The position numbers and the translations under genes are program-made. Positions 1 through 64,000 of a DNA stretch of 64,000 nt are shown here, one piece after another. The DNA is from Candidatus Krumholzibacteriota bacterium (GTDB lineage Bacteria; Krumholzibacteriota; Krumholzibacteriia; JAJRXK01), in NCBI GenBank assembly GCA_963727455.1, contig CAVSGG010000004.1, positions 24,532 to 88,531 on the forward strand, given 5' to 3'. A model generated the notes under the pieces. It was given only the letters and a program-made list of their open reading frames with translations. It was not told the DNA's origin and made no database searches. The stretch's first letter is position 1; the number at the start of each line of letters is the position of its first letter.

Positions 1-2
1 TC

Positions 3-395
3 GGAATAAGGCCCGAATGGTGTGGCGAGGCGCGGGATCTGCTGGCGGTGCTGGATAGCGAAGATGCGGTCCGCGCCCTCCGGCCCGACATGGAGCTGCT
101 GAAGAAGCTGGACGTCATGGGCGTCTGTCCCACCGCTCCCGGAAGCGAAGTCGATTTCGTGTGCCGCTTCTTCGCGCCCAAAGTCGGAGTTCCCGAGGAT
201 CCCGTGACCGGCTCGGTCTTCTGTACCCTGCTTCCGTACTGGGGCAAGCGCCTGGGGAAGGATCACCTCACCGCGCGCCAGCTCTCCGAGCGGGGTGGCG
301 AGGTCGTGGGAGAAATCCACGGCAACCGGGTGCACATCGGAGGTCACGCGGTGGAGACCATTCGCGGGGAATTGATGTTGCCCTCACTTTCGTGA
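3..395 (+). CDS. PhzF family isomerase/epimerase (5'-truncated by the window edge)
   Basis: Motif RFFAPKVGVPEDPVTGS and C-terminal SERGGE...RVHIGG; the frame is open back to base 3. Confidence 0.9.
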   Translation, partial: GIRPEWCGEARDLLAVLDSEDAVRALRPDMELLKKLDVMGVCPTAPGSEVDFVCRFFAPKVGVPEDPVTGSVFCTLLPYWGKRLGKDHLTARQLSERGGEVVGEIHGNRVHIGGHAVETIRGELMLPSLS

Positions 396-1549
396 AGTCC
401 GCGCATCCCGTGTTTTCCTACCAGTTGAGCCAAAGGTTCTTCGCGCAAGTTGCGGACGGGCTACAGGATCTCGCGCGCATGGAGCTGGAGGAACTCGGAG
501 CGCAAGACATCAAGGGCACGTATCGGGGCGTATACTTCAACGCGGATCAGAGGGCCCTGTACGAAATCAACTACCGCGCTCGCTTCATCACGAGAGTTTT
601 CGCGCCCCTCCTCAGCTTCGATTGTCACAGTGCCCGCTATCTTTATAAGACTCTGCGCGGCTTGGCTTGGGAAGAGATTCTGCCCCTCGATGCGAGTTTC
701 GCGGTGACCGCGAATCTGAGTCAGAGCCGCATCAGCCACAGTCAGTACGCCAGTCGCGTGGTGAAGGACGCCGCCGTGGACTACTGGCGCGACAAGAGTG
801 GACAACGGCCGCGAGTCGATCCCAAGAACCCGAGTCTCTGGCTTCATCTCCATCTTCACCGCAACCACGCTACGCTGAGCGTGGATTGTTCGGGGGGTTC
901 CCTTCATCGCAGGGGGTACCGGAAACATTCGGTGGAAGCGCCGATGATGGAGACCCTTGCCGCGGCGATCATCGAGCTGAGTGGATGGAAAGGAGAGCGT
1001 CCACTCGTGGACCCGATGTGCGGATCGGGTACCCTGCTCTGCGAGGCCTTGATGAGATTCTGCCGCATCCCCGCGGGATATCTACGCGAACGATTCGGGC
1101 TGCAAAATCTTCCCGATCACGAGCCGAGACTTTTCGAGCGCGTGAAACAGGAAGCAGAAGCGGGCATTCGTGAACTTCCTTCGGGACTTCTGCTGGGTAA
1201 CGATCTCTCCGCGGAGAATCTCGCCGTTGCCAAGGAAAACTGCCGCCTGCTTCCCCAGGGTGAAAACATCGTCTGGCAACTGGGCGACTTTCACGGATTG
1301 AAAGAACGAAAAGACCAGGTACTCGTCTGTAATCCTCCCTACGGGCGGCGTCTAAAGGCAGAGTCCGGGCCCGAGCGGCTACTGGGCGCATTTGGGGACT
1401 ATCTCAAAAGGAACTGTCAGGGCTCGCGCGCATTGATCTACGTGGGCGATAAGAACTTGCTCAAGAGCGTGGGGCTACGTCCCAACTGGAAGCGTGCTCT
1501 CAAGAACGGCCAACTCGACGGCCGACTCGCCTGCTACGAGATGTACTGA
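392..1549 (+). CDS. rlmL: THUMP-domain 23S rRNA m2G methyltransferase (RlmL/YpsC-like)
   Basis: Motifs SLHRRGYR, APMMETLAAA, DPMCGSGT, NPPYG; GTG start at 392 overlaps the phzF stop (GTGA). Confidence 0.85.
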   Translation: MKSAHPVFSYQLSQRFFAQVADGLQDLARMELEELGAQDIKGTYRGVYFNADQRALYEINYRARFITRVFAPLLSFDCHSARYLYKTLRGLAWEEILPLDASFAVTANLSQSRISHSQYASRVVKDAAVDYWRDKSGQRPRVDPKNPSLWLHLHLHRNHATLSVDCSGGSLHRRGYRKHSVEAPMMETLAAAIIELSGWKGERPLVDPMCGSGTLLCEALMRFCRIPAGYLRERFGLQNLPDHEPRLFERVKQEAEAGIRELPSGLLLGNDLSAENLAVAKENCRLLPQGENIVWQLGDFHGLKERKDQVLVCNPPYGRRLKAESGPERLLGAFGDYLKRNCQGSRALIYVGDKNLLKSVGLRPNWKRALKNGQLDGRLACYEMY

Positions 1550-1618
1550 GAGCGCTCGGGGGCAATTCCTGCTACCATGCAAGAGAAACAGACAGAGGAA
1601 AAACGAGCATAGAGGTAA

Positions 1619-3115
1619 ATGACAGTGACACAACCCCCTCGCCGCCGCCGCCGCCGAGTGCGTCATGGGCGATCCCATCCTTCGCCAAACCTACCGCCCG
1701 AAGTCGAAAACGAAGAACAGAACTCCGATTCACAGGACGAACCGGCGGACGAACTCGTAGAACCCGAGGATGCCATTCCCGCGGTTCATCTGAAGGATCT
1801 GCCCGAGGGGATGCGGAAGGCGTGTACCCGGGCCGGTTGGTCAGAGCTCATGCCGGTGCAGCAGAAGACGATTCCCTATGTGCTGGCCAAACGCGATCTC
1901 ATGATTCAGTCACGGACTGGCAGCGGCAAGACTGCGGCATTCCTTTTGCCTATCTTCGATCGAATCGATCCGAAACTCGCCGAGTGCCAGGCTCTCATTT
2001 TGGTTCCGACGCGGGAACTCGCCCAGCAGGTCTACGACCAGGCCGAAGTGCTGGCCTCGTCCGGAGCCCGCACCATCGCGGTCTACGGGGGCGTCGGGTA
2101 CTCCAAGCAGATCCAGGCCTTCAAGAACGGCGCGCACTTGGTCGTGGGTACTCCGGGGAGAATTCTCGATCATCTCATGCGAGGTACTCTCAGGCTCGAT
2201 CAGGTCAAGATTCTCGTCTTCGACGAAGCCGACCGCATGCTCTCGATGGGTTTCTATCAGGACATGAAGAGAGTGCGGAGCTTTTTGGGTAAAAAGCCGC
2301 GCAATGGTTACATGTTCTCCGCGACCTTTCCCTACCACGTCATGCGTCTGGCCACGGACTTTTTGGATGATCCGGGCATGTTGAGCCTCAGCCGCGATCG
2401 TGTTCACGTTGCGGAGGTCGATCACGTGCTGTGCTCGGTCCCCGACATGAAGAAGGACCGTGTGCTGGTCAAACTCATCGAACTGGAAAATCCAACCACC
2501 GCGATCATCTTCTGCAACACCAAGGCCGAAGTGAACTACGTCTCCCTCATTCTCCAACGCTTCGGATACAACGCGGATGCTCTCAGCAGCGAACTCCGTC
2601 AAAGAGACCGGGAAAAGGTTCTCACCCGCGTTCGCAAGGGGGAGCTGCGCCTTCTGGTGGCCACCGACGTAGCTGCGCGCGGCATCGACATCCAGGAAAT
2701 CAGTCATGTCTTCCAGTACGAGGTGCCAGAGGATCCCGAGGTGTACGTCCACCGCGCGGGGCGCACGGGAAGAGCGGGAGCGGGAGGCCGCGCGATCACG
2801 CTGGCCTACCGTCTGGAAATGATGCGGGTGAGCCAGATCAAGGATCGCTACTCCATCGACTTCGAGGAGAAGGCCGCGCCGAGTGACGAGGACCTGGAGA
2901 AAGTCGTCTCCGAGCGCCTCATCGCGCAACTCGAATCCAAACTTCGTCGCTGCAGCAAGCTCGAGTTGGAGCGCATGGAGCGATTCGTGCCCATGGCGAA
3001 GGAGTTAGGGGAGAGCAACGGCGGGGCCGCTCTGGTCGCGATGCTGCTCGACGAAAGCTATCGGGCCAACCTCAACGCGCCCGTAGTCAGTGAGGAAGAG
3101 GAGAATGGCGGGTAG
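1619..3115 (+). CDS. DEAD-box RNA helicase
   Basis: Q motif, GSGKT, PTRELA, DEAD, SAT, ARGID, HRAGRTGR; RBS GAGG. Confidence 0.95.
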   Translation: MTVTQPPRRRRRRVRHGRSHPSPNLPPEVENEEQNSDSQDEPADELVEPEDAIPAVHLKDLPEGMRKACTRAGWSELMPVQQKTIPYVLAKRDLMIQSRTGSGKTAAFLLPIFDRIDPKLAECQALILVPTRELAQQVYDQAEVLASSGARTIAVYGGVGYSKQIQAFKNGAHLVVGTPGRILDHLMRGTLRLDQVKILVFDEADRMLSMGFYQDMKRVRSFLGKKPRNGYMFSATFPYHVMRLATDFLDDPGMLSLSRDRVHVAEVDHVLCSVPDMKKDRVLVKLIELENPTTAIIFCNTKAEVNYVSLILQRFGYNADALSSELRQRDREKVLTRVRKGELRLLVATDVAARGIDIQEISHVFQYEVPEDPEVYVHRAGRTGRAGAGGRAITLAYRLEMMRVSQIKDRYSIDFEEKAAPSDEDLEKVVSERLIAQLESKLRRCSKLELERMERFVPMAKELGESNGGAALVAMLLDESYRANLNAPVVSEEEENGG

Positions 3116-3179
3116 CCGCCGCGACCGTTGAAATCGCCCGCCATCTCCTCGCTCGGACTCTAAGCTCCGGTGCGGGTCG

Positions 3180-3644
3180 TCACTCGAGGTGGCTCTGCAG
3201 CATCCACGCGTTCTTCTGATGAGTCTCGATGCGGCGCGTCGCCAGATCGACGGTGGCCGCGTCGCCTTTCTTTTCGGCCACCTCCAGCAGGGCCATGGCG
3301 GAGGAGGCGAGCTGGCGCTGGTCGTTTGCGAGATGCCGGAGCATGTCCTGCGCACTGGTATTGGGCTGCGCCTCTTCCATCTTGGACAACTGGCTGAATT
3401 CGGCGTAGGAACCCGGCGCATGGTGCCCGAGAGCGCGGATGCGCTCGGCGATCTCATCCACGGCCTGCGCCAGTTCCGTGTACTGGCTCTCGAAGAGCAG
3501 GTGGAGGGAATTGAACATCGGGCCGACCACGTTCCAGTGGTAATTGTGGGTCTTCAAATAGAGCGTGTAGGAGTCGGCCAGAAGCCTGCTCGCTGCCTCG
3601 GCAACCGCTTGGTTCTGCAAGGGATCGGTGGCGGTGTTCATCAT
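3180..3644 (-). CDS. dps: Dps ferritin-like DNA-protection protein
   Basis: Motifs KTHNYHWNVVGPMF..LH..FE, DEIAERIRALG, HQKNAWML; RBS AAGGAG before the ATG at 3644. Confidence 0.95.
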   Translation of the reverse strand: MMNTATDPLQNQAVAEAASRLLADSYTLYLKTHNYHWNVVGPMFNSLHLLFESQYTELAQAVDEIAERIRALGHHAPGSYAEFSQLSKMEEAQPNTSAQDMLRHLANDQRQLASSAMALLEVAEKKGDAATVDLATRRIETHQKNAWMLQSHLE

Positions 3645-3728
3645 CTCTCTCCTTCGTGGCGTCCCGGGCGACGCCCTGACGAGTTCGTGAATTTTCTCGA
3701 ACGGCCACAAGATCGTCACGGATATGTA

Positions 3729-3774
3729 ATAGAGCCAATTGATTCTCATTGTAAAATAGATAGAAAATATCTAT
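3729..3774. promoter_or_regulatory. OxyR binding site in the divergent dps/oxyR spacer
   Basis: Perfect ATAG-N7-CTAT at 3760-3774; degenerate ATAG-N7-TGAT at 3729-3743; AT-rich island. Confidence 0.75.
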
Positions 3775-3783
3775 CGTTAGAGC

Positions 3784-4707
3784 ATGACTCTACAGGAATT
3801 ACGCTATCTGGTGGCTCTGGCTGAGCATCGTCACTTCGGACGCGCGGCGGCGGCGTGCCACGTGGCGCAACCCTCTTTGAGTGCCGGCCTGAAACGGCTG
3901 GAGGACGAGCTCGGCGCGCGCCTCTTCGAGCGCTCGCGGCGCCAGGTCATTCCCTCGCAACTAGGCGAACGACTCGTCGAGCAAGCGCGCGTCATTCTCT
4001 TCGAAGTCGAGCGCCTGGAGGGCATGGCCCGCTCGGTGAGGGCATCCTTGAGCGGTATCTTCCGCTTGGGCACCATCCCCACTGTCGGGCCCTACCTCAT
4101 GCCGCACCTGGTGGAAATTCTCCGCGCCGACCACCCCGCCCTCGAGTTGCATCTGGTGGAACAGCAAACGCAGGAGCTGGTGGCGGAACTCCGCCTGGGA
4201 CGGCTCGACGCGGCCTTGCTCTCTCCTCCGCTGCATGAGGATGGACTCTCGCGATCCGATCTCTACCGCGAAGACTTCTTCCTCGCCGCTCCGGCTTCGC
4301 ACCGCCTGGCGAAGGGGGAGTCGGTGCGGCAGCGGGACATCAGAAACGAAGCCCTTCTTCTGTTGGACGAAGGCCACTGTCTGCGCGACCAGATTCTGGA
4401 GATTTGCCGGACGGCTACCTCGCCGGCCCGCGAGCTTTTGCGGGGGAGCAGTCTCGAGACGCTGCGCAACATGGTGGCGGCCGGAGTGGGGTGCACCCTA
4501 CTACCGGCACTGGCCGTGCGTCCCTACGGCGGGGTTTCCTCGAGGAGCGAGAGTTCTCCCTTGAAGATCGTGCCCTTCGCCGATCCCAAACCGCATCGGA
4601 TCATTTCCCTCTACTACCGCAAAGGCTTCAGCCGCGAGGATTCCGCGCGCGACCTCACTCGCTGGCTGAAGGCGCATCTTCCCGACGCGGTCAGCGCGAC
4701 CGACTGA
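3784..4707 (+). CDS. oxyR: H2O2-sensing LysR regulator OxyR
   Basis: LysR HTH plus EGHCLRDQILEIC with both redox cysteines; divergent from dps. Confidence 0.92.
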   Translation: MTLQELRYLVALAEHRHFGRAAAACHVAQPSLSAGLKRLEDELGARLFERSRRQVIPSQLGERLVEQARVILFEVERLEGMARSVRASLSGIFRLGTIPTVGPYLMPHLVEILRADHPALELHLVEQQTQELVAELRLGRLDAALLSPPLHEDGLSRSDLYREDFFLAAPASHRLAKGESVRQRDIRNEALLLLDEGHCLRDQILEICRTATSPARELLRGSSLETLRNMVAAGVGCTLLPALAVRPYGGVSSRSESSPLKIVPFADPKPHRIISLYYRKGFSREDSARDLTRWLKAHLPDAVSATD

Positions 4708-6646
4708 GGCCCTCGCCGTTCCCGGCCCTCGGGTCGTCCGCGCCAATGGCACCGCCCGCAGCGTGGAGAAGGTAGAGGGTGGACTCGGAGCCCTGTAGTA
4801 CGGGCTCGAAGCGAGGATCGTCCTTCAAGTCTTCTCGATGCAAGCCGCTACCCTGACCGAAAGTTTCGTCACTCAAATAGAGATAGTGGATCTGCAGACT
4901 CCGCAAGAGCCGCGCGGTCTCCGCGGGCCACGGCTTTTCGGCCAAGCCGCGGGTCAGCTGGTGCAGGGAGCGGCCCTCGGCGTCGAAGAGAGGCCAGGCG
5001 CAGGGTTGCAGGAAACGCCGCCCGCTCACGTGCATGGCCCACACGCTGCCGTCGTCCCAGAGGTTGGCCACGATCGAGTGCCGGGGAACCAGCCTAGCGA
5101 TGGTGCAAGCCTGCCGGTAATCGTCGCGCGTGAAAGGAACTGTCGAGCGACTGGAACGGTAGTTGCGCAGCTCGCGAGAGAAGCCGCTCCCCAGGGCGCC
5201 CGCCAGCAAGAGAACGACAAGTGCGCGCGCTGTGATGGTCCCACCGGAAGGCCCCTTTTCTCCGGCCCGGCGCGACGGCAGGGCTTCAAGGATGCGCACG
5301 AGGGGCAGGGCCAAAAGAGGTGGCAGCAGATAGAACTGCAGATAAAGAACGCGCGGAGCCTGACGGTAGAAGGGCGTTGCGAGCAGACGCGTGAGAGGAT
5401 CGGCGTAGCTCTGCAAGAACAGATAGAAGATGCCCAGGATAGCGCTCGTCACGACGAGCCTCCGGGCCCAGGTTTTCCTGAAGCCGAAAATCCACCCCAA
5501 GGGCAAGAGAAGTTGCAGCACGACGCCGCGACCTCCCGAACGCCAGAGACGCGTGAGGGAATCGAGAAGTTCCTTGCGGTGCGGCAATTCCGAAGCAACC
5601 AAACTCGGGTATCCTCGGTACACTTGCCAGACTTCCGGGCCGCAGACAAACACGAGCGCCGCGAGGAGCGCGAGCCCGCTTCGCCAGCTGGGACGAGTCC
5701 TCCGCTCGAGCGAGAGCAAGGTCGCTCCCAGAACCACCACTACTTCGCTTGCGTGCACGAAGATCAGGGCGCCGAGCACGAATCCCGCAGCCAGGCCCGC
5801 GCTCAAGGACGAACTTCGCCACCCCGAACGCAGAGCTAGCACGCCAAAGGGCACCAGGAAGAAACCGGCGATCTGCCCGAAACCTCCCCAGCCCAGAATC
5901 CCCCCGGGACCCAGCGGATTTGCAACACTCAGGAGCAGCGCTAGGCCTAGGGTCAAAGCAGGGACTCTCCAAGCGCGCCACAACAGAGAGAAGGCGCCGG
6001 GGATCATCGCGCACAAGAGAAGCGCGAGCATCCACACCGAGATGTATGGTGCCACGCCGGAAACGCGCGCGATGAGCGCCGCCGCCGCGTGGAGCCCCGG
6101 CAGATAGCCGACCTTCACCGTGCCGGCCAAGTCCGCGTTGACGAGTGAAAGATTCAAACTCGAAGTCTGGACGATCCGCAGGGTGAGCCAGGCGTGATTG
6201 GAGGCGTCGTGGATGTGGGGTGGCGCAGGCAAGCGCCCAAAACCCAACAAGAGAAGCGTCAGACTCACAAGCATCGCACCCAGGGCTGACAAACTCTCCA
6301 GCCGGGTGAGCGCCCGCAGCTTCTCCGAATCGCGCGCGAGGGTGTTCCGCCACCCAGGCCAGAGCGAGCTGAGGCCAATGAGCATCAGGATCGCCCCCAA
6401 GTAGTACTCCGGACGGAAGGGGAGCCCGAAGCGTCCGAAGAGAGCAGAGTAGAGGAAAGGCAGGACGAGACCGGACGAGAGCGAGACCATGCAGCGACTG
6501 AGAAAGTCCTGCGCGCGCAGCCAACGCCCCACCACCAAATAGCCGGGGAGCCAGAGGATGAGGGCACATCCCAGGCCGAAACGGATCCACAGTAGGGGGG
6601 AGATCAGGGGTAAGGCGGCGTGCATGAGCTGAGTGTGGCACCGCAT
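4691..6646 (-). CDS. Polytopic membrane protein, DUF6541/GT-C-like (start may be 6625)
   Basis: Many hydrophobic segments; HDASNH loop followed by YLPGLH; soluble C-terminal tail (DDGSVW, IHYLY). Confidence 0.55.
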   Translation of the reverse strand: MRCHTQLMHAALPLISPLLWIRFGLGCALILWLPGYLVVGRWLRAQDFLSRCMVSLSSGLVLPFLYSALFGRFGLPFRPEYYLGAILMLIGLSSLWPGWRNTLARDSEKLRALTRLESLSALGAMLVSLTLLLLGFGRLPAPPHIHDASNHAWLTLRIVQTSSLNLSLVNADLAGTVKVGYLPGLHAAAALIARVSGVAPYISVWMLALLLCAMIPGAFSLLWRAWRVPALTLGLALLLSVANPLGPGGILGWGGFGQIAGFFLVPFGVLALRSGWRSSSLSAGLAAGFVLGALIFVHASEVVVVLGATLLSLERRTRPSWRSGLALLAALVFVCGPEVWQVYRGYPSLVASELPHRKELLDSLTRLWRSGGRGVVLQLLLPLGWIFGFRKTWARRLVVTSAILGIFYLFLQSYADPLTRLLATPFYRQAPRVLYLQFYLLPPLLALPLVRILEALPSRRAGEKGPSGGTITARALVVLLLAGALGSGFSRELRNYRSSRSTVPFTRDDYRQACTIARLVPRHSIVANLWDDGSVWAMHVSGRRFLQPCAWPLFDAEGRSLHQLTRGLAEKPWPAETARLLRSLQIHYLYLSDETFGQGSGLHREDLKDDPRFEPVLQGSESTLYLLHAAGGAIGADDPRAGNGEGLSRSR

Positions 6647-6832
6647 GGTTGCGCGGTCAATTGGTCACGGAATGCGCGCGCAGCGTCCTCTCGGGGGTAA
6701 GCATGAACGGGAATCCTCCCCCTCTCTTGACCCAGCCCCCTGAATGGTCGATCCTCCTTGAATTGCGAGATCGACCTACGGACCGATCTTGCCCGCGTAC
6801 ACTCCAGTTCGGATTCTATCGAGGTGGTCTCT

Positions 6833-8791
6833 ATGAAGAATTTCACGCTGCGTCGCGCTTTGCGGCCAGGTGGTCCCGGCTTGGCCTTGATTCTCTGCGC
6901 CGTCATCGCGGGCCTGCTCAGCGCACAGAAGCCTGCGCGAGCCGAGGATGCCGACTACGTTCCCGACCCCAATGCGACGCGCGAGGAGGTGCCGGTGCAG
7001 TACCGATGGGATCTCACCCCGCTCTTTCCGGATGAGGCGGCCTGGCAGAAGGCGATGGACAGCTTGGAGAAGCAGATCCCCAATCTCGTGGCGTTCAAGG
7101 GAACTCTCGGCAATCCCGAGCAGTTGGAGCCCTGCCTCGTCCTCTATTTCGATCTGCACAATCGCATCAATCACTGCACGCTCTACGCGAACCTACTCTC
7201 GAGCGTCGCCCAGAACGACGACCATGCTCAGTCCATGGAAACGCGGGCATTGGCGCTGATGGATGAACTCATGCGCAAGGCATCCTTCATCCGCAGCGAG
7301 CTGTTGGCGATCGACGACGAGACCATGCAGAAGGCCTACGCCGAAGAACCCGGCATGGAAGATTTTCGTGCCTACATCGAGAACTTGCGTCGCCGCCGTT
7401 CTCGGGTCCTGAGCCCCGAGTCCGAACGTATTTTGGGTCTCATGGGTGACAACTTGTGGGCGGAGATCGACCTCAACGAGATTCCGTCTCCGCTGGAGAC
7501 AGCGTTCACCGCGCTCCTCACCGACATCCCCTGGCCCATGATCCACGACGAAGAGGGCAAGGAAGTTCAGATGACTCTGGCAAGCTATGAGCGCTTCCGC
7601 AGTTCTCCCAATCGTGAAGTGCGCAAGGAGGCGGTCACCGCGTTTTTCGCCACTCTGCGTCAGTACCAGCATACATTTGCGGCCACCCTGGCTGGACAGG
7701 ATGAGCTCGACGTATCGCTGGCGCGCGCACGCGGCTATGACACTGCACTGCAGGCGTACATGGACAAGGACGGCCTTCCCACTTCGGTATACGACAATCT
7801 CATCGAGACGGTAAACTCGCGCCTTGACCTTCTCCATCGCTACATGGCTCTCCGAAAGAAGGCGATGGGTCTGAGCGATTTACATCTCTATGACCTGTAT
7901 CGTCCCATGACCAAGGGAGTCGAGAAAGAGGTCACCTTTGATCAGGCGCGGTCGGTGATTCTGAAAGCCCTTGCGCCGCTCGGTTCCGACTACCACAAGA
8001 TTCTGGAAGAGGGGACCGACCCCAGCAACGGCTGGATGGACATCTATCCCCAGCGCTACAAGCAGAGCGGGGCGTTCTCCTCGAGCGTTTATGGGAATCA
8101 CCCCTACGTCCTCCTGAATTTCCAGAACAGTCAGGACGACGAATCCACTCTGGCGCATGAATTCGGGCATGCCATACATAGCCACTTGGCGATGACGCAT
8201 CAGCCCTATCCTAACTTCCGCTACGTCCCCTTCCTGGCCGAGATTGCGAGCACCTGCAACGAGGCGCTGCTCGGAGACTATCTGCTCTCGCAGGCAAAGG
8301 ACGACGCAGAGCGCGCGTATCTATTGAGCAACCGGCTCGAAAAAATTCGCACTACGATCTACCGGCAGACTCTTTTCGCGGAATTCGAGCGCAGCGTTCA
8401 CGGCTTTCTGGAGGCGGGAACGCCGGTCACCGCCAGCTTACTGGACAAGACCTACAGAGACTTGATCGAGCGGTACTACGGACCGGCCTACACCGTGGAC
8501 GAAAACGACGGTATGGAGTGGGCTTACATCCCGCATTTTTATTACAAGTACTACGTGTACACCTATGCCACCGGCCTCTCGAGCGGAATCGCGATTGCCG
8601 AGGGCTTGCGCGGCGATCATCCGAAGAAGGCGCAAGAGGGTTTCTTGGCCATGCTGAGCGGCGGTTGCAGCGAGCCCCCGTTGGCTCTGCTCCGGAAGGC
8701 GGGGGTCGATCTGACGAAACCTGACGCCATAGAGTCGGCCCTGGACAGCTTCGACAAGACCCTGACGGAGATGGAGAAGCTCATCAAGTGA
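6833..8791 (+). CDS. pepF: Oligoendopeptidase F (M3B) with signal peptide
   Basis: HEFGH zinc motif, AEIAST, HFYYKYYVYTYA; N-terminal signal peptide; RBS GAGGTGG. Confidence 0.92.
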   Translation: MKNFTLRRALRPGGPGLALILCAVIAGLLSAQKPARAEDADYVPDPNATREEVPVQYRWDLTPLFPDEAAWQKAMDSLEKQIPNLVAFKGTLGNPEQLEPCLVLYFDLHNRINHCTLYANLLSSVAQNDDHAQSMETRALALMDELMRKASFIRSELLAIDDETMQKAYAEEPGMEDFRAYIENLRRRRSRVLSPESERILGLMGDNLWAEIDLNEIPSPLETAFTALLTDIPWPMIHDEEGKEVQMTLASYERFRSSPNREVRKEAVTAFFATLRQYQHTFAATLAGQDELDVSLARARGYDTALQAYMDKDGLPTSVYDNLIETVNSRLDLLHRYMALRKKAMGLSDLHLYDLYRPMTKGVEKEVTFDQARSVILKALAPLGSDYHKILEEGTDPSNGWMDIYPQRYKQSGAFSSSVYGNHPYVLLNFQNSQDDESTLAHEFGHAIHSHLAMTHQPYPNFRYVPFLAEIASTCNEALLGDYLLSQAKDDAERAYLLSNRLEKIRTTIYRQTLFAEFERSVHGFLEAGTPVTASLLDKTYRDLIERYYGPAYTVDENDGMEWAYIPHFYYKYYVYTYATGLSSGIAIAEGLRGDHPKKAQEGFLAMLSGGCSEPPLALLRKAGVDLTKPDAIESALDSFDKTLTEMEKLIK

Positions 8792-10692
8792 GCACGCATC
8801 CGTTCTTGGAGATTTTGAAGAAACGCCCGTTGCTCTTCGACGGCGCGATCGGCACCGAGCTGTACCGTCGTGGTGTTTACCTGACGAACTCCTTCGAGGA
8901 ATTGAACCTGACCCGCGCCGGCCTGGTTCTCAAGGTCCACCGCGACTATCTGGAGGCCGGGGCGGAGGTTCTGACCACCAACAGTTACGGAGCGAATCGC
9001 ATCCGGCTGTCCCACTTCGACCTGCAGGACGAGGTGGCGGCCATCAACCGGGCCGCCGGCGAGCTGGCGCAGGAAGCAGCCGGCCGCCGCGCGTGGGTGG
9101 CGGGAGCCATCGGCCCCACCGGCTTGGGTACGGCACACTTCCTCGGACCGGCAGCTGAAGAATGCCGTGAGGTCTTTCACGAACAGATGCGAGCCCTGCT
9201 CGACGGGGGAGTGGACTTTCTTCTTCTGGAGACTTTCTCCCAGCTGGCGGAAGCTCACCTCGTAATTCGCCTGGCCAAGGAGAAGTTCCCCGACACACCG
9301 GTGGTTGCGACCTTTCGTTTCGAAACCGACGAGAAATTGGGCGACGGGAGCACTCCCGAAGCGGTGGCGGAGGCGCTTGTCGAATGGGGAGCGGACGTCA
9401 TCGGCGCCAACTGTGGCGAAGGACCGCAGCTCGTCTTCGAGATGAGCCGCCGCATGCTCGGACATGGCGTGCCGGTGATCTGCCAACCCAACGCGGGTTC
9501 GCCCAAGAGTCTGGAAGGTCGCACGATCTACGTGGCCAATCCGGAGTTCTTCGGCGTGATGGGCCGCCGCATGTTGAAGGCGGGGATTTCCGCGGTGGGC
9601 GGCTGCTGCGGGACCACTCCCGAACACATAAGGCGGCTGCGCAGCGCCGTGCGCATGATGGGCGGCGCGATCGCGGTACCTCGCGAGCAAGGGGTTCGCG
9701 CGACTACGGTCGAATTTCGTCAGGACAATCCGGTTGGAGTCGAACGGGTTCCAGTGGAGGAGAGGAGCGTCTTTGCGCGCAAGGTGAGTTCGGGCAAATT
9801 CGTGGTCTCGGTCGAGGTCAATCCTCCGAGCGGCCTGGACCCCAGCGAAAGTCTCGAGGCCGCACAAATGCTAGCCGAGGCCGGAGTGGACGTCGTCAAC
9901 ATCGCGGACGGTCCGCGGGCCAGCGTGCGCATGAGCAATTTGGCGATGGCATTACTCATGCGAGAAAAGACCGATGCCGAAGTATTGCTCCACGTTTGTT
10001 GCCGTGATCGCAATCTGTTGGGCCTGCAGAGCGATCTTCTAGGAGCGCATGCCCTGGGAATCCGGAATATTCTCGTCATCACCGGCGATCCTCCCAAGGT
10101 GGGGGACTATCCCGACGCCACCGCAGTGTATGATCTCGACAGCATCGGGTTGTTGCACTGGGTGCGCTCGTACAACCATGGACTCGATCCCACCGGCAAG
10201 GCGCTGGATGCCCCCACACAGTTCTGGGTGGGAACCGGCGCCGAGCCCGCGGCCATGGATTACGAACGGGAACTCCGCCGTCTGGAGAAAAAGGTGCAGG
10301 CGGGGGCCGACTTCGTCATGACTCAGCCGGTCTACGATCCGCGCCGTGTAGAGCGTTTCCTCAAGGACGTCGAAGATCTCGGGATTCCCATTTTGCTCGG
10401 ATTGCTTCCCCTGGCCAGTTACCGCAATGCGGAATTTCTGCACGCGAACGTGCCGGGCATGAGCATCCCCGAGGAGATTCGTCAGCGCATGAAGGCGGCC
10501 AAGCCGGGCAAGGCCGCGCGCGCCGAAGGGGTGAAGATTGCCCAGGAATCGCTTCTGAGTTTAAAAGATCGTGTGCAGGGCGCCTATATCATGCCCCCCC
10601 TAGGCCACTACGAGATGGCGCCGGCAATTCTGGAAGTGCTGGGGGACGGGTGGAAGCAGTGGGACGACACGGCGCGTGATTCGCGAAAATGA
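8788..10692 (+). CDS. yitJ: Bifunctional homocysteine S-methyltransferase / 5,10-methylene-THF reductase (YitJ-like)
   Basis: N-terminal DGAIGTEL, GANC, GGCCGTTPEHI; C-terminal MTHFR motifs CRDRN, ITGDPP, MTQPVYD. Confidence 0.93.
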   Translation: MSTHPFLEILKKRPLLFDGAIGTELYRRGVYLTNSFEELNLTRAGLVLKVHRDYLEAGAEVLTTNSYGANRIRLSHFDLQDEVAAINRAAGELAQEAAGRRAWVAGAIGPTGLGTAHFLGPAAEECREVFHEQMRALLDGGVDFLLLETFSQLAEAHLVIRLAKEKFPDTPVVATFRFETDEKLGDGSTPEAVAEALVEWGADVIGANCGEGPQLVFEMSRRMLGHGVPVICQPNAGSPKSLEGRTIYVANPEFFGVMGRRMLKAGISAVGGCCGTTPEHIRRLRSAVRMMGGAIAVPREQGVRATTVEFRQDNPVGVERVPVEERSVFARKVSSGKFVVSVEVNPPSGLDPSESLEAAQMLAEAGVDVVNIADGPRASVRMSNLAMALLMREKTDAEVLLHVCCRDRNLLGLQSDLLGAHALGIRNILVITGDPPKVGDYPDATAVYDLDSIGLLHWVRSYNHGLDPTGKALDAPTQFWVGTGAEPAAMDYERELRRLEKKVQAGADFVMTQPVYDPRRVERFLKDVEDLGIPILLGLLPLASYRNAEFLHANVPGMSIPEEIRQRMKAAKPGKAARAEGVKIAQESLLSLKDRVQGAYIMPPLGHYEMAPAILEVLGDGWKQWDDTARDSRK

Positions 10693-12032
10693 ACGATACC
10701 TGGCAGTTCGAACCCGGTCACCAGCCCGTCGTCGCTATCGGGACCTCCGCGAGTGCGCGGTTCGAACTCGGCTCGAGGCCACAGCTTCTGCGGCTGGAGC
10801 TCCCAGGCGATCACGCCATTCACTTCGATGATGCCGGCCGCGTCCTCTCCGTACAGAAGGACGGCGTAAGTTACCGCCGTACTCTGGATAGCCGCCTCCT
10901 CGTTTCGAGAATCGCGAGACTTCCCCATCGCGCGCGTCAACATCTCGATCCTCCGACGGATCCCCTGGGGTTCTTGGCCGAACAACACGCACACGCAAGG
11001 GAGGCGCTGCAGCTTTTAGACAGCGAGGGCTCCCAGCGGAATTGCGAAGTTTTGCGGGGACGACTCGCGCATCCGGTGAAGTGGGCCAGGGAAGCTCTCG
11101 CGGCAGCATCCCGCTTCGACCGAAATGCGCTGAAGGAGGACCGCGAAGCAGTACGTCGGGTCTATCTGCCAATCCCCATCCTTCCTCCCGACCACTACTC
11201 TTCTCTCGTGTTGCAACTGACCGAGGGTTGCGCCTGGAACCGCTGCACCTTCTGCAATTTTTACAAGCAGATCCAGTATCGGGAACGGAGCTTCGAGGAG
11301 TTCGCCGCCCACTTCGACGAAGTGCTCGAGTATCTCGGCCCCTCCCTGAGTCGCTATCACCGAATCTTTCTCGGGCAAGCGAATGCGCTGATGGTGGACA
11401 ATCGACGCCTGCTGCCAAAGCTTCAAGCGGTGACCGAGCGAATTCCGCTGCTGGATCCCTCGATGGGTGCGGCGACGCGCGCAGAATTCAGGGCCGGTCA
11501 CCGAAATTGGTTCGAGGGCTTCTATTCCTTCATCGACGGATTTCATCCACGCAAGAGTGAGCGGGAGTTCGCTCAGCTCGCGGAGGCGGGAGTGCGGCGC
11601 GTGTATCTGGGCCTCGAATCCGGTGACGACGAGGTCTTGAGACTCTTGGGCAAACCGCCGACCTCCGAGGCGGCCATCGAGCTGGTGAGGGATTTGCATG
11701 GGGCGTCGATTCGCGTGGGGGTCATCGTGCTGGTCGGTGCTGGAGGAAGAACCCACTTCAAGCGGCACCTCGCCTCCACGCTCTCCACCCTGGAGCGAAT
11801 GGAGTTGCGAGCGGGTGACCAGCTCTACCTCTCCAAACTCGTGCTGCACGAAGAGGAGCCATACGCGCTTCGCGCGGAGGCGGAGGGTTTGGGCGCGCTC
11901 AGTGAGGTCGAACAGGACCAACAACTCGCGGATTTTCGCCGAGGCATGCAATCCTGCTTGAGCGAGAAGATCCCCATCGCTCCTTACGACATCCATCTTA
12001 CGCGGACCCACCTTCCCTGGAGTCCCTCGTAG
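10689..12032 (+). CDS. Radical SAM protein with N-terminal extension
   Basis: GCAWNRCTFC (Cx4Cx2C) and VYLGLESGDD; ATGA overlap with yitJ. Confidence 0.85.
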   Translation: MNDTWQFEPGHQPVVAIGTSASARFELGSRPQLLRLELPGDHAIHFDDAGRVLSVQKDGVSYRRTLDSRLLVSRIARLPHRARQHLDPPTDPLGFLAEQHAHAREALQLLDSEGSQRNCEVLRGRLAHPVKWAREALAAASRFDRNALKEDREAVRRVYLPIPILPPDHYSSLVLQLTEGCAWNRCTFCNFYKQIQYRERSFEEFAAHFDEVLEYLGPSLSRYHRIFLGQANALMVDNRRLLPKLQAVTERIPLLDPSMGAATRAEFRAGHRNWFEGFYSFIDGFHPRKSEREFAQLAEAGVRRVYLGLESGDDEVLRLLGKPPTSEAAIELVRDLHGASIRVGVIVLVGAGGRTHFKRHLASTLSTLERMELRAGDQLYLSKLVLHEEEPYALRAEAEGLGALSEVEQDQQLADFRRGMQSCLSEKIPIAPYDIHLTRTHLPWSPS

Positions 12033-12139
12033 TCTCGTTTCGCGCTCCTTTTCCCGTCCGGGAATCGGGACACGGGACGCGCCCTTTGCTCCACCCCACC
12101 GCGAAGGCCTCTCTGTTTCCAAGTTTGGGCGAACCTGGA

Positions 12140-12155
12140 TTGGTACGGCTCCTGC
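12140..12155 (+). promoter_or_regulatory. Putative sigma54-type -24/-12 promoter
   Basis: TTGGTACGGCTCCTGC has exact GG-N10-GC spacing, about 40 nt before the ATG at 12196. Confidence 0.4.
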
Positions 12156-12195
12156 CAAAGTACCGAGTCATGCCTCCCTCGAAGGGAGACGATTC

Positions 12196-12780
12196 ATGTC
12201 GCGAGCGTTTCGCCGCACGGTCCTTTGCTTTCTTTCATTCGCCATCGCCTCACAGCTTTTGTCGGGCTGTTCCGGACAAGCGGAAACCGCCCCGCAGTTC
12301 GTGAAGACCGGCAGCTTGCAGGACGAGCCCTGGTTCAGGAGCGCGCTTTCGGTTCTGGCCACGATTCAAGACAAGCTGGGCGACCCCGCCATACGCGCGG
12401 AAGTCAGGATACGCCTGTTGGCGCGGGACGATGCGGGAGCGTTTTCGCGGCTGGGATTTTCCCGCGAAGATTTGGGAGCGTTTTTGGCGCGCCAGGAGAT
12501 CTTGCGCGCCGGCCTGGAGCAACGCTGGCCCGGGCTGAACGCCCACAGTTTGATCGGCCCGGCCACGGACCCGCGCGCGGAGTTTCTCGAGGGTCTCTCT
12601 GCGGATGAGTGGCCTGCGCCGGCGAGAAGCTCCAGCAAGGAGTTCTATACCTGTGCCGTCATTACCTTTTTCGAGGAGTTCCACCGCTGCACCCTCGCTG
12701 GTGGGGACATCTACTCCACCATGGGGTGTGTCATCACTGCTTACTGGAATTTTCTGGAAAACTTGGCGCGTGGATGCTGA
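12196..12780 (+). CDS. Hypothetical lipoprotein with Cys-containing C-terminus
   Basis: Lipobox-like LLSG|C; RBS AAGGGAG; no family recognised. Confidence 0.6.
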   Translation: MSRAFRRTVLCFLSFAIASQLLSGCSGQAETAPQFVKTGSLQDEPWFRSALSVLATIQDKLGDPAIRAEVRIRLLARDDAGAFSRLGFSREDLGAFLARQEILRAGLEQRWPGLNAHSLIGPATDPRAEFLEGLSADEWPAPARSSSKEFYTCAVITFFEEFHRCTLAGGDIYSTMGCVITAYWNFLENLARGC

Positions 12781-12820
12781 GGAATGAGGAAAAACTCGGC
12801 GAATCGCGGGGTGACCCGGC

Positions 12821-13438
12821 TCACTTCCAATGGGCCTTGAGCGTTCCCCAGCTGGTAGAGGAAGTGGGGACGACGAGGTCGAACGAGAGGTCGTCGAAGA
12901 TCGCCGCGTCGCTGGAGCGATAAACTCCGAAGAGAACACTCGTGATCCGCTGCCGGTCCAAGGGCGGCTCCACCGTGAGGGTTTGCGGAACCCCGGTCAT
13001 CGCCGCACCGGGAACACTCCAGGCGATCTCTAGGAAACCGTCGGCCCCGTAAGCCTTCAAATAGGCCGATGCATCAGGGCCCTCGTGGACGGCCGTGATC
13101 GAAACCACATTTTGCGGGGTGTCGAAATCGACCACGAACCAACCCAGCTGATCGTGAACGTCAGGACAGCTGCCTTCGGCCTGGTAGGAAAGAACGTTGG
13201 GTGGAGAGGATGCCACGCCGGGGCAGGTATCCTCCAGCGCGGTAGCGATGACTTCTGAAAGCCCGGTGCCCACTGCATAGAGGTGAACTCCCATGAATGC
13301 GTAGTGTTCGTTGACTGGGGTGCCCGAGACGAGTTCGTCGAAATTCAATACCCGCGCCGGCGCGGTCAGCGGCCGGGCGACCACGATCATGATCGTGGCG
13401 AGAAGACATAAGAACGGAAGAAATGGAGATTTTCTCAT
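12821..13438 (-). CDS. Secreted beta-rich protein with SWGxxK C-terminal tail
   Basis: Signal peptide; LNFDEL...FDDLSF domain; ends VVPTSSTSWGTLKAHWK. Confidence 0.75.
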   Translation of the reverse strand: MRKSPFLPFLCLLATIMIVVARPLTAPARVLNFDELVSGTPVNEHYAFMGVHLYAVGTGLSEVIATALEDTCPGVASSPPNVLSYQAEGSCPDVHDQLGWFVVDFDTPQNVVSITAVHEGPDASAYLKAYGADGFLEIAWSVPGAAMTGVPQTLTVEPPLDRQRITSVLFGVYRSSDAAIFDDLSFDLVVPTSSTSWGTLKAHWK

Positions 13439-13495
13439 ACGCGCACTTCAATCAGCGGACAAAACTTCAATCGGCATGGTGCCACTGATTGTACT

Positions 13496-14554
13496 TCAAT
13501 TGGCCCTGCGATGGAAGATGCTGCGAAGCAGGCTTTTCAGTACGGAGAGAAACACGTCCGGATTGTTTTCCAGGCGCCGCATGCTGTAAGCGTACCACTG
13601 CTGTCCGTAGGGAACGTAGAGCCGAACGCGGATGCCTTGCTCGATGAGCTCTTTCTGCAAGGGTAGGCTGGGTACTCCCAACAACATCTGGACTTCGATC
13701 TTGGGCTTGGGAATTTGCAGGCGCTCCGCGATCTTCAGGGCCTCTCGGATGCACCATTCCTCGTGAGTGGCCAGAGCTACGTGCTGGGAATTCATCCACA
13801 TGCCTTCCAGTAGCTCGAGCATACGCCGTTTCATCTCGGGCTTATCTTGCAGCGCGATCTGTGGCGGCTCGCGGTAGATTCCGATACACAGGCGCACGTT
13901 GGGCTGGAGATCGGAGAGATTCTCGAGATCCTCGGTCGTGCGGAAAAGGCGCGACTGCAGGACTATGCCCAGATTGGTGTAGCCACGTTCGCGCAGCGTA
14001 CGGTAGATCCGCAGGGTGCTATCGGTCGTGGTGTGGTCTTCCATGTCGAAGCGAACGAAGGTGTCGACTTGCGCGGCACGATTGAGAATGTCTTCGGTCC
14101 GTTGCATGCAGTCTTCTTCGTCGAGAAGTTGTCCGAGGGCGGACAGCTTGATGGAGACGTTGGCGAAGGGAAGTTCGGCGATGCTCGCGATCAGGTTTCG
14201 ATACTCCCGGTGGTACTCCTCCACATGCGCGGGTGTGCGGACATCCTCTCCCAAGATGTCGAGCGTGGAGTGGATTCCGTGGGCCTCATAGAGCTCGCGC
14301 GCCTTGGCTACCCCATCCGCGACGGTCTCGCCGGCGATGTAGCGCGCAGCGAAAATCTTCACCACGACCTTGGGTAGGATGCGCAGGGAGCGGGCGAAAA
14401 GCCGCTGGAAGCGACGGGCGAGGCTGGGGCGCGAGAGTGGATGGGGAGGCGCCTTGCCCCACTGTCCCAAGGCCGTGCCTGCGGTGGCTGGGGCTTCGGC
14501 CCTGCTTCGCGGGGGCCGCTCCTTCAGCTCGGTCTCATTCCATTCTCTCGGCAC
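13496..14554 (-). CDS. Monofunctional proline dehydrogenase
   Basis: Motifs RYIAGE, DILGE, SIKLS, FDMED, ATH, RLYVPYG..W..YSMRRL; GTG at 14554 with GGAGG RBS. Confidence 0.9.
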   Translation of the reverse strand: MPREWNETELKERPPRSRAEAPATAGTALGQWGKAPPHPLSRPSLARRFQRLFARSLRILPKVVVKIFAARYIAGETVADGVAKARELYEAHGIHSTLDILGEDVRTPAHVEEYHREYRNLIASIAELPFANVSIKLSALGQLLDEEDCMQRTEDILNRAAQVDTFVRFDMEDHTTTDSTLRIYRTLRERGYTNLGIVLQSRLFRTTEDLENLSDLQPNVRLCIGIYREPPQIALQDKPEMKRRMLELLEGMWMNSQHVALATHEEWCIREALKIAERLQIPKPKIEVQMLLGVPSLPLQKELIEQGIRVRLYVPYGQQWYAYSMRRLENNPDVFLSVLKSLLRSIFHRRAN

Positions 14555-14703
14555 GGGAGCCTCCGCGACTGGGAGTCGAAAGCGTGATCCAAGGGAAAAC
14601 CAGCACCCATGATAGTCACTGGATCCTCTTCGCGATAAGAGAAGATACCCCCTCAAACCAAAGGACTTCCAGCTCTGGAACTGCGTACCAAGGAGCAGGA
14701 GGG

Positions 14704-14733
14704 TAGACGCCGCCCCCAAAAATCGGCTAAAAT
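14704..14733 (+). promoter_or_regulatory. Putative sigma70 promoter for the structured RNA
   Basis: TAGACG-N18-TAAAAT. Confidence 0.45.
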
Positions 14734-14739
14734 TATTGC

Positions 14740-14942
14740 ACTCAGTGGAGCGTATGACGGTGGCTGCGCCCCCGCGCTGTTCCGCCGATGCCCTGCGTGG
14801 GTCGCCCCCCTGCCTCGTCTGCTGGGACCAGACAGCGGGCCAAGGGGGATTTCGCCTGACCCCGGGGAGAATCGCGGCGGGAAGAGACTCGGGTGTGAGC
14901 GCGCCCCGACTACGAAGGCCCGCCTTGATGGCGGGCCTTCGT
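14740..14942 (+). ncRNA. Putative rod-shaped structured RNA (6S-like or unknown)
   Basis: At least six nested helices paired by eye, with G-U pairs only on the + strand; upstream promoter-like hexamers; ends in a perfect 13-bp hairpin. Confidence 0.45.
14912..14942. terminator. Perfect 13-bp hairpin, terminator-like but with no clear U-tract
   Basis: ACGAAGGCCCGCC-TTGAT-GGCGGGCCTTCGT. Confidence 0.55.
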
Positions 14943-15033
14943 CCTGCCAATTCGCCGCGGGTGGAATGCCGCTGGCCTTCGTCCATTCCGCCCTCTACAC
15001 TGCAAGCTGCCGCGCACAGTAGAGGTTTGCCAG

Positions 15034-15846
15034 GTGAATTCAGCCCGCAAGTCCAAAACCGTGAGTGGAACCGACTCCCGGATTTCCGAGGGTCTGGTCA
15101 ATCTCGGCCTCACCGATTACGAGGTTCGGGTCTATTTGGCAATACTTCGCCATCCCGGTTCCCGGGTACCCGAGATCGCCGAACTCAGTCGTGTTCCCCA
15201 ACCCAAGGTCTATTCCACTCTCAAGCGTCTCATCCAACGCGGCCTGTGCGAAAGCCAGCTGGGTCCGGTCAACTGCTATGCCGCCATCGCGCCCCAGGTG
15301 GCGTTTCGTCCGCTACTGGAGGACATGCGGGCGCGGGAATCGAGCACCAAGCACGCGCTGAAACGGCTCAGGGAGGAGTTCGTCAGTTCCGGGACTGCCC
15401 TCAATCGGCGCGAGGGGCGCGTGAAGCTCTTCCAGGGGCGTTATGCCGCAGCACGCAACTACAAGATTCTTTTGAACGCGGCTACCGAGCGGGTAGGCGT
15501 AATCGTGCGCTTGCCTCTGGTGGTGCGCGACGACGCGGAACTGGTGCGCGAGCGGGTCCAGGCGGGAGTGGAAGTACGGCAGATCTACGAACTGCCCGAG
15601 GGCCTCGGGGATCCCGAACGCGAAATCCTCGAGGACTACCAGCGCGGCGGTGCGAGCCTGCGCTGGCTGAAGGAAGTTCCCATGCGCATGGTGGTCTTCG
15701 ACGACCGCATCACCGGCCTGCCCATGGTCGACCCGCGCCCGGCCGAGGGAGATGGCTTCATCATGATCGAGATTCGCAACGAGTTCCTGAGCCGCGGATT
15801 CTCTGCCATCTTCGACATGCTCTGGGAACAGGCCGCGGCGATTTAG
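15034..15846 (+). CDS. TrmB-family transcriptional regulator
   Basis: LGLTDYEVRVYLAIL, SRVPQPKVYSTLKRL wHTH; C-terminal effector domain (MVVFDDR). Confidence 0.88.
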   Translation: MNSARKSKTVSGTDSRISEGLVNLGLTDYEVRVYLAILRHPGSRVPEIAELSRVPQPKVYSTLKRLIQRGLCESQLGPVNCYAAIAPQVAFRPLLEDMRARESSTKHALKRLREEFVSSGTALNRREGRVKLFQGRYAAARNYKILLNAATERVGVIVRLPLVVRDDAELVRERVQAGVEVRQIYELPEGLGDPEREILEDYQRGGASLRWLKEVPMRMVVFDDRITGLPMVDPRPAEGDGFIMIEIRNEFLSRGFSAIFDMLWEQAAAI

Positions 15847-15874
15847 AGCCGATTCCCTTGCCCCGTTTCTCGTC

Positions 15875-16309
15875 ATGCCACAGGACAAAGTGAACATCCT
15901 CTTTCTTTGCTCCGGGAATTCCTGCCGCAGTCAGATGGCTGAGGGGTGGGCGCGCCAGCTTCGCGGCGGCGTGATCCGGGCGCACTCCGCCGGCCTCGAG
16001 CCGCGGGGGCTCGATCCCTATGCGGTACGGGTCATGCGGGAAGCGGGCGTGGACATCTCGGACCAGAAGAGCAAGCGCTTGAAAGAAGTGCTCGATCGGG
16101 ACTTCGACGTGGTGATCACCGTTTGTGACAACGCCTACGAGAACTGCCCGGTGTTTCCCCGCCCGGTACGAGTGGTGCACCGGAATTTCGACGATCCTCC
16201 CCGGCTCGCCGCGCAGCTCACGGACGAAGAGGAAATCCTGACCCACTACCGCCGGGTTCGAGACGAGCTGCGAAGGTTCGTTGAGACCCTTCCCGATGCA
16301 GTGAGATGA
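15875..16309 (+). CDS. arsC: Thioredoxin-type arsenate reductase (LMW-PTP fold)
   Basis: CSGNSCRSQMAEG, VITVCD, CPVFP, FDDP. Confidence 0.9.
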   Translation: MPQDKVNILFLCSGNSCRSQMAEGWARQLRGGVIRAHSAGLEPRGLDPYAVRVMREAGVDISDQKSKRLKEVLDRDFDVVITVCDNAYENCPVFPRPVRVVHRNFDDPPRLAAQLTDEEEILTHYRRVRDELRRFVETLPDAVR

Positions 16310-16343
16310 AGCGGGAGAGTGAGGGGGGGCCTCACGGACGGAG

Positions 16344-17621
16344 CTACTCGCGCCCGCGGGAGACGGCGCTCATCACCTTGCGCACGAGTGCCACGATATC
16401 CTCTTCTTTGAGCAGGCGGGGAGACTTCTTGGCTTCGGTGAGGACCGCCTGCACCACTTCGGGGCCATAGGGCAGGCCACGACTCTTCAGGTAGTGGATG
16501 ACGTTCGAGTTACCAGACATGTGGCCCACTTCGATCTCTTGGCTGCGTCCGATCCAGCTCGCGGGTACCCCCGAATACACGCGATCGGCGAGCCATGCGT
16601 CGCCCTTGGCCTGGGCCTTGACGACTGCGGAAGCATGGACGCCGGTGGCGGTACGGAAGGCGTCGCGCCCCAGAATGGGCGCGTTCGCGGGGATGGGCAC
16701 CCCGGTTCCCTTGGAGACCAGCTCGGCATACTCGGGCAGGCGGGAGAGGTCGTCGTCGCGCAGGCCCAGAAGCTTCAGATTCACCAGAAGTTGCTCGATG
16801 GGGGTGTTGCCCACCCGCTCGCCGATCCCGAGCATGGTCCCGTGGACACGAGTCGCGCCGGCTTGGATCGCGGCCAGAGTATTGGAGAGATCGAGTCCGC
16901 GATCACGGTGACCGTGCCAGTCGATGCCGACCTCGGCTCCCAGTTCGTCGATGAGCTTGCGCGTCCAGGCAACGAGGTTCATGACTCCTTCGGGAACGCC
17001 CGCGCCCACCGTGTCACAGAGGCAGACTCTTTTCGCTCCGGCGTCGATTGCGGCCGTCAGCAACAAACGCAGGTGCTCAGGCGAAGAACGGATGGTGTCC
17101 TCGGTGACGTACATCACATCGAGTCCCTCGGACACACCGAAGCTCACCGCCTCACTGGTGTGGCGCAGCAATTGATCGAGTTGCCAATTCTCGGTGTACT
17201 GCCGAATGGGACTACTGCCGATGAAAACGCAGGCCTCGATTCCGACTCCCACGCGCTGGGAGATTTCCGCCATGGGTTGGATGTCGGCCATCACGGTGCG
17301 ACCCGCGCAATTGGGCCGGATGGAAAGCCCGTGATCGACGATCTCGCGGCAAAGCCGCATGACTGCGTTCCATTGGCGTTCGCCGGCGCCGGGGAGGCCG
17401 AGGTCGGCGGTTTCGATGCCCAAGCTGTCCATGATGTGTAGAAGTTCCACCTTCAGCTCGACCTCGGGATCGATGACCGAGGGACACTGAAGGCCGTCGC
17501 GCAGGGTCTCGTCGTCGATCATGACGTGATCCATCTTCGCGAAGCGATTGGGGCCTGCCTGCTCCCAGTCGAAGATCAACTCATCGATGGAGGGATGCGG
17601 AAGCTTGGAAGATTCGCTCAC
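16344..17621 (-). CDS. DRE-TIM metallolyase (isopropylmalate/homocitrate/citramalate synthase-like) lacking the C-terminal regulatory domain
   Basis: DETLRDGLQ, HGHRDRG, GIGERVGN, TGVHA; about 425 aa. Confidence 0.85.
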   Translation of the reverse strand: MSESSKLPHPSIDELIFDWEQAGPNRFAKMDHVMIDDETLRDGLQCPSVIDPEVELKVELLHIMDSLGIETADLGLPGAGERQWNAVMRLCREIVDHGLSIRPNCAGRTVMADIQPMAEISQRVGVGIEACVFIGSSPIRQYTENWQLDQLLRHTSEAVSFGVSEGLDVMYVTEDTIRSSPEHLRLLLTAAIDAGAKRVCLCDTVGAGVPEGVMNLVAWTRKLIDELGAEVGIDWHGHRDRGLDLSNTLAAIQAGATRVHGTMLGIGERVGNTPIEQLLVNLKLLGLRDDDLSRLPEYAELVSKGTGVPIPANAPILGRDAFRTATGVHASAVVKAQAKGDAWLADRVYSGVPASWIGRSQEIEVGHMSGNSNVIHYLKSRGLPYGPEVVQAVLTEAKKSPRLLKEEDIVALVRKVMSAVSRGRE

Positions 17622-17625
17622 GGAT

Positions 17626-18333
17626 TCACTCCACCGAATCGAGTGTGCCAAAGCCGGCTGCGCGCTCCAGAAGCTCGCGAGCTTCTTCCTCTTTTCCTTC
17701 GGCGAGACGAATCTGGGCCAGATGGTAGAGACTGCTTACCTCTCCAACTGCCTCGTCGATGCTCTGTTGAAAAGCCTGCGCGGCCGACTTGCGGTCGTTC
17801 TTGCGCTCGTGGACGATGCCGATGTGATAGCGGGCCATGAGGTACTCCGGAGTGAGCGAAGAGGCGATCTCGTAGTGCTCGAGGGCCGCGTCGATGTCAC
17901 CGGCGTGAAAGAGCGCGATACCTAAACGGTAGTGGGCGGCGTTGTAGTGCGGGTCGATGCTCAGACACTTCTGGAAGGCTCGAATGGCCTCCTTCATGTT
18001 CCCGTGATGGTACCAGGCTACTCCCAGATCGTAGATGCACTGAAGAAAATGAGGCGCCTTCCTCAGGGCGCAACGATAGCACTGGATTGCTTTTTCCAGG
18101 GTGCCCTGATGAAAGTAGAGACTGCCCAGGAGGTGGTTGGCAAGTACATGATCAGGGTTGTCCTCGATCAGGCGCTCCATGGCGCGACGCGCCTCTTTGT
18201 CGTTTCCCTCGCTCTGCTGTTGCAATGCGAAGAGCAGTTTGTGATCGACGTATGCGTCGCGCAGGAACGCCCCACACTCGCTGCAGAAGTTGTCCTGACC
18301 TCCGCCCACATGACCGCAACGTGTACACCGCAT
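17626..18333 (-). CDS. Zinc-ribbon plus TPR protein
   Basis: CTRC...CSEC, then several TPR repeats; RBS AAGGAG. Confidence 0.85.
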   Translation of the reverse strand: MRCTRCGHVGGGQDNFCSECGAFLRDAYVDHKLLFALQQQSEGNDKEARRAMERLIEDNPDHVLANHLLGSLYFHQGTLEKAIQCYRCALRKAPHFLQCIYDLGVAWYHHGNMKEAIRAFQKCLSIDPHYNAAHYRLGIALFHAGDIDAALEHYEIASSLTPEYLMARYHIGIVHERKNDRKSAAQAFQQSIDEAVGEVSSLYHLAQIRLAEGKEEEARELLERAAGFGTLDSVE

Positions 18334-18476
18334 TTGATTCTCCTTGTAGGGGCGAGCCCCTGCCTCGACTTCGAATTCACGACAATATAGCGACCCTATC
18401 GGAAAACCGACCACATTGGCGGCGATTTCTCGGAAGAGCTGAAACCAGCGATCTCCTTCCGTATCGCCGCGGGGTC

Positions 18477-19259
18477 CTAGAAATACTGACCGCCGTCGAC
18501 GCGCAGGATCTGGCCCGTGACGTGGGCGCCTCCGTCTCCGAGCAGAAAATGCACGGCGCGGGCGATGTCGACGGGCTCGGCAAGCCGCCCCAGCAGTACC
18601 TCCCGCAGCGCCTCCTCCTTGACGCTCTCGGGAAGATCACGCGTCATGCTAGTGTTGACCATCCCGGGTTCCACCACGTTCACGCGGATATGAAACCGCG
18701 CGCACTCTCGCGCCGCGCTCTTGGCCAGTCCGAGCAGGCCCGCTTTGCTCGCCGCATACGCGGTCTGTCCAAATTTTCCGCGCGAACCGTTGATGGATCC
18801 GATGAGGACGATACTGCCGCGTTCGGCTCGCCGCATGACAGGCACCGAGTGTCTGAGCAAGAGAAAGGCGCTCTTCAGATTGACTCTGTGTACCGTGTCC
18901 CAATCGTCTTCGGAGAGTTTCCAGAGCACTCCATCGCGAGCGATGCCCGCCGCATGCACGATGAAATCCAGGCGGCCGTACTCTTGCACGGTGGAAAGAA
19001 CCGCGCGTTCAACGTCATGGTCAACGCTCACGTCTCCCTTCATCCAATCGAGCCTGGAGTCGGGAGGATCCAGCAGGTCGAAACCCACTACGCGCGCGCC
19101 ATGGCCGAGAAGCTCGGCCATGATGGCCTTGCCGATTCCTCCGGCCGCGCCGCTCACGATCGCGACCCGACCCTCCATCTCCCGGGAATAGGCGGGGGAA
19201 AAATGGGCCTCGCGAATTTTGGGGGATGAAGGAGAGTTCGAAGACCTGGCCGCGTGCAT
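18477..19259 (-). CDS. SDR oxidoreductase (FabG/PhaB-like); start uncertain
   Basis: GAAGGIG, SINGSRGKFGQTAYAASK. Confidence 0.85.
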   Translation of the reverse strand: MHAARSSNSPSSPKIREAHFSPAYSREMEGRVAIVSGAAGGIGKAIMAELLGHGARVVGFDLLDPPDSRLDWMKGDVSVDHDVERAVLSTVQEYGRLDFIVHAAGIARDGVLWKLSEDDWDTVHRVNLKSAFLLLRHSVPVMRRAERGSIVLIGSINGSRGKFGQTAYAASKAGLLGLAKSAARECARFHIRVNVVEPGMVNTSMTRDLPESVKEEALREVLLGRLAEPVDIARAVHFLLGDGGAHVTGQILRVDGGQYF

Positions 19260-19288
19260 GCTTCCCCCGAGTTCGATGGAGCAGTGGA

Positions 19289-20203
19289 TCAATCCAGGCG
19301 TTCGCCGCCCGGAGCGTTTGCCGCGCGCTCACGCTGAAGTAGAACACGGTGCCGATAACCGCTCCACAGGGCGGCACCAAGCGCTCCGGCGTGCATCGAA
19401 AGTTCGTGCGTGTGAAAACTCATGGGCAGATCGTCCTCGGCTGCTTTCTCCCGCATCGCCTCCACCAAGCCGGCGTCCGCCGACAGGCCGCCGGTTATCA
19501 CGATCTTGCCCTCTCCCCCGATTGCGCGCAAGAGTTTGACGTAGCGGCCGGCCATGGAGAGGTGGATACCCTTCAGGATATCCTCGGTCTTGATGCCGCT
19601 GCTGACCATATTGATGACGTCGGTCTCCGCCAATACCGCGCACACACTACTCACCGATTCGGGCGTACTCGCGCGCTGCGACAGCTCTCCCACCTCATCG
19701 AGGGTGACGCCCAAATAACGCGCCACGTTTTCCAGGAACTGTCCCGAACCGGACGCGCACTGGCTCGTCATGCGGTTGGCGAGGACGCGGCTTTGGCTGT
19801 CGACCCGCATGGCGCGCGCGTGGAGGGAACCTAAATCCAAGACTGCCTTTGCTCCGGGAAACAGGAAGGTCGCACCGCGGGCGTGAGTGGTCATGCCGTA
19901 GAAGTGTCCGCGGCGGAACTCCACCAGCTCCCCTTCGCCAGTGCTGGCGACGTAGGCCACCTCCGCCGGGCCCAGCCCTGCCTCATCCAGGGCCATCGTC
20001 CAACTCTGATCCACCACCTCGCGAAGGTCCCGGCGGCGGATGCGATCGTGGCGGTAGGAGAGAATCTCAACCTCGGACGATCCAAGCGAACGGCTGATCG
20101 ATTCGGGATGTGGGAATGCCACGATCACCGTCTTCACGGAGCTCGTTCCCACGTCCACACCGGCCGTGATGAGAGTGTCAGTTGCGCTTGAACTCGTGGG
20201 CAT
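19289..20203 (-). CDS. bcrD: Benzoyl-CoA reductase subunit D
   Basis: ITAGVDVGTSSVK, ASTGEGE, HFYGMTTHARG, MTSQCASGSGQFLEN, CAVLAETDVINM. Confidence 0.92.
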   Translation of the reverse strand: MPTSSSATDTLITAGVDVGTSSVKTVIVAFPHPESISRSLGSSEVEILSYRHDRIRRRDLREVVDQSWTMALDEAGLGPAEVAYVASTGEGELVEFRRGHFYGMTTHARGATFLFPGAKAVLDLGSLHARAMRVDSQSRVLANRMTSQCASGSGQFLENVARYLGVTLDEVGELSQRASTPESVSSVCAVLAETDVINMVSSGIKTEDILKGIHLSMAGRYVKLLRAIGGEGKIVITGGLSADAGLVEAMREKAAEDDLPMSFHTHELSMHAGALGAALWSGYRHRVLLQRERAANAPGGERLD

Positions 20204-21533
20204 CACGTCCCCCCTTCTTCGCGAAGAGCGCGGCACCGAGGGCGCCAGTGTAGATGGAGTCGGGTGAAATGTTGATCGTGCGCTCGCCGTAGTTCTCCGC
20301 GATGAGGCGCTCCACGGCGGCGACCGCGGCGGGATTGCGCGCGACACCGCCGGTAAAGGTAAACTCGTCGTCGACGCCTCCCGAGCGAGCGAGCAGAGAC
20401 ATTGCTCGCAGAATGATGGCCCGGTGGAGGCCGGCGAGAATGTCCTCGCGACGCTGCCCCATCGACAGCCGATCGCGAAGCTCCGCCCCGGCGAACACGG
20501 TGCAGGTGCTGCTGATCTTCACCTTCTTGCGAGCTTGCTGCGCGAGGGGTCCCAGCTCGTGGAGGCCCAAGTTCATTTCGTCCGCGATGTAACCCAGGTA
20601 GCGACCGCAGCCGGCGGCGCAGCGATCGTTCATCTGAAAGCTGGTTACGATACCGTTTTCGTCGACCTGGATGGCTTTTGTGTCCTGGCCCCCGATGTCG
20701 AGCACGGTTGCGGTCCCGGGAAACATTTCGTGCGCGCCCAGTCCGTGGCAGAGAATTTCGCTGCGAATCTGCTCGCGAGGGAAGGGAAGGCGCGCGCGCC
20801 CGTAGCCGGTGCCAACGGTCGCGATCTCTTCGAGTTGCGCTTGAGCCCCTTCGCTCACGCACGCACGCAGCTCGGTCTCGATGCGAGGAGTCCACGAGGG
20901 ATCCTCGGCCAGGCGCGATACGGTCGATGCGAGAGCGGATTGGATGTTCTCGATGAAGCCGGTTTTGCCGGCGGTGTTTTCCACCGGCAGAATGGCGGCG
21001 TCGTACAGGCCGCAGAGCTCCTCGAAGCCGATGCCGTTCTTGGAGGCGTGGTCTTCGGCGAGCTTCATGTATTCCGCGCCCGCGAGATCGCGAAAGAAGT
21101 CACTCTTTCTCTCATGGCCCGGCACGAAGGCCTCTTTCATGCGCACGGCCATTTCGTCGACGATCAAGTCCACCAGTCTCTCGAGCTCACTCTGGCGATT
21201 CTCGTAGCGCGAGGAGCTTGCGGCGCGATGTAACTCCGTTTGCAGTCGTCCCAGCTGCTCGAGGTACTGTTGGAAGCGAAAGCTCAGTTCGAGGACGGGA
21301 AGGACCTTGTCCGTGACCTGCACGAGGGTCTCGTGGTCTCGCACGAACGAGCGCAGCAGCGAGAACCGCGCCTGAACGATGGCCTCCGAACGGGCAATCG
21401 CCGCGGCCACGTCATAATTGCTGCGGCTGTTGGTGATTCCCTTTCCCAGAACCCGCTGATTCTGGTCCAGAATAACGGCCTTGGTGGTCGTTGAACCCAG
21501 ATCGATCCCCACGTAGATCTTCCAGCTCTTCAT
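20178..21533 (-). CDS. bcrA: Benzoyl-CoA reductase subunit A
   Basis: VGIDLGSTTTKAV, ITNSRSNYD, GTGYGR, SEILCHG, MNDRCAAGCGRYL. Confidence 0.93.
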   Translation of the reverse strand: MKSWKIYVGIDLGSTTTKAVILDQNQRVLGKGITNSRSNYDVAAAIARSEAIVQARFSLLRSFVRDHETLVQVTDKVLPVLELSFRFQQYLEQLGRLQTELHRAASSSRYENRQSELERLVDLIVDEMAVRMKEAFVPGHERKSDFFRDLAGAEYMKLAEDHASKNGIGFEELCGLYDAAILPVENTAGKTGFIENIQSALASTVSRLAEDPSWTPRIETELRACVSEGAQAQLEEIATVGTGYGRARLPFPREQIRSEILCHGLGAHEMFPGTATVLDIGGQDTKAIQVDENGIVTSFQMNDRCAAGCGRYLGYIADEMNLGLHELGPLAQQARKKVKISSTCTVFAGAELRDRLSMGQRREDILAGLHRAIILRAMSLLARSGGVDDEFTFTGGVARNPAAVAAVERLIAENYGERTINISPDSIYTGALGAALFAKKGGRDAHEFKRN

Positions 21534-22837
21534 GCGCGCGCCTCCGTGCGTCCCTTTTGCTCGAGCATTTGCAGATAGCTCTCGATGCGGTTTTTGATGT
21601 TCGCGGAGGAGAAATAGCGGGGGTCCACCAGGTCGCTCTCGATGAAGCCGCCGGGCACGCCGGTGCGTTCCTCGATCTGACGCAGAATCAAAAGTTGACC
21701 TGCACTGAAGGAATTGCAGCTCTTCACGCTGTTGATCAAGAAGCCGTGCGCGTTGTATTCGCGCACGTAGGAGGCCAGAAGGTCCACCCGGGAAGGCAGA
21801 CCCAAGTTGGTGTAACAGCCCAGGCAGTACTCGGCCAAGCTCTGAAGGGGCCGACTTGGATCGTGGCGAAAGCCCCGGTCGTAAAGTCCGCCCACCTTGG
21901 TGTAGGAGCTTGCGACCACGACCGCGCCCTCGTCGTAGAACATCTTCCAGAACGCGCGGAAACTCGTCCAGTTGGGCGGACCTTCCACCACCAAGCGGAA
22001 GCGCTCGTTCTTCGCCTCGCCCTCGGGGGTGACCGGCCCCTGCTTGCGGCGCAGTCGCTCCTCGATCTCGCGCCGCAGGGCGGCGTAGTAGTCGACCGCC
22101 TCCGGTGTGCCACGGAAGGCAGTGAACATGGGACCAATGTAATAGACGCCACCAAAATAGGCGTCGATCGGGGAGGGGACGTTCTTGGCGCTCTCGAGTA
22201 CCCACACCAGATCGTCCTCCGCCCGGGCGGAGAGTTCGAGCATCTCTGCAAGGCGGCCTTCGTCGAACTTCTTGCCGCTGATCTTCTCGAGCTTGGGAAT
22301 GACCTCGGTTTTCAGCTGATCGACCACGTACTCGATCTGATGTTCCTGGATCGTGCCGTTGGATTGATAGGGAACGTGTAGCATGCTGGTCGGTGCGCCA
22401 TACTCCTCGCGCAGAAGTTCGAACCACTTCATGAAGGTGAAGCAGCCGGTGTAGGAGAGGAGCAAGAGGTCGGGGTCGGGCAGCTGCGTTCCCGTGGGCG
22501 AGATGTTGCCCTTCTTCAGCATGCCCAGATCGCACTTCACGTAGGTGCAGACGTCTTCGGAGTGCCCGGCCTTCTCGGCTTCGGCGATGTAGCCGGCGGA
22601 GAGACCGCGCATCCCGGACTGGAGGGCATTGATTTCCGGCAGCACGGGCAGAAGATCGAAGGAGCGGATGAGCTCGGTCAGATTGCCCGGAACGAAGGTG
22701 TACACCGACTTGCGGCCCTCTGCTTTGGAGTTCTGCAGGGCAAGATAATGATCGGCGATCATCTTCTTCTGCAGATCCATGCTGAGGTCTTTTTGAACCG
22801 CGGCGCCGCTTGGCCGCTTGGTATCCGCCATCGTCAT
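21530..22837 (-). CDS. bcrB: Benzoyl-CoA reductase subunit B
   Basis: TFVPGNL, GHSEDVCTYVK, YTGCFTFMKWFE, YCLGCYTN, KSCNSFSAG, ESDLVDPRYF. Confidence 0.93.
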   Translation of the reverse strand: MTMADTKRPSGAAVQKDLSMDLQKKMIADHYLALQNSKAEGRKSVYTFVPGNLTELIRSFDLLPVLPEINALQSGMRGLSAGYIAEAEKAGHSEDVCTYVKCDLGMLKKGNISPTGTQLPDPDLLLLSYTGCFTFMKWFELLREEYGAPTSMLHVPYQSNGTIQEHQIEYVVDQLKTEVIPKLEKISGKKFDEGRLAEMLELSARAEDDLVWVLESAKNVPSPIDAYFGGVYYIGPMFTAFRGTPEAVDYYAALRREIEERLRRKQGPVTPEGEAKNERFRLVVEGPPNWTSFRAFWKMFYDEGAVVVASSYTKVGGLYDRGFRHDPSRPLQSLAEYCLGCYTNLGLPSRVDLLASYVREYNAHGFLINSVKSCNSFSAGQLLILRQIEERTGVPGGFIESDLVDPRYFSSANIKNRIESYLQMLEQKGRTEARA

Positions 22838-24012
22838 ACTCCCTTCTCGTTCCACAGACGGATGGAATCGGCGAAGGTCCCGGTCTGCTCGCGAATGACC
22901 GCGAATTGGCCCATGTCTTCGGAGTACTTGAACTGGGTGTAGGGAATGCCCTCGCGCTCGAGAGCGGCCGCGAGCATGGGTTGGTCGAGAAGGGCGGGAT
23001 CGCAGAAGCTGGGTGCGGCGAGGATCACCCCTTCGGCCATGTTAACGCGCACCGAATTCACCAGCGAGCGGCCCTTGTCGCCCTCTGGTTCGTAGCGCGA
23101 GGCGGTGGAAGCGCTGTGCTCCAGATACGAGTCCACCAGATTCTGCATTGGATCCCCTTCCACGGGGACCTCTTCGGTGAGCCAACGCAGCCCCAAGAGC
23201 ATGTCATCATCCACGATGAAGCAACCGGCGAGTTCGAGCGTCTTGAGCAGGCCGATCGGGGGCTGTTCACAGAAAGTCCCCACCACGACCACGCGACTCA
23301 AATCCATCTCCACGCGCTCGCTTTCCTGTCGAGCAAGTTCGCGATAAGCGCGCAGGAGAAGCGTGTGCTCCTCGGGGGGGAGTACATTGCCCGCGCGCAC
23401 GACCGGATACATCTCGTAGCTGGGATACAGCCAGGGCTCCTTGCTGCGCGCCGCGTAGAGCGCGGCGAGCTCGCGCCGGTTCTCGTTGTAGACCTCGATG
23501 CTGGCACGCAGCGCCTCGTCGCGAATGGTTTGCCCCGCCAATTCTTCGAGTTCGCGCTTCAGCTCTTCTAGTTCGTGACGCCAGAACAGCCCACCTACCC
23601 CAGGAGCGAAATTCTGGGGCACGTCGACATAGCGCACGTAGCGCTCGGGAAACAGCAGCTTCCACATTCCCGAGAGATTTCGGATCACATCGCAGATGGA
23701 GGGGAAGAGCATGCCGTCCAGACAATCGAGGCGCCCGCTCAGGGCGAGTTCGATGGTAGACCGCGGAATGTGACAGATGTAACTCTGGAAGAAGGCATCG
23801 CCGCGAATGATTTCGAGATCCTCGCCTCCGCCCATGATTCCCACGGGCAGCATTCCGGCCGCATGAATGATCTCGCGCGGCACGTAGATCGGAAGATGGC
23901 CGATGGCCTTCGCGCCGGGATGTTCTTCCTTCCACTGATGGACCGATGTGAGAGCCAGATCCTCGTGCAGTCCCGCGGTACGCTTTACGAGTTTGGCCAA
24001 TTCCCGGTTCAC
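22834..24012 (-). CDS. bcrD: Benzoyl-CoA reductase subunit C
   Basis: IYVPREIIHAAG, GDAFFQSYICHIPRS, ICDVIRNLSG, PSFCDPALL, EQTGTFADSIRL; GTGA overlap with dch. Correct symbol is bcrC. Confidence 0.
   Translation of the reverse strand: MNRELAKLVKRTAGLHEDLALTSVHQWKEEHPGAKAIGHLPIYVPREIIHAAGMLPVGIMGGGEDLEIIRGDAFFQSYICHIPRSTIELALSGRLDCLDGMLFPSICDVIRNLSGMWKLLFPERYVRYVDVPQNFAPGVGGLFWRHELEELKRELEELAGQTIRDEALRASIEVYNENRRELAALYAARSKEPWLYPSYEMYPVVRAGNVLPPEEHTLLLRAYRELARQESERVEMDLSRVVVVGTFCEQPPIGLLKTLELAGCFIVDDDMLLGLRWLTEEVPVEGDPMQNLVDSYLEHSASTASRYEPEGDKGRSLVNSVRVNMAEGVILAAPSFCDPALLDQPMLAAALEREGIPYTQFKYSEDMGQFAVIREQTGTFADSIRLWNEKGV
22834..24012 (-). CDS. bcrC: Benzoyl-CoA reductase subunit C
   Basis: IYVPREIIHAAG, GDAFFQSYICHIPRS, ICDVIRNLSG, PSFCDPALL, EQTGTFADSIRL; GTGA overlap with dch. 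Confidence 0.93.
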   Translation of the reverse strand: MNRELAKLVKRTAGLHEDLALTSVHQWKEEHPGAKAIGHLPIYVPREIIHAAGMLPVGIMGGGEDLEIIRGDAFFQSYICHIPRSTIELALSGRLDCLDGMLFPSICDVIRNLSGMWKLLFPERYVRYVDVPQNFAPGVGGLFWRHELEELKRELEELAGQTIRDEALRASIEVYNENRRELAALYAARSKEPWLYPSYEMYPVVRAGNVLPPEEHTLLLRAYRELARQESERVEMDLSRVVVVGTFCEQPPIGLLKTLELAGCFIVDDDMLLGLRWLTEEVPVEGDPMQNLVDSYLEHSASTASRYEPEGDKGRSLVNSVRVNMAEGVILAAPSFCDPALLDQPMLAAALEREGIPYTQFKYSEDMGQFAVIREQTGTFADSIRLWNEKGV

Positions 24013-24806
24013 AGCTTCATTCCTTGATCGTCGTTCCATCGCGGTGCTCGTTTTTCCAGGAAGGCGCGAATGCCCTCCTCCGCATCGGGCTGATCCATCA
24101 GTTCCTCGAGGTAGAGATGTTCGAGTTCCGGAAGGTCCTCGTGCACTGCGGTCAGGAGCGCGCGGCGCGAAGCCTTGCTCGCGTAACGGAGCGCGGGCGC
24201 CGAGCGCGGCAGAAACTCGTTCTCGAGCAGGGTCGAGAGGGAGGCGTCGAGCTCACCGTCCGGTGCGAGCCGAGCGACCAGTCCCGATTTCTGCGCCTCG
24301 CTTCCCGTGAGGCTGCGTCCGGTGAGTACCAATTCGAGAGCCCGGCTGGCCCCGATACGGACCGGGAGCAGTGCTGCGCCGGCGGGGGGAAAGACTCCCA
24401 ACTTGATTTCGGGGAGCCCCAGGCTGGCGCTCTCTTCGGCCATGAGGAGATCACAGCCCAGTGCGAGTTCCAGGCCGCCGCCCAGACACTGTCCGCGCAC
24501 GGCGGCGATGGTGGGCGCGCAGCTGGTGAGAAGCGCGCTCAAGAGGGTTCGCAGGCGATTGAGGGCCTCGCCGATCTGAGCGGGCAAGTGCTCCTCCACG
24601 CTGGCCCCGAAGCTGAAGTGGGGACCGCTAGCTCGGACCACGATGGCTCGCAGTGACCTGTGCTCACGGAGAGACCTGAGGGCGCTCGTGAGTTCCTCCG
24701 TCATGGTCTGATCCAGCACGTTCGCTTTGGGGCTGTTGAGCCAGAGGCTCGCGACTCGGTCGTCGTTCGAGAACTCGACTCTCACTTTCTTCAGTTCCAC
24801 GCTCAT
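24009..24806 (-). CDS. dch: Cyclohexa-1,5-diene-1-carbonyl-CoA hydratase
   Basis: Crotonase fold: PKANVLD, HFSFGASVEEH, CLGGGLE, PEIKLGVF; operon context. Confidence 0.9.
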   Translation of the reverse strand: MSVELKKVRVEFSNDDRVASLWLNSPKANVLDQTMTEELTSALRSLREHRSLRAIVVRASGPHFSFGASVEEHLPAQIGEALNRLRTLLSALLTSCAPTIAAVRGQCLGGGLELALGCDLLMAEESASLGLPEIKLGVFPPAGAALLPVRIGASRALELVLTGRSLTGSEAQKSGLVARLAPDGELDASLSTLLENEFLPRSAPALRYASKASRRALLTAVHEDLPELEHLYLEELMDQPDAEEGIRAFLEKRAPRWNDDQGMKL

Positions 24807-25897
24807 CCCTCCTCGATCCACGGCGCGACCTCGCGCATCAGAGGCTCGCCCCAGCGGGCACCCTCGGCGAGCCGGCGACGCAGGAGGGGGAAGTCGGCCT
24901 CACGCTGATCTCGTGTTCCGTAATGGAAGGCCCGGAAGCCGCAACTGGCTTCGGTCATCATGTTTAAACTCAGCCAGGCGCGATTGGTTTCCTTGTTGGA
25001 GTTCCAGTGTTCCAACTTGTGTTTCCGTAGACTCTCGATGGTCTTGGTAAGGCAGTCGGGCATGGTATACAGGAGGTCCGTGCACAGAGCCTCGATGAGT
25101 TCGTCGAGCTTGCTGAGATTCACTTCGCCCTTGGCGAGGAGTTCCTTTCCCTTCGTGCGTTCGTTTCCCGTCTTGAATTCGCCGTGCACGATGCGGCCGA
25201 ACTCGTCCAGGTAACGGTCCGTGATCACCAGAGGGTTGGCCACGAACTCACCGTCGACGAGCAGGGCGGGCGCGATGTCGGTGAGTCCGCCCAAACGATA
25301 GAATCGGTGCGCACTCCACGGACGGCACAGAGTTCCGCTCATCATCGCGCTTTCCATGCCCACGAAGAGCGGCAAGAAATCGGTGCTCCCGCCGTCGGGG
25401 GCGGAGCCGTGCTTGGGGCCGGCCTGACTGAATACGGCAAGGTCGCTGGCGACGGTAAAATCACAGGCCATGCCGATCTCTTGTCCCCCACCCACTCGCA
25501 TCCCGTTGGCCCGGCAGATGACGGGCTTGTCGCAGTACAGAATGGCGCTGACCATGTCGTTGAAGAGGCGCATGTACTGCCGATATTCGCCGGGAGCGTT
25601 GGCATAGACTTCGGCGTACTCGCGCGTATTTCCGCCCGAGCAGAAGGCGCGCTTCCCCACTCCGGTGAAGATCACCGCGACCGCCGCGCGGTCATTGCTT
25701 GCGGCACGAAAGGCGAGAATGATCTCCTTAATGCTGTCGGTGGTGTAAGAATTCAGTTCCTCGGGATTGTTGAGCGAGATCCATACGTTGTGGAGTCCCT
25801 GTGCCGGCTTTCCTTCGCGGCTTAGAACCGGTTTGTGTTCATAGAGGATGTGCCTGGGCTGGAAACTCTCGATGAGATTGTGGTCGTTCATGGTCAT
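24803..25897 (-). CDS. oah: 6-oxocyclohex-1-ene-1-carbonyl-CoA hydrolase
   Basis: NSYTT, FCSGGNTREYAE, YMRLFNDMV, QAGPKHGSAPDGGSTDFL, WLSLNMMTE. Confidence 0.92.
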   Translation of the reverse strand: MTMNDHNLIESFQPRHILYEHKPVLSREGKPAQGLHNVWISLNNPEELNSYTTDSIKEIILAFRAASNDRAAVAVIFTGVGKRAFCSGGNTREYAEVYANAPGEYRQYMRLFNDMVSAILYCDKPVICRANGMRVGGGQEIGMACDFTVASDLAVFSQAGPKHGSAPDGGSTDFLPLFVGMESAMMSGTLCRPWSAHRFYRLGGLTDIAPALLVDGEFVANPLVITDRYLDEFGRIVHGEFKTGNERTKGKELLAKGEVNLSKLDELIEALCTDLLYTMPDCLTKTIESLRKHKLEHWNSNKETNRAWLSLNMMTEASCGFRAFHYGTRDQREADFPLLRRRLAEGARWGEPLMREVAPWIEEG

Positions 25898-25913
25898 CCT
25901 TCTCCTGCAGAGG

Positions 25914-26981
25914 TCAGGGCACCAAAATGGGGCGCTTCTGGATGCGGTGGTGCGCTACTTCGTTCATCACTTCCGCCGCTTCGTCGAGTGGGTAGGTCTG
26001 CACGAAGTCAGCGAGGTCGATCTTCCCCGAAAGAACCAGGTCGAGCGCCTCGGGATACCACCTGGGCGGGCAACCCCAATTCCCGCGCGCGGTGGCGTCC
26101 AGGGCCATGAGCTTACTCAGGTGTAGGCTGGCCTTCTCGGGGGTGAACCCGACCACGGCCAGATAACCGCCGAAGTCGAGCAAGTTGAAGGCGGTCTCCT
26201 GTCCGGCGCTGGTGCCACTGGTCTCGAAGATCTTTAGGCCGATGCCACCGCGGTCCTGTGATTTGACGAATTGGCGCACCGTCTTCTTGAGTTCCTTCGG
26301 ATCGTCCGCCGAGGCATCCAACGCGAGGGCGGCTCCGTGCGAGGCGGCCAGCGCGAGGCGGCCTTGATCGACGTCGATTGCCACCACCGCGGCGCCCAAA
26401 GCGGCCGCGATCTGTACTCCGAATCCCCCAACCCCACCCACTCCTACGAAGATCGCAAGGTCATTGGCGGAAAGACCACTGCGGCGAATCGCCTCGTAGG
26501 GAGTGGTGACGGCATCCGCTACCACCGAGAGATGGGAGAGGGGCAGGCCCTGTGGAAGGGACTCGGGAATCGGACACAGGCCGCGCGCGGGAAGTTTGAC
26601 GTGGGTAGCGAAGCCGCCGTGGCCGTCGTTTCCCGGCATGAATTGGTGGCGGCAAATGGTGGGCCGGTCGACCTTGCAGGCCGGACACTCGCCGCAGGGG
26701 ATCACCGCGGGCACGAGGACCCGGCGACCCTCCCATTCCTGCGCGCCCTCGCCGCAGTCGACCACGCGTCCGGCGATCTCATGGCCGAGGATGAGAGGAA
26801 GCGGATGGCGCGGGGGGACTTGGCCAGCCCAGAAGCCCAGGTCGGTGTGGCAGACTCCACAGCCCGCAACCTCGAGGAGGACCTCGTGCGGAGCGCAGGC
26901 GAGCTCGGTCAGGGCCAGTTTCTCTAGCGGCTGTCCGGGGATTTTGACGCTAAACCCATATGCAGCAATAGTTTGTGACAT
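25914..26981 (-). CDS. had: 6-hydroxycyclohex-1-ene-1-carbonyl-CoA dehydrogenase
   Basis: Zn-MDR motifs GCGVCHTDLG, GHEIAG, VIPCGEC..C, MPGND, VVADAVTTPY, GNWGC. Confidence 0.92.
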   Translation of the reverse strand: MSQTIAAYGFSVKIPGQPLEKLALTELACAPHEVLLEVAGCGVCHTDLGFWAGQVPPRHPLPLILGHEIAGRVVDCGEGAQEWEGRRVLVPAVIPCGECPACKVDRPTICRHQFMPGNDGHGGFATHVKLPARGLCPIPESLPQGLPLSHLSVVADAVTTPYEAIRRSGLSANDLAIFVGVGGVGGFGVQIAAALGAAVVAIDVDQGRLALAASHGAALALDASADDPKELKKTVRQFVKSQDRGGIGLKIFETSGTSAGQETAFNLLDFGGYLAVVGFTPEKASLHLSKLMALDATARGNWGCPPRWYPEALDLVLSGKIDLADFVQTYPLDEAAEVMNEVAHHRIQKRPILVP

Positions 26982-26996
26982 GACTCCATTCCCGTC

Positions 26997-27050
26997 CGAA
27001 CATTCGTTCGAATTTTCCTACATTATGGAACGATGGGAAAGGAGAATCAA
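26997..27050 (-). promoter_or_regulatory. had-bcr operon promoter plus palindromic operator
   Basis: TTGATT (27050-27045)-N17-CATAAT (27027-27022); CGAAC-N4-GTTCG at 26997-27010 just downstream of the predicted TSS. Confidence 0.7.
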
Positions 27051-27059
27051 GTCCAGTTC

Positions 27060-28766
27060 TCATGATTTTGTGGCGCTCGCATCCTCCAGGGCTGCCCGCA
27101 GAGTGCTCCCGAGCTCTTGGCGGATGGCCTCGCCCGCCTCCTTCGCCTGGCGCAGGCCGGACTCGGCCCTCTCTCGCGTCTTGCTCGCCCAGGGTTGATC
27201 GTCCTTCAGCCCAGCCAGGTTGATGAGCACGTTGTAGTAGGCGCCCTCGGCACAGGCCATGGCGCAGAGGGCCGCCACGCCCGCGTCGCTCAGGCTGTTG
27301 GGATTGCCCTTGCGCGCAGCTTCCGCAGTCAGATCGAGGACCGCGTGGGTGCGCTCGAGCACGCGTAGGGGAACCAGAGTTGCCTCGCGGTTGGCCTGCA
27401 GAATCGCTTTCTCCCGCGCCGCGATTTCGCTCTCTGTGGACTTGGGGTACCGGCGCGCCGCCAGCACTGCGTTGAAGGCCTGGGTGTCGGCATCGACGGC
27501 CTCCATGAGCCAGTCCTTGTGCTCCTGCGCCTTCACCGCCAGCTCGTTCATCGCGTCCCAGACATCGTCCTGCCCCTTCCGTCCGACAGTGAGATTGGCC
27601 ACCATGGCGGCCAGTCCGGCGGCGAGACTGCCGACGAGCGCGGCCACGCTTCCGCCTCCCGGTGCGGGGGATTCGCTGGAGAGCTCGTCACAGAAGGCGG
27701 CAAGACTCAGATCGGCAAGGCCCGACTGTCCCTTCTTGAGGCGATATTCGATGATTTTCTCTTGCGGGTCGAAGGGAGCCACGTCGCGCATTCCCATGCT
27801 CCGGATCGCGCATTCGACGACCTCACTCTCGGGGATACCGGCGCTCTTGCCCTGCTTGCGCAGGTAGTGCCGGCCGGCCTGCACCATCGCCTCCAGCGGA
27901 ACCAAACCAACCAGTTCGCTGCCCGTGACCCGCAAGCCACGCTTCACCGCCTCCTCGCAGGCGGCGTCGAAGACCGCGTGCAGACTGCTGACCTTATAGT
28001 TGGTCAGGTTCATGGAGATCTGCGCGAGCTTGTATTCGTCGATGTACCAGCCCACTCCTTTGACGTGCTCGAAGCGTCCGGGCACCTTGATCGCCTTGCC
28101 GGACTTATCGCGCACGATCTCACCCTGGGAATCCCGCTTCGCACGACCCTGTTCGCGGAGGTCGAGCGCAATGTCGCTGGCCCTCGATTTATCCTGGGTG
28201 TTGAGATTGACGTTGTAGGCCAGCAGGAACTCGCGCGCGGAGATCGCGGTGGCGCCGGTGTGCGGATTGAAACTGGCGGGACCAAAGTCCGGTTTCCATT
28301 CCTCTTTTGTCAATTTGTCTGGAAGCGCTTCGTACTCCCCGCTGCGCACGTCGGCCAAGTTCACGCGTTCGGGACGCGATGCCGCGTACTCGTAGAGATA
28401 GACCGGGATCTTCAACTCCTCACCCACCCGCTTGCCCAGGCGGCGCGCAAGCTCCACGCAATCGTCCATGCTCAGGCCGGAAACCGGTACGAAGGGACAT
28501 ACGTCGGTGGCTCCCATGCGCGGATGGGCGCCGCGATGTTTGCTCATGTCGATGAGTTGCGCGGCCTTCGCGATTCCGCGGTACGCGCCTTCCAGCACCG
28601 CTTCGGGCTCGCCCACCACGGTTACGACAGTGCGATTGGTCGCAGCGCCCGGGTCCACATCAAGGACCTGGCAGCCATCTGCGCTCTTGATCGCTGCCAC
28701 GATTGCATCCAGAACCGCGTGGTCGCGGCCTTCACTGAAATTGGGAACGCATTCTACGATGGCCAT
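27060..28766 (-). CDS. ftcd: Glutamate formiminotransferase / formiminotetrahydrofolate cyclodeaminase (fused)
   Basis: VECVPNFSEGR, HPRMGATDVCPF, SELVGLVP, APGGGSVAAL, GNPNSLSD. Confidence 0.93.
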   Translation of the reverse strand: MAIVECVPNFSEGRDHAVLDAIVAAIKSADGCQVLDVDPGAATNRTVVTVVGEPEAVLEGAYRGIAKAAQLIDMSKHRGAHPRMGATDVCPFVPVSGLSMDDCVELARRLGKRVGEELKIPVYLYEYAASRPERVNLADVRSGEYEALPDKLTKEEWKPDFGPASFNPHTGATAISAREFLLAYNVNLNTQDKSRASDIALDLREQGRAKRDSQGEIVRDKSGKAIKVPGRFEHVKGVGWYIDEYKLAQISMNLTNYKVSSLHAVFDAACEEAVKRGLRVTGSELVGLVPLEAMVQAGRHYLRKQGKSAGIPESEVVECAIRSMGMRDVAPFDPQEKIIEYRLKKGQSGLADLSLAAFCDELSSESPAPGGGSVAALVGSLAAGLAAMVANLTVGRKGQDDVWDAMNELAVKAQEHKDWLMEAVDADTQAFNAVLAARRYPKSTESEIAAREKAILQANREATLVPLRVLERTHAVLDLTAEAARKGNPNSLSDAGVAALCAMACAEGAYYNVLINLAGLKDDQPWASKTRERAESGLRQAKEAGEAIRQELGSTLRAALEDASATKS

Positions 28767-28939
28767 GGTTGCCCCCCGAGTTCTTGAACGAAACGTGTGC
28801 GGGCGCTCGCACGAAAGACGGATCATGAACATAGAGCGACGCGGGAGCGGTTTCAAGCCAGTCAGTTTGGCCGCTTGTCGCCCCGGGATAAGAGGGGCAG
28901 AATGGTGGCGGGCAGAAACCCCGAAAGACGGGAGCTTCC

Positions 28940-29764
28940 ATGGCCGATCTACGCGGAAAGGTGCTCTTCATCACCGGTGCCAGCCGGGGTATCGGCAAGG
29001 CGATCGCGCTGCGGGCGGCGCGGGACGGTGCTCGCGTGGTCCTGGCGGCCAAGACAGTACGCGAGCACCCGAAGTTGCCGGGGACCATTCACACTGCCGC
29101 GGCGGAAGTGAAGAATGTGGGAGGCGAGGCGCTCGCGCTGCAGTGCGACGTGCGGCACGAGGAAGAAGTGACGGCGGCGGTCGAGGCCGCTGTGGCCCGC
29201 TTCGGGAGGCTCGACATCTTGGTGAACAATGCGGGTGCGCTCGCGCTCAGCGGCACGCTGGACACCAAGATGCGCACCTTCGATCGGCTTTTTGCGGTAA
29301 ATACCCGCGCCGCATTTCTCTGTGCCCGCAGCTGTCTTCCCCATCTCGTGAAAACGGAGAATCCTCACATCCTCAATATCTCTCCCCCCTTGAACTGGGA
29401 TCAAAAATGGTTCAAGGACCACGTCGCCTACAGCCTCTCGAAGTACGGGATGAGTGTCTGGGTTCTCGGCATGAGCGCGGAGTTCGAAGAAAAAGGGGTA
29501 GGGGTGAATGCGCTATGGCCCAGAACCGCCATCGCGACCGCCGCAGTGCGCAATCTCCTGGGCGGAGAGCCCATGATCCGCCGCTCGCGCAAGTCTTCCA
29601 TCATGGCCGATGCGGCGTACGCCATCCTCATTAGGGACAGCCGAAAATGCAGCGGGAACTTCTACTTGGACGAGGACGTGCTGAAAGAGGAGGGGGTCAC
29701 CGATTTCGACGCCTACGCAGTGGAAGCGGGGGCCGAGCTACTCCCCGATTTTTTCATCGACTAG
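28940..29764 (+). CDS. SDR oxidoreductase (HSDL2-like)
   Basis: TGASRGIG, HPKLPGTIH, ILNISPPL, YSLSK, LWPRTAIATAAV. Confidence 0.9.
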   Translation: MADLRGKVLFITGASRGIGKAIALRAARDGARVVLAAKTVREHPKLPGTIHTAAAEVKNVGGEALALQCDVRHEEEVTAAVEAAVARFGRLDILVNNAGALALSGTLDTKMRTFDRLFAVNTRAAFLCARSCLPHLVKTENPHILNISPPLNWDQKWFKDHVAYSLSKYGMSVWVLGMSAEFEEKGVGVNALWPRTAIATAAVRNLLGGEPMIRRSRKSSIMADAAYAILIRDSRKCSGNFYLDEDVLKEEGVTDFDAYAVEAGAELLPDFFID

Positions 29765-31425
29765 CGCTTACTCAGATGCAAGAGGCGATCGAGATGCTTG
29801 CGTAGCTCGTTCAGGCCGAAGGGTTTGGGCAAAAACTCGGTCAGTGGATCGCGCGCGGGATTGCGGAGTGCCTCCGCTTCGCTGAAACCACTGGTCAAAA
29901 GAACAGGTAAGTCGGGTCGGCCAGCGCGGATCTCCTTGAGAACTTGCTCGCCGCCAAGTTGCGGCATGATCATATCCGCGATTACGAGCCGGAAAGCCTC
30001 TGGGTGCTCGGTGAACTTCTGCAGACCTTCCACGCCGTCGCTGGCCGTCTCAACCTGTAGCCCCAGACTTTCGAGAAGGCGGCGGGTGACCGCGCGCACC
30101 GAGTCCTCGTCCTCGATGAGCAGGACCAGGCCGCTTCCCTTCCATTCGGTCGTGCTCTCCACCCGTTTTGGGATGGCCTCTTCCTTGTCTGCGGGAAAAC
30201 TGATGTGGAACTTGGTTCCCTGGCCCAGAGCGCTTTTCACCCGGATGCTACCCCGGTGTTCCTTGATGATGCCGAGGGTCGATGCCAGTCCCAGACCACG
30301 TCCGGCGAACTTGGTGGAAAAGAAGGGATCGAACACCCGGAGTAGAGTGTCTTCATCCATTCCCTTTCCGTTGTCCTCGACCTCCAGATAGACGTAGTCG
30401 CCAGCCGGCAGGTCCTGATTCAACCAGGGGGTGCTCAGTTCCCTTTGTTCGCAAAACTCCTCTCCCATGCGAATGGTGATCGTGCCCGGCTGGCCTTCGA
30501 ATGCTTCGGATGCGTTGATGATGAGGTTGAGAACGATTTGCCGAATCTGGCTCGCGTCCCCCCTTATCGGAGCGAGCGAGGGAGGCGCGTCCACCTTCAG
30601 TTCAATGTCGCGAGAAATGGAGATTCTGAATAGCCGATCCATCTCGCGGATGAGTTCGATGAGGTCGATGGGACCGCGCTGAGGAGCCGTCTTGCCCGCA
30701 TAGGCCAACATTTGCTGACAGAGGTCGGTGCCGTGCTCCGCAGCGCGGTGAATCTCTTCCATGTGCGTGCGCGTTGGATCTTCCGCCCCCATCTCGGCAA
30801 GCGCGAGCTCGGTACTTCCCAGGATGCTGCTGAGGAGATTGTTGAAATCGTGCGCGATGCCGCCGGTAAAGACGCCCAAGCTCTCCAGTTTTTGGGCATG
30901 AAAGACCTGCGCCTGGAGACTGGCCCGTTCCTCTTCGGCCTGTTTGCGCGTACTGATGTCCGTCATCGTGACGAGGTCGGCGGGACGGCCCTGAAAGAAA
31001 ACGGTCCTCGAGTAAATTTCCACCCAACGTGTCGTGTTTGATGAAGTGAGCAGGCGCATGGGGTAGTTGGTAACCACGCCCTCGTTGCCCTGCATCTTGC
31101 GTCGAATTTGCTCGGTGACGAATTCCCGATCGTCCGGATGAATGAGCCGCGCGATGTTCTCCAGGCTCTTCATCTCGCGAATCTCTTCCAGGGGATACTC
31201 GACCAGGTTCAGGAATGTCTCATTGCAGTACTTGAAGGCGCCGTCCTGAATTACGGCGATCGCGATCATCGACTGTTCGGAAATGAGGCGGAACTTCTCT
31301 TCACTTTCGCGAAGTGCGCGTTCGCTTGCTTCGTGCTTTTGTTGGAAGTCCTTGAGCTCAGCCAGTCGTCTTTCGAGGGCGCGATATTGCTTCAGGAGTT
31401 CTTCGTATTCGGGAGACGTTCCCAC
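29761..31425 (-). CDS. PAS-domain hybrid sensor kinase / response regulator
   Basis: PAS; H-box GIAHDFNNLL; N, G1, F and G2 boxes; C-terminal REC (DMIMP, KPF). Confidence 0.92.
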   Translation of the reverse strand: MGTSPEYEELLKQYRALERRLAELKDFQQKHEASERALRESEEKFRLISEQSMIAIAVIQDGAFKYCNETFLNLVEYPLEEIREMKSLENIARLIHPDDREFVTEQIRRKMQGNEGVVTNYPMRLLTSSNTTRWVEIYSRTVFFQGRPADLVTMTDISTRKQAEEERASLQAQVFHAQKLESLGVFTGGIAHDFNNLLSSILGSTELALAEMGAEDPTRTHMEEIHRAAEHGTDLCQQMLAYAGKTAPQRGPIDLIELIREMDRLFRISISRDIELKVDAPPSLAPIRGDASQIRQIVLNLIINASEAFEGQPGTITIRMGEEFCEQRELSTPWLNQDLPAGDYVYLEVEDNGKGMDEDTLLRVFDPFFSTKFAGRGLGLASTLGIIKEHRGSIRVKSALGQGTKFHISFPADKEEAIPKRVESTTEWKGSGLVLLIEDEDSVRAVTRRLLESLGLQVETASDGVEGLQKFTEHPEAFRLVIADMIMPQLGGEQVLKEIRAGRPDLPVLLTSGFSEAEALRNPARDPLTEFLPKPFGLNELRKHLDRLLHLSKR

Positions 31426-31642
31426 GGCCGACCTGCAAGCAAAGTGGTGCAAAATGGAGCCCAATCAGCGCCAAATAGCATAACAGGATACATCCTACGA
31501 TGCGAGAGAGTTCCACGAAGGCTGGAGTCGTCTTCGACGAGGTTCTAAGCTAGTTTTGTCAGTGTGAGCTGCCCCATGTTCAGCTAGGGCGTGGATCGCA
31601 GCGGCACGCAAAGCACCTTCCACCCGGGAAAGCGAGCGAGAC

Positions 31643-32422
31643 ATGGGATCCAAGAACCACCACGGACTCATCTGCGGGGCAAGCATGGGAATCGGCAGGG
31701 CGGCGGCGATTGCCCTGGCTCGTCGCGGACTCGCGCTGACCCTCCTCTCGCGGCGCGAGGCCGTTCTCGCGGAGTTGGCCAGCCAGCTCGAGCAAGAAGG
31801 GGCAAGCGCGGTGGAGGTGCTCGTCGCCGATCTGGACGATCGCGAGGATTTGGAAGTGAAGGTTCGCGAGCATCTACGCCAGCAGGGCCCCATTCACATC
31901 CTCTTGAACAATACGGGCGGTCCACCCTTGGGTTCGATTTTGGACGCCGGGCCTGACGATTTTCTACGGGCGTTCTCGCGCCACGTTCTCGCCTCGCATC
32001 TGCTCTTACAGATCTGTCTGCCCGGTATGCGCGCCGAGGGCTACGGGCGCGTGATCAACGTGGTCTCGACTTCCGTTTACGAACCCATCCCACAACTCGG
32101 GGTGAGCAACACCACACGCGCAGCAATGGCGGGTTGGGCGAAATCGGTCAGTCGGGAGCTACCGGCGGGCGTGACGATCAACAATGTCCTCCCGGGTTAC
32201 ACCGACACCGAACGTCTCGCCGAACTCAAGACGGCCTTGGCGCGCTCGCGAGGAGTCGAGGAAGAGGAGATCGAGCACGAGTGGTTGGCTCAAATCCCCG
32301 AGGGCAGGCTGGCGCAGCCCAGCGAGCTCGGCGAGCTCATTGCCTACCTCGCCTCTCCCGCAGCAGCCTACCTGCGGGGTCAGAGTATCGCGATCGACGG
32401 CGGGCGAATGCGGAGTATCTGA
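31643..32422 (+). CDS. SDR oxidoreductase (atypical, no YxxxK)
   Basis: GASMGIG, NNTGGP, SNTTRAA, LPGYTDTER. Confidence 0.88.
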   Translation: MGSKNHHGLICGASMGIGRAAAIALARRGLALTLLSRREAVLAELASQLEQEGASAVEVLVADLDDREDLEVKVREHLRQQGPIHILLNNTGGPPLGSILDAGPDDFLRAFSRHVLASHLLLQICLPGMRAEGYGRVINVVSTSVYEPIPQLGVSNTTRAAMAGWAKSVSRELPAGVTINNVLPGYTDTERLAELKTALARSRGVEEEEIEHEWLAQIPEGRLAQPSELGELIAYLASPAAAYLRGQSIAIDGGRMRSI

Positions 32423-32425
32423 GAT

Positions 32426-33991
32426 TTACACCAAGATGCGCCGAGGTTTTCCACGTAGTCCTTCCGCCAGCGCCGCCTCCCACCGATCGCTCGTGGCGTC
32501 GTCCAAGGGACCCAGGTAGCCTCTCCAGGTTCGGCGCCAGATGAGGTCCTCCAGTTTGAGGGCATGCTCGTGCCGTACGGCATGAACGACCTCGGCCACG
32601 GTGAACGGCAAGTCCTTCTCCAAAGGCTCGGCCCATTCGGGATGTTCGCGGATCAATTTCAAGATGCTCGTATGGCGGCTACCATAGGTGCCCAAGAGGT
32701 AACGTAGGGTCGTGAGCGGAAGCTTGGTCTCTCGCAAGAGGAGGTCCTCGGCAACCCGGAAGTAATCGTTCATCTCGGGAATGTCGCCGCCGGGAAGCGG
32801 CAACTCGGCGGTCTGGCAGGCCCTCTTCGCCTTCGCATCGATCAAGAGTGTGATCATATCGACCGCTCGCTCGGCGACCGCGCGATAGGTGGTGAACTTT
32901 CCACCCAGCACGCACACCAAGCCGGGGGCCTCTTCGCGCACCTGTGCCTCACGACTCACTTCTCCCAGTTCGACGCTGCCGGGGAGCAGCGTTCGCAGCC
33001 CCGCAAAAGAGGAAAGGACTCTTCGCTCGCTCTGGTTTTTGGCGGGAAAGTAGCTGTCGACCTCCCGCAAGAGGTATTCCACGTCTTCATCTTCGATCGA
33101 GAGTTCTTCGGGTCTTCCGTAGTGCTCGATTTCTGTAGTTCCGACCAGGCTCTGTCCCTTCCAGGGCAGGGCGAAGAGCACACGGCGATCCTGCCGTGAT
33201 TGCAGGAGGATTCCGTGGCCCTGAGTGATGGAGGGAAGGACGATGTGGGTGCCGCGACTCAAACGGGGCGTCGGACCTTCGGTGAGCTTCTGCATACCGA
33301 GGATGCGGGCGTACCAGGGTCCCGCCGCGTTCACCACAACCCTCGCCTCGACCTCCACGCTCTCTGCGCCGAGAAGGTCGCGCAAGTGCACTCCCACGAC
33401 GCGACCCTCTCTTACCAGAAGGTCCTTGCATTCCACGCGACTCAAGAGCAAGGCCCCGTGAGCTTGCGCGTCGAGCGCGTTTTCCAAAACCAGGCGAGCG
33501 TCATTCATCTGTGCATCGTGGAAGCGAAAGCCACCCTTCAGTCCGTTAGTCTGCAATTGCGGCTCTTCGCTCGCGATCTCCTCCGACTTCAGGAGGCGGT
33601 GCCGGCCCAGACTCATGCCGCCCTGAAGAAGATCGTAGAGAAAGAGCCCCGCGCGCAGCTTCCAAAGCGGCCGCCCCAGGTTGCGATAGACCGGCAGCAG
33701 GAAGGGGAGCGGTCGCACCAAATGGGGGGCAATGCGCAGTAAGGTTTCGCGCTCGTGAAGACTCTCTCGCACCAGGCCGAAGCGAAGGTACTCGAGGTAG
33801 CGCAAGCCGCCGTGGGCCAACTTGGAACTCGCGCTGCTCGTTTCCGCCGCGAAATCGCGTTTCTCCACGAGCAGGACCGAGAGGCCTCGCAGCGCCGCGT
33901 CGCGCGCGATTCCACAGCCGGCAATTCCTCCGCCCACCACGACCAGATCGAAACGCCGCCCCTTGAGTTCGCTGATGTCTCGCGCGCTCAT
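32426..33991 (-). CDS. glpD: FAD-dependent glycerol-3-phosphate dehydrogenase
   Basis: GGGIAG, TSSASSKLAHGGLRYLE, GGKFTTYR. Confidence 0.92.
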   Translation of the reverse strand: MSARDISELKGRRFDLVVVGGGIAGCGIARDAALRGLSVLLVEKRDFAAETSSASSKLAHGGLRYLEYLRFGLVRESLHERETLLRIAPHLVRPLPFLLPVYRNLGRPLWKLRAGLFLYDLLQGGMSLGRHRLLKSEEIASEEPQLQTNGLKGGFRFHDAQMNDARLVLENALDAQAHGALLLSRVECKDLLVREGRVVGVHLRDLLGAESVEVEARVVVNAAGPWYARILGMQKLTEGPTPRLSRGTHIVLPSITQGHGILLQSRQDRRVLFALPWKGQSLVGTTEIEHYGRPEELSIEDEDVEYLLREVDSYFPAKNQSERRVLSSFAGLRTLLPGSVELGEVSREAQVREEAPGLVCVLGGKFTTYRAVAERAVDMITLLIDAKAKRACQTAELPLPGGDIPEMNDYFRVAEDLLLRETKLPLTTLRYLLGTYGSRHTSILKLIREHPEWAEPLEKDLPFTVAEVVHAVRHEHALKLEDLIWRRTWRGYLGPLDDATSDRWEAALAEGLRGKPRRILV

Positions 33992-34728
33992 CCCAACTCT
34001 CCCGCGTATCGCGCGATCGCGCTTCGTAGCCGGGTCACGTCGTTGCCGCAGATACCCGAGGCGCCCAGCAATAGAGCACGTCGGACTTCAGTTTCGCCGT
34101 CCACGGTCCAAGTCCAGATTCTCTGTCCTTCTTCGCGAAGACGCTTTACGAAGGGTTCCTCCAGCCGATCCTGCCGGATACTCACTGCGTGCAGGGCGCG
34201 ACGTTCGACGGCGCTCAGCCGCGCGAGCGCGACAGGATCGGAGAGGATCAAGATGGTGCGACGTCTGGCCTGCAAAGCGCCTCTCACCAAACCCGTATCG
34301 AAGGAAGCCAGCGCGTGGGCAGAGGAACGAGGCACCAGCTCGAGGCAGCGCTCGAGTAGCTGGCGATGGGCGACCCGACGGCGGCCTCCCCCTTCGGACT
34401 TCAGTTCCAGGTACAGGGGAAGTTGCGATCCGATCGCTGTCAGCACCTCTTGCAGGCGGGGTACTCCTAGGGGCGAGAAGCCCGGAAATCCCCGCGACAC
34501 GTCGACCCGCGACAACTCTTCGGCGCTCAAGTCCCCGAGACGGCGGCGTGAGCGGGCGCGACGCCACAGAGTGAAATCATGGCTCACCACGACTTCACCG
34601 TCACCCGCCAGCGTCAGATCCATCTCGATCCAGTCGGCGCCCTTGCGGATCGCCTGCTCGAACGCAGGCAGGGTGTTCTCGGGTGCGTGGGCGCTGTCGC
34701 CTCGATGAGCAATCAGGAGGGGAGTCAT
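33988..34728 (-). CDS. Glycerophosphodiester phosphodiesterase
   Basis: IAHRG, PENTL, EMDL, HD, WTVD; ATGA-coupled to glpD. Confidence 0.9.
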   Translation of the reverse strand: MTPLLIAHRGDSAHAPENTLPAFEQAIRKGADWIEMDLTLAGDGEVVVSHDFTLWRRARSRRRLGDLSAEELSRVDVSRGFPGFSPLGVPRLQEVLTAIGSQLPLYLELKSEGGGRRRVAHRQLLERCLELVPRSSAHALASFDTGLVRGALQARRRTILILSDPVALARLSAVERRALHAVSIRQDRLEEPFVKRLREEGQRIWTWTVDGETEVRRALLLGASGICGNDVTRLRSAIARYAGELG

Positions 34729-34837
34729 TTCACGAGGGCGAGGCGCAAGCCCCGTGCCGCTTTCCCTGGGGCGGGCTCAGCCTTGGTATGGTACTTTCTT
34801 GGCAGAAACACGCTCCTCCTCGAAAGGTCGTGCTCGC

Positions 34838-35554
34838 ATGCGTTTGTGCGTCTTGGCTGACATCCATGGCAATCTCGCCGCCCTCAAAACCGTACTCCAG
34901 GACGCGGCAACGCGCGAGGTGGACGGATACGCCTGTCTGGGCGACGTCGTGGGTTACGGCCCCCATCCCGGGGAATGCCTCGAGTTGCTGCGCGGGCTGG
35001 ACTGCCGGATCCTGCAGGGGAACCACGAAGCGGCCCTTTTGAACGAGCCTACCGCGGGGCGCTTCAACGAGTTCGCCCGACTCGCCATCGAGTACAGCCG
35101 CGGCGCGATCAGCCCCGAGCAGCTCGAATTTCTCAAGACCCTGGAACCCACGATGGTCATCGGGGAGGAGATTCAGCTCTCTCACGGCTCCCCCGAGGAT
35201 CGCGACGAATATCTCATTTTCCTTCCGCAGATCGAGGGGATGCTGAGCCATGCCCGCTACTGGCTGACCTTTTGCGGCCACTCCCATCTGCAGTTCGTCC
35301 ACGATGGGAACCGCTTGATGGCTGGTCCCAGGGAGGGCGTTCCCTTGGAGTACGAGCGGCGCTATCTCATCAACCCCGGCAGCGTGGGTCAACCCCGCGA
35401 CCGCGACAATCGCAGCGCGTATTGCGTGGTGGATACCGCGGAAGCTCGCCTCGACCAGATCCGCTTGGAGTACGATATCGAAGAGACGGTCGCCGCCTAT
35501 CAAGAGGCGGGTCTCCCGGAATATTCGTGGCAGAGATTGCGAGACGGCCGCTAG
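34838..35554 (+). CDS. Calcineurin-like metallophosphoesterase
   Basis: DIHGN, GDVVGYG, GNHE, HGSP, GHSH, NPGSVGQPRD. Confidence 0.92.
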   Translation: MRLCVLADIHGNLAALKTVLQDAATREVDGYACLGDVVGYGPHPGECLELLRGLDCRILQGNHEAALLNEPTAGRFNEFARLAIEYSRGAISPEQLEFLKTLEPTMVIGEEIQLSHGSPEDRDEYLIFLPQIEGMLSHARYWLTFCGHSHLQFVHDGNRLMAGPREGVPLEYERRYLINPGSVGQPRDRDNRSAYCVVDTAEARLDQIRLEYDIEETVAAYQEAGLPEYSWQRLRDGR

Positions 35555-35589
35555 CTGCGGTCCGGTGCGAAGGCACGAACACGACAGTG

Positions 35590-35625
35590 GGAGAAAGAAG
35601 AAGGGGGCCCGAGGGCCCCCTTCTT
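35590..35625. terminator. Bidirectional intrinsic terminator
   Basis: Perfect inverted repeat AAGAAGGGGGCCC-GA-GGGCCCCCTTCTT (35598-35625) with pyrimidine-rich tails on both strands. Confidence 0.85.
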
Positions 35626-35876
35626 GCTCGATCACCGTTCGGCTAACCACGTTCTCCGTTTTCCGGTAATCCAGTGATCCTGGCGGTAGGCTGCCCTCAG
35701 CCTCTGCTCTTCGTTCAAGCCACGGGGTCACCGGCGAACCGGTATCCTACGGGCAATTGCCCAGAGACCGTGGTGAAGGACAACGCAATCCGGGTGCCCC
35801 ACGCCCCCCGATCCGCACCGTCCGACCAATCGACAGCAGGAACAAGAAACTTGCCCATGCTACCGCCCAGGATCAT
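35590..35876 (-). ncRNA. Putative stand-alone multi-branched structured ncRNA (about 200-285 nt)
   Basis: Promoter, 15-bp closing stem starting at the predicted TSS, internal hairpins with minus-strand G-U pairs, UUCG tetraloop, terminator. Confidence 0.6.
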
Positions 35877-35881
35877 GCCCA

Positions 35882-35910
35882 TGTATACTTTACTGGCAAG
35901 TGGGGTGCAA
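35882..35910 (-). promoter_or_regulatory. Sigma70-type promoter of the ncRNA
   Basis: TTGCAC (35910-35905)-N17-TATACA (35887-35882). Confidence 0.65.
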
Positions 35911-36029
35911 GTATCTTTTCGGGTATTACACCAAGTGGTAAAGTGCCGCTGGGTGAGAGATCATAGTCTGATTCTGGACCGTGTGAACGCGCGCCTTGCT
36001 TTCCCTCTGCTTGACCGAGGATCGCCTTC

Positions 36030-37166
36030 ATGCCCGCCAACCCCTTTCGCTTCGGAAGCCCCATCGATCAGGCCCTGCTCGTGGACCGCGAGGCCGAACG
36101 CGAGAAGATCCTAGCTATCCTGCTCGAGGCCCGCAATCTGGCCCTGGTTGCCCCGCGGGGCATCGGGAAGAGTAGTCTCTTGGCCGCGGTGGCACGGGAC
36201 GGAGCGCAGCGCCAGATGAATACGGCCTACGTGGACCTGCTGCCCGCTTTGAATCCGCGGCGTTTCGCCGAACTCTACGCCTCGGCCCTCACCCTGAGCC
36301 CCTCCCGCACCATGCAGGACACGCAGGAGGCGCTGCGTCGCTTGATTCCCAACTTCTCGCCGCGGGTCACCCTCAGCGGCGAGGGCCGCCCCGCCCTCCA
36401 GCTGGATCTATGGGACCGCGAACGGGACATCCAGGCCCTGATGGATCGGATTTTCGAGGTTCCGGCGGAGATGCAGAAGAGGAGCGGGCACCCTCTCAGC
36501 ATCATCTTCGACGATTTCGAGGACCTCATCGCAGTGGCGGAGCCCGGGTTGCTGCGGGAGTTGGCGACGGCCGCCCGCAAGCAAATTCACGTGAGCTATG
36601 TCTTCGTACTGCGCAAGGACTCCACCATCCAACGTCTCTTCGAGGAGCCGCACAGCCCCTTCTATCGCCTGGCGGAGTCCATGCGGCTAGAGCCGGTGCC
36701 CAAGAACCTCATGGTGGAAGGGCTCGAACAGTTGTTCGTGGAATGCGGGGTGAGTATCGAGCCCGTGCTGCTGCACGAACTGCTGCGCCTGGCCGATACC
36801 ATCCCTCACTACGTACAGATGCTGGCACACTCTCTCTTCGAGCAGTCCCGGGAGGACGGCACGGCCACGGCCAACCACCTCAAGGCTGCGCTCTCCCATG
36901 TGCTGGAAGGGCAGGCCTACGCCTTCAAATTCCAATGGGATCAACTCTCTGCCCATCAGAAGACCCTGGCGCTGGCGATCGCCCAGGGCTTCACCGAAAA
37001 GCTGCACTCTCAGAGAATGGTGGTACGATTGGGGCTGGGCTCACCCAGCACCGTGGCGAAGAACCTCCGCGTGTTGTCCGAGCGTGAAATCCTCAATCGC
37101 GACGGTGCGGACATTCGTTTCGTCGATCCCTTCTTCGGTCTGTGGTTGCAGCGCCGCATGAGCTGA
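36030..37166 (+). CDS. AAA-family P-loop ATPase with C-terminal winged helix (archaeal-ATPase-like)
   Basis: NPFRFG..VDREAE, Walker A APRGIGKSS, Walker B IIFDDFED, C-terminal DPFFGLWL. Confidence 0.85.
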   Translation: MPANPFRFGSPIDQALLVDREAEREKILAILLEARNLALVAPRGIGKSSLLAAVARDGAQRQMNTAYVDLLPALNPRRFAELYASALTLSPSRTMQDTQEALRRLIPNFSPRVTLSGEGRPALQLDLWDRERDIQALMDRIFEVPAEMQKRSGHPLSIIFDDFEDLIAVAEPGLLRELATAARKQIHVSYVFVLRKDSTIQRLFEEPHSPFYRLAESMRLEPVPKNLMVEGLEQLFVECGVSIEPVLLHELLRLADTIPHYVQMLAHSLFEQSREDGTATANHLKAALSHVLEGQAYAFKFQWDQLSAHQKTLALAIAQGFTEKLHSQRMVVRLGLGSPSTVAKNLRVLSEREILNRDGADIRFVDPFFGLWLQRRMS

Positions 37167-37171
37167 GAATC

Positions 37172-39187
37172 GTGTCCCTCATCACTCTGCAAAACCTGAG
37201 CTTCGACTACGGCCGGCAAGTCATCCTCGACGGAGCCAACCTCACCCTGAATCTGGGAGAGCGCTACGGTCTGGTGGGCGTGAATGGGGCCGGAAAGAGC
37301 ACCCTTATCCGGCTTCTGGCCGGTGAGCTGCAGGCTCATCGCGGAGAAGTCCAACGTGCCGCCCGCGTCTCCGTGGGCTACCTCACGCAGGACACGCAGC
37401 TCGAGAGCGACGAACCGTTGCTGCACGCGGTGCGCGCGGCCGCGTTTGCCGAGCTCCTGAGGACCGAGCGGCGGCTCGAGGAGCTCTCGCAGCGCATGGG
37501 CGCGGGCGAACAGGACGAAGAAGTTCTGGAGGAGTATGGACGTCTGCACGAACGCTTCGAGGCGGCCGATGGCTACGCCATGCAGGCGCGATGCGAGACC
37601 ACACTCATGGGGCTCGGCTTTGACGAGAACCGCTTTCAGCAGGCGGTGGTGAGTTTGAGCGGGGGGCAGAAACGCCGTGCCGCACTGGCGGCGGTGATGC
37701 TGGCTTCGCACGACGTGCTTCTCTTGGACGAGCCCACGAACCACCTCGATCTCGAAGCACGGGAGTGGTTGGAAGAAAACCTCAACGCGCGCAAGGGGGC
37801 GTTGATCGCGATCTCCCACGATCGAGCCTTCTTGGACAACACGACCGCCTACACCTTGCATCTCTACAACGGCCGACTCGATCGCTTCCAGGGTTCCTAC
37901 ACCAAGTTCATGCGCCAGTGGAAGGATCAAAAATCCGAGTGGGAGTCGCGTTACCGACGTCAGAAAGAACAGATCGCCAAAACCGAGGCGTTCATTCGCA
38001 AGAACATCGCGGGCCAGCGCACCAATCAAGCCAAGAGCCGTCGCAAGCAGCTGGAGCGGCTGCAACGCATCGAGGCGCCCCCCAGCGAGGGCCGGCGGTA
38101 CCGTTTCGATCTGGAGCCCAAACGCCCGAGCGGACAGGTGGTGTTCGAAGGGAAGGACTTGGGCCACCGCTTCAAAGACCTGACGCTCTTTTCTGGATTG
38201 GAGTTCCAGATTTTGCGCGGCGAGAAGGTGGGCATCATCGGCCCCAACGGAACCGGCAAGACCACGCTCTTGCGGATCCTGAGTCGCGAACTGGTTCCCA
38301 GCCGCGGAAGCATCACCGTGGGTCACAACACCGATTTGGGGTACTACGACCAGAACCTCTCACTGGTCAACGACAGTAACACGGTGCTTGGCGAGCTCCG
38401 CGCGTTGGATCCCATGGCCAGCGACGGGGATCTGCGCTCGCTCTTGGCCGCCTTTGGATTCGGCGAGGACATGATCGACCAGCCGGTGCGTTCCCTCAGC
38501 GGCGGCGAGCGAGCGCGACTCTCCCTCTTGCATCTCATTTTCGAACGGCATAACACCATCCTTCTGGACGAACCCACCAATCACCTGGACACCGACAGCC
38601 GCGAGGCACTGGAGGAGGCCCTCGTCCACTACACCGGCACCCTCATCTGTGTCTCGCACGACCGCTACTTCCTGAACCGCATCTGCGATCACATCTTCGC
38701 CTTCGAGAGTCAGGCTGGGGGAGGGATCGACCCGAGCCGATCGCAGGGTGGGGTACGCCGCTACCTGGGGAACTACGATGACTATCGGCGCAAACGCAGG
38801 CAGGAGGAGGAAGATCGGGCGCATGAGCAGGCGGACTTGCCCAGAAGCGGGCCGGCTTCCGCCAAGCCCTCCGCCGCCACGGTGAATGTGGCTCCGCGCG
38901 GCGACGAACCAGAGGAGGACGCCCCGCTAGAGCTTCAGCCCGGTCTCACCAAGCGGAAGCTCTCGAAGAACCAGCTCGGAAAAATCCGTCGGGAGATTCA
39001 GGATTTGGAAGAGGAGATCTCACTGCTCGAGGCGGAACTCGAAGTCCTCAGCAAGCGCATGAGCAGTGGGGAGCTCGACTCGACAGGGATGGCCAAGGCG
39101 GCGCAAGACGCGGGTCGATTCGAGTCTAGCTTGAGCGCTAAGATGCAACGCTGGGAAGATTTGAATCGCCTCATGGAGCGTCACTGA
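37172..39187 (+). CDS. ABC-F family ATPase (Uup/YdiF-like)
   Basis: Two NBDs (GVNGAGKST, GPNGTGKTT), LSGG and DEPTNHLD twice, coiled-coil tail. Confidence 0.93.
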   Translation: MSLITLQNLSFDYGRQVILDGANLTLNLGERYGLVGVNGAGKSTLIRLLAGELQAHRGEVQRAARVSVGYLTQDTQLESDEPLLHAVRAAAFAELLRTERRLEELSQRMGAGEQDEEVLEEYGRLHERFEAADGYAMQARCETTLMGLGFDENRFQQAVVSLSGGQKRRAALAAVMLASHDVLLLDEPTNHLDLEAREWLEENLNARKGALIAISHDRAFLDNTTAYTLHLYNGRLDRFQGSYTKFMRQWKDQKSEWESRYRRQKEQIAKTEAFIRKNIAGQRTNQAKSRRKQLERLQRIEAPPSEGRRYRFDLEPKRPSGQVVFEGKDLGHRFKDLTLFSGLEFQILRGEKVGIIGPNGTGKTTLLRILSRELVPSRGSITVGHNTDLGYYDQNLSLVNDSNTVLGELRALDPMASDGDLRSLLAAFGFGEDMIDQPVRSLSGGERARLSLLHLIFERHNTILLDEPTNHLDTDSREALEEALVHYTGTLICVSHDRYFLNRICDHIFAFESQAGGGIDPSRSQGGVRRYLGNYDDYRRKRRQEEEDRAHEQADLPRSGPASAKPSAATVNVAPRGDEPEEDAPLELQPGLTKRKLSKNQLGKIRREIQDLEEEISLLEAELEVLSKRMSSGELDSTGMAKAAQDAGRFESSLSAKMQRWEDLNRLMERH

Positions 39188-39252
39188 CACGCCTTTCTTA
39201 TACTGACACTTGTCGGAAAACCAAGAACGAGTGGCTGTGAAGGGGGAAATCC

Positions 39253-40512
39253 ATGGTCGTGGAACGCGAAGCCAGGGTTCTCGCCGTGGTTCTGGCCGGT
39301 GGACGCGGGCAACGTTTACATCCGTTGACCATGGAACGCTCCAAACCCGCGGTACCCTTCGGCGGGAAGTGGCGCATAATCGACTTCGTTCTCAGCAATT
39401 TGGTGAACTCGGGACTACAGAGCATCTACGTACTGACACAGTACAAGGCGCAGTCTCTTCTCGAACATCTGCAGATCGCCTGGGTCAGGTCTTTCAGCCC
39501 CACAAGCTTCATCACTGCGGTGCCGGCACAGATGCAGGCGGGCGCCGCCTGGTATCGCGGAACGGCTGATGCCATTCACCAAAACATCCGGCTCTTCGAC
39601 CGTTCACGCCCAGATCTGGTGGCAGTGTTCGGCGCCGACCACATCTACAAGATGAACGTACGGCAGATGATCGACTTTCATCGCAAGACTGGTGCGGTGG
39701 CTACGGTAGCCTGTCTCCCGGTGGAGACCTCGATGGCGAAGGCTTTCGGGGTGATCAAAGTGGACGACGACTGGAGAATTCGCGGTTTCGAGGAAAAGCC
39801 CGAAAATCCCCCGGAAATTCCCGGGCTTCCCGGCTACTCCCTGGTTTCGATGGGGAACTACATCTTCAACACTCACACCCTCGTCGACTATCTCGAAGAG
39901 GATGCGAGCGATCCGGATTCTATGCACGATTTCGGCAGGTCGATCTTGCCCAAGATGATCCATCTCATGCCGGTCTACGCTTACGATTTCAAACGCAATC
40001 GCATTCCCTTGGAGAGCGCGGAGGAATCGGCATACTGGCGCGACATCGGCACGCTCGACGCTTACTACGAGTCGAATCTGGACCTGAAGAACGTCGAGCC
40101 GCGTTTGAATCTCTACAACTGGGACTGGCCCATTCGCACGGTGAGCTACAGCGATCCGCCCGTGAAGTTCGTGTTTGACGAGGACAATCGAAGAGGCGAG
40201 GCGATTCAATCGACAGTAGCCGGAGGCTGCATTCTCTCAGGTGGATACGTGAAAGACTCCGTCTTGGGACGCAACGTCCTTGTCGACGAAGGCGCAATGG
40301 TCGAGAACTGCATCATCCTGGACAACTGCTGGATCGATCGCGGGGCAAAACTTAGAAACGTCATCGTGGACAAGAACAACCACATTGCGGCCCACCTAAA
40401 GATCGGATTCGACCTGGACCGCGACAGAGGGCGCTACCACGTTTCTTCGGGAGGCATCGTGGCCATACCGAGGGGAAAGGACTCTCCGGAACACCGTGCG
40501 CGAAATCTCTGA
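39253..40512 (+). CDS. glgC: Glucose-1-phosphate adenylyltransferase
   Basis: LAGGRGQRL, KPAVPFGG, GTADA, FEEKP, SMGNYIF, YWRDIGT. Confidence 0.96.
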   Translation: MVVEREARVLAVVLAGGRGQRLHPLTMERSKPAVPFGGKWRIIDFVLSNLVNSGLQSIYVLTQYKAQSLLEHLQIAWVRSFSPTSFITAVPAQMQAGAAWYRGTADAIHQNIRLFDRSRPDLVAVFGADHIYKMNVRQMIDFHRKTGAVATVACLPVETSMAKAFGVIKVDDDWRIRGFEEKPENPPEIPGLPGYSLVSMGNYIFNTHTLVDYLEEDASDPDSMHDFGRSILPKMIHLMPVYAYDFKRNRIPLESAEESAYWRDIGTLDAYYESNLDLKNVEPRLNLYNWDWPIRTVSYSDPPVKFVFDEDNRRGEAIQSTVAGGCILSGGYVKDSVLGRNVLVDEGAMVENCIILDNCWIDRGAKLRNVIVDKNNHIAAHLKIGFDLDRDRGRYHVSSGGIVAIPRGKDSPEHRARNL

Positions 40513-42679
40513 GACCGGCACACGAACCGAACTCGCTTTCGTGTTGCACTTCCACCAGCCGGTGGGAAATTTCGGCGAAGTCTTCGAGAAAGTGACCGAG
40601 GTTTGCTACGCGCCGCTTCTCGAGCTCCTGTTCGAATATCCCGAACTCAAGTTCCACTTTCATTTCAACGCAATTCTCTTGGAGTGGTTCGACAAACACC
40701 GCCCCAACCTTCTGCGCATTCTGGAGCGTATGGTACGCCGGGGCAGCGTGGAACTTCTGACCGGGGGGCTCAATGAGCCCATCTTGGGAATTCTGCCCGA
40801 GGAGGACGCAATCGGTCAGGTCCGTGCCCTCAGTTTGGAATTGGAGCAACGCTTTGCGCAGATTCCACAGGGGGCCTGGCTCACCGAAAGGGTATGGGAG
40901 CCCCGCCTGCCGAATCCCCTCGCGCGCGCCGGAGTGCGCTACGTCGTGCTGGACGACATTATCTTCCGCTGGGCCGGCATCGAGCCGAACGCAATGTCCG
41001 GGCACTACGTCACCGACGATGCCGGATATCCCCTGAACCTGTTTCCGGGCTCGAAGGCGCTGCGTTACACCATTCCGTTTCGTCCACCGGAAGAAACTCT
41101 CGAGTTATTGCACGGATTGCCTCGCGACCAGACGGATCCTCCGCTCATGATCTACGCCGACGACGCAGAGAAATTCGGTGAGTGGCCGGGGACGCACGAA
41201 TGGGTCTACACCAAGGGCTGGTTGAAGAACTTCTTGGAAAAGCTGCGCGACGATCCGGCGGTCTCTCTGGTTCACCTGAAGGATCGCCTGGCCCAGCACC
41301 TTCCCTTGGGTAGGGTCTATCCGCCGGCCGCGAGCTATCCGGAGCTGACGGTCTGGGCCATGCCCACGCGAGCGCGCACGCGGATGGAGGGCCTGCTACA
41401 CCAACTCGAAGAGGACGACCCTGCGGGGCTGTTGCCGCTGCTTCGCGGCGGCCACTGGCGCGGGTTTCTTGGCAAGTACCCCGAAGCCAATCGGCTTCAC
41501 AAGCGGATGTTGCGCGTGAGCCGAAAACACCGCGCAGCGCGTGACAAAGGGCTGAGTGATGCGTGTATGGGGGAGGCGTTGCGTGATCTCTATCGTGGTC
41601 AGTGCAACGATGCGTACTGGCACGGAGTGTTCGGTGGGCTCTACCTGCCGCATCTAAGACGGGCCCTCGAAAGCTCTCTCATCCGGGCCGAGCGGACTCT
41701 CGATCGCCTCAAGGAGGGAAACTCTGGCTGGAGCTCAAGGCGCCTCGTCGACTTCGACGCCGACGGAATCGAGGAGGCGGAACTGGCGAACCCGCACACG
41801 CATCTCGTTCTCGATCCGAAGGGCGGAAGGCTTCTGAGCTGGGACCTCCGCGCCGCGGGAGACAACTGGGTCACCGTGATGCAACGCCATGAAGAGCCGT
41901 TCCATGAGGCCCTGCGTGAAGGAAAGGTCATTCGGGTAGACGCCGAGGGAAAGCAACTCGATCTGAACGAGAACACAGATGGCATTCCGACCATTCACGG
42001 CGCGGTCCGGGTCAAACCCGGCGTGGAAGAGAGTGATTTGAGGATCGACCTCCACAGCAGAGTCGCGGCCATCGGCTGGTCCGCGCCCCCGGAGGCATCC
42101 ATCGAGGACCCACGTCAGTTGCACGAATGCGCCGCCCTGCTTCAGGACCGGTGGCAGATCGCAGAGACGAAGGAGAACAGCGAGATCACGATGCGTACCG
42201 AACAGCACGGATTGCGCGTCAGCCAGACGATGGGGCTTCGCGCCCGCGATGCCGCGCTCGAGATGAAACTCGAGCTCGAGGCACTCGAGGGTCCACGGAA
42301 GTTCTTGAGCGAATGGAATCTCTTCGTGGGCTGGACCGGGGACGATCTAGAGTTGGCGCGCGACGAGGATACGCGCGAGGGCGTGCAGGGCGACGGCTCG
42401 TCTGGCGGCTGGATCTCCGCTCCTTCTGGCGAGCGAAAACAGTGCGAGCGACTGCTAGTGCGTGGTGGCGGGGAACGCAGGCTCGAACTGAAATTCGCTC
42501 CCGCCGCGAATCTCCGTTGGGCGCCCGTTCACACCGTCTCTTCCAGCGAGTCCGGTCTGGAGAAAATCGGTCAGGGCACCTGCTTCCTCTTCGAGTGGCG
42601 AGTCGAAGATCGATTGCACGTCCAAGTCCATCTGATTCCCTCAGCGCCCGCACTGGCGGATGAGAGCCTCGACGATTGA
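40496..42679 (+). CDS. GH57 alpha-amylase / 4-alpha-glucanotransferase
   Basis: HFHQP, WLTERVW (nucleophile), DDAEKFGEW (acid/base), QCNDAYWHGVFGGLY. Confidence 0.9.
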   Translation: MREISETGTRTELAFVLHFHQPVGNFGEVFEKVTEVCYAPLLELLFEYPELKFHFHFNAILLEWFDKHRPNLLRILERMVRRGSVELLTGGLNEPILGILPEEDAIGQVRALSLELEQRFAQIPQGAWLTERVWEPRLPNPLARAGVRYVVLDDIIFRWAGIEPNAMSGHYVTDDAGYPLNLFPGSKALRYTIPFRPPEETLELLHGLPRDQTDPPLMIYADDAEKFGEWPGTHEWVYTKGWLKNFLEKLRDDPAVSLVHLKDRLAQHLPLGRVYPPAASYPELTVWAMPTRARTRMEGLLHQLEEDDPAGLLPLLRGGHWRGFLGKYPEANRLHKRMLRVSRKHRAARDKGLSDACMGEALRDLYRGQCNDAYWHGVFGGLYLPHLRRALESSLIRAERTLDRLKEGNSGWSSRRLVDFDADGIEEAELANPHTHLVLDPKGGRLLSWDLRAAGDNWVTVMQRHEEPFHEALREGKVIRVDAEGKQLDLNENTDGIPTIHGAVRVKPGVEESDLRIDLHSRVAAIGWSAPPEASIEDPRQLHECAALLQDRWQIAETKENSEITMRTEQHGLRVSQTMGLRARDAALEMKLELEALEGPRKFLSEWNLFVGWTGDDLELARDEDTREGVQGDGSSGGWISAPSGERKQCERLLVRGGGERRLELKFAPAANLRWAPVHTVSSSESGLEKIGQGTCFLFEWRVEDRLHVQVHLIPSAPALADESLDD

Positions 42680-42703
42680 GTCGCACGGACCCGGGGAGGG
42701 TTC

Positions 42704-45112
42704 ATGTCAGAGAAACTCTTCATCTTTCACGGTCACTTCTACCAGCCGCCGCGCGAGAATCCGTGGACGGGGCTGGTGTCGAGAGAGCAGTCCGCCGCGC
42801 CCAGCCATGATTGGAACCAACGGATCGACGAAGAGTGCTACCGACCCAATGCATACGGCAGGATTCTCGATGAGGCCCAGCTCGTAGCGGAGATCGTGAA
42901 CAACTACGAGTTCATGTCCTTCAACCTGGGTCCGACTCTGGCCCGTTGGCTGAAGCAGCACGATCCGTTGACTCTTCAACGAATGGTCGCGGCCGATCGA
43001 AAGAGTGCTCTCGTGAATGGCGGGCACGGGAACGCCCTCGCGCAGGCCTACAACCACATGATCCTGCCGCTGGCCGACAAGCAGGACCGTAGGACCCAAA
43101 TCTACTGGGGCCTCGCCGCGTTCAAGGCTCAATTCCAACGTGAGGCGGAGGCCATGTGGCTTCCCGAGACTGCAGCGAATCACGAGGTGCTCGACGAACT
43201 GATCGAGCAGGGAATGAGATTCGTGATTCTCGCCCCCCAACAGGCGGCGCGGATTCGCGGTCCGAAGCAGGAGAAATGGCAGGACGTCAGCGGGGGAAGG
43301 ATCGACTGTTCGAGGCCCTACTTCTACCGACACAGGGACGGGAGCGGGCGCAGCCTCGCGGTTTTTTTCTATGACGGAGAGCTTGCCCACGAAGTCGCCT
43401 TCGGTGACGCACTGAACGAATCGGAGCGATTCGTTCAGCAAGTTTTGGCGGCACAGAAGCGGGCGAATGCCGGCCCCCTGGTCCATCTGGCCACCGATGG
43501 TGAGACGGCGGGACATCATCACGCTTGGGGCGATCGCGTGCTGTCCCACACGCTCACCCGCGTTCTTCCCGAAAAGGGTTTCAGGGTGACCAATTACGCC
43601 TGCGCACTCGATCTTTACCCACCCAGCTGGGAGGTCGAGCTCGAGCTGGGTCCCAAGGGGGAGGGGAGTTCCTGGAGTTGTGCTCACGGAGTTGGGCGTT
43701 GGACCCGTGATTGTGGGTGTAGGGTTTCGCCGAGGGACGGCTGGAATCAGTCCTGGCGTACTGGTCTCAGGAAGGCCATGGACATGTTGCGCGACGCCTC
43801 AAGGCCCTACTTCGAAGAAGAGGCGGGAAGACTGCTCCACGACCCGTGGTCCGCTCGCGACGACTACATTCGCGTCTTGCTGTCCCCAGCTTACGAAAGC
43901 TGTCGCGCCTTTCTTGGCGAACACGGCCTCGGAGAACTTTCGAAGGAAAAGCAGGTGCGCGCGTTGTCGCTTTTGGAAATGCAGCATCAGCTCATGCTGC
44001 AGTACACCAGCTGCGGCTGGTTTTTTGACGACATCAGCGGGATCGAGGCGCGCCAGGTTCTTCGCTACGCCGCCCGGGCCATCGATTTGTGGACCGAGCT
44101 CGGGGGGGCGCCTCCGGCGACGGCTTTCCTCGAACATCTCACGAGAGCCAAGAGCAATGTCGAAGGGGTGGGCAACGGCACCGATTTGTTCCGGGAGATC
44201 GTGACCACCGACACCGTCGATCCGCGGCAAATCCTGGTCCACGCTCTCCTGCGCAGCAATGAGACGGAAAGCGAGAGTGGCGGAGCCGGAGAGTGGAAGT
44301 GGCGAGTTCGTTCCCATGAATGTCAGGAAAGGGACGGCCGCACCATGCACACCGGTCGCGTCTCCGTTAGATTGACTCAGACCCAGCGCAGTTTCCACGG
44401 AGCCGTCGTGGTCCTGGAGAGCGGAGACCTCGATCTACGCGCTCACGTGTCTCTGGACATGAGCGAGGAGGATTTCAACGCAGCAGGAAGGAGACTGGGG
44501 AGCGCATTCAACGACGGCATCGAAATCGATGTCCTCGACGAAGAGTTCAACGATCTCCGGTACGATTCCGCAAGTCTCTTGAGCAGCGGCGGGAGAGAAC
44601 TTCTGGCGCCGTTGATCACGCGGAGCTACGAGAGCTTCCAAAGCAGTCTGTCGCGTCTCCATCACAATCACCAGCACCTGTTGGCCGGAGTCGAACGACT
44701 CGGACTCGGCGAACCACAACTCTTGAGCGGGTTGGCGCGCATCGCGCTGGAAGCTGCGCTGAACGAGGCGCTCTTGCGCGCGCTGACCGATCAGAATGGA
44801 GACGCTCTCACTGAGCTGAAGAAGAGCGCAGAGCTGGCGCGCAGCTGCGGCATGGAAATCGACTGGTCCGCCTCGGGTCTGAAAGTAGAGTCGACCGTGG
44901 TAAGCCTCCTCGCCGGAGGCGAACTACCCAAGATTGAGAAGATCCTGGCTTGGGGGGACGAACTCGGCATTCCTCTACATCTATACCGAGCGCAGGAACA
45001 GTTCTTCGAAGCAGGAGCCACCCTGGCGCCGCACGAGAGCGCGCTGAGGGTCGGTAAAAAACTCGGAATCAGTGACGATCTCGTGCAGTCAATCCTGGAA
45101 GGTATGCGATGA
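42704..45112 (+). CDS. GH57 glycoside hydrolase (DUF3536 type)
   Basis: HGHFYQPPRENPW, WLPETA, TDGETAGHH, SWSCAHGVGRW, YTSCGWFFD. Confidence 0.9.
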   Translation: MSEKLFIFHGHFYQPPRENPWTGLVSREQSAAPSHDWNQRIDEECYRPNAYGRILDEAQLVAEIVNNYEFMSFNLGPTLARWLKQHDPLTLQRMVAADRKSALVNGGHGNALAQAYNHMILPLADKQDRRTQIYWGLAAFKAQFQREAEAMWLPETAANHEVLDELIEQGMRFVILAPQQAARIRGPKQEKWQDVSGGRIDCSRPYFYRHRDGSGRSLAVFFYDGELAHEVAFGDALNESERFVQQVLAAQKRANAGPLVHLATDGETAGHHHAWGDRVLSHTLTRVLPEKGFRVTNYACALDLYPPSWEVELELGPKGEGSSWSCAHGVGRWTRDCGCRVSPRDGWNQSWRTGLRKAMDMLRDASRPYFEEEAGRLLHDPWSARDDYIRVLLSPAYESCRAFLGEHGLGELSKEKQVRALSLLEMQHQLMLQYTSCGWFFDDISGIEARQVLRYAARAIDLWTELGGAPPATAFLEHLTRAKSNVEGVGNGTDLFREIVTTDTVDPRQILVHALLRSNETESESGGAGEWKWRVRSHECQERDGRTMHTGRVSVRLTQTQRSFHGAVVVLESGDLDLRAHVSLDMSEEDFNAAGRRLGSAFNDGIEIDVLDEEFNDLRYDSASLLSSGGRELLAPLITRSYESFQSSLSRLHHNHQHLLAGVERLGLGEPQLLSGLARIALEAALNEALLRALTDQNGDALTELKKSAELARSCGMEIDWSASGLKVESTVVSLLAGGELPKIEKILAWGDELGIPLHLYRAQEQFFEAGATLAPHESALRVGKKLGISDDLVQSILEGMR

Positions 45113-47130
45113 AGGAAACTACATCACGCCCCCGTGTTCTCTGGGTGAGCCCCGAAGCGGCGCCCTACGCATCGACCGGAGGTCTGGCGGAAGTGGTGGG
45201 AGCCATGCCCCGCAGGCTCTGCGCCGCGGGATGGGAAGTGGAGGTATTGCTGCCCTACTATCGCGCGGTCAAGAACGGGGCCTATGAGCCGGATTTCTAC
45301 GACGCCAAGGTTCTGACGATCGAGCTCGCGGGCCATTTCTACGACGCCCAATTGCTCAGCGCGTTGGGTGACGACGGCCTGAAACTGCACTTTTTGGTCT
45401 GCGACGAGCTCTACGATCGGGGCGGGATCTACGCGGAGAAGGGCTTCGATTACCCCGACAACCACATTCGCTTCGCGGTGCTATCGAAAGCGGCCTGCGA
45501 GTTGGCCAAACGCGAGAATTTCAAAATTCTGCATTTGCACGACTGGACCGCCGCGCTCTGTGCCGTATTACTCGCGACGCAGTACCGCGAGGATCCCGAG
45601 CTCGCGGAAGTTCGTGTCATCCAGAGCATCCACAATCTGGCGCACCCCGGCTGTTTCAAGAGCCACACTCTCGACGAGCTCGGGCTTCCGCGCGAACTCG
45701 GATTGTGGAACTTGCTCGGCCACGAAAACGAAGTCAGTTGGCTCAAGGGCGGAATTTTACTTGCCGATGCCTTGCACACCGTAAGCCCGCGCTACGCAAA
45801 GGAGATTCTGAGTCCGGAGGAGGGGCGCGGGATGGACGCTCTCTTGCGGCTGCGTGGCGATCGCCTGCACGGTATCCTGAACGGCCTCGACTACGAAGAA
45901 TGGAATCCTGCAAGCGATCCCTTGATCCACTCTCATTACGACCGCGATCACCTGGCCGGTAAAGAGAAATGCAAAGTCCAGGTGATGAAGAATCTCGGAT
46001 TGGCGCGCCAGTCGCAAGCGCCCCTGATTGCTTTTTTGGGGCGCATGGTGCCGCAAAAGGGACTCGACCTCATCTACGATGTCATTCCCTCGCTGCTCTC
46101 CAAGGGTGCGAGTGTCGTGATCATGGGCAGCGGCGCCGCGGACTTGGAGGAACGAGGACGCAAGCTGGCCGAGAGATTCCCCGAAAATATGGTCGTCTAC
46201 CTCGGTTTCGAGCGCACCCTGGCGCGTCAGGTTCTTGCGGGTGCGGATATGGTGGTCATGCCCTCCCGCTTCGAGCCGTGCGGACTCACGCAAATGCAGG
46301 CCATGCGCTACGGAACCATTCCGGTGGTGCATCGAGTCGGGGGACTCGCCGATACGGTCCGTGGCGTGACGAAAGCCGCGCTCTCTAGCGAACGCGCCAC
46401 TGGCTTCGTTTTCAACACGGAGAGTTCCCGCGCGCTTTCTCTCTGTCTCAACCGTGCCCTTCGCTTCTATCGCGACCGTCCCGTCTGGACCAGGCTCATG
46501 CGCACCGCGATGAAGCAGGATTGGTCCTGGGAGAACGCGCTACCATCCTATGAGAAGCTCTATCGCAAGCTCTTCGAACGGGAGCCTTGGCGCTTCTCGA
46601 TCGAACTTCCCCGGCTAGGTGAGACCAAACCAAGCGAGGCGGCGCCCTTCATCGATTGGGGGCCAACACTGCCGGAGAGATACCATCAGGACAGGATTCG
46701 TCTCATGGTTCAGTCTCCGACACAACTCTACCTCTACTGGGAAGTTGCCAGCGAAGGGGTGAGGCTGCCGCTCAGACTGCAGTTGGAGCGCGATGGGGAG
46801 AGCTGGTCCGAAGGAGGAGAGTTCTCCGAGCTCGGGGAGTGCTGGATGGGAGCCCTACCCGCGCGCCACTATCGAGCTCGTCTCCTCGATGCCTCCGGCC
46901 GACTGCTCCTGCAGAGCAACTCCGTGAAGACCCCGCGCGCTTCGGCCTCCCCCAATCGTGACGCCCGTTGGATCGAAGCCGAGGAGAGGCGCAGACGTCA
47001 TCTCGCGGCCAAGCGCAGACAGGCCTTGTCCCGCGGCGAGGAAGTGCCCTCGTATGGGCTCGATGAGGACTTTCGGGGGCCGGCAGGATCCTCGCACTTG
47101 AGAAGGGTCTTCAAGGGAGTAATGCGATGA
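45109..47130 (+). CDS. glgA: Glycogen synthase (GT5) fused to a C-terminal DUF4912-like domain
   Basis: (S)TGGLAEV, HDW, IHNL, RMVPQKG, PSRFEPCGL; tail LPERYHQDRIRLMVQSPTQLYLYWE. Confidence 0.88.
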   Translation: MKETTSRPRVLWVSPEAAPYASTGGLAEVVGAMPRRLCAAGWEVEVLLPYYRAVKNGAYEPDFYDAKVLTIELAGHFYDAQLLSALGDDGLKLHFLVCDELYDRGGIYAEKGFDYPDNHIRFAVLSKAACELAKRENFKILHLHDWTAALCAVLLATQYREDPELAEVRVIQSIHNLAHPGCFKSHTLDELGLPRELGLWNLLGHENEVSWLKGGILLADALHTVSPRYAKEILSPEEGRGMDALLRLRGDRLHGILNGLDYEEWNPASDPLIHSHYDRDHLAGKEKCKVQVMKNLGLARQSQAPLIAFLGRMVPQKGLDLIYDVIPSLLSKGASVVIMGSGAADLEERGRKLAERFPENMVVYLGFERTLARQVLAGADMVVMPSRFEPCGLTQMQAMRYGTIPVVHRVGGLADTVRGVTKAALSSERATGFVFNTESSRALSLCLNRALRFYRDRPVWTRLMRTAMKQDWSWENALPSYEKLYRKLFEREPWRFSIELPRLGETKPSEAAPFIDWGPTLPERYHQDRIRLMVQSPTQLYLYWEVASEGVRLPLRLQLERDGESWSEGGEFSELGECWMGALPARHYRARLLDASGRLLLQSNSVKTPRASASPNRDARWIEAEERRRRHLAAKRRQALSRGEEVPSYGLDEDFRGPAGSSHLRRVFKGVMR

Positions 47131-48716
47131 ACAAAGCGCTTGGTTCCATGGCCCTGGTCCTTCATGCGCACCTTCCGTACGTGCGCCATCCCGAATACGA
47201 GGATTTCTTGGAAGAGGATTGGCTCTTCGAAGCCATTACCGAATGCTACGTCCCTCTCTTGCGCGCATTCGACACGCTCGACCGGGAGGGCGTGGGCTCT
47301 CGCCTTACCATGACGGTGACTCCTTCCTTGGCCTCGATGCTGGCCGACCCGCTGCTGGAGGCTCGTTATCGCCGCCATCTGCAGAAAATGCAGGATCTCG
47401 CCGCTCAGGAGGTCGCGGGACACGAAGAAGGCACTCCACTGGGAAAGTCGGCGCGTTTTTATCAAAGCTGGCTGCGCGAGACCCGCAGCTACGTGGAGGA
47501 TCGCTGGGGCGGCAATCTCCGCGATGCCCTGCGCCACGCGCAGGACTCCGGCCGGGCCGAACTGGTCACCTGCACCGCCACTCACGGCCTGCTCCCCACC
47601 ATGTCCACTCTAAATTCGAAGCGTGCTCAGGTGCGCGTCGGAGTGGAGAGCTATCGACGCGCCTTCGGTCGGGATCCGCGCGGAATCTGGCTCGCAGAAT
47701 GCGGTTGGCAGGAAGGCCTCGACGAAATCCTTGCCCAGAGTGGCATCGAGTTCTTTTTCACCGACAGCCACGGAGTACTTTTCGGAGAACCCAGACCCGC
47801 GCTCGGTCTCTATGCGCCGGTGAGTACTCCAGCCGGGGTGTACGCGTTTCCGCGCGATCCGGAATCATCCAAGCAGGTTTGGAGTTCGAAGGAAGGCTAT
47901 CCCGGGGACGAATGGTACCGCGAGTTCTACCGCGATCTCGGTTACGACTCGGACTACGAGTACATCAGACCGTTCTTACACCAGGATGGAGTGCGTCGCG
48001 GTGTCGGCGTGAAGTACCACCGGGTCACGGGCGAGGTTCCGTTGCATGAGAAGGCCTACTGGGACGTGGACAAGGCGCGCCAACGCGCGGAGGAACATGC
48101 CGGCAACTTTCTTTTCAATCGCCAGTCTCAAGTTCGCTGGTTGGCGGGAGGAATGGACCGGCCTCCCCTGATCGTGAGTCCCTACGACGCCGAACTCTTT
48201 GGGCATTGGTGGTTCGAAGGACCCTGGTTCCTCGAACATTTCCTGAGGAAGGCGGCAACGCTGCAGGATGAACTCGAGCTCATAACACCTGGCGATTACA
48301 TCGATCGCGATCTGGCGGTGCAAGAGCAAGTGCCAAACATGAGCACTTGGGGGGACGAGGGCTACTTCCGTGTTTGGTTGAACGGCGGCAATGCGTGGTT
48401 CTACCGCCATCAGCACGAAGCAGAGTTGCGCATGGAGAGACTCGCCAAGAGTCATCCGGATGCCACGGGGATTCTCAAGGATGCGCTCGACCAAGCGGCC
48501 CGCGAGTTGCTTCTGGCTCAGAGTTCGGATTGGGCCTTCATCGTGAGCATGGAAACCTCGGTTCCCTACGCAATTCGCAGATTCCGCGAGCACATCGCGA
48601 ATTTCAACGAAATCGCGCAAATGATCGACGATGGACGAATCGACATGGATCGGGTAGAAAGACTCTCTTATCTCGATCCGATTTTCCGATGGATCGACTA
48701 TGGTGTGTATCTCTGA
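47127..48716 (+). CDS. GH57 1,4-alpha-glucan branching enzyme (DUF1957)
   Basis: HAHLPYV, WLAECG, PYDAELFGHWWFEG, AQSSDWAF. Confidence 0.92.
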   Translation: MNKALGSMALVLHAHLPYVRHPEYEDFLEEDWLFEAITECYVPLLRAFDTLDREGVGSRLTMTVTPSLASMLADPLLEARYRRHLQKMQDLAAQEVAGHEEGTPLGKSARFYQSWLRETRSYVEDRWGGNLRDALRHAQDSGRAELVTCTATHGLLPTMSTLNSKRAQVRVGVESYRRAFGRDPRGIWLAECGWQEGLDEILAQSGIEFFFTDSHGVLFGEPRPALGLYAPVSTPAGVYAFPRDPESSKQVWSSKEGYPGDEWYREFYRDLGYDSDYEYIRPFLHQDGVRRGVGVKYHRVTGEVPLHEKAYWDVDKARQRAEEHAGNFLFNRQSQVRWLAGGMDRPPLIVSPYDAELFGHWWFEGPWFLEHFLRKAATLQDELELITPGDYIDRDLAVQEQVPNMSTWGDEGYFRVWLNGGNAWFYRHQHEAELRMERLAKSHPDATGILKDALDQAARELLLAQSSDWAFIVSMETSVPYAIRRFREHIANFNEIAQMIDDGRIDMDRVERLSYLDPIFRWIDYGVYL

Positions 48717-48746
48717 GCCAGCGGACCGCGTTCCGGGAGAAATTTC

Positions 48747-50900
48747 ATGCGGATTCCCACTCTCAACGTCGCGGACATCGAGCTACCCAAGGAACTCGTC
48801 AAGCTGTACGAGCTGTCCTACAACCTGTGGTGGGCATGGTCGCCGCGCGCGCGGCGCCTGTTCAGCGCGGTGGACGGCGTGGCGTGGACGCACTATCGCA
48901 ACCCGGTGGAGATGCTGATCAACGTCGAGCCCGACCACTGGGAGCGGTTGATCACCAGCGAGACCTTCATGACCACCTATGCCTCGGTGGTTCGGGAATT
49001 CGAAAACTACCTACTCTCCGGGGATGACTCCTGGTACGCGAAGACCTACGGCGCAAAGAGTTCACGCAAGGTTGCCTACTTCTCGATGGAATACGGAGTG
49101 CATGAGAGCCTCCCCGGTTATTCCGGGGGGCTCGGGATCCTCAGCGGGGATCACCTCAAGGCGGCCAGCGATCTGGGAATTCCCCTGGTTGCGGTGGGAC
49201 TGCTGTATCGTCGCGGATATTTCATGCAGACCATCGACGCCGACGGATTACAACAACACACCTATCTGCACTGCGACTTCACGCGCTTGCCCCTGCGCCC
49301 CGTCGCGGGACCCACCGGACGCAGTGTGGTCGTCAGAATTCCTTTCCCCGACCGGGAGGTCTGCGCCAAGTTGTGGCTCGCGCAAGTCGGGCGCGTGCCA
49401 CTGGTGCTCCTCGACACGGACATTGCGCAGAACGATCCCTCCGACCGGCCCATCACGAACATACTTTACGTGCGTGGCCGGGAGATGCGCCTGGTTCAGG
49501 AATTGGTTCTGGGGATCGGTGGAGCCAAGGCAATCGAGACTTTAGGGATTCAGCCCGATGTCTGGCATCTCAACGAGGGCCACAGCGTGCTCTTGCAGCT
49601 GGAGCGCATGAAGATGCTGGCGGAGCGCGAAAAGCTGGGACTGGGCGCGGTCCGCGAGAGAATCAAGGCCAGTACCGTCTTCACCACTCACACTCCCGTA
49701 CCGGCCGGCAACGAGGTCTTCGATCGTGAGTTGGTCTCCAAGTACGTGAAGCCCTGGGCCGAGGCACTCGACACCAGTTGCGAGGAGCTGCTGAATCTGG
49801 GGAACGCGGACGATTTTGCGGGAGCACAGCAACCGTTCAATCTGACCGCGCTCGCTATTCGCACCAGTCGGCAGGCCAACGGCGTGAGTAAGCTGCACGC
49901 TGAAGTCAGCAACCGCATGTGGCGCCATCTCTATCCCAATGTGACCGCGGAGGCGATGCCCATTGGAAGCATCACCAACGGGGTTCACATTTCCACCTGG
50001 TTGGGGCTGGACCTGCTCGAACTTTACAATCGTTCTCTAGGTATAGGGTGGAAGGATCGGCGCCTCACCGTGGAGGATTGGGAGGCCATCTTCGACATTC
50101 CTGATGAAGAAGTCTGGATGGCTCATCTGATTCAGAAGCGCCGCATGGCCCGTTTTATTCGAGTGATGTTGCGACAGCAGTTCGCGCGTCATGGTCACAG
50201 TCCCGGTGAGCTGCGCGAGCTCGATGGTTGGCTCGACGAAGAGGTCTTTACCATCGGCTTCGCGCGCCGCTTTGCAACCTACAAGCGGGCCGACCTGCTC
50301 TTTCGGGACATGCACCACCTCAGAAGCCTGGTCTGCAACGCCGATCGTCCCGTTCAGATCCTTCTCGCCGGGAAGGCCCATCCGGCAGACCGTCCGGGAC
50401 AGGAACTCATTCAGCACATCTTTCAGATTTCTCGTACGAGCGACTTCGCGGGGCGGGTCATCTTCCTGGAGAACTACGACATGAGAATCGGCCGCGCCTT
50501 GGTGCAGGGGGTCGATCTCTGGCTCAACACCCCGGTGCGTCCGATGGAGGCGAGCGGAACCAGTGGGCAGAAGGCGGCCATGAACGGCGCGCTCAACTTC
50601 AGCGTTCTGGACGGCTGGTGGCCGGAGGGCTACGACGGAGAAAACGGCTGGACCATCGGTCAGCCAAAAGACTATCTGGACCGCGAAACCCAGGATCGCG
50701 ACGACAGCCTTTCGCTCTATCAGACCCTCGAAAAAGAGATCATTCCCCTCTACTACCAGCGCAATGCGGAAGGGATTCCCGTGGAGTGGGTCCGCCGCAT
50801 GAAGCACTGCATGGCCACGATCACGCCCCAGTTCAGTGCGGAGCGGATGGTGCGCGAGTACGCCGAAAAGACGTATTATATAGAGGAGAGTTCATCCTGA
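48747..50900 (+). CDS. glgP: Alpha-glucan phosphorylase
   Basis: YFSMEYG, YSGGLG, HLNEGH, ARRFATYKR, EASGTSGQKAAMNG. Confidence 0.95.
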   Translation: MRIPTLNVADIELPKELVKLYELSYNLWWAWSPRARRLFSAVDGVAWTHYRNPVEMLINVEPDHWERLITSETFMTTYASVVREFENYLLSGDDSWYAKTYGAKSSRKVAYFSMEYGVHESLPGYSGGLGILSGDHLKAASDLGIPLVAVGLLYRRGYFMQTIDADGLQQHTYLHCDFTRLPLRPVAGPTGRSVVVRIPFPDREVCAKLWLAQVGRVPLVLLDTDIAQNDPSDRPITNILYVRGREMRLVQELVLGIGGAKAIETLGIQPDVWHLNEGHSVLLQLERMKMLAEREKLGLGAVRERIKASTVFTTHTPVPAGNEVFDRELVSKYVKPWAEALDTSCEELLNLGNADDFAGAQQPFNLTALAIRTSRQANGVSKLHAEVSNRMWRHLYPNVTAEAMPIGSITNGVHISTWLGLDLLELYNRSLGIGWKDRRLTVEDWEAIFDIPDEEVWMAHLIQKRRMARFIRVMLRQQFARHGHSPGELRELDGWLDEEVFTIGFARRFATYKRADLLFRDMHHLRSLVCNADRPVQILLAGKAHPADRPGQELIQHIFQISRTSDFAGRVIFLENYDMRIGRALVQGVDLWLNTPVRPMEASGTSGQKAAMNGALNFSVLDGWWPEGYDGENGWTIGQPKDYLDRETQDRDDSLSLYQTLEKEIIPLYYQRNAEGIPVEWVRRMKHCMATITPQFSAERMVREYAEKTYYIEESSS

Positions 50901-50993
50901 TTTCGTTGCGTGGAGGCATCCTCTTCTTTGAGTGACAGACGGCCGAGAACCAGGTCAACTGATTGTTACTACGAGCCCAGACGCGAGGCTCTC

Positions 50994-52325
50994 GTGGAGA
51001 GAGCGGTGTTGGCGGGAGTACAATTCACTCTGCCCACGGGGGCGAACGGGCAAGATCCGGACAAATCGGCGACTGCAGAGTGGGTCGACTTGGACGAGCT
51101 TGAGCGCCTGGCCGATACGGCCGGAGCGAAAGTGGTGGCGCGGCTCGAACAGCGCCGCCTGCGTCCCAACGTCCGCAGCCTCTTGGGTAAGGGCAAGGCG
51201 GATCAGCTCAAGCATCTGGTGAAGAGCACGCAGGCCGATCTGGTCATTTTCGACAACGATCTCACCCCGGCCCAGGGGCGCAATCTCGAGCGTCTGGTTG
51301 GCGTGCGCGTGCTCGACCGCACCGAGTTGATTCTCGACATCTTCGCGCGGCACGCGCGTACGCGTCAGTCACGACTACAGGTCAGTCTCGCCCAGCATCA
51401 ATATCTCTTGCCGCGACTCGCCCGCATGTGGAAACACCTCGAGCGACAGGCGGGTGGTATTGGCACGCGCGGTCCCGGTGAAACGCAGATCGAAACGGAC
51501 CGCCGCCTCATTCGCCGGCGAATCAGCCATCTCACGCGCGAGTTGAAGGAAATCGATCGCGACGTTCAGACGCAGCACAAGCAGCGCACCAACGAATATC
51601 GGGCGGCGTTGGTCGGGTATACCAATGCCGGCAAGAGTTCGATCATGAACCTTTTGTCCGGGGCTGGAGTCTATGTGCAGGACCAGCTCTTCGCGACTCT
51701 GGATGCGACAACCAGAAGAATCGAGTTGCGCGGGGGGCGGCACTTTCTTCTCACAGATACCGTCGGCTTCTTGCGCAAGCTGCCCCACCATCTGGTCGAG
51801 AGTTTTCGCGCGACCCTGGGAGAAGTTGACGAGGCGGACCTTCTCTTCCACGTCGTCGACGCGGGGGCTCACGATCTCGACGCACAGATCGAAGCGGTGG
51901 AGCAAGTGCTGAAAAACGTCTGCCGGGGCGAACCGGATCAGATCATGGTCTTCAACAAGATCGATACCGTTCAGGACGAAAGCTGGTTGGAATACGCTCG
52001 CCTGCGTTGGCCGGACGCGGTGTTCACGAATGCACTGGCGGGTGTCGGCCAAGAGGAACTACTGGAAGCGGTCGGACGTAGGCTCGTCCGCAAGGAGCGA
52101 GACGTCGTACTCGCGGTCGATCGCTCGCATCCGAGATCTCTGGCCTTGCTCCACGAAATCGGCGAGGTGCTCGGAATCGACTACGAGAAGAATCCGACCG
52201 AGGTGCGGGTCCGTATCGATCAGAGAAGTTATGGACTCATGGCGAAACTCGCTGGAGTCCACATTCTCGAGGTGACCAGGCACCGGCGTCCCAAGTACGA
52301 ACCCAAGAGCTCCCTGGCGAGTTAA
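50994..52325 (+). CDS. hflX: GTPase HflX (start approximate)
   Basis: DRTELILDIF, GPGETQIETDRR, GYTNAGKS, DTVGF, NKID. Confidence 0.95.
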   Translation: MERAVLAGVQFTLPTGANGQDPDKSATAEWVDLDELERLADTAGAKVVARLEQRRLRPNVRSLLGKGKADQLKHLVKSTQADLVIFDNDLTPAQGRNLERLVGVRVLDRTELILDIFARHARTRQSRLQVSLAQHQYLLPRLARMWKHLERQAGGIGTRGPGETQIETDRRLIRRRISHLTRELKEIDRDVQTQHKQRTNEYRAALVGYTNAGKSSIMNLLSGAGVYVQDQLFATLDATTRRIELRGGRHFLLTDTVGFLRKLPHHLVESFRATLGEVDEADLLFHVVDAGAHDLDAQIEAVEQVLKNVCRGEPDQIMVFNKIDTVQDESWLEYARLRWPDAVFTNALAGVGQEELLEAVGRRLVRKERDVVLAVDRSHPRSLALLHEIGEVLGIDYEKNPTEVRVRIDQRSYGLMAKLAGVHILEVTRHRRPKYEPKSSLAS

Positions 52326-52341
52326 AGGCTGGCGCGGCGGA

Positions 52342-53649
52342 GTGCCTCGGGCTAAGCTCGCGCGCGTGAACGCCAGTCCCGAATCGAACTCCCCGCAGTC
52401 GGTATCGCTGCGGCGCAACCGCCGCTTCGTCGCCCTTTTCACGGCAGAGGCGGTGAGTGGATTCGGCGACCGAATTCACATTTTTGCTCTGCTTCTTCTC
52501 GTTCACGCCAAGACCGGCCGCACTTTCGATCTGGGCCTTCTGGCCATCATCCAAGTCCTGCCGGGAACCGTGCTGGCTCCGCTGGCAGGATGGGTCATCG
52601 ATCGGGTCGAACGACGCCGTCTGATGATGACATTGGATCTTCTGCAGGCGCTTCTCGTTCTCCTTCTTCCTTTGACCAATTCTCTGGGGCAAATTTTGCT
52701 GATTGCGGCGCTCTTGGCCGTCGCAAGGCAGTTCGCGGATCCTGCGCGTATGGCGGTACTTCCCGAAATCGTGAACGATGACCAGGTGCTGAGGGCGAAC
52801 GGAGCGCTGTCTTCGGTACTTCATCTCTTGCTCATCGTCGGGCCAGCCGCGGCCGGACTCATCGCGGGTCGGTATGGTCTAACCGCGTGTTTCCGAGTCG
52901 ACGCCATCACCTACGCGCTGAGCGCGCTGAGTTTGATCGGTCTGGGACGATGTCCCCGCCCCGAATCGGGTGGCACGTTCGCCGCTGCGGGCAAGGCTTG
53001 GAGGGATTTCTTCGGCGAGATTCGCCAGGGCTTGCAAGTCTTGACCGGGGACACCGCGCTGCGCTTCACCATCGTTTTCTTTGCCCTGGGGACTTTCATT
53101 TCCAGCATGCAGCAACCCCTAGTGGTGGTCTTCGTGAAGGACGTCCTTCAGGGGAGCGACCCCGAGCTCGGAAGTCTGATTTCCATGATGGGTGTGGGGG
53201 GCATTTTGGGCTCGCTGCTCGCGCCTTCCAGCAAACGCTGGGTCTCGGCGATCCTGGTCATGCCGCTCGCGACCATTCTGGACGGGGGCGCCCTGATCGC
53301 GTTCGGGCTGTCGTCCAGCATTGGTCCGGCGATGGCCCTCTTCGGCGCATTCGGTTTCGTGGCGGGGATGCTCCAAGTGAGGGTCACCAGTCTCTTTCAG
53401 GCGCGGGTTCCGAAGGAGTTTCGCGGGCGGGCCTTTGCCTGGCTGGGGCCGCTTTTCGGTCCCCTGAGCGTCGCGTCCCTGGCTCTGGGCACTTGGATCG
53501 CGGACCTCACTAGCGTGGTCAAGGTGATCGTCGCGTCCGGTACCTTGGAGATCGCGGTCGCTCTCGTCGCTCTGCTCTGGCTCGTGGGCCGTCCGGCACT
53601 CAGATCCGTGAGCGAAACCGGCGCAACCTCGGGAGGATCCGGCTCGTAG
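52342..53649 (+). CDS. MFS transporter (DHA3/MefA-like)
   Basis: About 12 TM segments; motif A-like GWVIDRVERRRLM. Confidence 0.85.
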   Translation: MPRAKLARVNASPESNSPQSVSLRRNRRFVALFTAEAVSGFGDRIHIFALLLLVHAKTGRTFDLGLLAIIQVLPGTVLAPLAGWVIDRVERRRLMMTLDLLQALLVLLLPLTNSLGQILLIAALLAVARQFADPARMAVLPEIVNDDQVLRANGALSSVLHLLLIVGPAAAGLIAGRYGLTACFRVDAITYALSALSLIGLGRCPRPESGGTFAAAGKAWRDFFGEIRQGLQVLTGDTALRFTIVFFALGTFISSMQQPLVVVFVKDVLQGSDPELGSLISMMGVGGILGSLLAPSSKRWVSAILVMPLATILDGGALIAFGLSSSIGPAMALFGAFGFVAGMLQVRVTSLFQARVPKEFRGRAFAWLGPLFGPLSVASLALGTWIADLTSVVKVIVASGTLEIAVALVALLWLVGRPALRSVSETGATSGGSGS

Positions 53650-53755
53650 GGAATTCTTGGAAATGCCCCCGTCGGACCACTAGTATTACTGCGTCCATCG
53701 ACCGCTTGAGCGTGCTTCCCGCTGGCCCGTTCTCTCCCAACCCTAAGGAAGTGCC

Positions 53756-55033
53756 ATGCGAGCCCCCGCGTTTTGTCTGTGTGTCCTCTGTCTGCTGGTC
53801 AGCGCTAGCGCGCACGCCGAATGGAAGGGTAGCGAAGCAACCGTTGATGGAATTCTGACGGTCCACAATCCCTCCACGCCCGCCGAGGGTGAGATCAAGC
53901 TGAAGCTCGAGGCGCTGTTCAGTCTGGGCGGCGAGAGCGACGATCCAAACCAGCTCTTTGGAATGGTGCAAGAGGTTCTGGTCGACGACGAGCACAACTC
54001 CTACTTGCTCGACCAACAACTCCACGAGATCAAGGTTTTCGATGCCCAGGGTAAGTACCTGCGTACCATCGGCCGCAAGGGCGAGGGCCCCGGGGAATTC
54101 AACAATCCGAACGCGATGTTTTTTCTACCGGATTCCCGGATCGGCGTTTCGCAAATGATGCCGGGACGCATCGCCGTATTGGATGAGCAAGGCCAGGGGC
54201 TGAATGATTACCCGATTCCCGGCGAGGGCGGTTTCGCTCTGGTAGCCCAGGTGGAATCGGCGGGGGATCGCGTCGTGATGCAAGAGACAGTCGGGAGTTT
54301 CGAGAGCGGCGAGGTCAGGAACATCAATCGATTGCTCGCGCTCGACGACACCGGAAAGCAACTGCTGATTTACGGCGAGGAAGTCAAGGAGATGAATGTG
54401 AGTGGGGGGCGCATGCGAATCAGTATGGGCGATGAGAGCTACGCGCGCGAATGGACAGTCGGGCCCCAAGGACGAGTTTTTTCCGTGAACGAGCGAAGCG
54501 GCTACAAGATCCATGTATATGGACTCGACGGGACGGTCGAGAGGATCATCGAGCGGGATTACGAGCCCCTTGCCTTCACCGACAAGGAGAAGGAGCAACG
54601 CAAGAAGAGAATGGATGAGAATTCGCAGGCACGGGGAATGGACATCGACGCAGACCTGCCCGACTACAAGCCGGACATCGAGAATCTCTTCGTCCGGCCC
54701 AATGGCGAGCTCTGGGTGCGCACCAGCCGTTCGAGGGGAGAGGACGGGGGACTGGGTAGCTTCGATGTCTTTGACGCCCAGGGGCATTTCCAATATGTGG
54801 TGTGGCCACAGACGGAATATGTCGATCGCGAGGACGGATTCGTGCTCACCAAGGACCGCTTCTACCGAATCAAAGAGCTGAACGGCGCTTTGAAGGCCTG
54901 GGTGGCCGGATTTGGCGGCGGAATCAGGATTGCGGTCGATGCCGAGGACGAGGATGAGGATGAGGGCGAACCCGAGCCGCTGAAGATCCTGGCATTCGAG
55001 CTTCCCTTGGAGCTCTCGCAGATGCGAAAGTGA
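53756..55033 (+). CDS. Secreted 6-bladed beta-propeller protein, paralogue 1
   Basis: Signal peptide; IKVFD..GKYLRTIGRKGEGPGEF; FDVFD. Confidence 0.85.
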   Translation: MRAPAFCLCVLCLLVSASAHAEWKGSEATVDGILTVHNPSTPAEGEIKLKLEALFSLGGESDDPNQLFGMVQEVLVDDEHNSYLLDQQLHEIKVFDAQGKYLRTIGRKGEGPGEFNNPNAMFFLPDSRIGVSQMMPGRIAVLDEQGQGLNDYPIPGEGGFALVAQVESAGDRVVMQETVGSFESGEVRNINRLLALDDTGKQLLIYGEEVKEMNVSGGRMRISMGDESYAREWTVGPQGRVFSVNERSGYKIHVYGLDGTVERIIERDYEPLAFTDKEKEQRKKRMDENSQARGMDIDADLPDYKPDIENLFVRPNGELWVRTSRSRGEDGGLGSFDVFDAQGHFQYVVWPQTEYVDREDGFVLTKDRFYRIKELNGALKAWVAGFGGGIRIAVDAEDEDEDEGEPEPLKILAFELPLELSQMRK

Positions 55034-55193
55034 TATCGAAATTCATGATCAGTCCCCCGCGCCCAGAGCGCAACCCAAGTCACCCAAAGGGCGTAGAAGC
55101 AGCCATGAAGTCCACGGGCCCGGTCCCTTGCGGACATACCCACGATGACGGCTGGCTCGCGACACTACGCTCTGATTCCCAGGAGAAGATGAA

Positions 55194-56486
55194 ATGCTTG
55201 CACTTCGTACGCCTTTTCCCTCGCTGAGAAGAGGCTCGCTCTTCGTTCTCATCAGCTCTCTCGTCCTGCTGTGTGCTTCGGGGGCGTTCGGGGCAGAGTG
55301 GCACGGAACGGAAACCAAAGACGCCGACGGAGTCGTTCACGTGGTATCACCCGCCGAGCCCAGTAACGGGAGCGCGACAGTTCAGCTCGACGAGCTGTGG
55401 CGCATTGGTGGCGACACCGACGACGAGGATCAGATCTTCGGCCTCATCTCCAAGGTTCTTAGCGGTCCCAAGGGCAATCTCTACGCCCTGGATTCCCAGC
55501 TCTCGGAGATCAAAGTCTTCAGCCCGGAGGGAGAATATCTGCGCACCATCGGGCGTGAAGGGGAGGGCCCTGGCGAATTCCGCGGCGCACAGGACATGTT
55601 CTTTTTGCCCAACGGGAACATCGCGGTTCTCCAAGTCTTTCCCGGACGTTTGGTCGTGCTCAAGCCCGACGGAGAACCCGCCGATGATCACTCGCTTCCC
55701 AGCGCGGACGAAGGCGGCTTCGTCCTGCTCTATCGTGGCGGCGGAACGGTCGGCGACAATCTCGTTCTCTCCATCGGGATCAACCATTTTGCCGAAGGCG
55801 TCTTCGACCAGAAGCGCGAGATCGTGGCAATCGATGACGCGGGGACGATCCAGAAGACCCTTCATTCGGAAAAGCGTTCACTCACCATGAGCACTCCCAT
55901 TTTCAACGAGAGTGAGTGGACTTCCTTCGACAGGGTATGGACCGTGGGCATGAATGGATTGGCCTACATTCCCACCGAATGGAACAAGTACCAGATCAAA
56001 GTCTGTGACGGCAGCGGAGCGGTTCGCTATATCGAACGCGCCTATGAGCCGCGCAAGCGGACCAGCGAGGAGAAGGATCGTTGGCAGAAGATCTACGACG
56101 AGTTCACCAAGAGGCAGGTGCCCGGCTCCAGCTGGAAGCTCGAGGAGAACGACCAGGACATCGGTCAGATCTTCCCCCGCAAAGATGGTAGCCTCTGGGT
56201 TCTTTCCAGTCGCGGCCGGCTGGATGCCCCCGAGGGGTCCATCGGCGTCTTCGATGTCTTTGACGCCAAGGGGCACTATGTGCGGCAGGTAACCCTGAAT
56301 GGTGAAGGTAATCCCATGACGGACGGCTACTTCTTCTCGGGGAATCGCCTCTTCGTGGTCACGGATTTTCTGTCCGCGGCCATGGCCGCCAATGGCGGCA
56401 GCGCCGATGTCCTCGAAGACGAGAATCCCGAGCCGATGGCAGTGATCTGCTACAAGCTCGAGGGCAACGAACTGGGCATGAAGTAG
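55194..56486 (+). CDS. Secreted 6-bladed beta-propeller protein, paralogue 2
   Basis: Signal peptide; YLRTIGREGEGPGEF; colinear with paralogue 1. Confidence 0.85.
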   Translation: MLALRTPFPSLRRGSLFVLISSLVLLCASGAFGAEWHGTETKDADGVVHVVSPAEPSNGSATVQLDELWRIGGDTDDEDQIFGLISKVLSGPKGNLYALDSQLSEIKVFSPEGEYLRTIGREGEGPGEFRGAQDMFFLPNGNIAVLQVFPGRLVVLKPDGEPADDHSLPSADEGGFVLLYRGGGTVGDNLVLSIGINHFAEGVFDQKREIVAIDDAGTIQKTLHSEKRSLTMSTPIFNESEWTSFDRVWTVGMNGLAYIPTEWNKYQIKVCDGSGAVRYIERAYEPRKRTSEEKDRWQKIYDEFTKRQVPGSSWKLEENDQDIGQIFPRKDGSLWVLSSRGRLDAPEGSIGVFDVFDAKGHYVRQVTLNGEGNPMTDGYFFSGNRLFVVTDFLSAAMAANGGSADVLEDENPEPMAVICYKLEGNELGMK

Positions 56487-56588
56487 AGTTCCGTAGAGTG
56501 CAAACCCCACGGTGGAAGGATTACGGCAGCGTGGTCCTTCCCCCGCATCTCTCCGCCAGCCGACCATCACTTTAGGAGTTTTTGCCAG

Positions 56589-57937
56589 ATGGCCTCTGAA
56601 AACCCCACTCAGCGAGGCATGCTTTTCGGCGCCCTCTTGCTCTCGCTCTTGCTCTCGATTGCGACCTTCAGCGCCTGTTCGAAACACCCTGCAAAGGACG
56701 AGGGGAAGGACGCCTCCAAAGATGGACAGGGCGCGGAAGTCAGTTCCGATGCGGGCGATTCGTCGGGCACGAATGCCCACGACGATTCCGAGGACGAAGA
56801 GAAGCCGGAAAAAGCGGTCTCGGTGAACGTATGTGACGCATTCCGGGGCGAGCTGGTGGTTCCCATCGTGGCCGAAGGAACCATTCGCGCCCGGCACACC
56901 GCGGAGCTGCGTTTCGAGCTGTCGGGGAAGATCAATCGGATCCTGGTGGAAGAGGGACAGACCGTCCGCAAGGGGCAACTCCTGGCGGAGCTCGATGGCC
57001 GCGAGTATTCGATTCGCATCGAAGAGGCGCACAGCCGCTACCTGCAGGCTCTGGGCAAGGTCGCGGTCGAGGAGAACGGCGCTTCGCTGCCCAACGACTC
57101 CGAGAAAGACGACGAGTTCCATCAGGAGCTGCGCAAGCTCGCGCAGATGGAGGCCAAGGGCGAGATCACGCGCGGAGAACGTCTCGACCGGGAGATCGAA
57201 CTCGGAATGAAAGCGGTGGGGCAGGGTGGATTTCGCCGCGAGCTGGTGGAGGCGCGCAGTGGAATGGTCCAGGCGCGCGCCGATGAAGAACAGGCGCGGC
57301 TGAATCTGGAGAAAACCCAGGTGCGCGCACCATTCTCCGGTGTCATCACCGGACTGACCCTCGCGCGGGGCGAGTGGGTGAACGCCAATCAGACCTTCGC
57401 CTCCCTGGTCGACAACATCGACATCGAAGCCGCGGTGGGAGTGCTGGAAAGCGACCTCAAGGACCTGGAAACCGGCCGCCCCGTGCTCCTGGCGGTTCCG
57501 GCGCTGCAGGATACCATCCCCGTACACGTGGACGTGATCAGCCCTCGCATCGACCCCGAAAGCCGTACTTGCGAGGTATTGATGCGGCTACACAGCGAGG
57601 ACGGCCGAGTGCGTCCGGGAATGTTCGTTCGCGCATTCATCGCGGGCGAGATCTTGAACGATCGCCTCCTCGTGCCGCGCGCCGCCATTCTCACGCGGGA
57701 CGGACGACCTCTGCTCTTCAAAGTCGTCGATGGCCGCTCCAAGTGGGTCTACGTCAGGCTGGGGGCCAGCAACGATCGTTCGTGGAAATCGATCGGGTAT
57801 TGCAGGGCGGACCCCTGGATCCGGGGACCCCCGTCGTCATCTCCAATCATCTCACGCTCGCCCACGACGCGAAGATCAAGGTGAAGAAGAAGATCGCACC
57901 GCCCGACGCCTGGGCATCCTTCGATCGGGTGAAGTGA
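56589..57937 (+). CDS. RND periplasmic adaptor (MFP) lipoprotein; frameshift near 57780
   Basis: Lipobox FSAC; VEEGQTVRKGQLL; APFSG; LLVPRAAI; the C-terminus (FVEIDRV...LAHDAKIK) continues in another frame. Confidence 0.85.
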
Positions 57938-60900
57938 TGCTGAAGGGAGCGATCCAAAGACCCATCGCGGTCAGCATGCTCTTTCTCGCCCTCATGTTGT
58001 TGGGCCTGATTTCCTACAAACGTCTTCCGGTGGACCTGCTTCCCTCGATCGTCTATCCACGCCTAACCGTCATAACCACCTATACCGACATCCCCGCGGA
58101 AGATCTGGAGCGTCTGGTGACCCGTCCCCTGGAGGAAGTGATCACCGCGTTGGCCGGGGTTCGGGGCGTGACTTCACGCACGCGCGAAGGAATCTCTGCG
58201 ATCACGGTGGAGTACGAGTGGGGCACGGAGATGGACTTCGCGAATCTCCATCTGCGCGAGGCGGTCGATCGTGTCGCATTCCGGGACGACTTTCCCGAAG
58301 GCGCGGATCGGCCCTCGATCTGCGCTGGGATCCCACAGCACGTCCCATTTCCAATCTGGTCCTGCGAGCGGACGGACGGCGACTGCAAAATCTGACCGAC
58401 TTCGCCGAGGAAGTGGTCAAACCGGCTCTGGAACAGGTCGACGGAGTGAGCCAGGCCGAGGTGATCGGGGGGGCGACGAGAGAAATTCTCGTGCAGCCGG
58501 ATCCAAGAAAGCTCGCGGTCTACGGCATCAAGATCGAGGACATTCGCAATGCCTTGGCGCGCTCGAACGTGTCCTTTCCCGGAGGTCGAATTCGCCAGGG
58601 CCCTCTGCAGCTCTCATTGAGAATCGCGGGCGAGTACGAGAATCTGGATGAGATCGCGGCCACGGATATCACGCAGTCCGGCAGTGCGACCATCCGCATC
58701 GGCGACGTGGCGAAGGTGCTCGACACCACGAAGGAGCCCGAGGGCGCCGCGTTGTCGGGCAACGAGCAGGTGGTGGCGCTCCTCATCTACAAGGAGCCGG
58801 CCGCGAACACCATCCAGGTATCCAAGGAAGTGGACGAGAGCCTGGCCAACCTGCGCGGGGAGTACGGAGACTTCAAGTCCGAGTTCATCTACCGCGATGC
58901 CGACTACGTGAAGGAGAGCTTCCGTGGCTTGAGGAATTCGCTCTTGGCTGGCGCCATCTTGGCCTTTCTGGTGCTCTTCTTCTTCTTGCGCGACTTCCGC
59001 AGTCCGGTGGTGGTGGGAATCTCCATCCCCGTGTCCATCATCATCACCTTCGGCTTTCTCTACTTCAGCAAAGTAAACCTCAACCTCATGAGCTTGGGTG
59101 GTCTCTCCCTCGCCGCGGGGATGTTGGTGGACAACGCCATCGTCGTGCTGGAGAACATCAACCGGCATTTGAGGGAGAGACGGGGCGAAGGCGGCGCGGA
59201 GGCGAAGCCGCAGAGCATACCCGCCGCGCGCTACGACGCGCAAAGGCGCATGGTGGCCAATTGTTCGGCCAGCGGTACGACGGAGATGACGCGGCCGGTC
59301 ATCGCGAGCACTCTCACCACCATCGCGGTGTTCTTCCCCGTGGTCTACGTGCCGGGGATCGCCGGGGCTTTCTTCCGTGACCAGGCGCTCACGGTCACTC
59401 TCTCGCTCATGGTTTCGGTTCTGGCCGCGCTGCTTCTGCAACCCGTTTTGGCCTCGAGGGTTTTGCGCGTCGCCACGCAGCCCAAGGGAATGTTTCGCGC
59501 CTTCGAGAACTCCTTCAACGCATTCCACGACATCTACCACCGCGCGCTCGAGGGAGCCCTGAGGCATCGTGGCTGGATGATTGTCGCGCTCCTTCTGTTC
59601 TTGGGCGGCTCGCTCCTGTACGGGGCCAATCTTCCGCGCACCTTCATGCCGAAGAGAAGCAGCGGGGACATGCGTCTTGACCTGGAGCTCCCCGCGGGGA
59701 CTCCTCTACGCGAGACGGTGTCGATGACGGGCGATCTGGCTTCCTGGATCGAGAAGGACGAGGCGGTGAAGATCGTCTTTTCGCAGGTGGGAAGTACCGA
59801 GCATACCCTCAGTTCCCTGCAGGATTACACCGCGCCCAACACCGCGCGCCTGCGCATTCTGCTCAAGCCTTCGCGTGATTCGCAGCGCGAAGGACAACGC
59901 CTGGAGAACGAGATCAGCGCACATCTGAACTCCTACGACGGCGTGAACTTCGTTTTTCGGGAAGAGGGAATCGGTCTGGAAGAGGTGCTGTCAGCGGGCG
60001 GCGGCGGCTTCCAGATGGGCGTCGTGTCGGAGGACGCCTCCCTCGCGGTCGATACCGCCAACGAGCTGGCGAAGGAGCTGAAGGCGGTCAAGGGACTCAA
60101 GGACATACAAGTCGATCGAGTCTTGGGGAACCCCAACATCGTGGTGCGCTTGGACCGCGAAGCCATCCTCCGAAGCGGTCTCGACCCGCAGATGATCGCC
60201 ACCGAACTGAAGAACCGGATCGCAGGCACCGAAGCCACGACTTTCAACGAGGTGGAGCAGCGGATCGACATCGCGGTTCGTTTCGACGAAAACACCCGCA
60301 AGGACCTTGATCAGGTGCTGCGAGACGCAATCCAGGTCGGCAACGGCAAGAGCGTGGCCCTCGCCTCGTTCTTGAGCATCAAGGAGGAGCGTCCGGTCCG
60401 GGAACTCGTGCGCAAGAATCAAAACCGCATGGTCACGGTCAGCGCCGATGTCGAGGGCCGCTCCCTGGACGATGTTTGGGACGAAGCGAATGCGATCGGC
60501 CAGAAATTGGTGGAAGGAAAGACGGTCAGACTCATCCAGAGCGGGGAACGGAGCGACCGTAACAAGTCGTTTCGCGACCTGGGCTGGGCCATGCTGCTAG
60601 CCGTGGTCCTGGTGTACATGATTCTGGCCGCGCAGTTCGAAAGCTTCTTGGATCCGCTTCTCATCGCGGCCATTCTGCCCATCGGTTTGGCCGGGGCCTT
60701 TTTGGCGATCGGAATTTCCGGCAACAGCCTCAACATGCTTTCGATCATCGGGGTGGTGGCGCTGATCGGAATTGCGGTGAACGATGCAATCGTGAAAGTC
60801 GACACCATTCAGCGCCTCCGGGAAGAGGGGATGGACGGCTACGAGGCGATCATGAGGGCAAGTTCGCTGCGCCTGCGTCCGATCATCATGACCAGCGTCA

Positions 60901-61073
60901 CCACGGTACTCGGAATGCTCCCCATGGCCATCGGCCTGGGAAGCGGCGAACAACTGCAGCGTCCTCTCGCGGTAACGATCATCGGCGGGCTCACCCTGAC
61001 CACCGCGCTCACGCTCTTTTACACCCCGATTTTGTACCAGATGGCGCACCACATCAGGGCGCAGAAGCGCTGA
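57937..61073 (+). CDS. RND permease 1 (AcrB/MdtB-like); frameshift near 58320
   Basis: RPIAVSM, GMLVDNAIVVLENI, RLRPIIMTS; the N-terminus lies in a different frame from the rest. Confidence 0.88.
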
Positions 61074-61097
61074 GTTTCGCACGAACGAGAGGCTGCT

Positions 61098-64000
61098 TTG
61101 ACCCGCTTCTTCGTACGTCACCCCGTTACCACCTGGATGCTGTTTACGGCATTCGTGGTCATGGGCATCTATTCGCTTCCCAAGTTGAAGGTGGAAGCGA
61201 TGCCCGAGGTGGCTTTGCCCAGCCTCACCGTGAGCACGAGCTGGAACGGAGCCTCCCCCAAGTCGATTCAGAGATCGATCACCCTGCCCATCGAGGAGGC
61301 GGTACGTAAGGTCAAGGGAGTCGAGAAGGTCGAGTCGACCTCGAGAATGGGCCAATCCACCGTGAAAGTGGAGTTCTCCCGCAACCGCGAACTCGACTTC
61401 GCCCGCCTGGACTTGAACGAACAGCTCGGATCGGTGAGGCGCAATCTGCCGCTGACCGCCACCCAACCGCAGATCGTGGCCTTCGTTCCCGAAGAAGTGC
61501 AGACCAAGGAGTTCTTCGTCTTCAGTCTGCAGTCGACACTCAGCGCGAACGAGCTACGGGAACGGGCCGAGACCTGGATTCTTCCCCAGGTATTGGCCGT
61601 CGATGGCGTGGCCGACGCGCAGGTGCGCGGAGGGGCGCGCAAGCTGCTGCGGATCACTCTCGACCGTACCAAACTGAACCTCTACGGAATCACGGCCGAT
61701 GAGGTCTTTCGGGCGGTCTCTCAGCTGGACGATCTCTCCGGAGCGGGAACTATCGCCCAGTATGGTCTGGAGAAGTTGGTATCCCTGCGCGATCCGGTGA
61801 CCATCGCGAAACTTCCTTCGGCGGTGGTGGCTCGCCGGGGCGGCCGCGAGTACACCCTGGGAATGCTGGGCAAGGTCACCCCGTCCTTCGAGGACCCCAC
61901 CATTTTGGTGCGGACGAACGGCAAGAACGTGGTCGACGTGGTCGTGGAGAAACGCAGCGGGGCCAACACCGTCACCGTCAGCCGTAATCTCAAAAAGCAG
62001 CTTCCCGTCATCAAGTCGCGCGTGCCCTTCCCGGTAGACTATGAAGTCCAGACCGACCAGGGAAAAGAGCTGCAGGACAAGCTGGAAGATCTGGTGGTGC
62101 GCAGCATCATCATTCTGGTGGTGCTCTTTCTGCTCCTGGCGCTCAGCCTGAAGCAGATCCGCCTGACCGCCATCGTGATCGGCAGCATTCTCTTTTCCAT
62201 CGTCATCTGTCTGAGCCTCTTCTACTTCTTCCACATTTCGGTGAATTTCATCACCATCAGCGGCCTCACCATCTGTTTCGGACTCCTGTTGGACAATCGC
62301 ATTTTGGTGCTGGATTCCATTCACCGGCGACTGGAGGGCCTGGAACGCGCCACCGCGGCTGGCTCTCAGCCGGAAGGCGAAGCTGGAGATCGCAGCCCGC
62401 AACATCGTTGCCGGCACGCAGGAAGTGCTGTTTCCCGTGATGGCGACGACGCTCACCACCATGGTGGCATTCCTCTCGTTCATTTTTCTCTCCGGCCGCC
62501 TCGCTCTGTTCTACGTGCCCCTGGCGATCGCGGTCGCGATGGCCATGGGGGCCTCGCTCTTCGTGGCGTTCGGCTGGATCCCCATGGTGCTCAACCAGGG
62601 TTGGATCCGCTCGGTGGTGAAGAAGTCTCCCGAGGGTACGCGCGAGTGCGACGATGACGCGGAGCTGGACACCTTCGTGGAAGAGACCCCGGATCTGAGC
62701 GGAAAGCACGGCTTCTTCGAGACGATCGTGGAGTGGAACCAGCGCCTGTGGTGGATCATCGTCCCGCTGCTGGGGCTCCTGTTCTTCTACAGCTGGGGTA
62801 TCTACGACAAGAAGGTGGACAAGGCCGGGTTCTTTCGCTTCCCAGACCCTCAGCAGATCCTGCTGTTCTTGCGCCTGCCGGCCGGGACGGAAATCGAAAC
62901 CACCTCGGACATTCTGCAGAAATTCGAAGATGCCATCATGCCGGTGGCCGACGGGGTGCACGCGCGGGCGCGCTGCTTCGGAAGCATCGCATCATCGAGA
63001 TCGACTTCGACGACGAGGTGGTGAAGACAGAGATTCCCCTGCGCTATCGAGCGGAGCTGGTGGCGGTGGCGGACCAGACCGCGGGGGCAACCGTCTTCAT
63101 TCGTGGTTTCGCGGACACGCCCTACATCCGTGGAAACATCAGCGGATCGTCGGGCAACAGCCTCATCAAGATCACCGGCTACAACTCCTACAAACTGGAT
63201 CAAATCGCCAACGACGCGCTCAAAGTCATCGAGAAACAGCGCCGCGTGCGAAACGCCCGCATTTCAACATCTTCCAGTTCCGGGCCACACCTCCCGAGGA
63301 GACGGTGATCACTCTCGACCGTGAACGACTCGCGAGCTACGAGTTGAGCGTCACGGGTTTGGTGGCGAGTCTGCGCCGGCTCATCGGAGTGGACATCCCC
63401 TGGTCGATGATGTTCGAGGGGAAGCAGGAGAGAGTCCTCCTGAGCTTCGACGACTCCGAGACGATGGACTACGAGACTCTCTCGCAAATCCTGATTCAAA
63501 CTCCCAGCGGAGAGAAGGTGCGTCTGGGTGATCTCATCAGCATCCAGAAGGAGGACATTCCCGGAGACATCACGCGGGAGAATCAGCGCTACAGCGCCTT
63601 CGTCAACTGGGAGTACATCGGTACCGATCGCATGCGGCAGGCCTACATCAAGAAGGTGCTCGCGGGTCTGGACCTTCCCTACGGTTACGAGGCGGAGGAA
63701 AGTGAGCGGACTTTCTTCACCCAGGAGGAGGAGGAGGAACTCACCCTCACTCTGATTTTGGCCGCCGCTTTCATCTTCATGGTGATGGCCGCGCTCTTCG
63801 AGAGCGTCGCGCTTCCGTTCCTGGTGGCCTTCTCCATTCCCATGGGTCTGGTGGGGGTCGTACTCACCTATTGGAAGAGCAACACTCCCTTCGATTCCTC
63901 GGCCAGGATCGGACTGGTGCTCCTCTTCGGCATCGTGGTCAACAACGCCATTCTCCTGGTCAGCCGCTTTCGCCACGAGAGTAGCCTCATTCTCAAGGCC
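61098..64000 (+). CDS. RND permease 2; three frameshifts; runs off the window
   Basis: HPVTTWM, DN motif in TM4, ATTLTT, LFES..LPF, GIVVNNAILL; pieces fall in three frames. Confidence 0.82.

What the first reader, a model, noticed from the sequence alone, without database searches (positions are those of the whole stretch)
35590..35910. Stand-alone multi-branched ncRNA #2 with its own promoter, terminator and mutually exclusive stems
Seen on the minus strand: TTGCAC-N17-TATACA puts +1 near 35876, exactly where a 15-bp closing stem begins (TGATCCTGGGCGGTAG at 35875-35860 pairs with CTACCGCCAGGATCA at 35689-35675). Inside are a long hairpin GGACGGTGCGGATCGGG/CCCGGATTGCGTTGTCC (35823-35778) with about five G-U pairs that would be A-C mismatches on +, a junction closed by CCACGG/CCGTGG that holds GGGCAATTGCCC and ACCGG-UUCG-CCGGU, and a GGCTG/CAGCC hairpin. 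A 3' extension can form GATCACTG/CGGTGATC (35679-72/35637-30), competing with the closing stem. A strong terminator follows. The next gene is convergent, so this is not a leader. It shows no tRNA, tmRNA, RNase P, SRP or riboswitch signature I know. Inference: a novel trans-acting structured RNA, possibly a 6S/Ms1-like RNA polymerase binder or a processed or switching RNA. This is the best candidate for an undescribed system in the window.
Basis: partly seen in the sequence, partly recalled or inferred. Interest (0 to 1): 0.78.

Follow-up and report, generated by a model that had tools for sequence, protein, structure and literature searches.

The report
New structured small RNA with partner RNA
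This is a real, conserved and apparently expressed non-coding RNA of about 290 bases, found in only one family of uncultured Krumholzibacteriota-like bacteria, and one of its loops matches the loop of a second small RNA encoded elsewhere, so the two probably pair.

Summary
On the minus strand, 35876-35590, lies a single-copy, non-coding, multi-branched RNA ("RNA-A") with its own promoter and a terminator-like hairpin. It has no Rfam match. It is present in 10 of 10 genomes of one bacterial family and was found in no other family of the phylum. Its helices are kept by compensatory changes. Metatranscriptome contigs from three studies cover only its core.

It is not 6S, SRP, tmRNA or RNase P RNA. 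Those are encoded elsewhere in this genome or, for RNase P, in its relatives. The "mutually exclusive stems" are not conserved.

Three things are new here.
- The invariant loop of the 3' hairpin is complementary over 14-19 bp, in 10 of 10 genomes, to the apical loop of a second family-specific sRNA ("RNA-B") at an unlinked locus.
- An AAA+/winged-helix ATPase gene, whose orthologs occur only in this family, always lies divergently upstream.
- A conserved dyad sits about 58 bases upstream of the start.

Best reading, about 0.45: a regulated trans-acting RNA that works by loop-loop pairing with RNA-B. It is a new sRNA family of narrow distribution.

The parts
35590..35876 (-). RNA-A, the whole predicted transcript (about 287 nt) from the inferred start near 35876 to the end of the U-rich tail
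   Evidence: Sequence. MFE z = -4.06. Homologs in 10 of 10 family genomes. Covariation. RNA contigs lie only inside 35678-35861.
35925..35945 (-). Conserved upstream block with dyad symmetry (CACTTTACCACTTGGTGTAAT here; a perfect palindrome TTCACCGATCGGTGAA in G008), centred about 58 nt upstream of the start. Candidate transcription-factor site.
   Evidence: Alignment of 11 upstream regions. It is one of only 7 hits to the degenerate dyad pattern in the 3.46-Mb genome. Protein binding is inferred, not shown.
35905..35910 (-). -35 hexamer TTGCAC
   Evidence: CTTGCA is kept in all 11 sequences aligned.
35882..35893 (-). Invariant GTAAAGTAT box (35893-35885) overlapping the -10 hexamer TATACA (35887-35882)
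   Evidence: Invariant in 8 of 8 sequences and 11 of 11. Not called by the consensus scan.
35860..35875 (-). P1, 5' strand of the closing stem
   Evidence: The duplex with 35689-35675 is found in all 15 sequences tested. In the second genus group 5 of its 14 pairs change on both sides.
35675..35689 (-). P1, 3' strand of the closing stem
35841..35855 (-). P2 hairpin, variable in length between genera
   Evidence: 3 of 6 pairs change on both sides within the genus group. It is longer in other genera.
35778..35823 (-). P3 long hairpin. Its apex at 35809-35793 (GGGGGGCGTGGGGCACC) is motif 1, and the core GCGTGGGGCACC is invariant in all four genera.
   Evidence: The apex folds as GC-GUGGG-GC with a G-A 1x1 loop.
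35720..35773 (-). P4 multi-branch domain closed by CCACGG/CCGTGG, with two inner hairpins. The sequence is not conserved between genera but the architecture is kept.
   Evidence: The inner hairpin has 2 pairs with changes on both sides.
35689..35702 (-). P5 hairpin GGCTG-AGGG-CAGCC
   Evidence: The second genus group has a hairpin at the same place with a different sequence.
35630..35671 (-). P6, the 3' hairpin. Its loop carries motif 2, GAACGTGGTTAGCC (35654-35641). The 18 nt at 35654-35637 are complementary to the RNA-B loop.
   Evidence: Motif invariant. It sits in a hairpin loop in all genera. A 14-19 bp helix with RNA-B forms in 10 of 10 genomes. Cofold.
35590..35625 (-). Intrinsic-terminator-like hairpin (12 bp, 35625-35598) and U-rich tail. 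It probably also serves the convergent gene.
   Evidence: Not called by the consensus scan.
36030..37166 (+). Divergent gene for a 378-aa AAA+ ATPase with a C-terminal winged helix (P0001). Candidate dedicated regulator or partner.
   Evidence: Pfam nSTAND1/ATPase_2. Orthologs of 55-95% identity in 9 of 9 other family genomes, and at most 26% identity elsewhere. It sits next to RNA-A in every locus with enough flank. Model pLDDT 86; best folds are 2qen and Orc1/Cdc6.

Best explanation
RNA-A is an independently transcribed, stable, trans-acting structured small RNA of about 287 nt. It is specific to one family of Krumholzibacteriota-like bacteria.

A closing stem (P1) holds a branched scaffold. 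The scaffold displays an invariant hairpin apex (motif 1). A 3' hairpin (P6) displays a 14-nt invariant loop (motif 2).

Motif 2 base-pairs, loop to loop, with the invariant apical loop of a second family-specific sRNA, RNA-B. RNA-B is about 120 nt and lies at G000:C7:120698-120774, outside the window. I commit to RNA-A acting as a decoy or sponge that titrates RNA-B. The resulting long duplex is probably cut, for example by RNase III. That would leave the P1-closed core as the abundant species.

Transcription of RNA-A is probably controlled through the conserved dyad near -58. The likely regulator is the divergently encoded AAA+/winged-helix ATPase.

Shown: the RNA's conservation, structure and single copy; the lack of any match to a known family; RNA contigs over the core; and the complementarity with a co-distributed, structured element.

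Inferred: pairing in vivo, which RNA regulates which, the cut, and the ATPase as regulator.
For: 1. It is a real structured RNA.
- z = -4.06.
- In the genus group 96.9% of cells are paired against 34-51% when partners are slid, and 8 pairs change on both sides against 3.6 in shuffles (1 of 500 shuffles reach this).
- In the second group 88.8% are paired against 38-50%, and 17 pairs change on both sides against 7.7 (0 of 500).
- P1 forms in 15 of 15 sequences.

2. Distribution. RNA-A is in 10 of 10 family genomes. None of the 21 non-family loci fetched from the phylum scan carry motif 2 or the promoter box.

3. RNA-B.
- Its 22-mer is exact in 10 of 10 family genomes and absent from 198 of 198 others.
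- Its covariance model hits 10 of 10 family genomes and 0 of 141 others.
- The strand that carries the complement of motif 2 folds better: alifold -64.1 against -49.3, and the single-sequence MFE is better in 10 of 10.
- That strand has three invariant G-U pairs and a U-A to G-C swap, a terminator with a G-U pair, and promoter-like hexamers upstream.

4. Pairing.
- A contiguous helix of 14-19 bp forms in 10 of 10 genomes, against 9-12 bp for reversed RNA-B or for the rest of RNA-A.
- The MFE dimer contains this helix in 8 of 8 pairs tested. The ddG is -5.8 to -18.6 kcal/mol, against shuffle means of -0.3 to -1.8, and lies beyond all 100 shuffles in 6 of 8.
- The end pair of the helix reads U-G or U-A in the window's genus and C-G in the other three genera. 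No incompatible combination occurs in 10 of 10 genomes.
- Other motif-2 variants are A-to-G opposite U, or G-to-A turning a G-U into an A-U.

5. Expression. RNA contigs from 3 runs in 3 studies lie only within 35678-35861. A DNA run covers all 901 bases.

6. Regulator.
- The ATPase ortholog is specific to the family and always adjacent.
- Its C-terminus folds as a winged helix, and the best folds are 2qen and DNA-bound Orc1/Cdc6.
- A dyad is conserved upstream of the -35.
- RNase III is encoded in the genome.
Against: - The RNA-B loop never varies, so the core of the proposed helix has no true covariation.
- One metagenome variant (L210, AAGTGGTTAGCC) would break a G-C pair unless its RNA-B compensates. 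I could not test this.
- Both partners hold the sequence in closed hairpin loops. That limits how much of a 14-19 bp helix can form without unfolding.
- In G005 and G006 the cofold gain is within the range of the shuffles.
- The strand and expression of RNA-B are inferred from sequence only.
- No RNA contig covers P6, so it is not shown that the stable RNA carries motif 2. Contigs cannot show ends or strand.
- No Hfq was found in this 88.85%-complete genome.
- The wider gene neighbourhood is also roughly syntenic, so adjacency of the ATPase is weak evidence of a functional link.
- Nothing indicates which RNA regulates which.
Confidence: 0.45

Rival explanations
1. RNA-A is mainly a protein-binding scaffold or sequestering RNA, an RNP in the functional sense of 6S, Ms1 or Y RNAs. 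Motif 1 and motif 2 would be protein-recognition sites. The match to RNA-B would be incidental, or would reflect one protein binding both RNAs.
For: The stem nucleotides of the P3 apex are invariant in sequence, not only in pairing, which suggests sequence-specific recognition. RNA contigs cover only the P1-closed core. A family-specific ATPase gene is always next door. Both motifs share CGTGG.
Against: No partner protein is identified. The ATPase's closest solved folds bind DNA or are uncharacterised. A canonical 6S RNA exists elsewhere. No Ro/TROVE gene was found (the genome is 88.85% complete). RNA-B carries the complement of motif 2, not the same sequence, on the strand that folds better. 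One RNA-binding site would therefore not be shared.
Confidence: 0.25
2. The shared 17-22-mer is a DNA-level site, an operator for one DNA-binding protein present at two loci. RNA-RNA pairing plays no role, and RNA-A's function lies elsewhere.
For: The two loci share the same duplex DNA sequence whichever strand is read. A winged-helix protein is encoded next to RNA-A.
Against: The site lies about 220 nt inside the RNA-A transcript and about 30 nt inside RNA-B, and in both it sits in the loop of a conserved hairpin. The substitutions seen are the kind that keep RNA pairing: A-to-G opposite U, and U-G or U-A exchanged for C-G. The sequence has no dyad symmetry.
Confidence: 0.08
3. RNA-A is a self-processing or processed catalytic RNA. 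The core is released by cleavage just 3' of P1, and the 3' hairpin is a separate product.
For: One RNA contig ends at 35678 directly next to an Illumina adapter. None of the three RNA runs covers 35590-35677.
Against: There is no match to any ribozyme family in Rfam, even at E up to 10. The end rests on a single contig, and contigs cannot show ends reliably. Nucleotides around the P1 3' end are not specially conserved.
Confidence: 0.07
4. It is a conserved intergenic sequence without a function of its own: a chance fold, a relic, or a mobile-element remnant.
For: The distribution is narrow, one family only.
Against: It is single-copy. It is kept across four genera whose flanking ATPase is only 55-60% identical. 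Helices show compensatory changes. RNA contigs come from three studies.
Confidence: 0.03

Closest known systems
sRNA sponges or anti-sRNAs of enterobacteria and Bacillus (for example SroC-GcvB, the chb spacer-ChiX, RosA-RoxS/FsrA; named from memory, no paper read here)
   Same: An RNA with long, near-perfect complementarity to the conserved pairing region of another trans-encoded sRNA. The two genes are unlinked and co-distributed.
   Different: RNA-A is much larger and branched, and it has a second invariant hairpin. Both partners hold the pairing sequence in hairpin loops. Which RNA regulates which is unknown. No Hfq was found. Nothing has been tested in vivo.
Loop-loop (kissing) antisense pairs of plasmids, such as CopA/CopT and RNAI/RNAII (from memory)
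   Same: Complementary sequences are displayed in the apical loops of stable hairpins. The resulting extended duplex is a plausible RNase III substrate.
   Different: Those pairs are cis-encoded on opposite strands of one locus. Here the two genes lie on different contigs of the chromosome.
sRNA genes divergent from their own regulator: oxyS/oxyR, gcvB/gcvA, sgrS/sgrR (from memory)
   Same: The sRNA gene is transcribed divergently from a conserved gene for a protein with a DNA-binding-type domain. A conserved dyad lies upstream of the sRNA's -35.
   Different: The protein here is an AAA+/STAND-like ATPase with an Orc1/Cdc6-like fold, not a LysR- or SgrR-type regulator. DNA binding and regulation are untested.
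   Same: A stand-alone, abundant, structured RNA of 200-300 nt with its own promoter and terminator.
   Different: There is no model match. The genome has a canonical 6S RNA elsewhere. The architecture is branched, with no rod and no central bubble.
Lineage-specific orphan structured RNAs found by comparative genomics, such as the raiA motif, OLE and ROOL (from memory; all are in Rfam)
   Same: A multi-stem structure supported by covariation, invariant loop nucleotides, unknown biochemical function and a narrow lineage.
   Different: It matches none of them. Unlike most of them, it comes with an explicit candidate RNA partner.

Membership tests
6S RNA (RF00013) | Match to the family covariance model | tested here: not met
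   No Rfam hit at gathering score in the window, and none for 6S at E up to 10 in 35300-36200. A true 6S is found at G000:C5:583654-583833, 60.2 bits.
6S RNA (RF00013) | A long rod-like helix with a large central bubble that mimics an open promoter | tested here: not met
   The MFE and both consensus folds are multi-branched and closed by P1.
6S RNA / Ms1 | Binds RNA polymerase | not testable with these tools
   Needs biochemistry.
Y RNA / YrlA | Encoded next to, and bound by, a Ro (TROVE) protein | tested here: not met
   No TROVE (PF05731) match in G000, which is 88.85% complete. The neighbours are an ATPase and a metallophosphoesterase. No Rfam hit.
Y RNA / YrlA | The 5' and 3' regions pair into a long stem | tested here: met
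   P1 forms in 15 of 15 sequences. This is a resemblance only.
RNase P RNA, tmRNA, SRP RNA | Match to the family model, and no other copy in the genome | tested here: not met
   SRP RNA scores 78.4 bits at C5. tmRNA scores 166.6 bits at C18. RNase P RNA is missing from this incomplete assembly but present in 9 of 9 other family genomes, which also carry RNA-A.
Riboswitch / 5' leader | A regulated gene lies downstream on the same strand | tested here: not met
   The next gene is convergent (34754-35554, plus strand; Pfam Metallophos_2, 1.4e-14), and a terminator ends the unit.
MITE / dispersed repeat | Many copies per genome | tested here: not met
   There is one full-length match in the 3.46-Mb genome and one per related genome.
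Base-pairing sRNA / sponge pair | Its own transcription unit (promoter and intrinsic terminator) | tested here: inconclusive
   The promoter boxes are conserved and the terminator hairpin covaries. The consensus scan did not call either. RNA contigs show presence but not ends.
Base-pairing sRNA / sponge pair | A conserved, accessible stretch complementary to the partner's conserved stretch | tested here: met
   A 14-19 bp helix forms in 10 of 10 genomes against 9-12 bp in controls. Both stretches sit in hairpin loops. The cofold dimer contains the helix in 8 of 8 pairs.
Base-pairing sRNA / sponge pair | A duplex forms in vivo and changes the level or activity of the partner | not testable with these tools
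   Needs RNA-RNA interaction mapping or genetics.
Divergent regulator-sRNA pair (OxyR/oxyS type) | The adjacent divergent gene encodes a DNA-binding regulator that binds upstream of the sRNA promoter | tested here: inconclusive
   The adjacency is invariant. The C-terminal winged helix is modelled at pLDDT 83-92. The closest folds are 2qen and DNA-bound Orc1/Cdc6. A dyad is conserved near -58. Binding is not tested.

The most novel reading that the evidence does not exclude
RNA-A and RNA-B are the two RNA subunits of one ribonucleoprotein, joined by their loop-loop helix and assembled or remodelled by the neighbouring AAA+/winged-helix ATPase. This would be a bipartite bacterial RNP with a job of its own, for example guiding or catalysing a reaction on another nucleic acid through the invariant GUGGG hairpin. 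It would not be a simple regulator-and-decoy pair.
Probability: 0.08. Interest if true: 0.85.

Novelty: new member of a known kind. Interest (0 to 1): 0.55.

Why it matters
Krumholzibacteriota are uncultured. In the two literature searches I ran, none of the 25 papers listed described a non-coding RNA of this phylum; the listing covers 15 of the 68 papers that mention it.

This locus gives a well-supported new RNA family. It also gives a concrete, testable three-part module: an ATPase/winged-helix gene, a branched sRNA, and an unlinked partner sRNA whose loop is complementary. If the pairing is real, it would be an sRNA-sRNA regulatory pair outside the model phyla, built from two structured RNAs that meet loop to loop, without a detectable Hfq.

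The narrow distribution (one family, 10 genomes plus a few metagenome contigs) limits its general importance.

Tried and rejected
1. Pairing of motif 2 with 16S rRNA helix 18. The genome's own 16S reads CCGGCTAACTCCGTGCC at that place. This leaves only 9 contiguous pairs, so I rejected the idea.

2. RNA-A as a replacement for RNase P RNA. RF00010 is absent from G000 but present in 9 of 9 other family genomes and in 40 of 41 relatives. The gap is due to the incomplete assembly.

3. A second conserved site for motif 1.
- The 12-mer core occurs 1-5 times per family genome.
- Of the two extra sites in G000, one is inside an ABC ATPase gene. The other is a terminator-like hairpin shared only with G003.
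- Both look like chance or very recent.

4. Motif 1 hits in another family of the phylum. The five I read (L170-L173, L186) are in coding-like sequence. All 21 fetched non-family loci lack motif 2 and the promoter box. About 31 further listed places had no locus and were not read.

5. Whole-molecule duplexfold of RNA-A with RNA-B. It gave unrealistic full-length duplexes and did not separate real pairs from shuffles, so I did not use it. The first version of that script timed out.

6. RNA-B in the genomes behind L134 and L059.
- The genome behind L134 (2.3 Mb, fragmentary) gave no hit, which says nothing either way.
- The one behind L059 is G003 again.

7. A pseudoknot between the GUGGG loop and the rest of RNA-A. 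Checked by eye, no complementary stretch is conserved across genera.

8. A second, stronger promoter-like site at 35987-35960. It is not conserved beyond the closest relatives.

9. The dyad as a regulon motif. It has only 7 degenerate hits in the genome and none upstream of RNA-B.

10. Sections of the 901-base stretch without RNA-contig cover (the flanking genes and 35590-35677). These are not evidence of absence.

11. Earlier scan notes. Nothing overlaps this locus or sequence.
Full report
**Observation**

- -35 TTGCAC (35910-35905), a 17-nt spacer, and TATACA (35887-35882).
- A closing stem, P1, between 35875-35860 and 35689-35675 (15 bp with one bulged G).
- A long hairpin, P3 (35823-35778).
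- A junction closed by CCACGG/CCGTGG (35773-35720) with two inner hairpins.
- The hairpin GGCTG/CAGCC (35702-35689).
- A 3' hairpin, and a 12-bp G+C-rich terminator-like hairpin (35625-35598) with a U-rich tail.

The 291-nt stretch folds at -140.5 kcal/mol, against -119.4 +/- 5.2 for 200 dinucleotide shuffles (z = -4.06; 0 of 200 as stable).

The consensus scan did not call this promoter or this terminator, because of its own rules for the last -10 base and for the T-run. For these two elements I rely on conservation instead.

The flanking genes are a convergent metallophosphoesterase (34754-35554, plus strand) and a divergent AAA+ ATPase (36030-37166, plus strand). The RNA is therefore not a leader.

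**Not a known family**

- No Rfam 15 family reaches its gathering score anywhere in the 64-kb window.
- With permissive settings on 35300-36200 there are only 8 sub-threshold matches, with best E-value 0.08. Most of them lie on the terminator hairpin.
- Homologous loci in other genomes also give nothing.
- The genome has SRP RNA (78.4 bits), 6S RNA (60.2 bits) and tmRNA (166.6 bits) elsewhere.
- RNase P RNA is missing from this 88.85%-complete assembly. It is present in 9 of 9 other genomes of the family, all of which also carry this RNA.
- No Ro/TROVE gene was found.

**Distribution**

- The element is single-copy in its genome.
- BLAST over 41 relatives finds it full-length in 4 of 4 genomes of the same genus (84-96% identity) and in pieces in two other genera of the same family.
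- Three signatures locate it in 9 family genomes: the promoter box GTAAAGTAT, motif 1 GGGGGGCGTGGGGCACC, and motif 2 GAACGTGGTTAGCC.
- The tenth genome, G006, carries it next to its ATPase ortholog with a slightly different motif 1.
- A scan of all 208 genomes of the phylum (a single class) for motif 1 with up to one mismatch hit 46 genomes. A reversed-pattern control hits at a similar rate.
- Of the 30 loci fetched from that scan, only the 9 from this family carry motif 2 and the promoter box. All 21 non-family loci carry neither. The five I read lie in coding-like sequence. About 31 further listed places were not examined.
- Public collections add four genome loci, whose record titles name Candidatus Krumholzibacteriota MAGs where shown. 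They also add six metagenome contigs.

**Structure**

MAFFT cannot align the variable domains across genera, so I folded two groups separately.
- Seven sequences of the window's genus group give 94 consensus pairs, 8 of them with changes on both sides.
- Five sequences of a second genus group give 94 pairs, 18 with such changes.

Both groups give the same architecture:
- P1 closing everything.
- A 5' hairpin, P2, of variable length.
- The long P3 with an invariant apex.
- A branched P4 domain.
- A hairpin, P5, just before the 3' strand of P1.
- A 3' hairpin, P6, with motif 2 in its loop.
- A terminator.

Counting pairs on these structures gives the following.

| Measure | Genus group | Second group |
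|---|---|---|
| Cells paired | 96.9% | 88.8% |
| Cells paired when partners are slid | 34-51% | 38-50% |
| Pairs changed on both sides | 8 | 17 |
| Same, mean of shuffles | 3.6 | 7.7 |
| Shuffles reaching the observed value | 1 of 500 | 0 of 500 |

The structures were derived from the same alignments, which flatters these numbers somewhat.

P1 forms in 15 of 15 distinct sequences, with many exchanged pairs between genera.

Indels of one or two bases occur within the genus, and the only ORF would start upstream of the inferred transcription start. Both argue against coding.

The consensus P6 stem uses 35671-35664 instead and leaves P1 alone.

**Expression**

Among public runs that hold words of 35300-36200, three are metatranscriptomes from three studies. 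Laid on the stretch, their contigs fall only inside RNA-A:
- 35709-35861 (100% identical).
- 35698-35817 (depth 82), plus 35678-35727 with an Illumina adapter as a loose end at 35678.
- 35682-35851 (six differences, so a relative).

A DNA run covers all 901 bases.

These are contigs. They show presence in RNA libraries, not ends, strand or level. Even so, three studies that recover only the core and none of the flanking genes is a fair hint of an abundant, stable RNA. No contig passes the predicted start. None covers the 3' hairpin and terminator, which may mean the 3' domain is removed. That is a hint only.

**The partner RNA**

The 17 bases AACGTGGTTAGCCGAAC of motif 2 occur once more in the genome, on another contig. 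The same is true in every genome of the family.

That second locus, RNA-B, is a 75-nt core conserved at 89% mean column identity, followed by a hairpin with a T-run.
- Its 22-mer is exact in 10 of 10 family genomes and absent, even with 3 mismatches, from 198 of 198 other genomes of the phylum.
- A covariance model built from it finds 10 of 10 family genomes and 0 of 141 others.
- It matches no Rfam family.

Which strand is the RNA?
- The strand carrying the complement of motif 2 has a consensus energy of -64.1 against -49.3 kcal/mol, and the better single-sequence MFE in 10 of 10 genomes.
- It has three invariant G-U pairs that would be A-C mismatches on the other strand, plus a U-A to G-C swap at the base of the stem.
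- Its terminator has a G-U pair in two genomes, and TTGnnn-N17/18-TAnnnT hexamers lie upstream.

On that strand RNA-B is one long hairpin whose 22-25-nt apical loop contains GGUUCGGCUAACCACGUU.

How well do the two RNAs fit?
- The longest contiguous RNA-A:RNA-B helix is 18-19 bp in the window's genus and 14-15 bp in the other three genera. This holds in 10 of 10 genomes. Reversed RNA-B, or the rest of RNA-A, gives 9-12 bp.
- The pair at the variable end of the helix is U-G or U-A where RNA-B has U, and C-G where RNA-B has C. There is no mismatch in 10 of 10 genomes.
- Other variants of motif 2 are A-to-G opposite a U, or G-to-A turning a G-U into an A-U.
- Cofolding P6 with the RNA-B core puts this helix in the MFE dimer in 8 of 8 pairs tested. 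The net gain is 5.8-18.6 kcal/mol after both hairpins have been opened. That is beyond all 100 shuffles in 6 of 8 pairs and within the shuffle range in G005 and G006.

Against the pairing:
- The RNA-B loop never varies.
- One metagenome variant (L210) has a C-to-A change that would need a compensating change I could not look for.
- Helices this long between two closed loops need unfolding.
- No Hfq was found.
- Expression of RNA-B is untested.

RNase III is encoded in the genome.

**The neighbouring ATPase and the promoter**

A 376-379-aa ORF lies divergently upstream of RNA-A in every locus with enough flank.
- Its orthologs (55-95% identity) are in 9 of 9 other family genomes. Outside the family only paralogs of at most 26% identity turn up, in 30 of 198 genomes.
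- The large protein database holds about 56 clusters at 49% identity or more. Where a name is given they are "hypothetical", "uncharacterized" or a generic predicted AAA+ ATPase. There is then a gap down to 31% identity.
- Pfam sees nSTAND1, ATPase_2 and AAA_16. NCBIfam, PADLOC and PDB sequence searches give nothing useful.
- A model built on 32 sequences (pLDDT 86.2, pTM 0.83) shows an AAA+ core and a C-terminal three-helix bundle with a beta-hairpin wing.
- The nearest solved folds are the archaeal Walker ATPase 2qen (TM 0.65), DNA-bound Orc1/Cdc6 (2v1u, 2qby) and 2fna.

The wider neighbourhood (ABC-F, ATPase, RNA-A, metallophosphoesterase, GDPD) is roughly syntenic but interrupted by insertions. 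Only the ATPase/RNA-A junction is tight everywhere.

Upstream of the -35, a 20-nt block is conserved across genera. It has dyad symmetry, is a perfect 16-bp palindrome in G008, and is centred near -58. The degenerate dyad occurs only 7 times in the genome.

By analogy with divergent regulator-sRNA pairs known from enterobacteria (from memory), I infer that the ATPase may control RNA-A. This is inference only.

**Verdict**

RNA-A is a genuine new family of structured small RNA, restricted to one family of uncultured bacteria. The most likely mode of action is loop-loop pairing with the co-distributed RNA-B (confidence about 0.45 for pairing). The direction I commit to, RNA-A as decoy followed by cleavage of the duplex, is less certain.

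The 6S-like and switching readings are not supported.

I class it as a new member of a known kind, a trans-acting bacterial sRNA with an RNA partner, with moderate interest. The boldest reading still open is a bipartite RNP of the two RNAs with the ATPase.

Noticed in passing
G000:C7:120698-120774 (minus strand; L003/L194 about 1420-1545), outside the window: RNA-B is a second undescribed, family-specific sRNA. It has a 75-nt hairpin core plus a terminator, about 120 nt in all, and a 22-nt stretch that is invariant in 10 of 10 genomes. It has no Rfam match. It is convergent with a peptidase M16 gene, and in G005 and G008 a sigma-54 activator gene lies directly upstream.
   Followed up: yes
window 36030-37166 (+), overlapping 37142-39187 (+): The AAA+/winged-helix ATPase gene overlaps the start of an ABC-F (translation-factor-like) ATPase gene by 25 bases, which suggests one operon in this genus. 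In the metagenome contig L210 the two genes are about 3 kb apart.
   Followed up: partly
window 35960-35987 (-): There is a second promoter-like site (TTCACA-16-TATGAT, 10 of 12 matches) about 85 nt upstream of the RNA-A promoter. It is not conserved beyond the closest relatives.
   Followed up: partly
G000 whole assembly: RNase P RNA (RF00010) is not found in this assembly, although 40 of 41 related genomes searched have it. Most likely this is an assembly gap, since completeness is 88.85%.
   Followed up: yes
G000:C5:244658-244669 (-): An intergenic terminator-like hairpin contains the same 13-mer as the RNA-A apex (GGCGTGGGGCACC). It is shared only with the closest relative, G003, so it is probably coincidence.
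   Followed up: yes
window 35598-35625: The RNA-A terminator hairpin is nearly palindromic and sits 44 nt after the stop of the convergent metallophosphoesterase gene. It probably terminates both transcription units.
   Followed up: no
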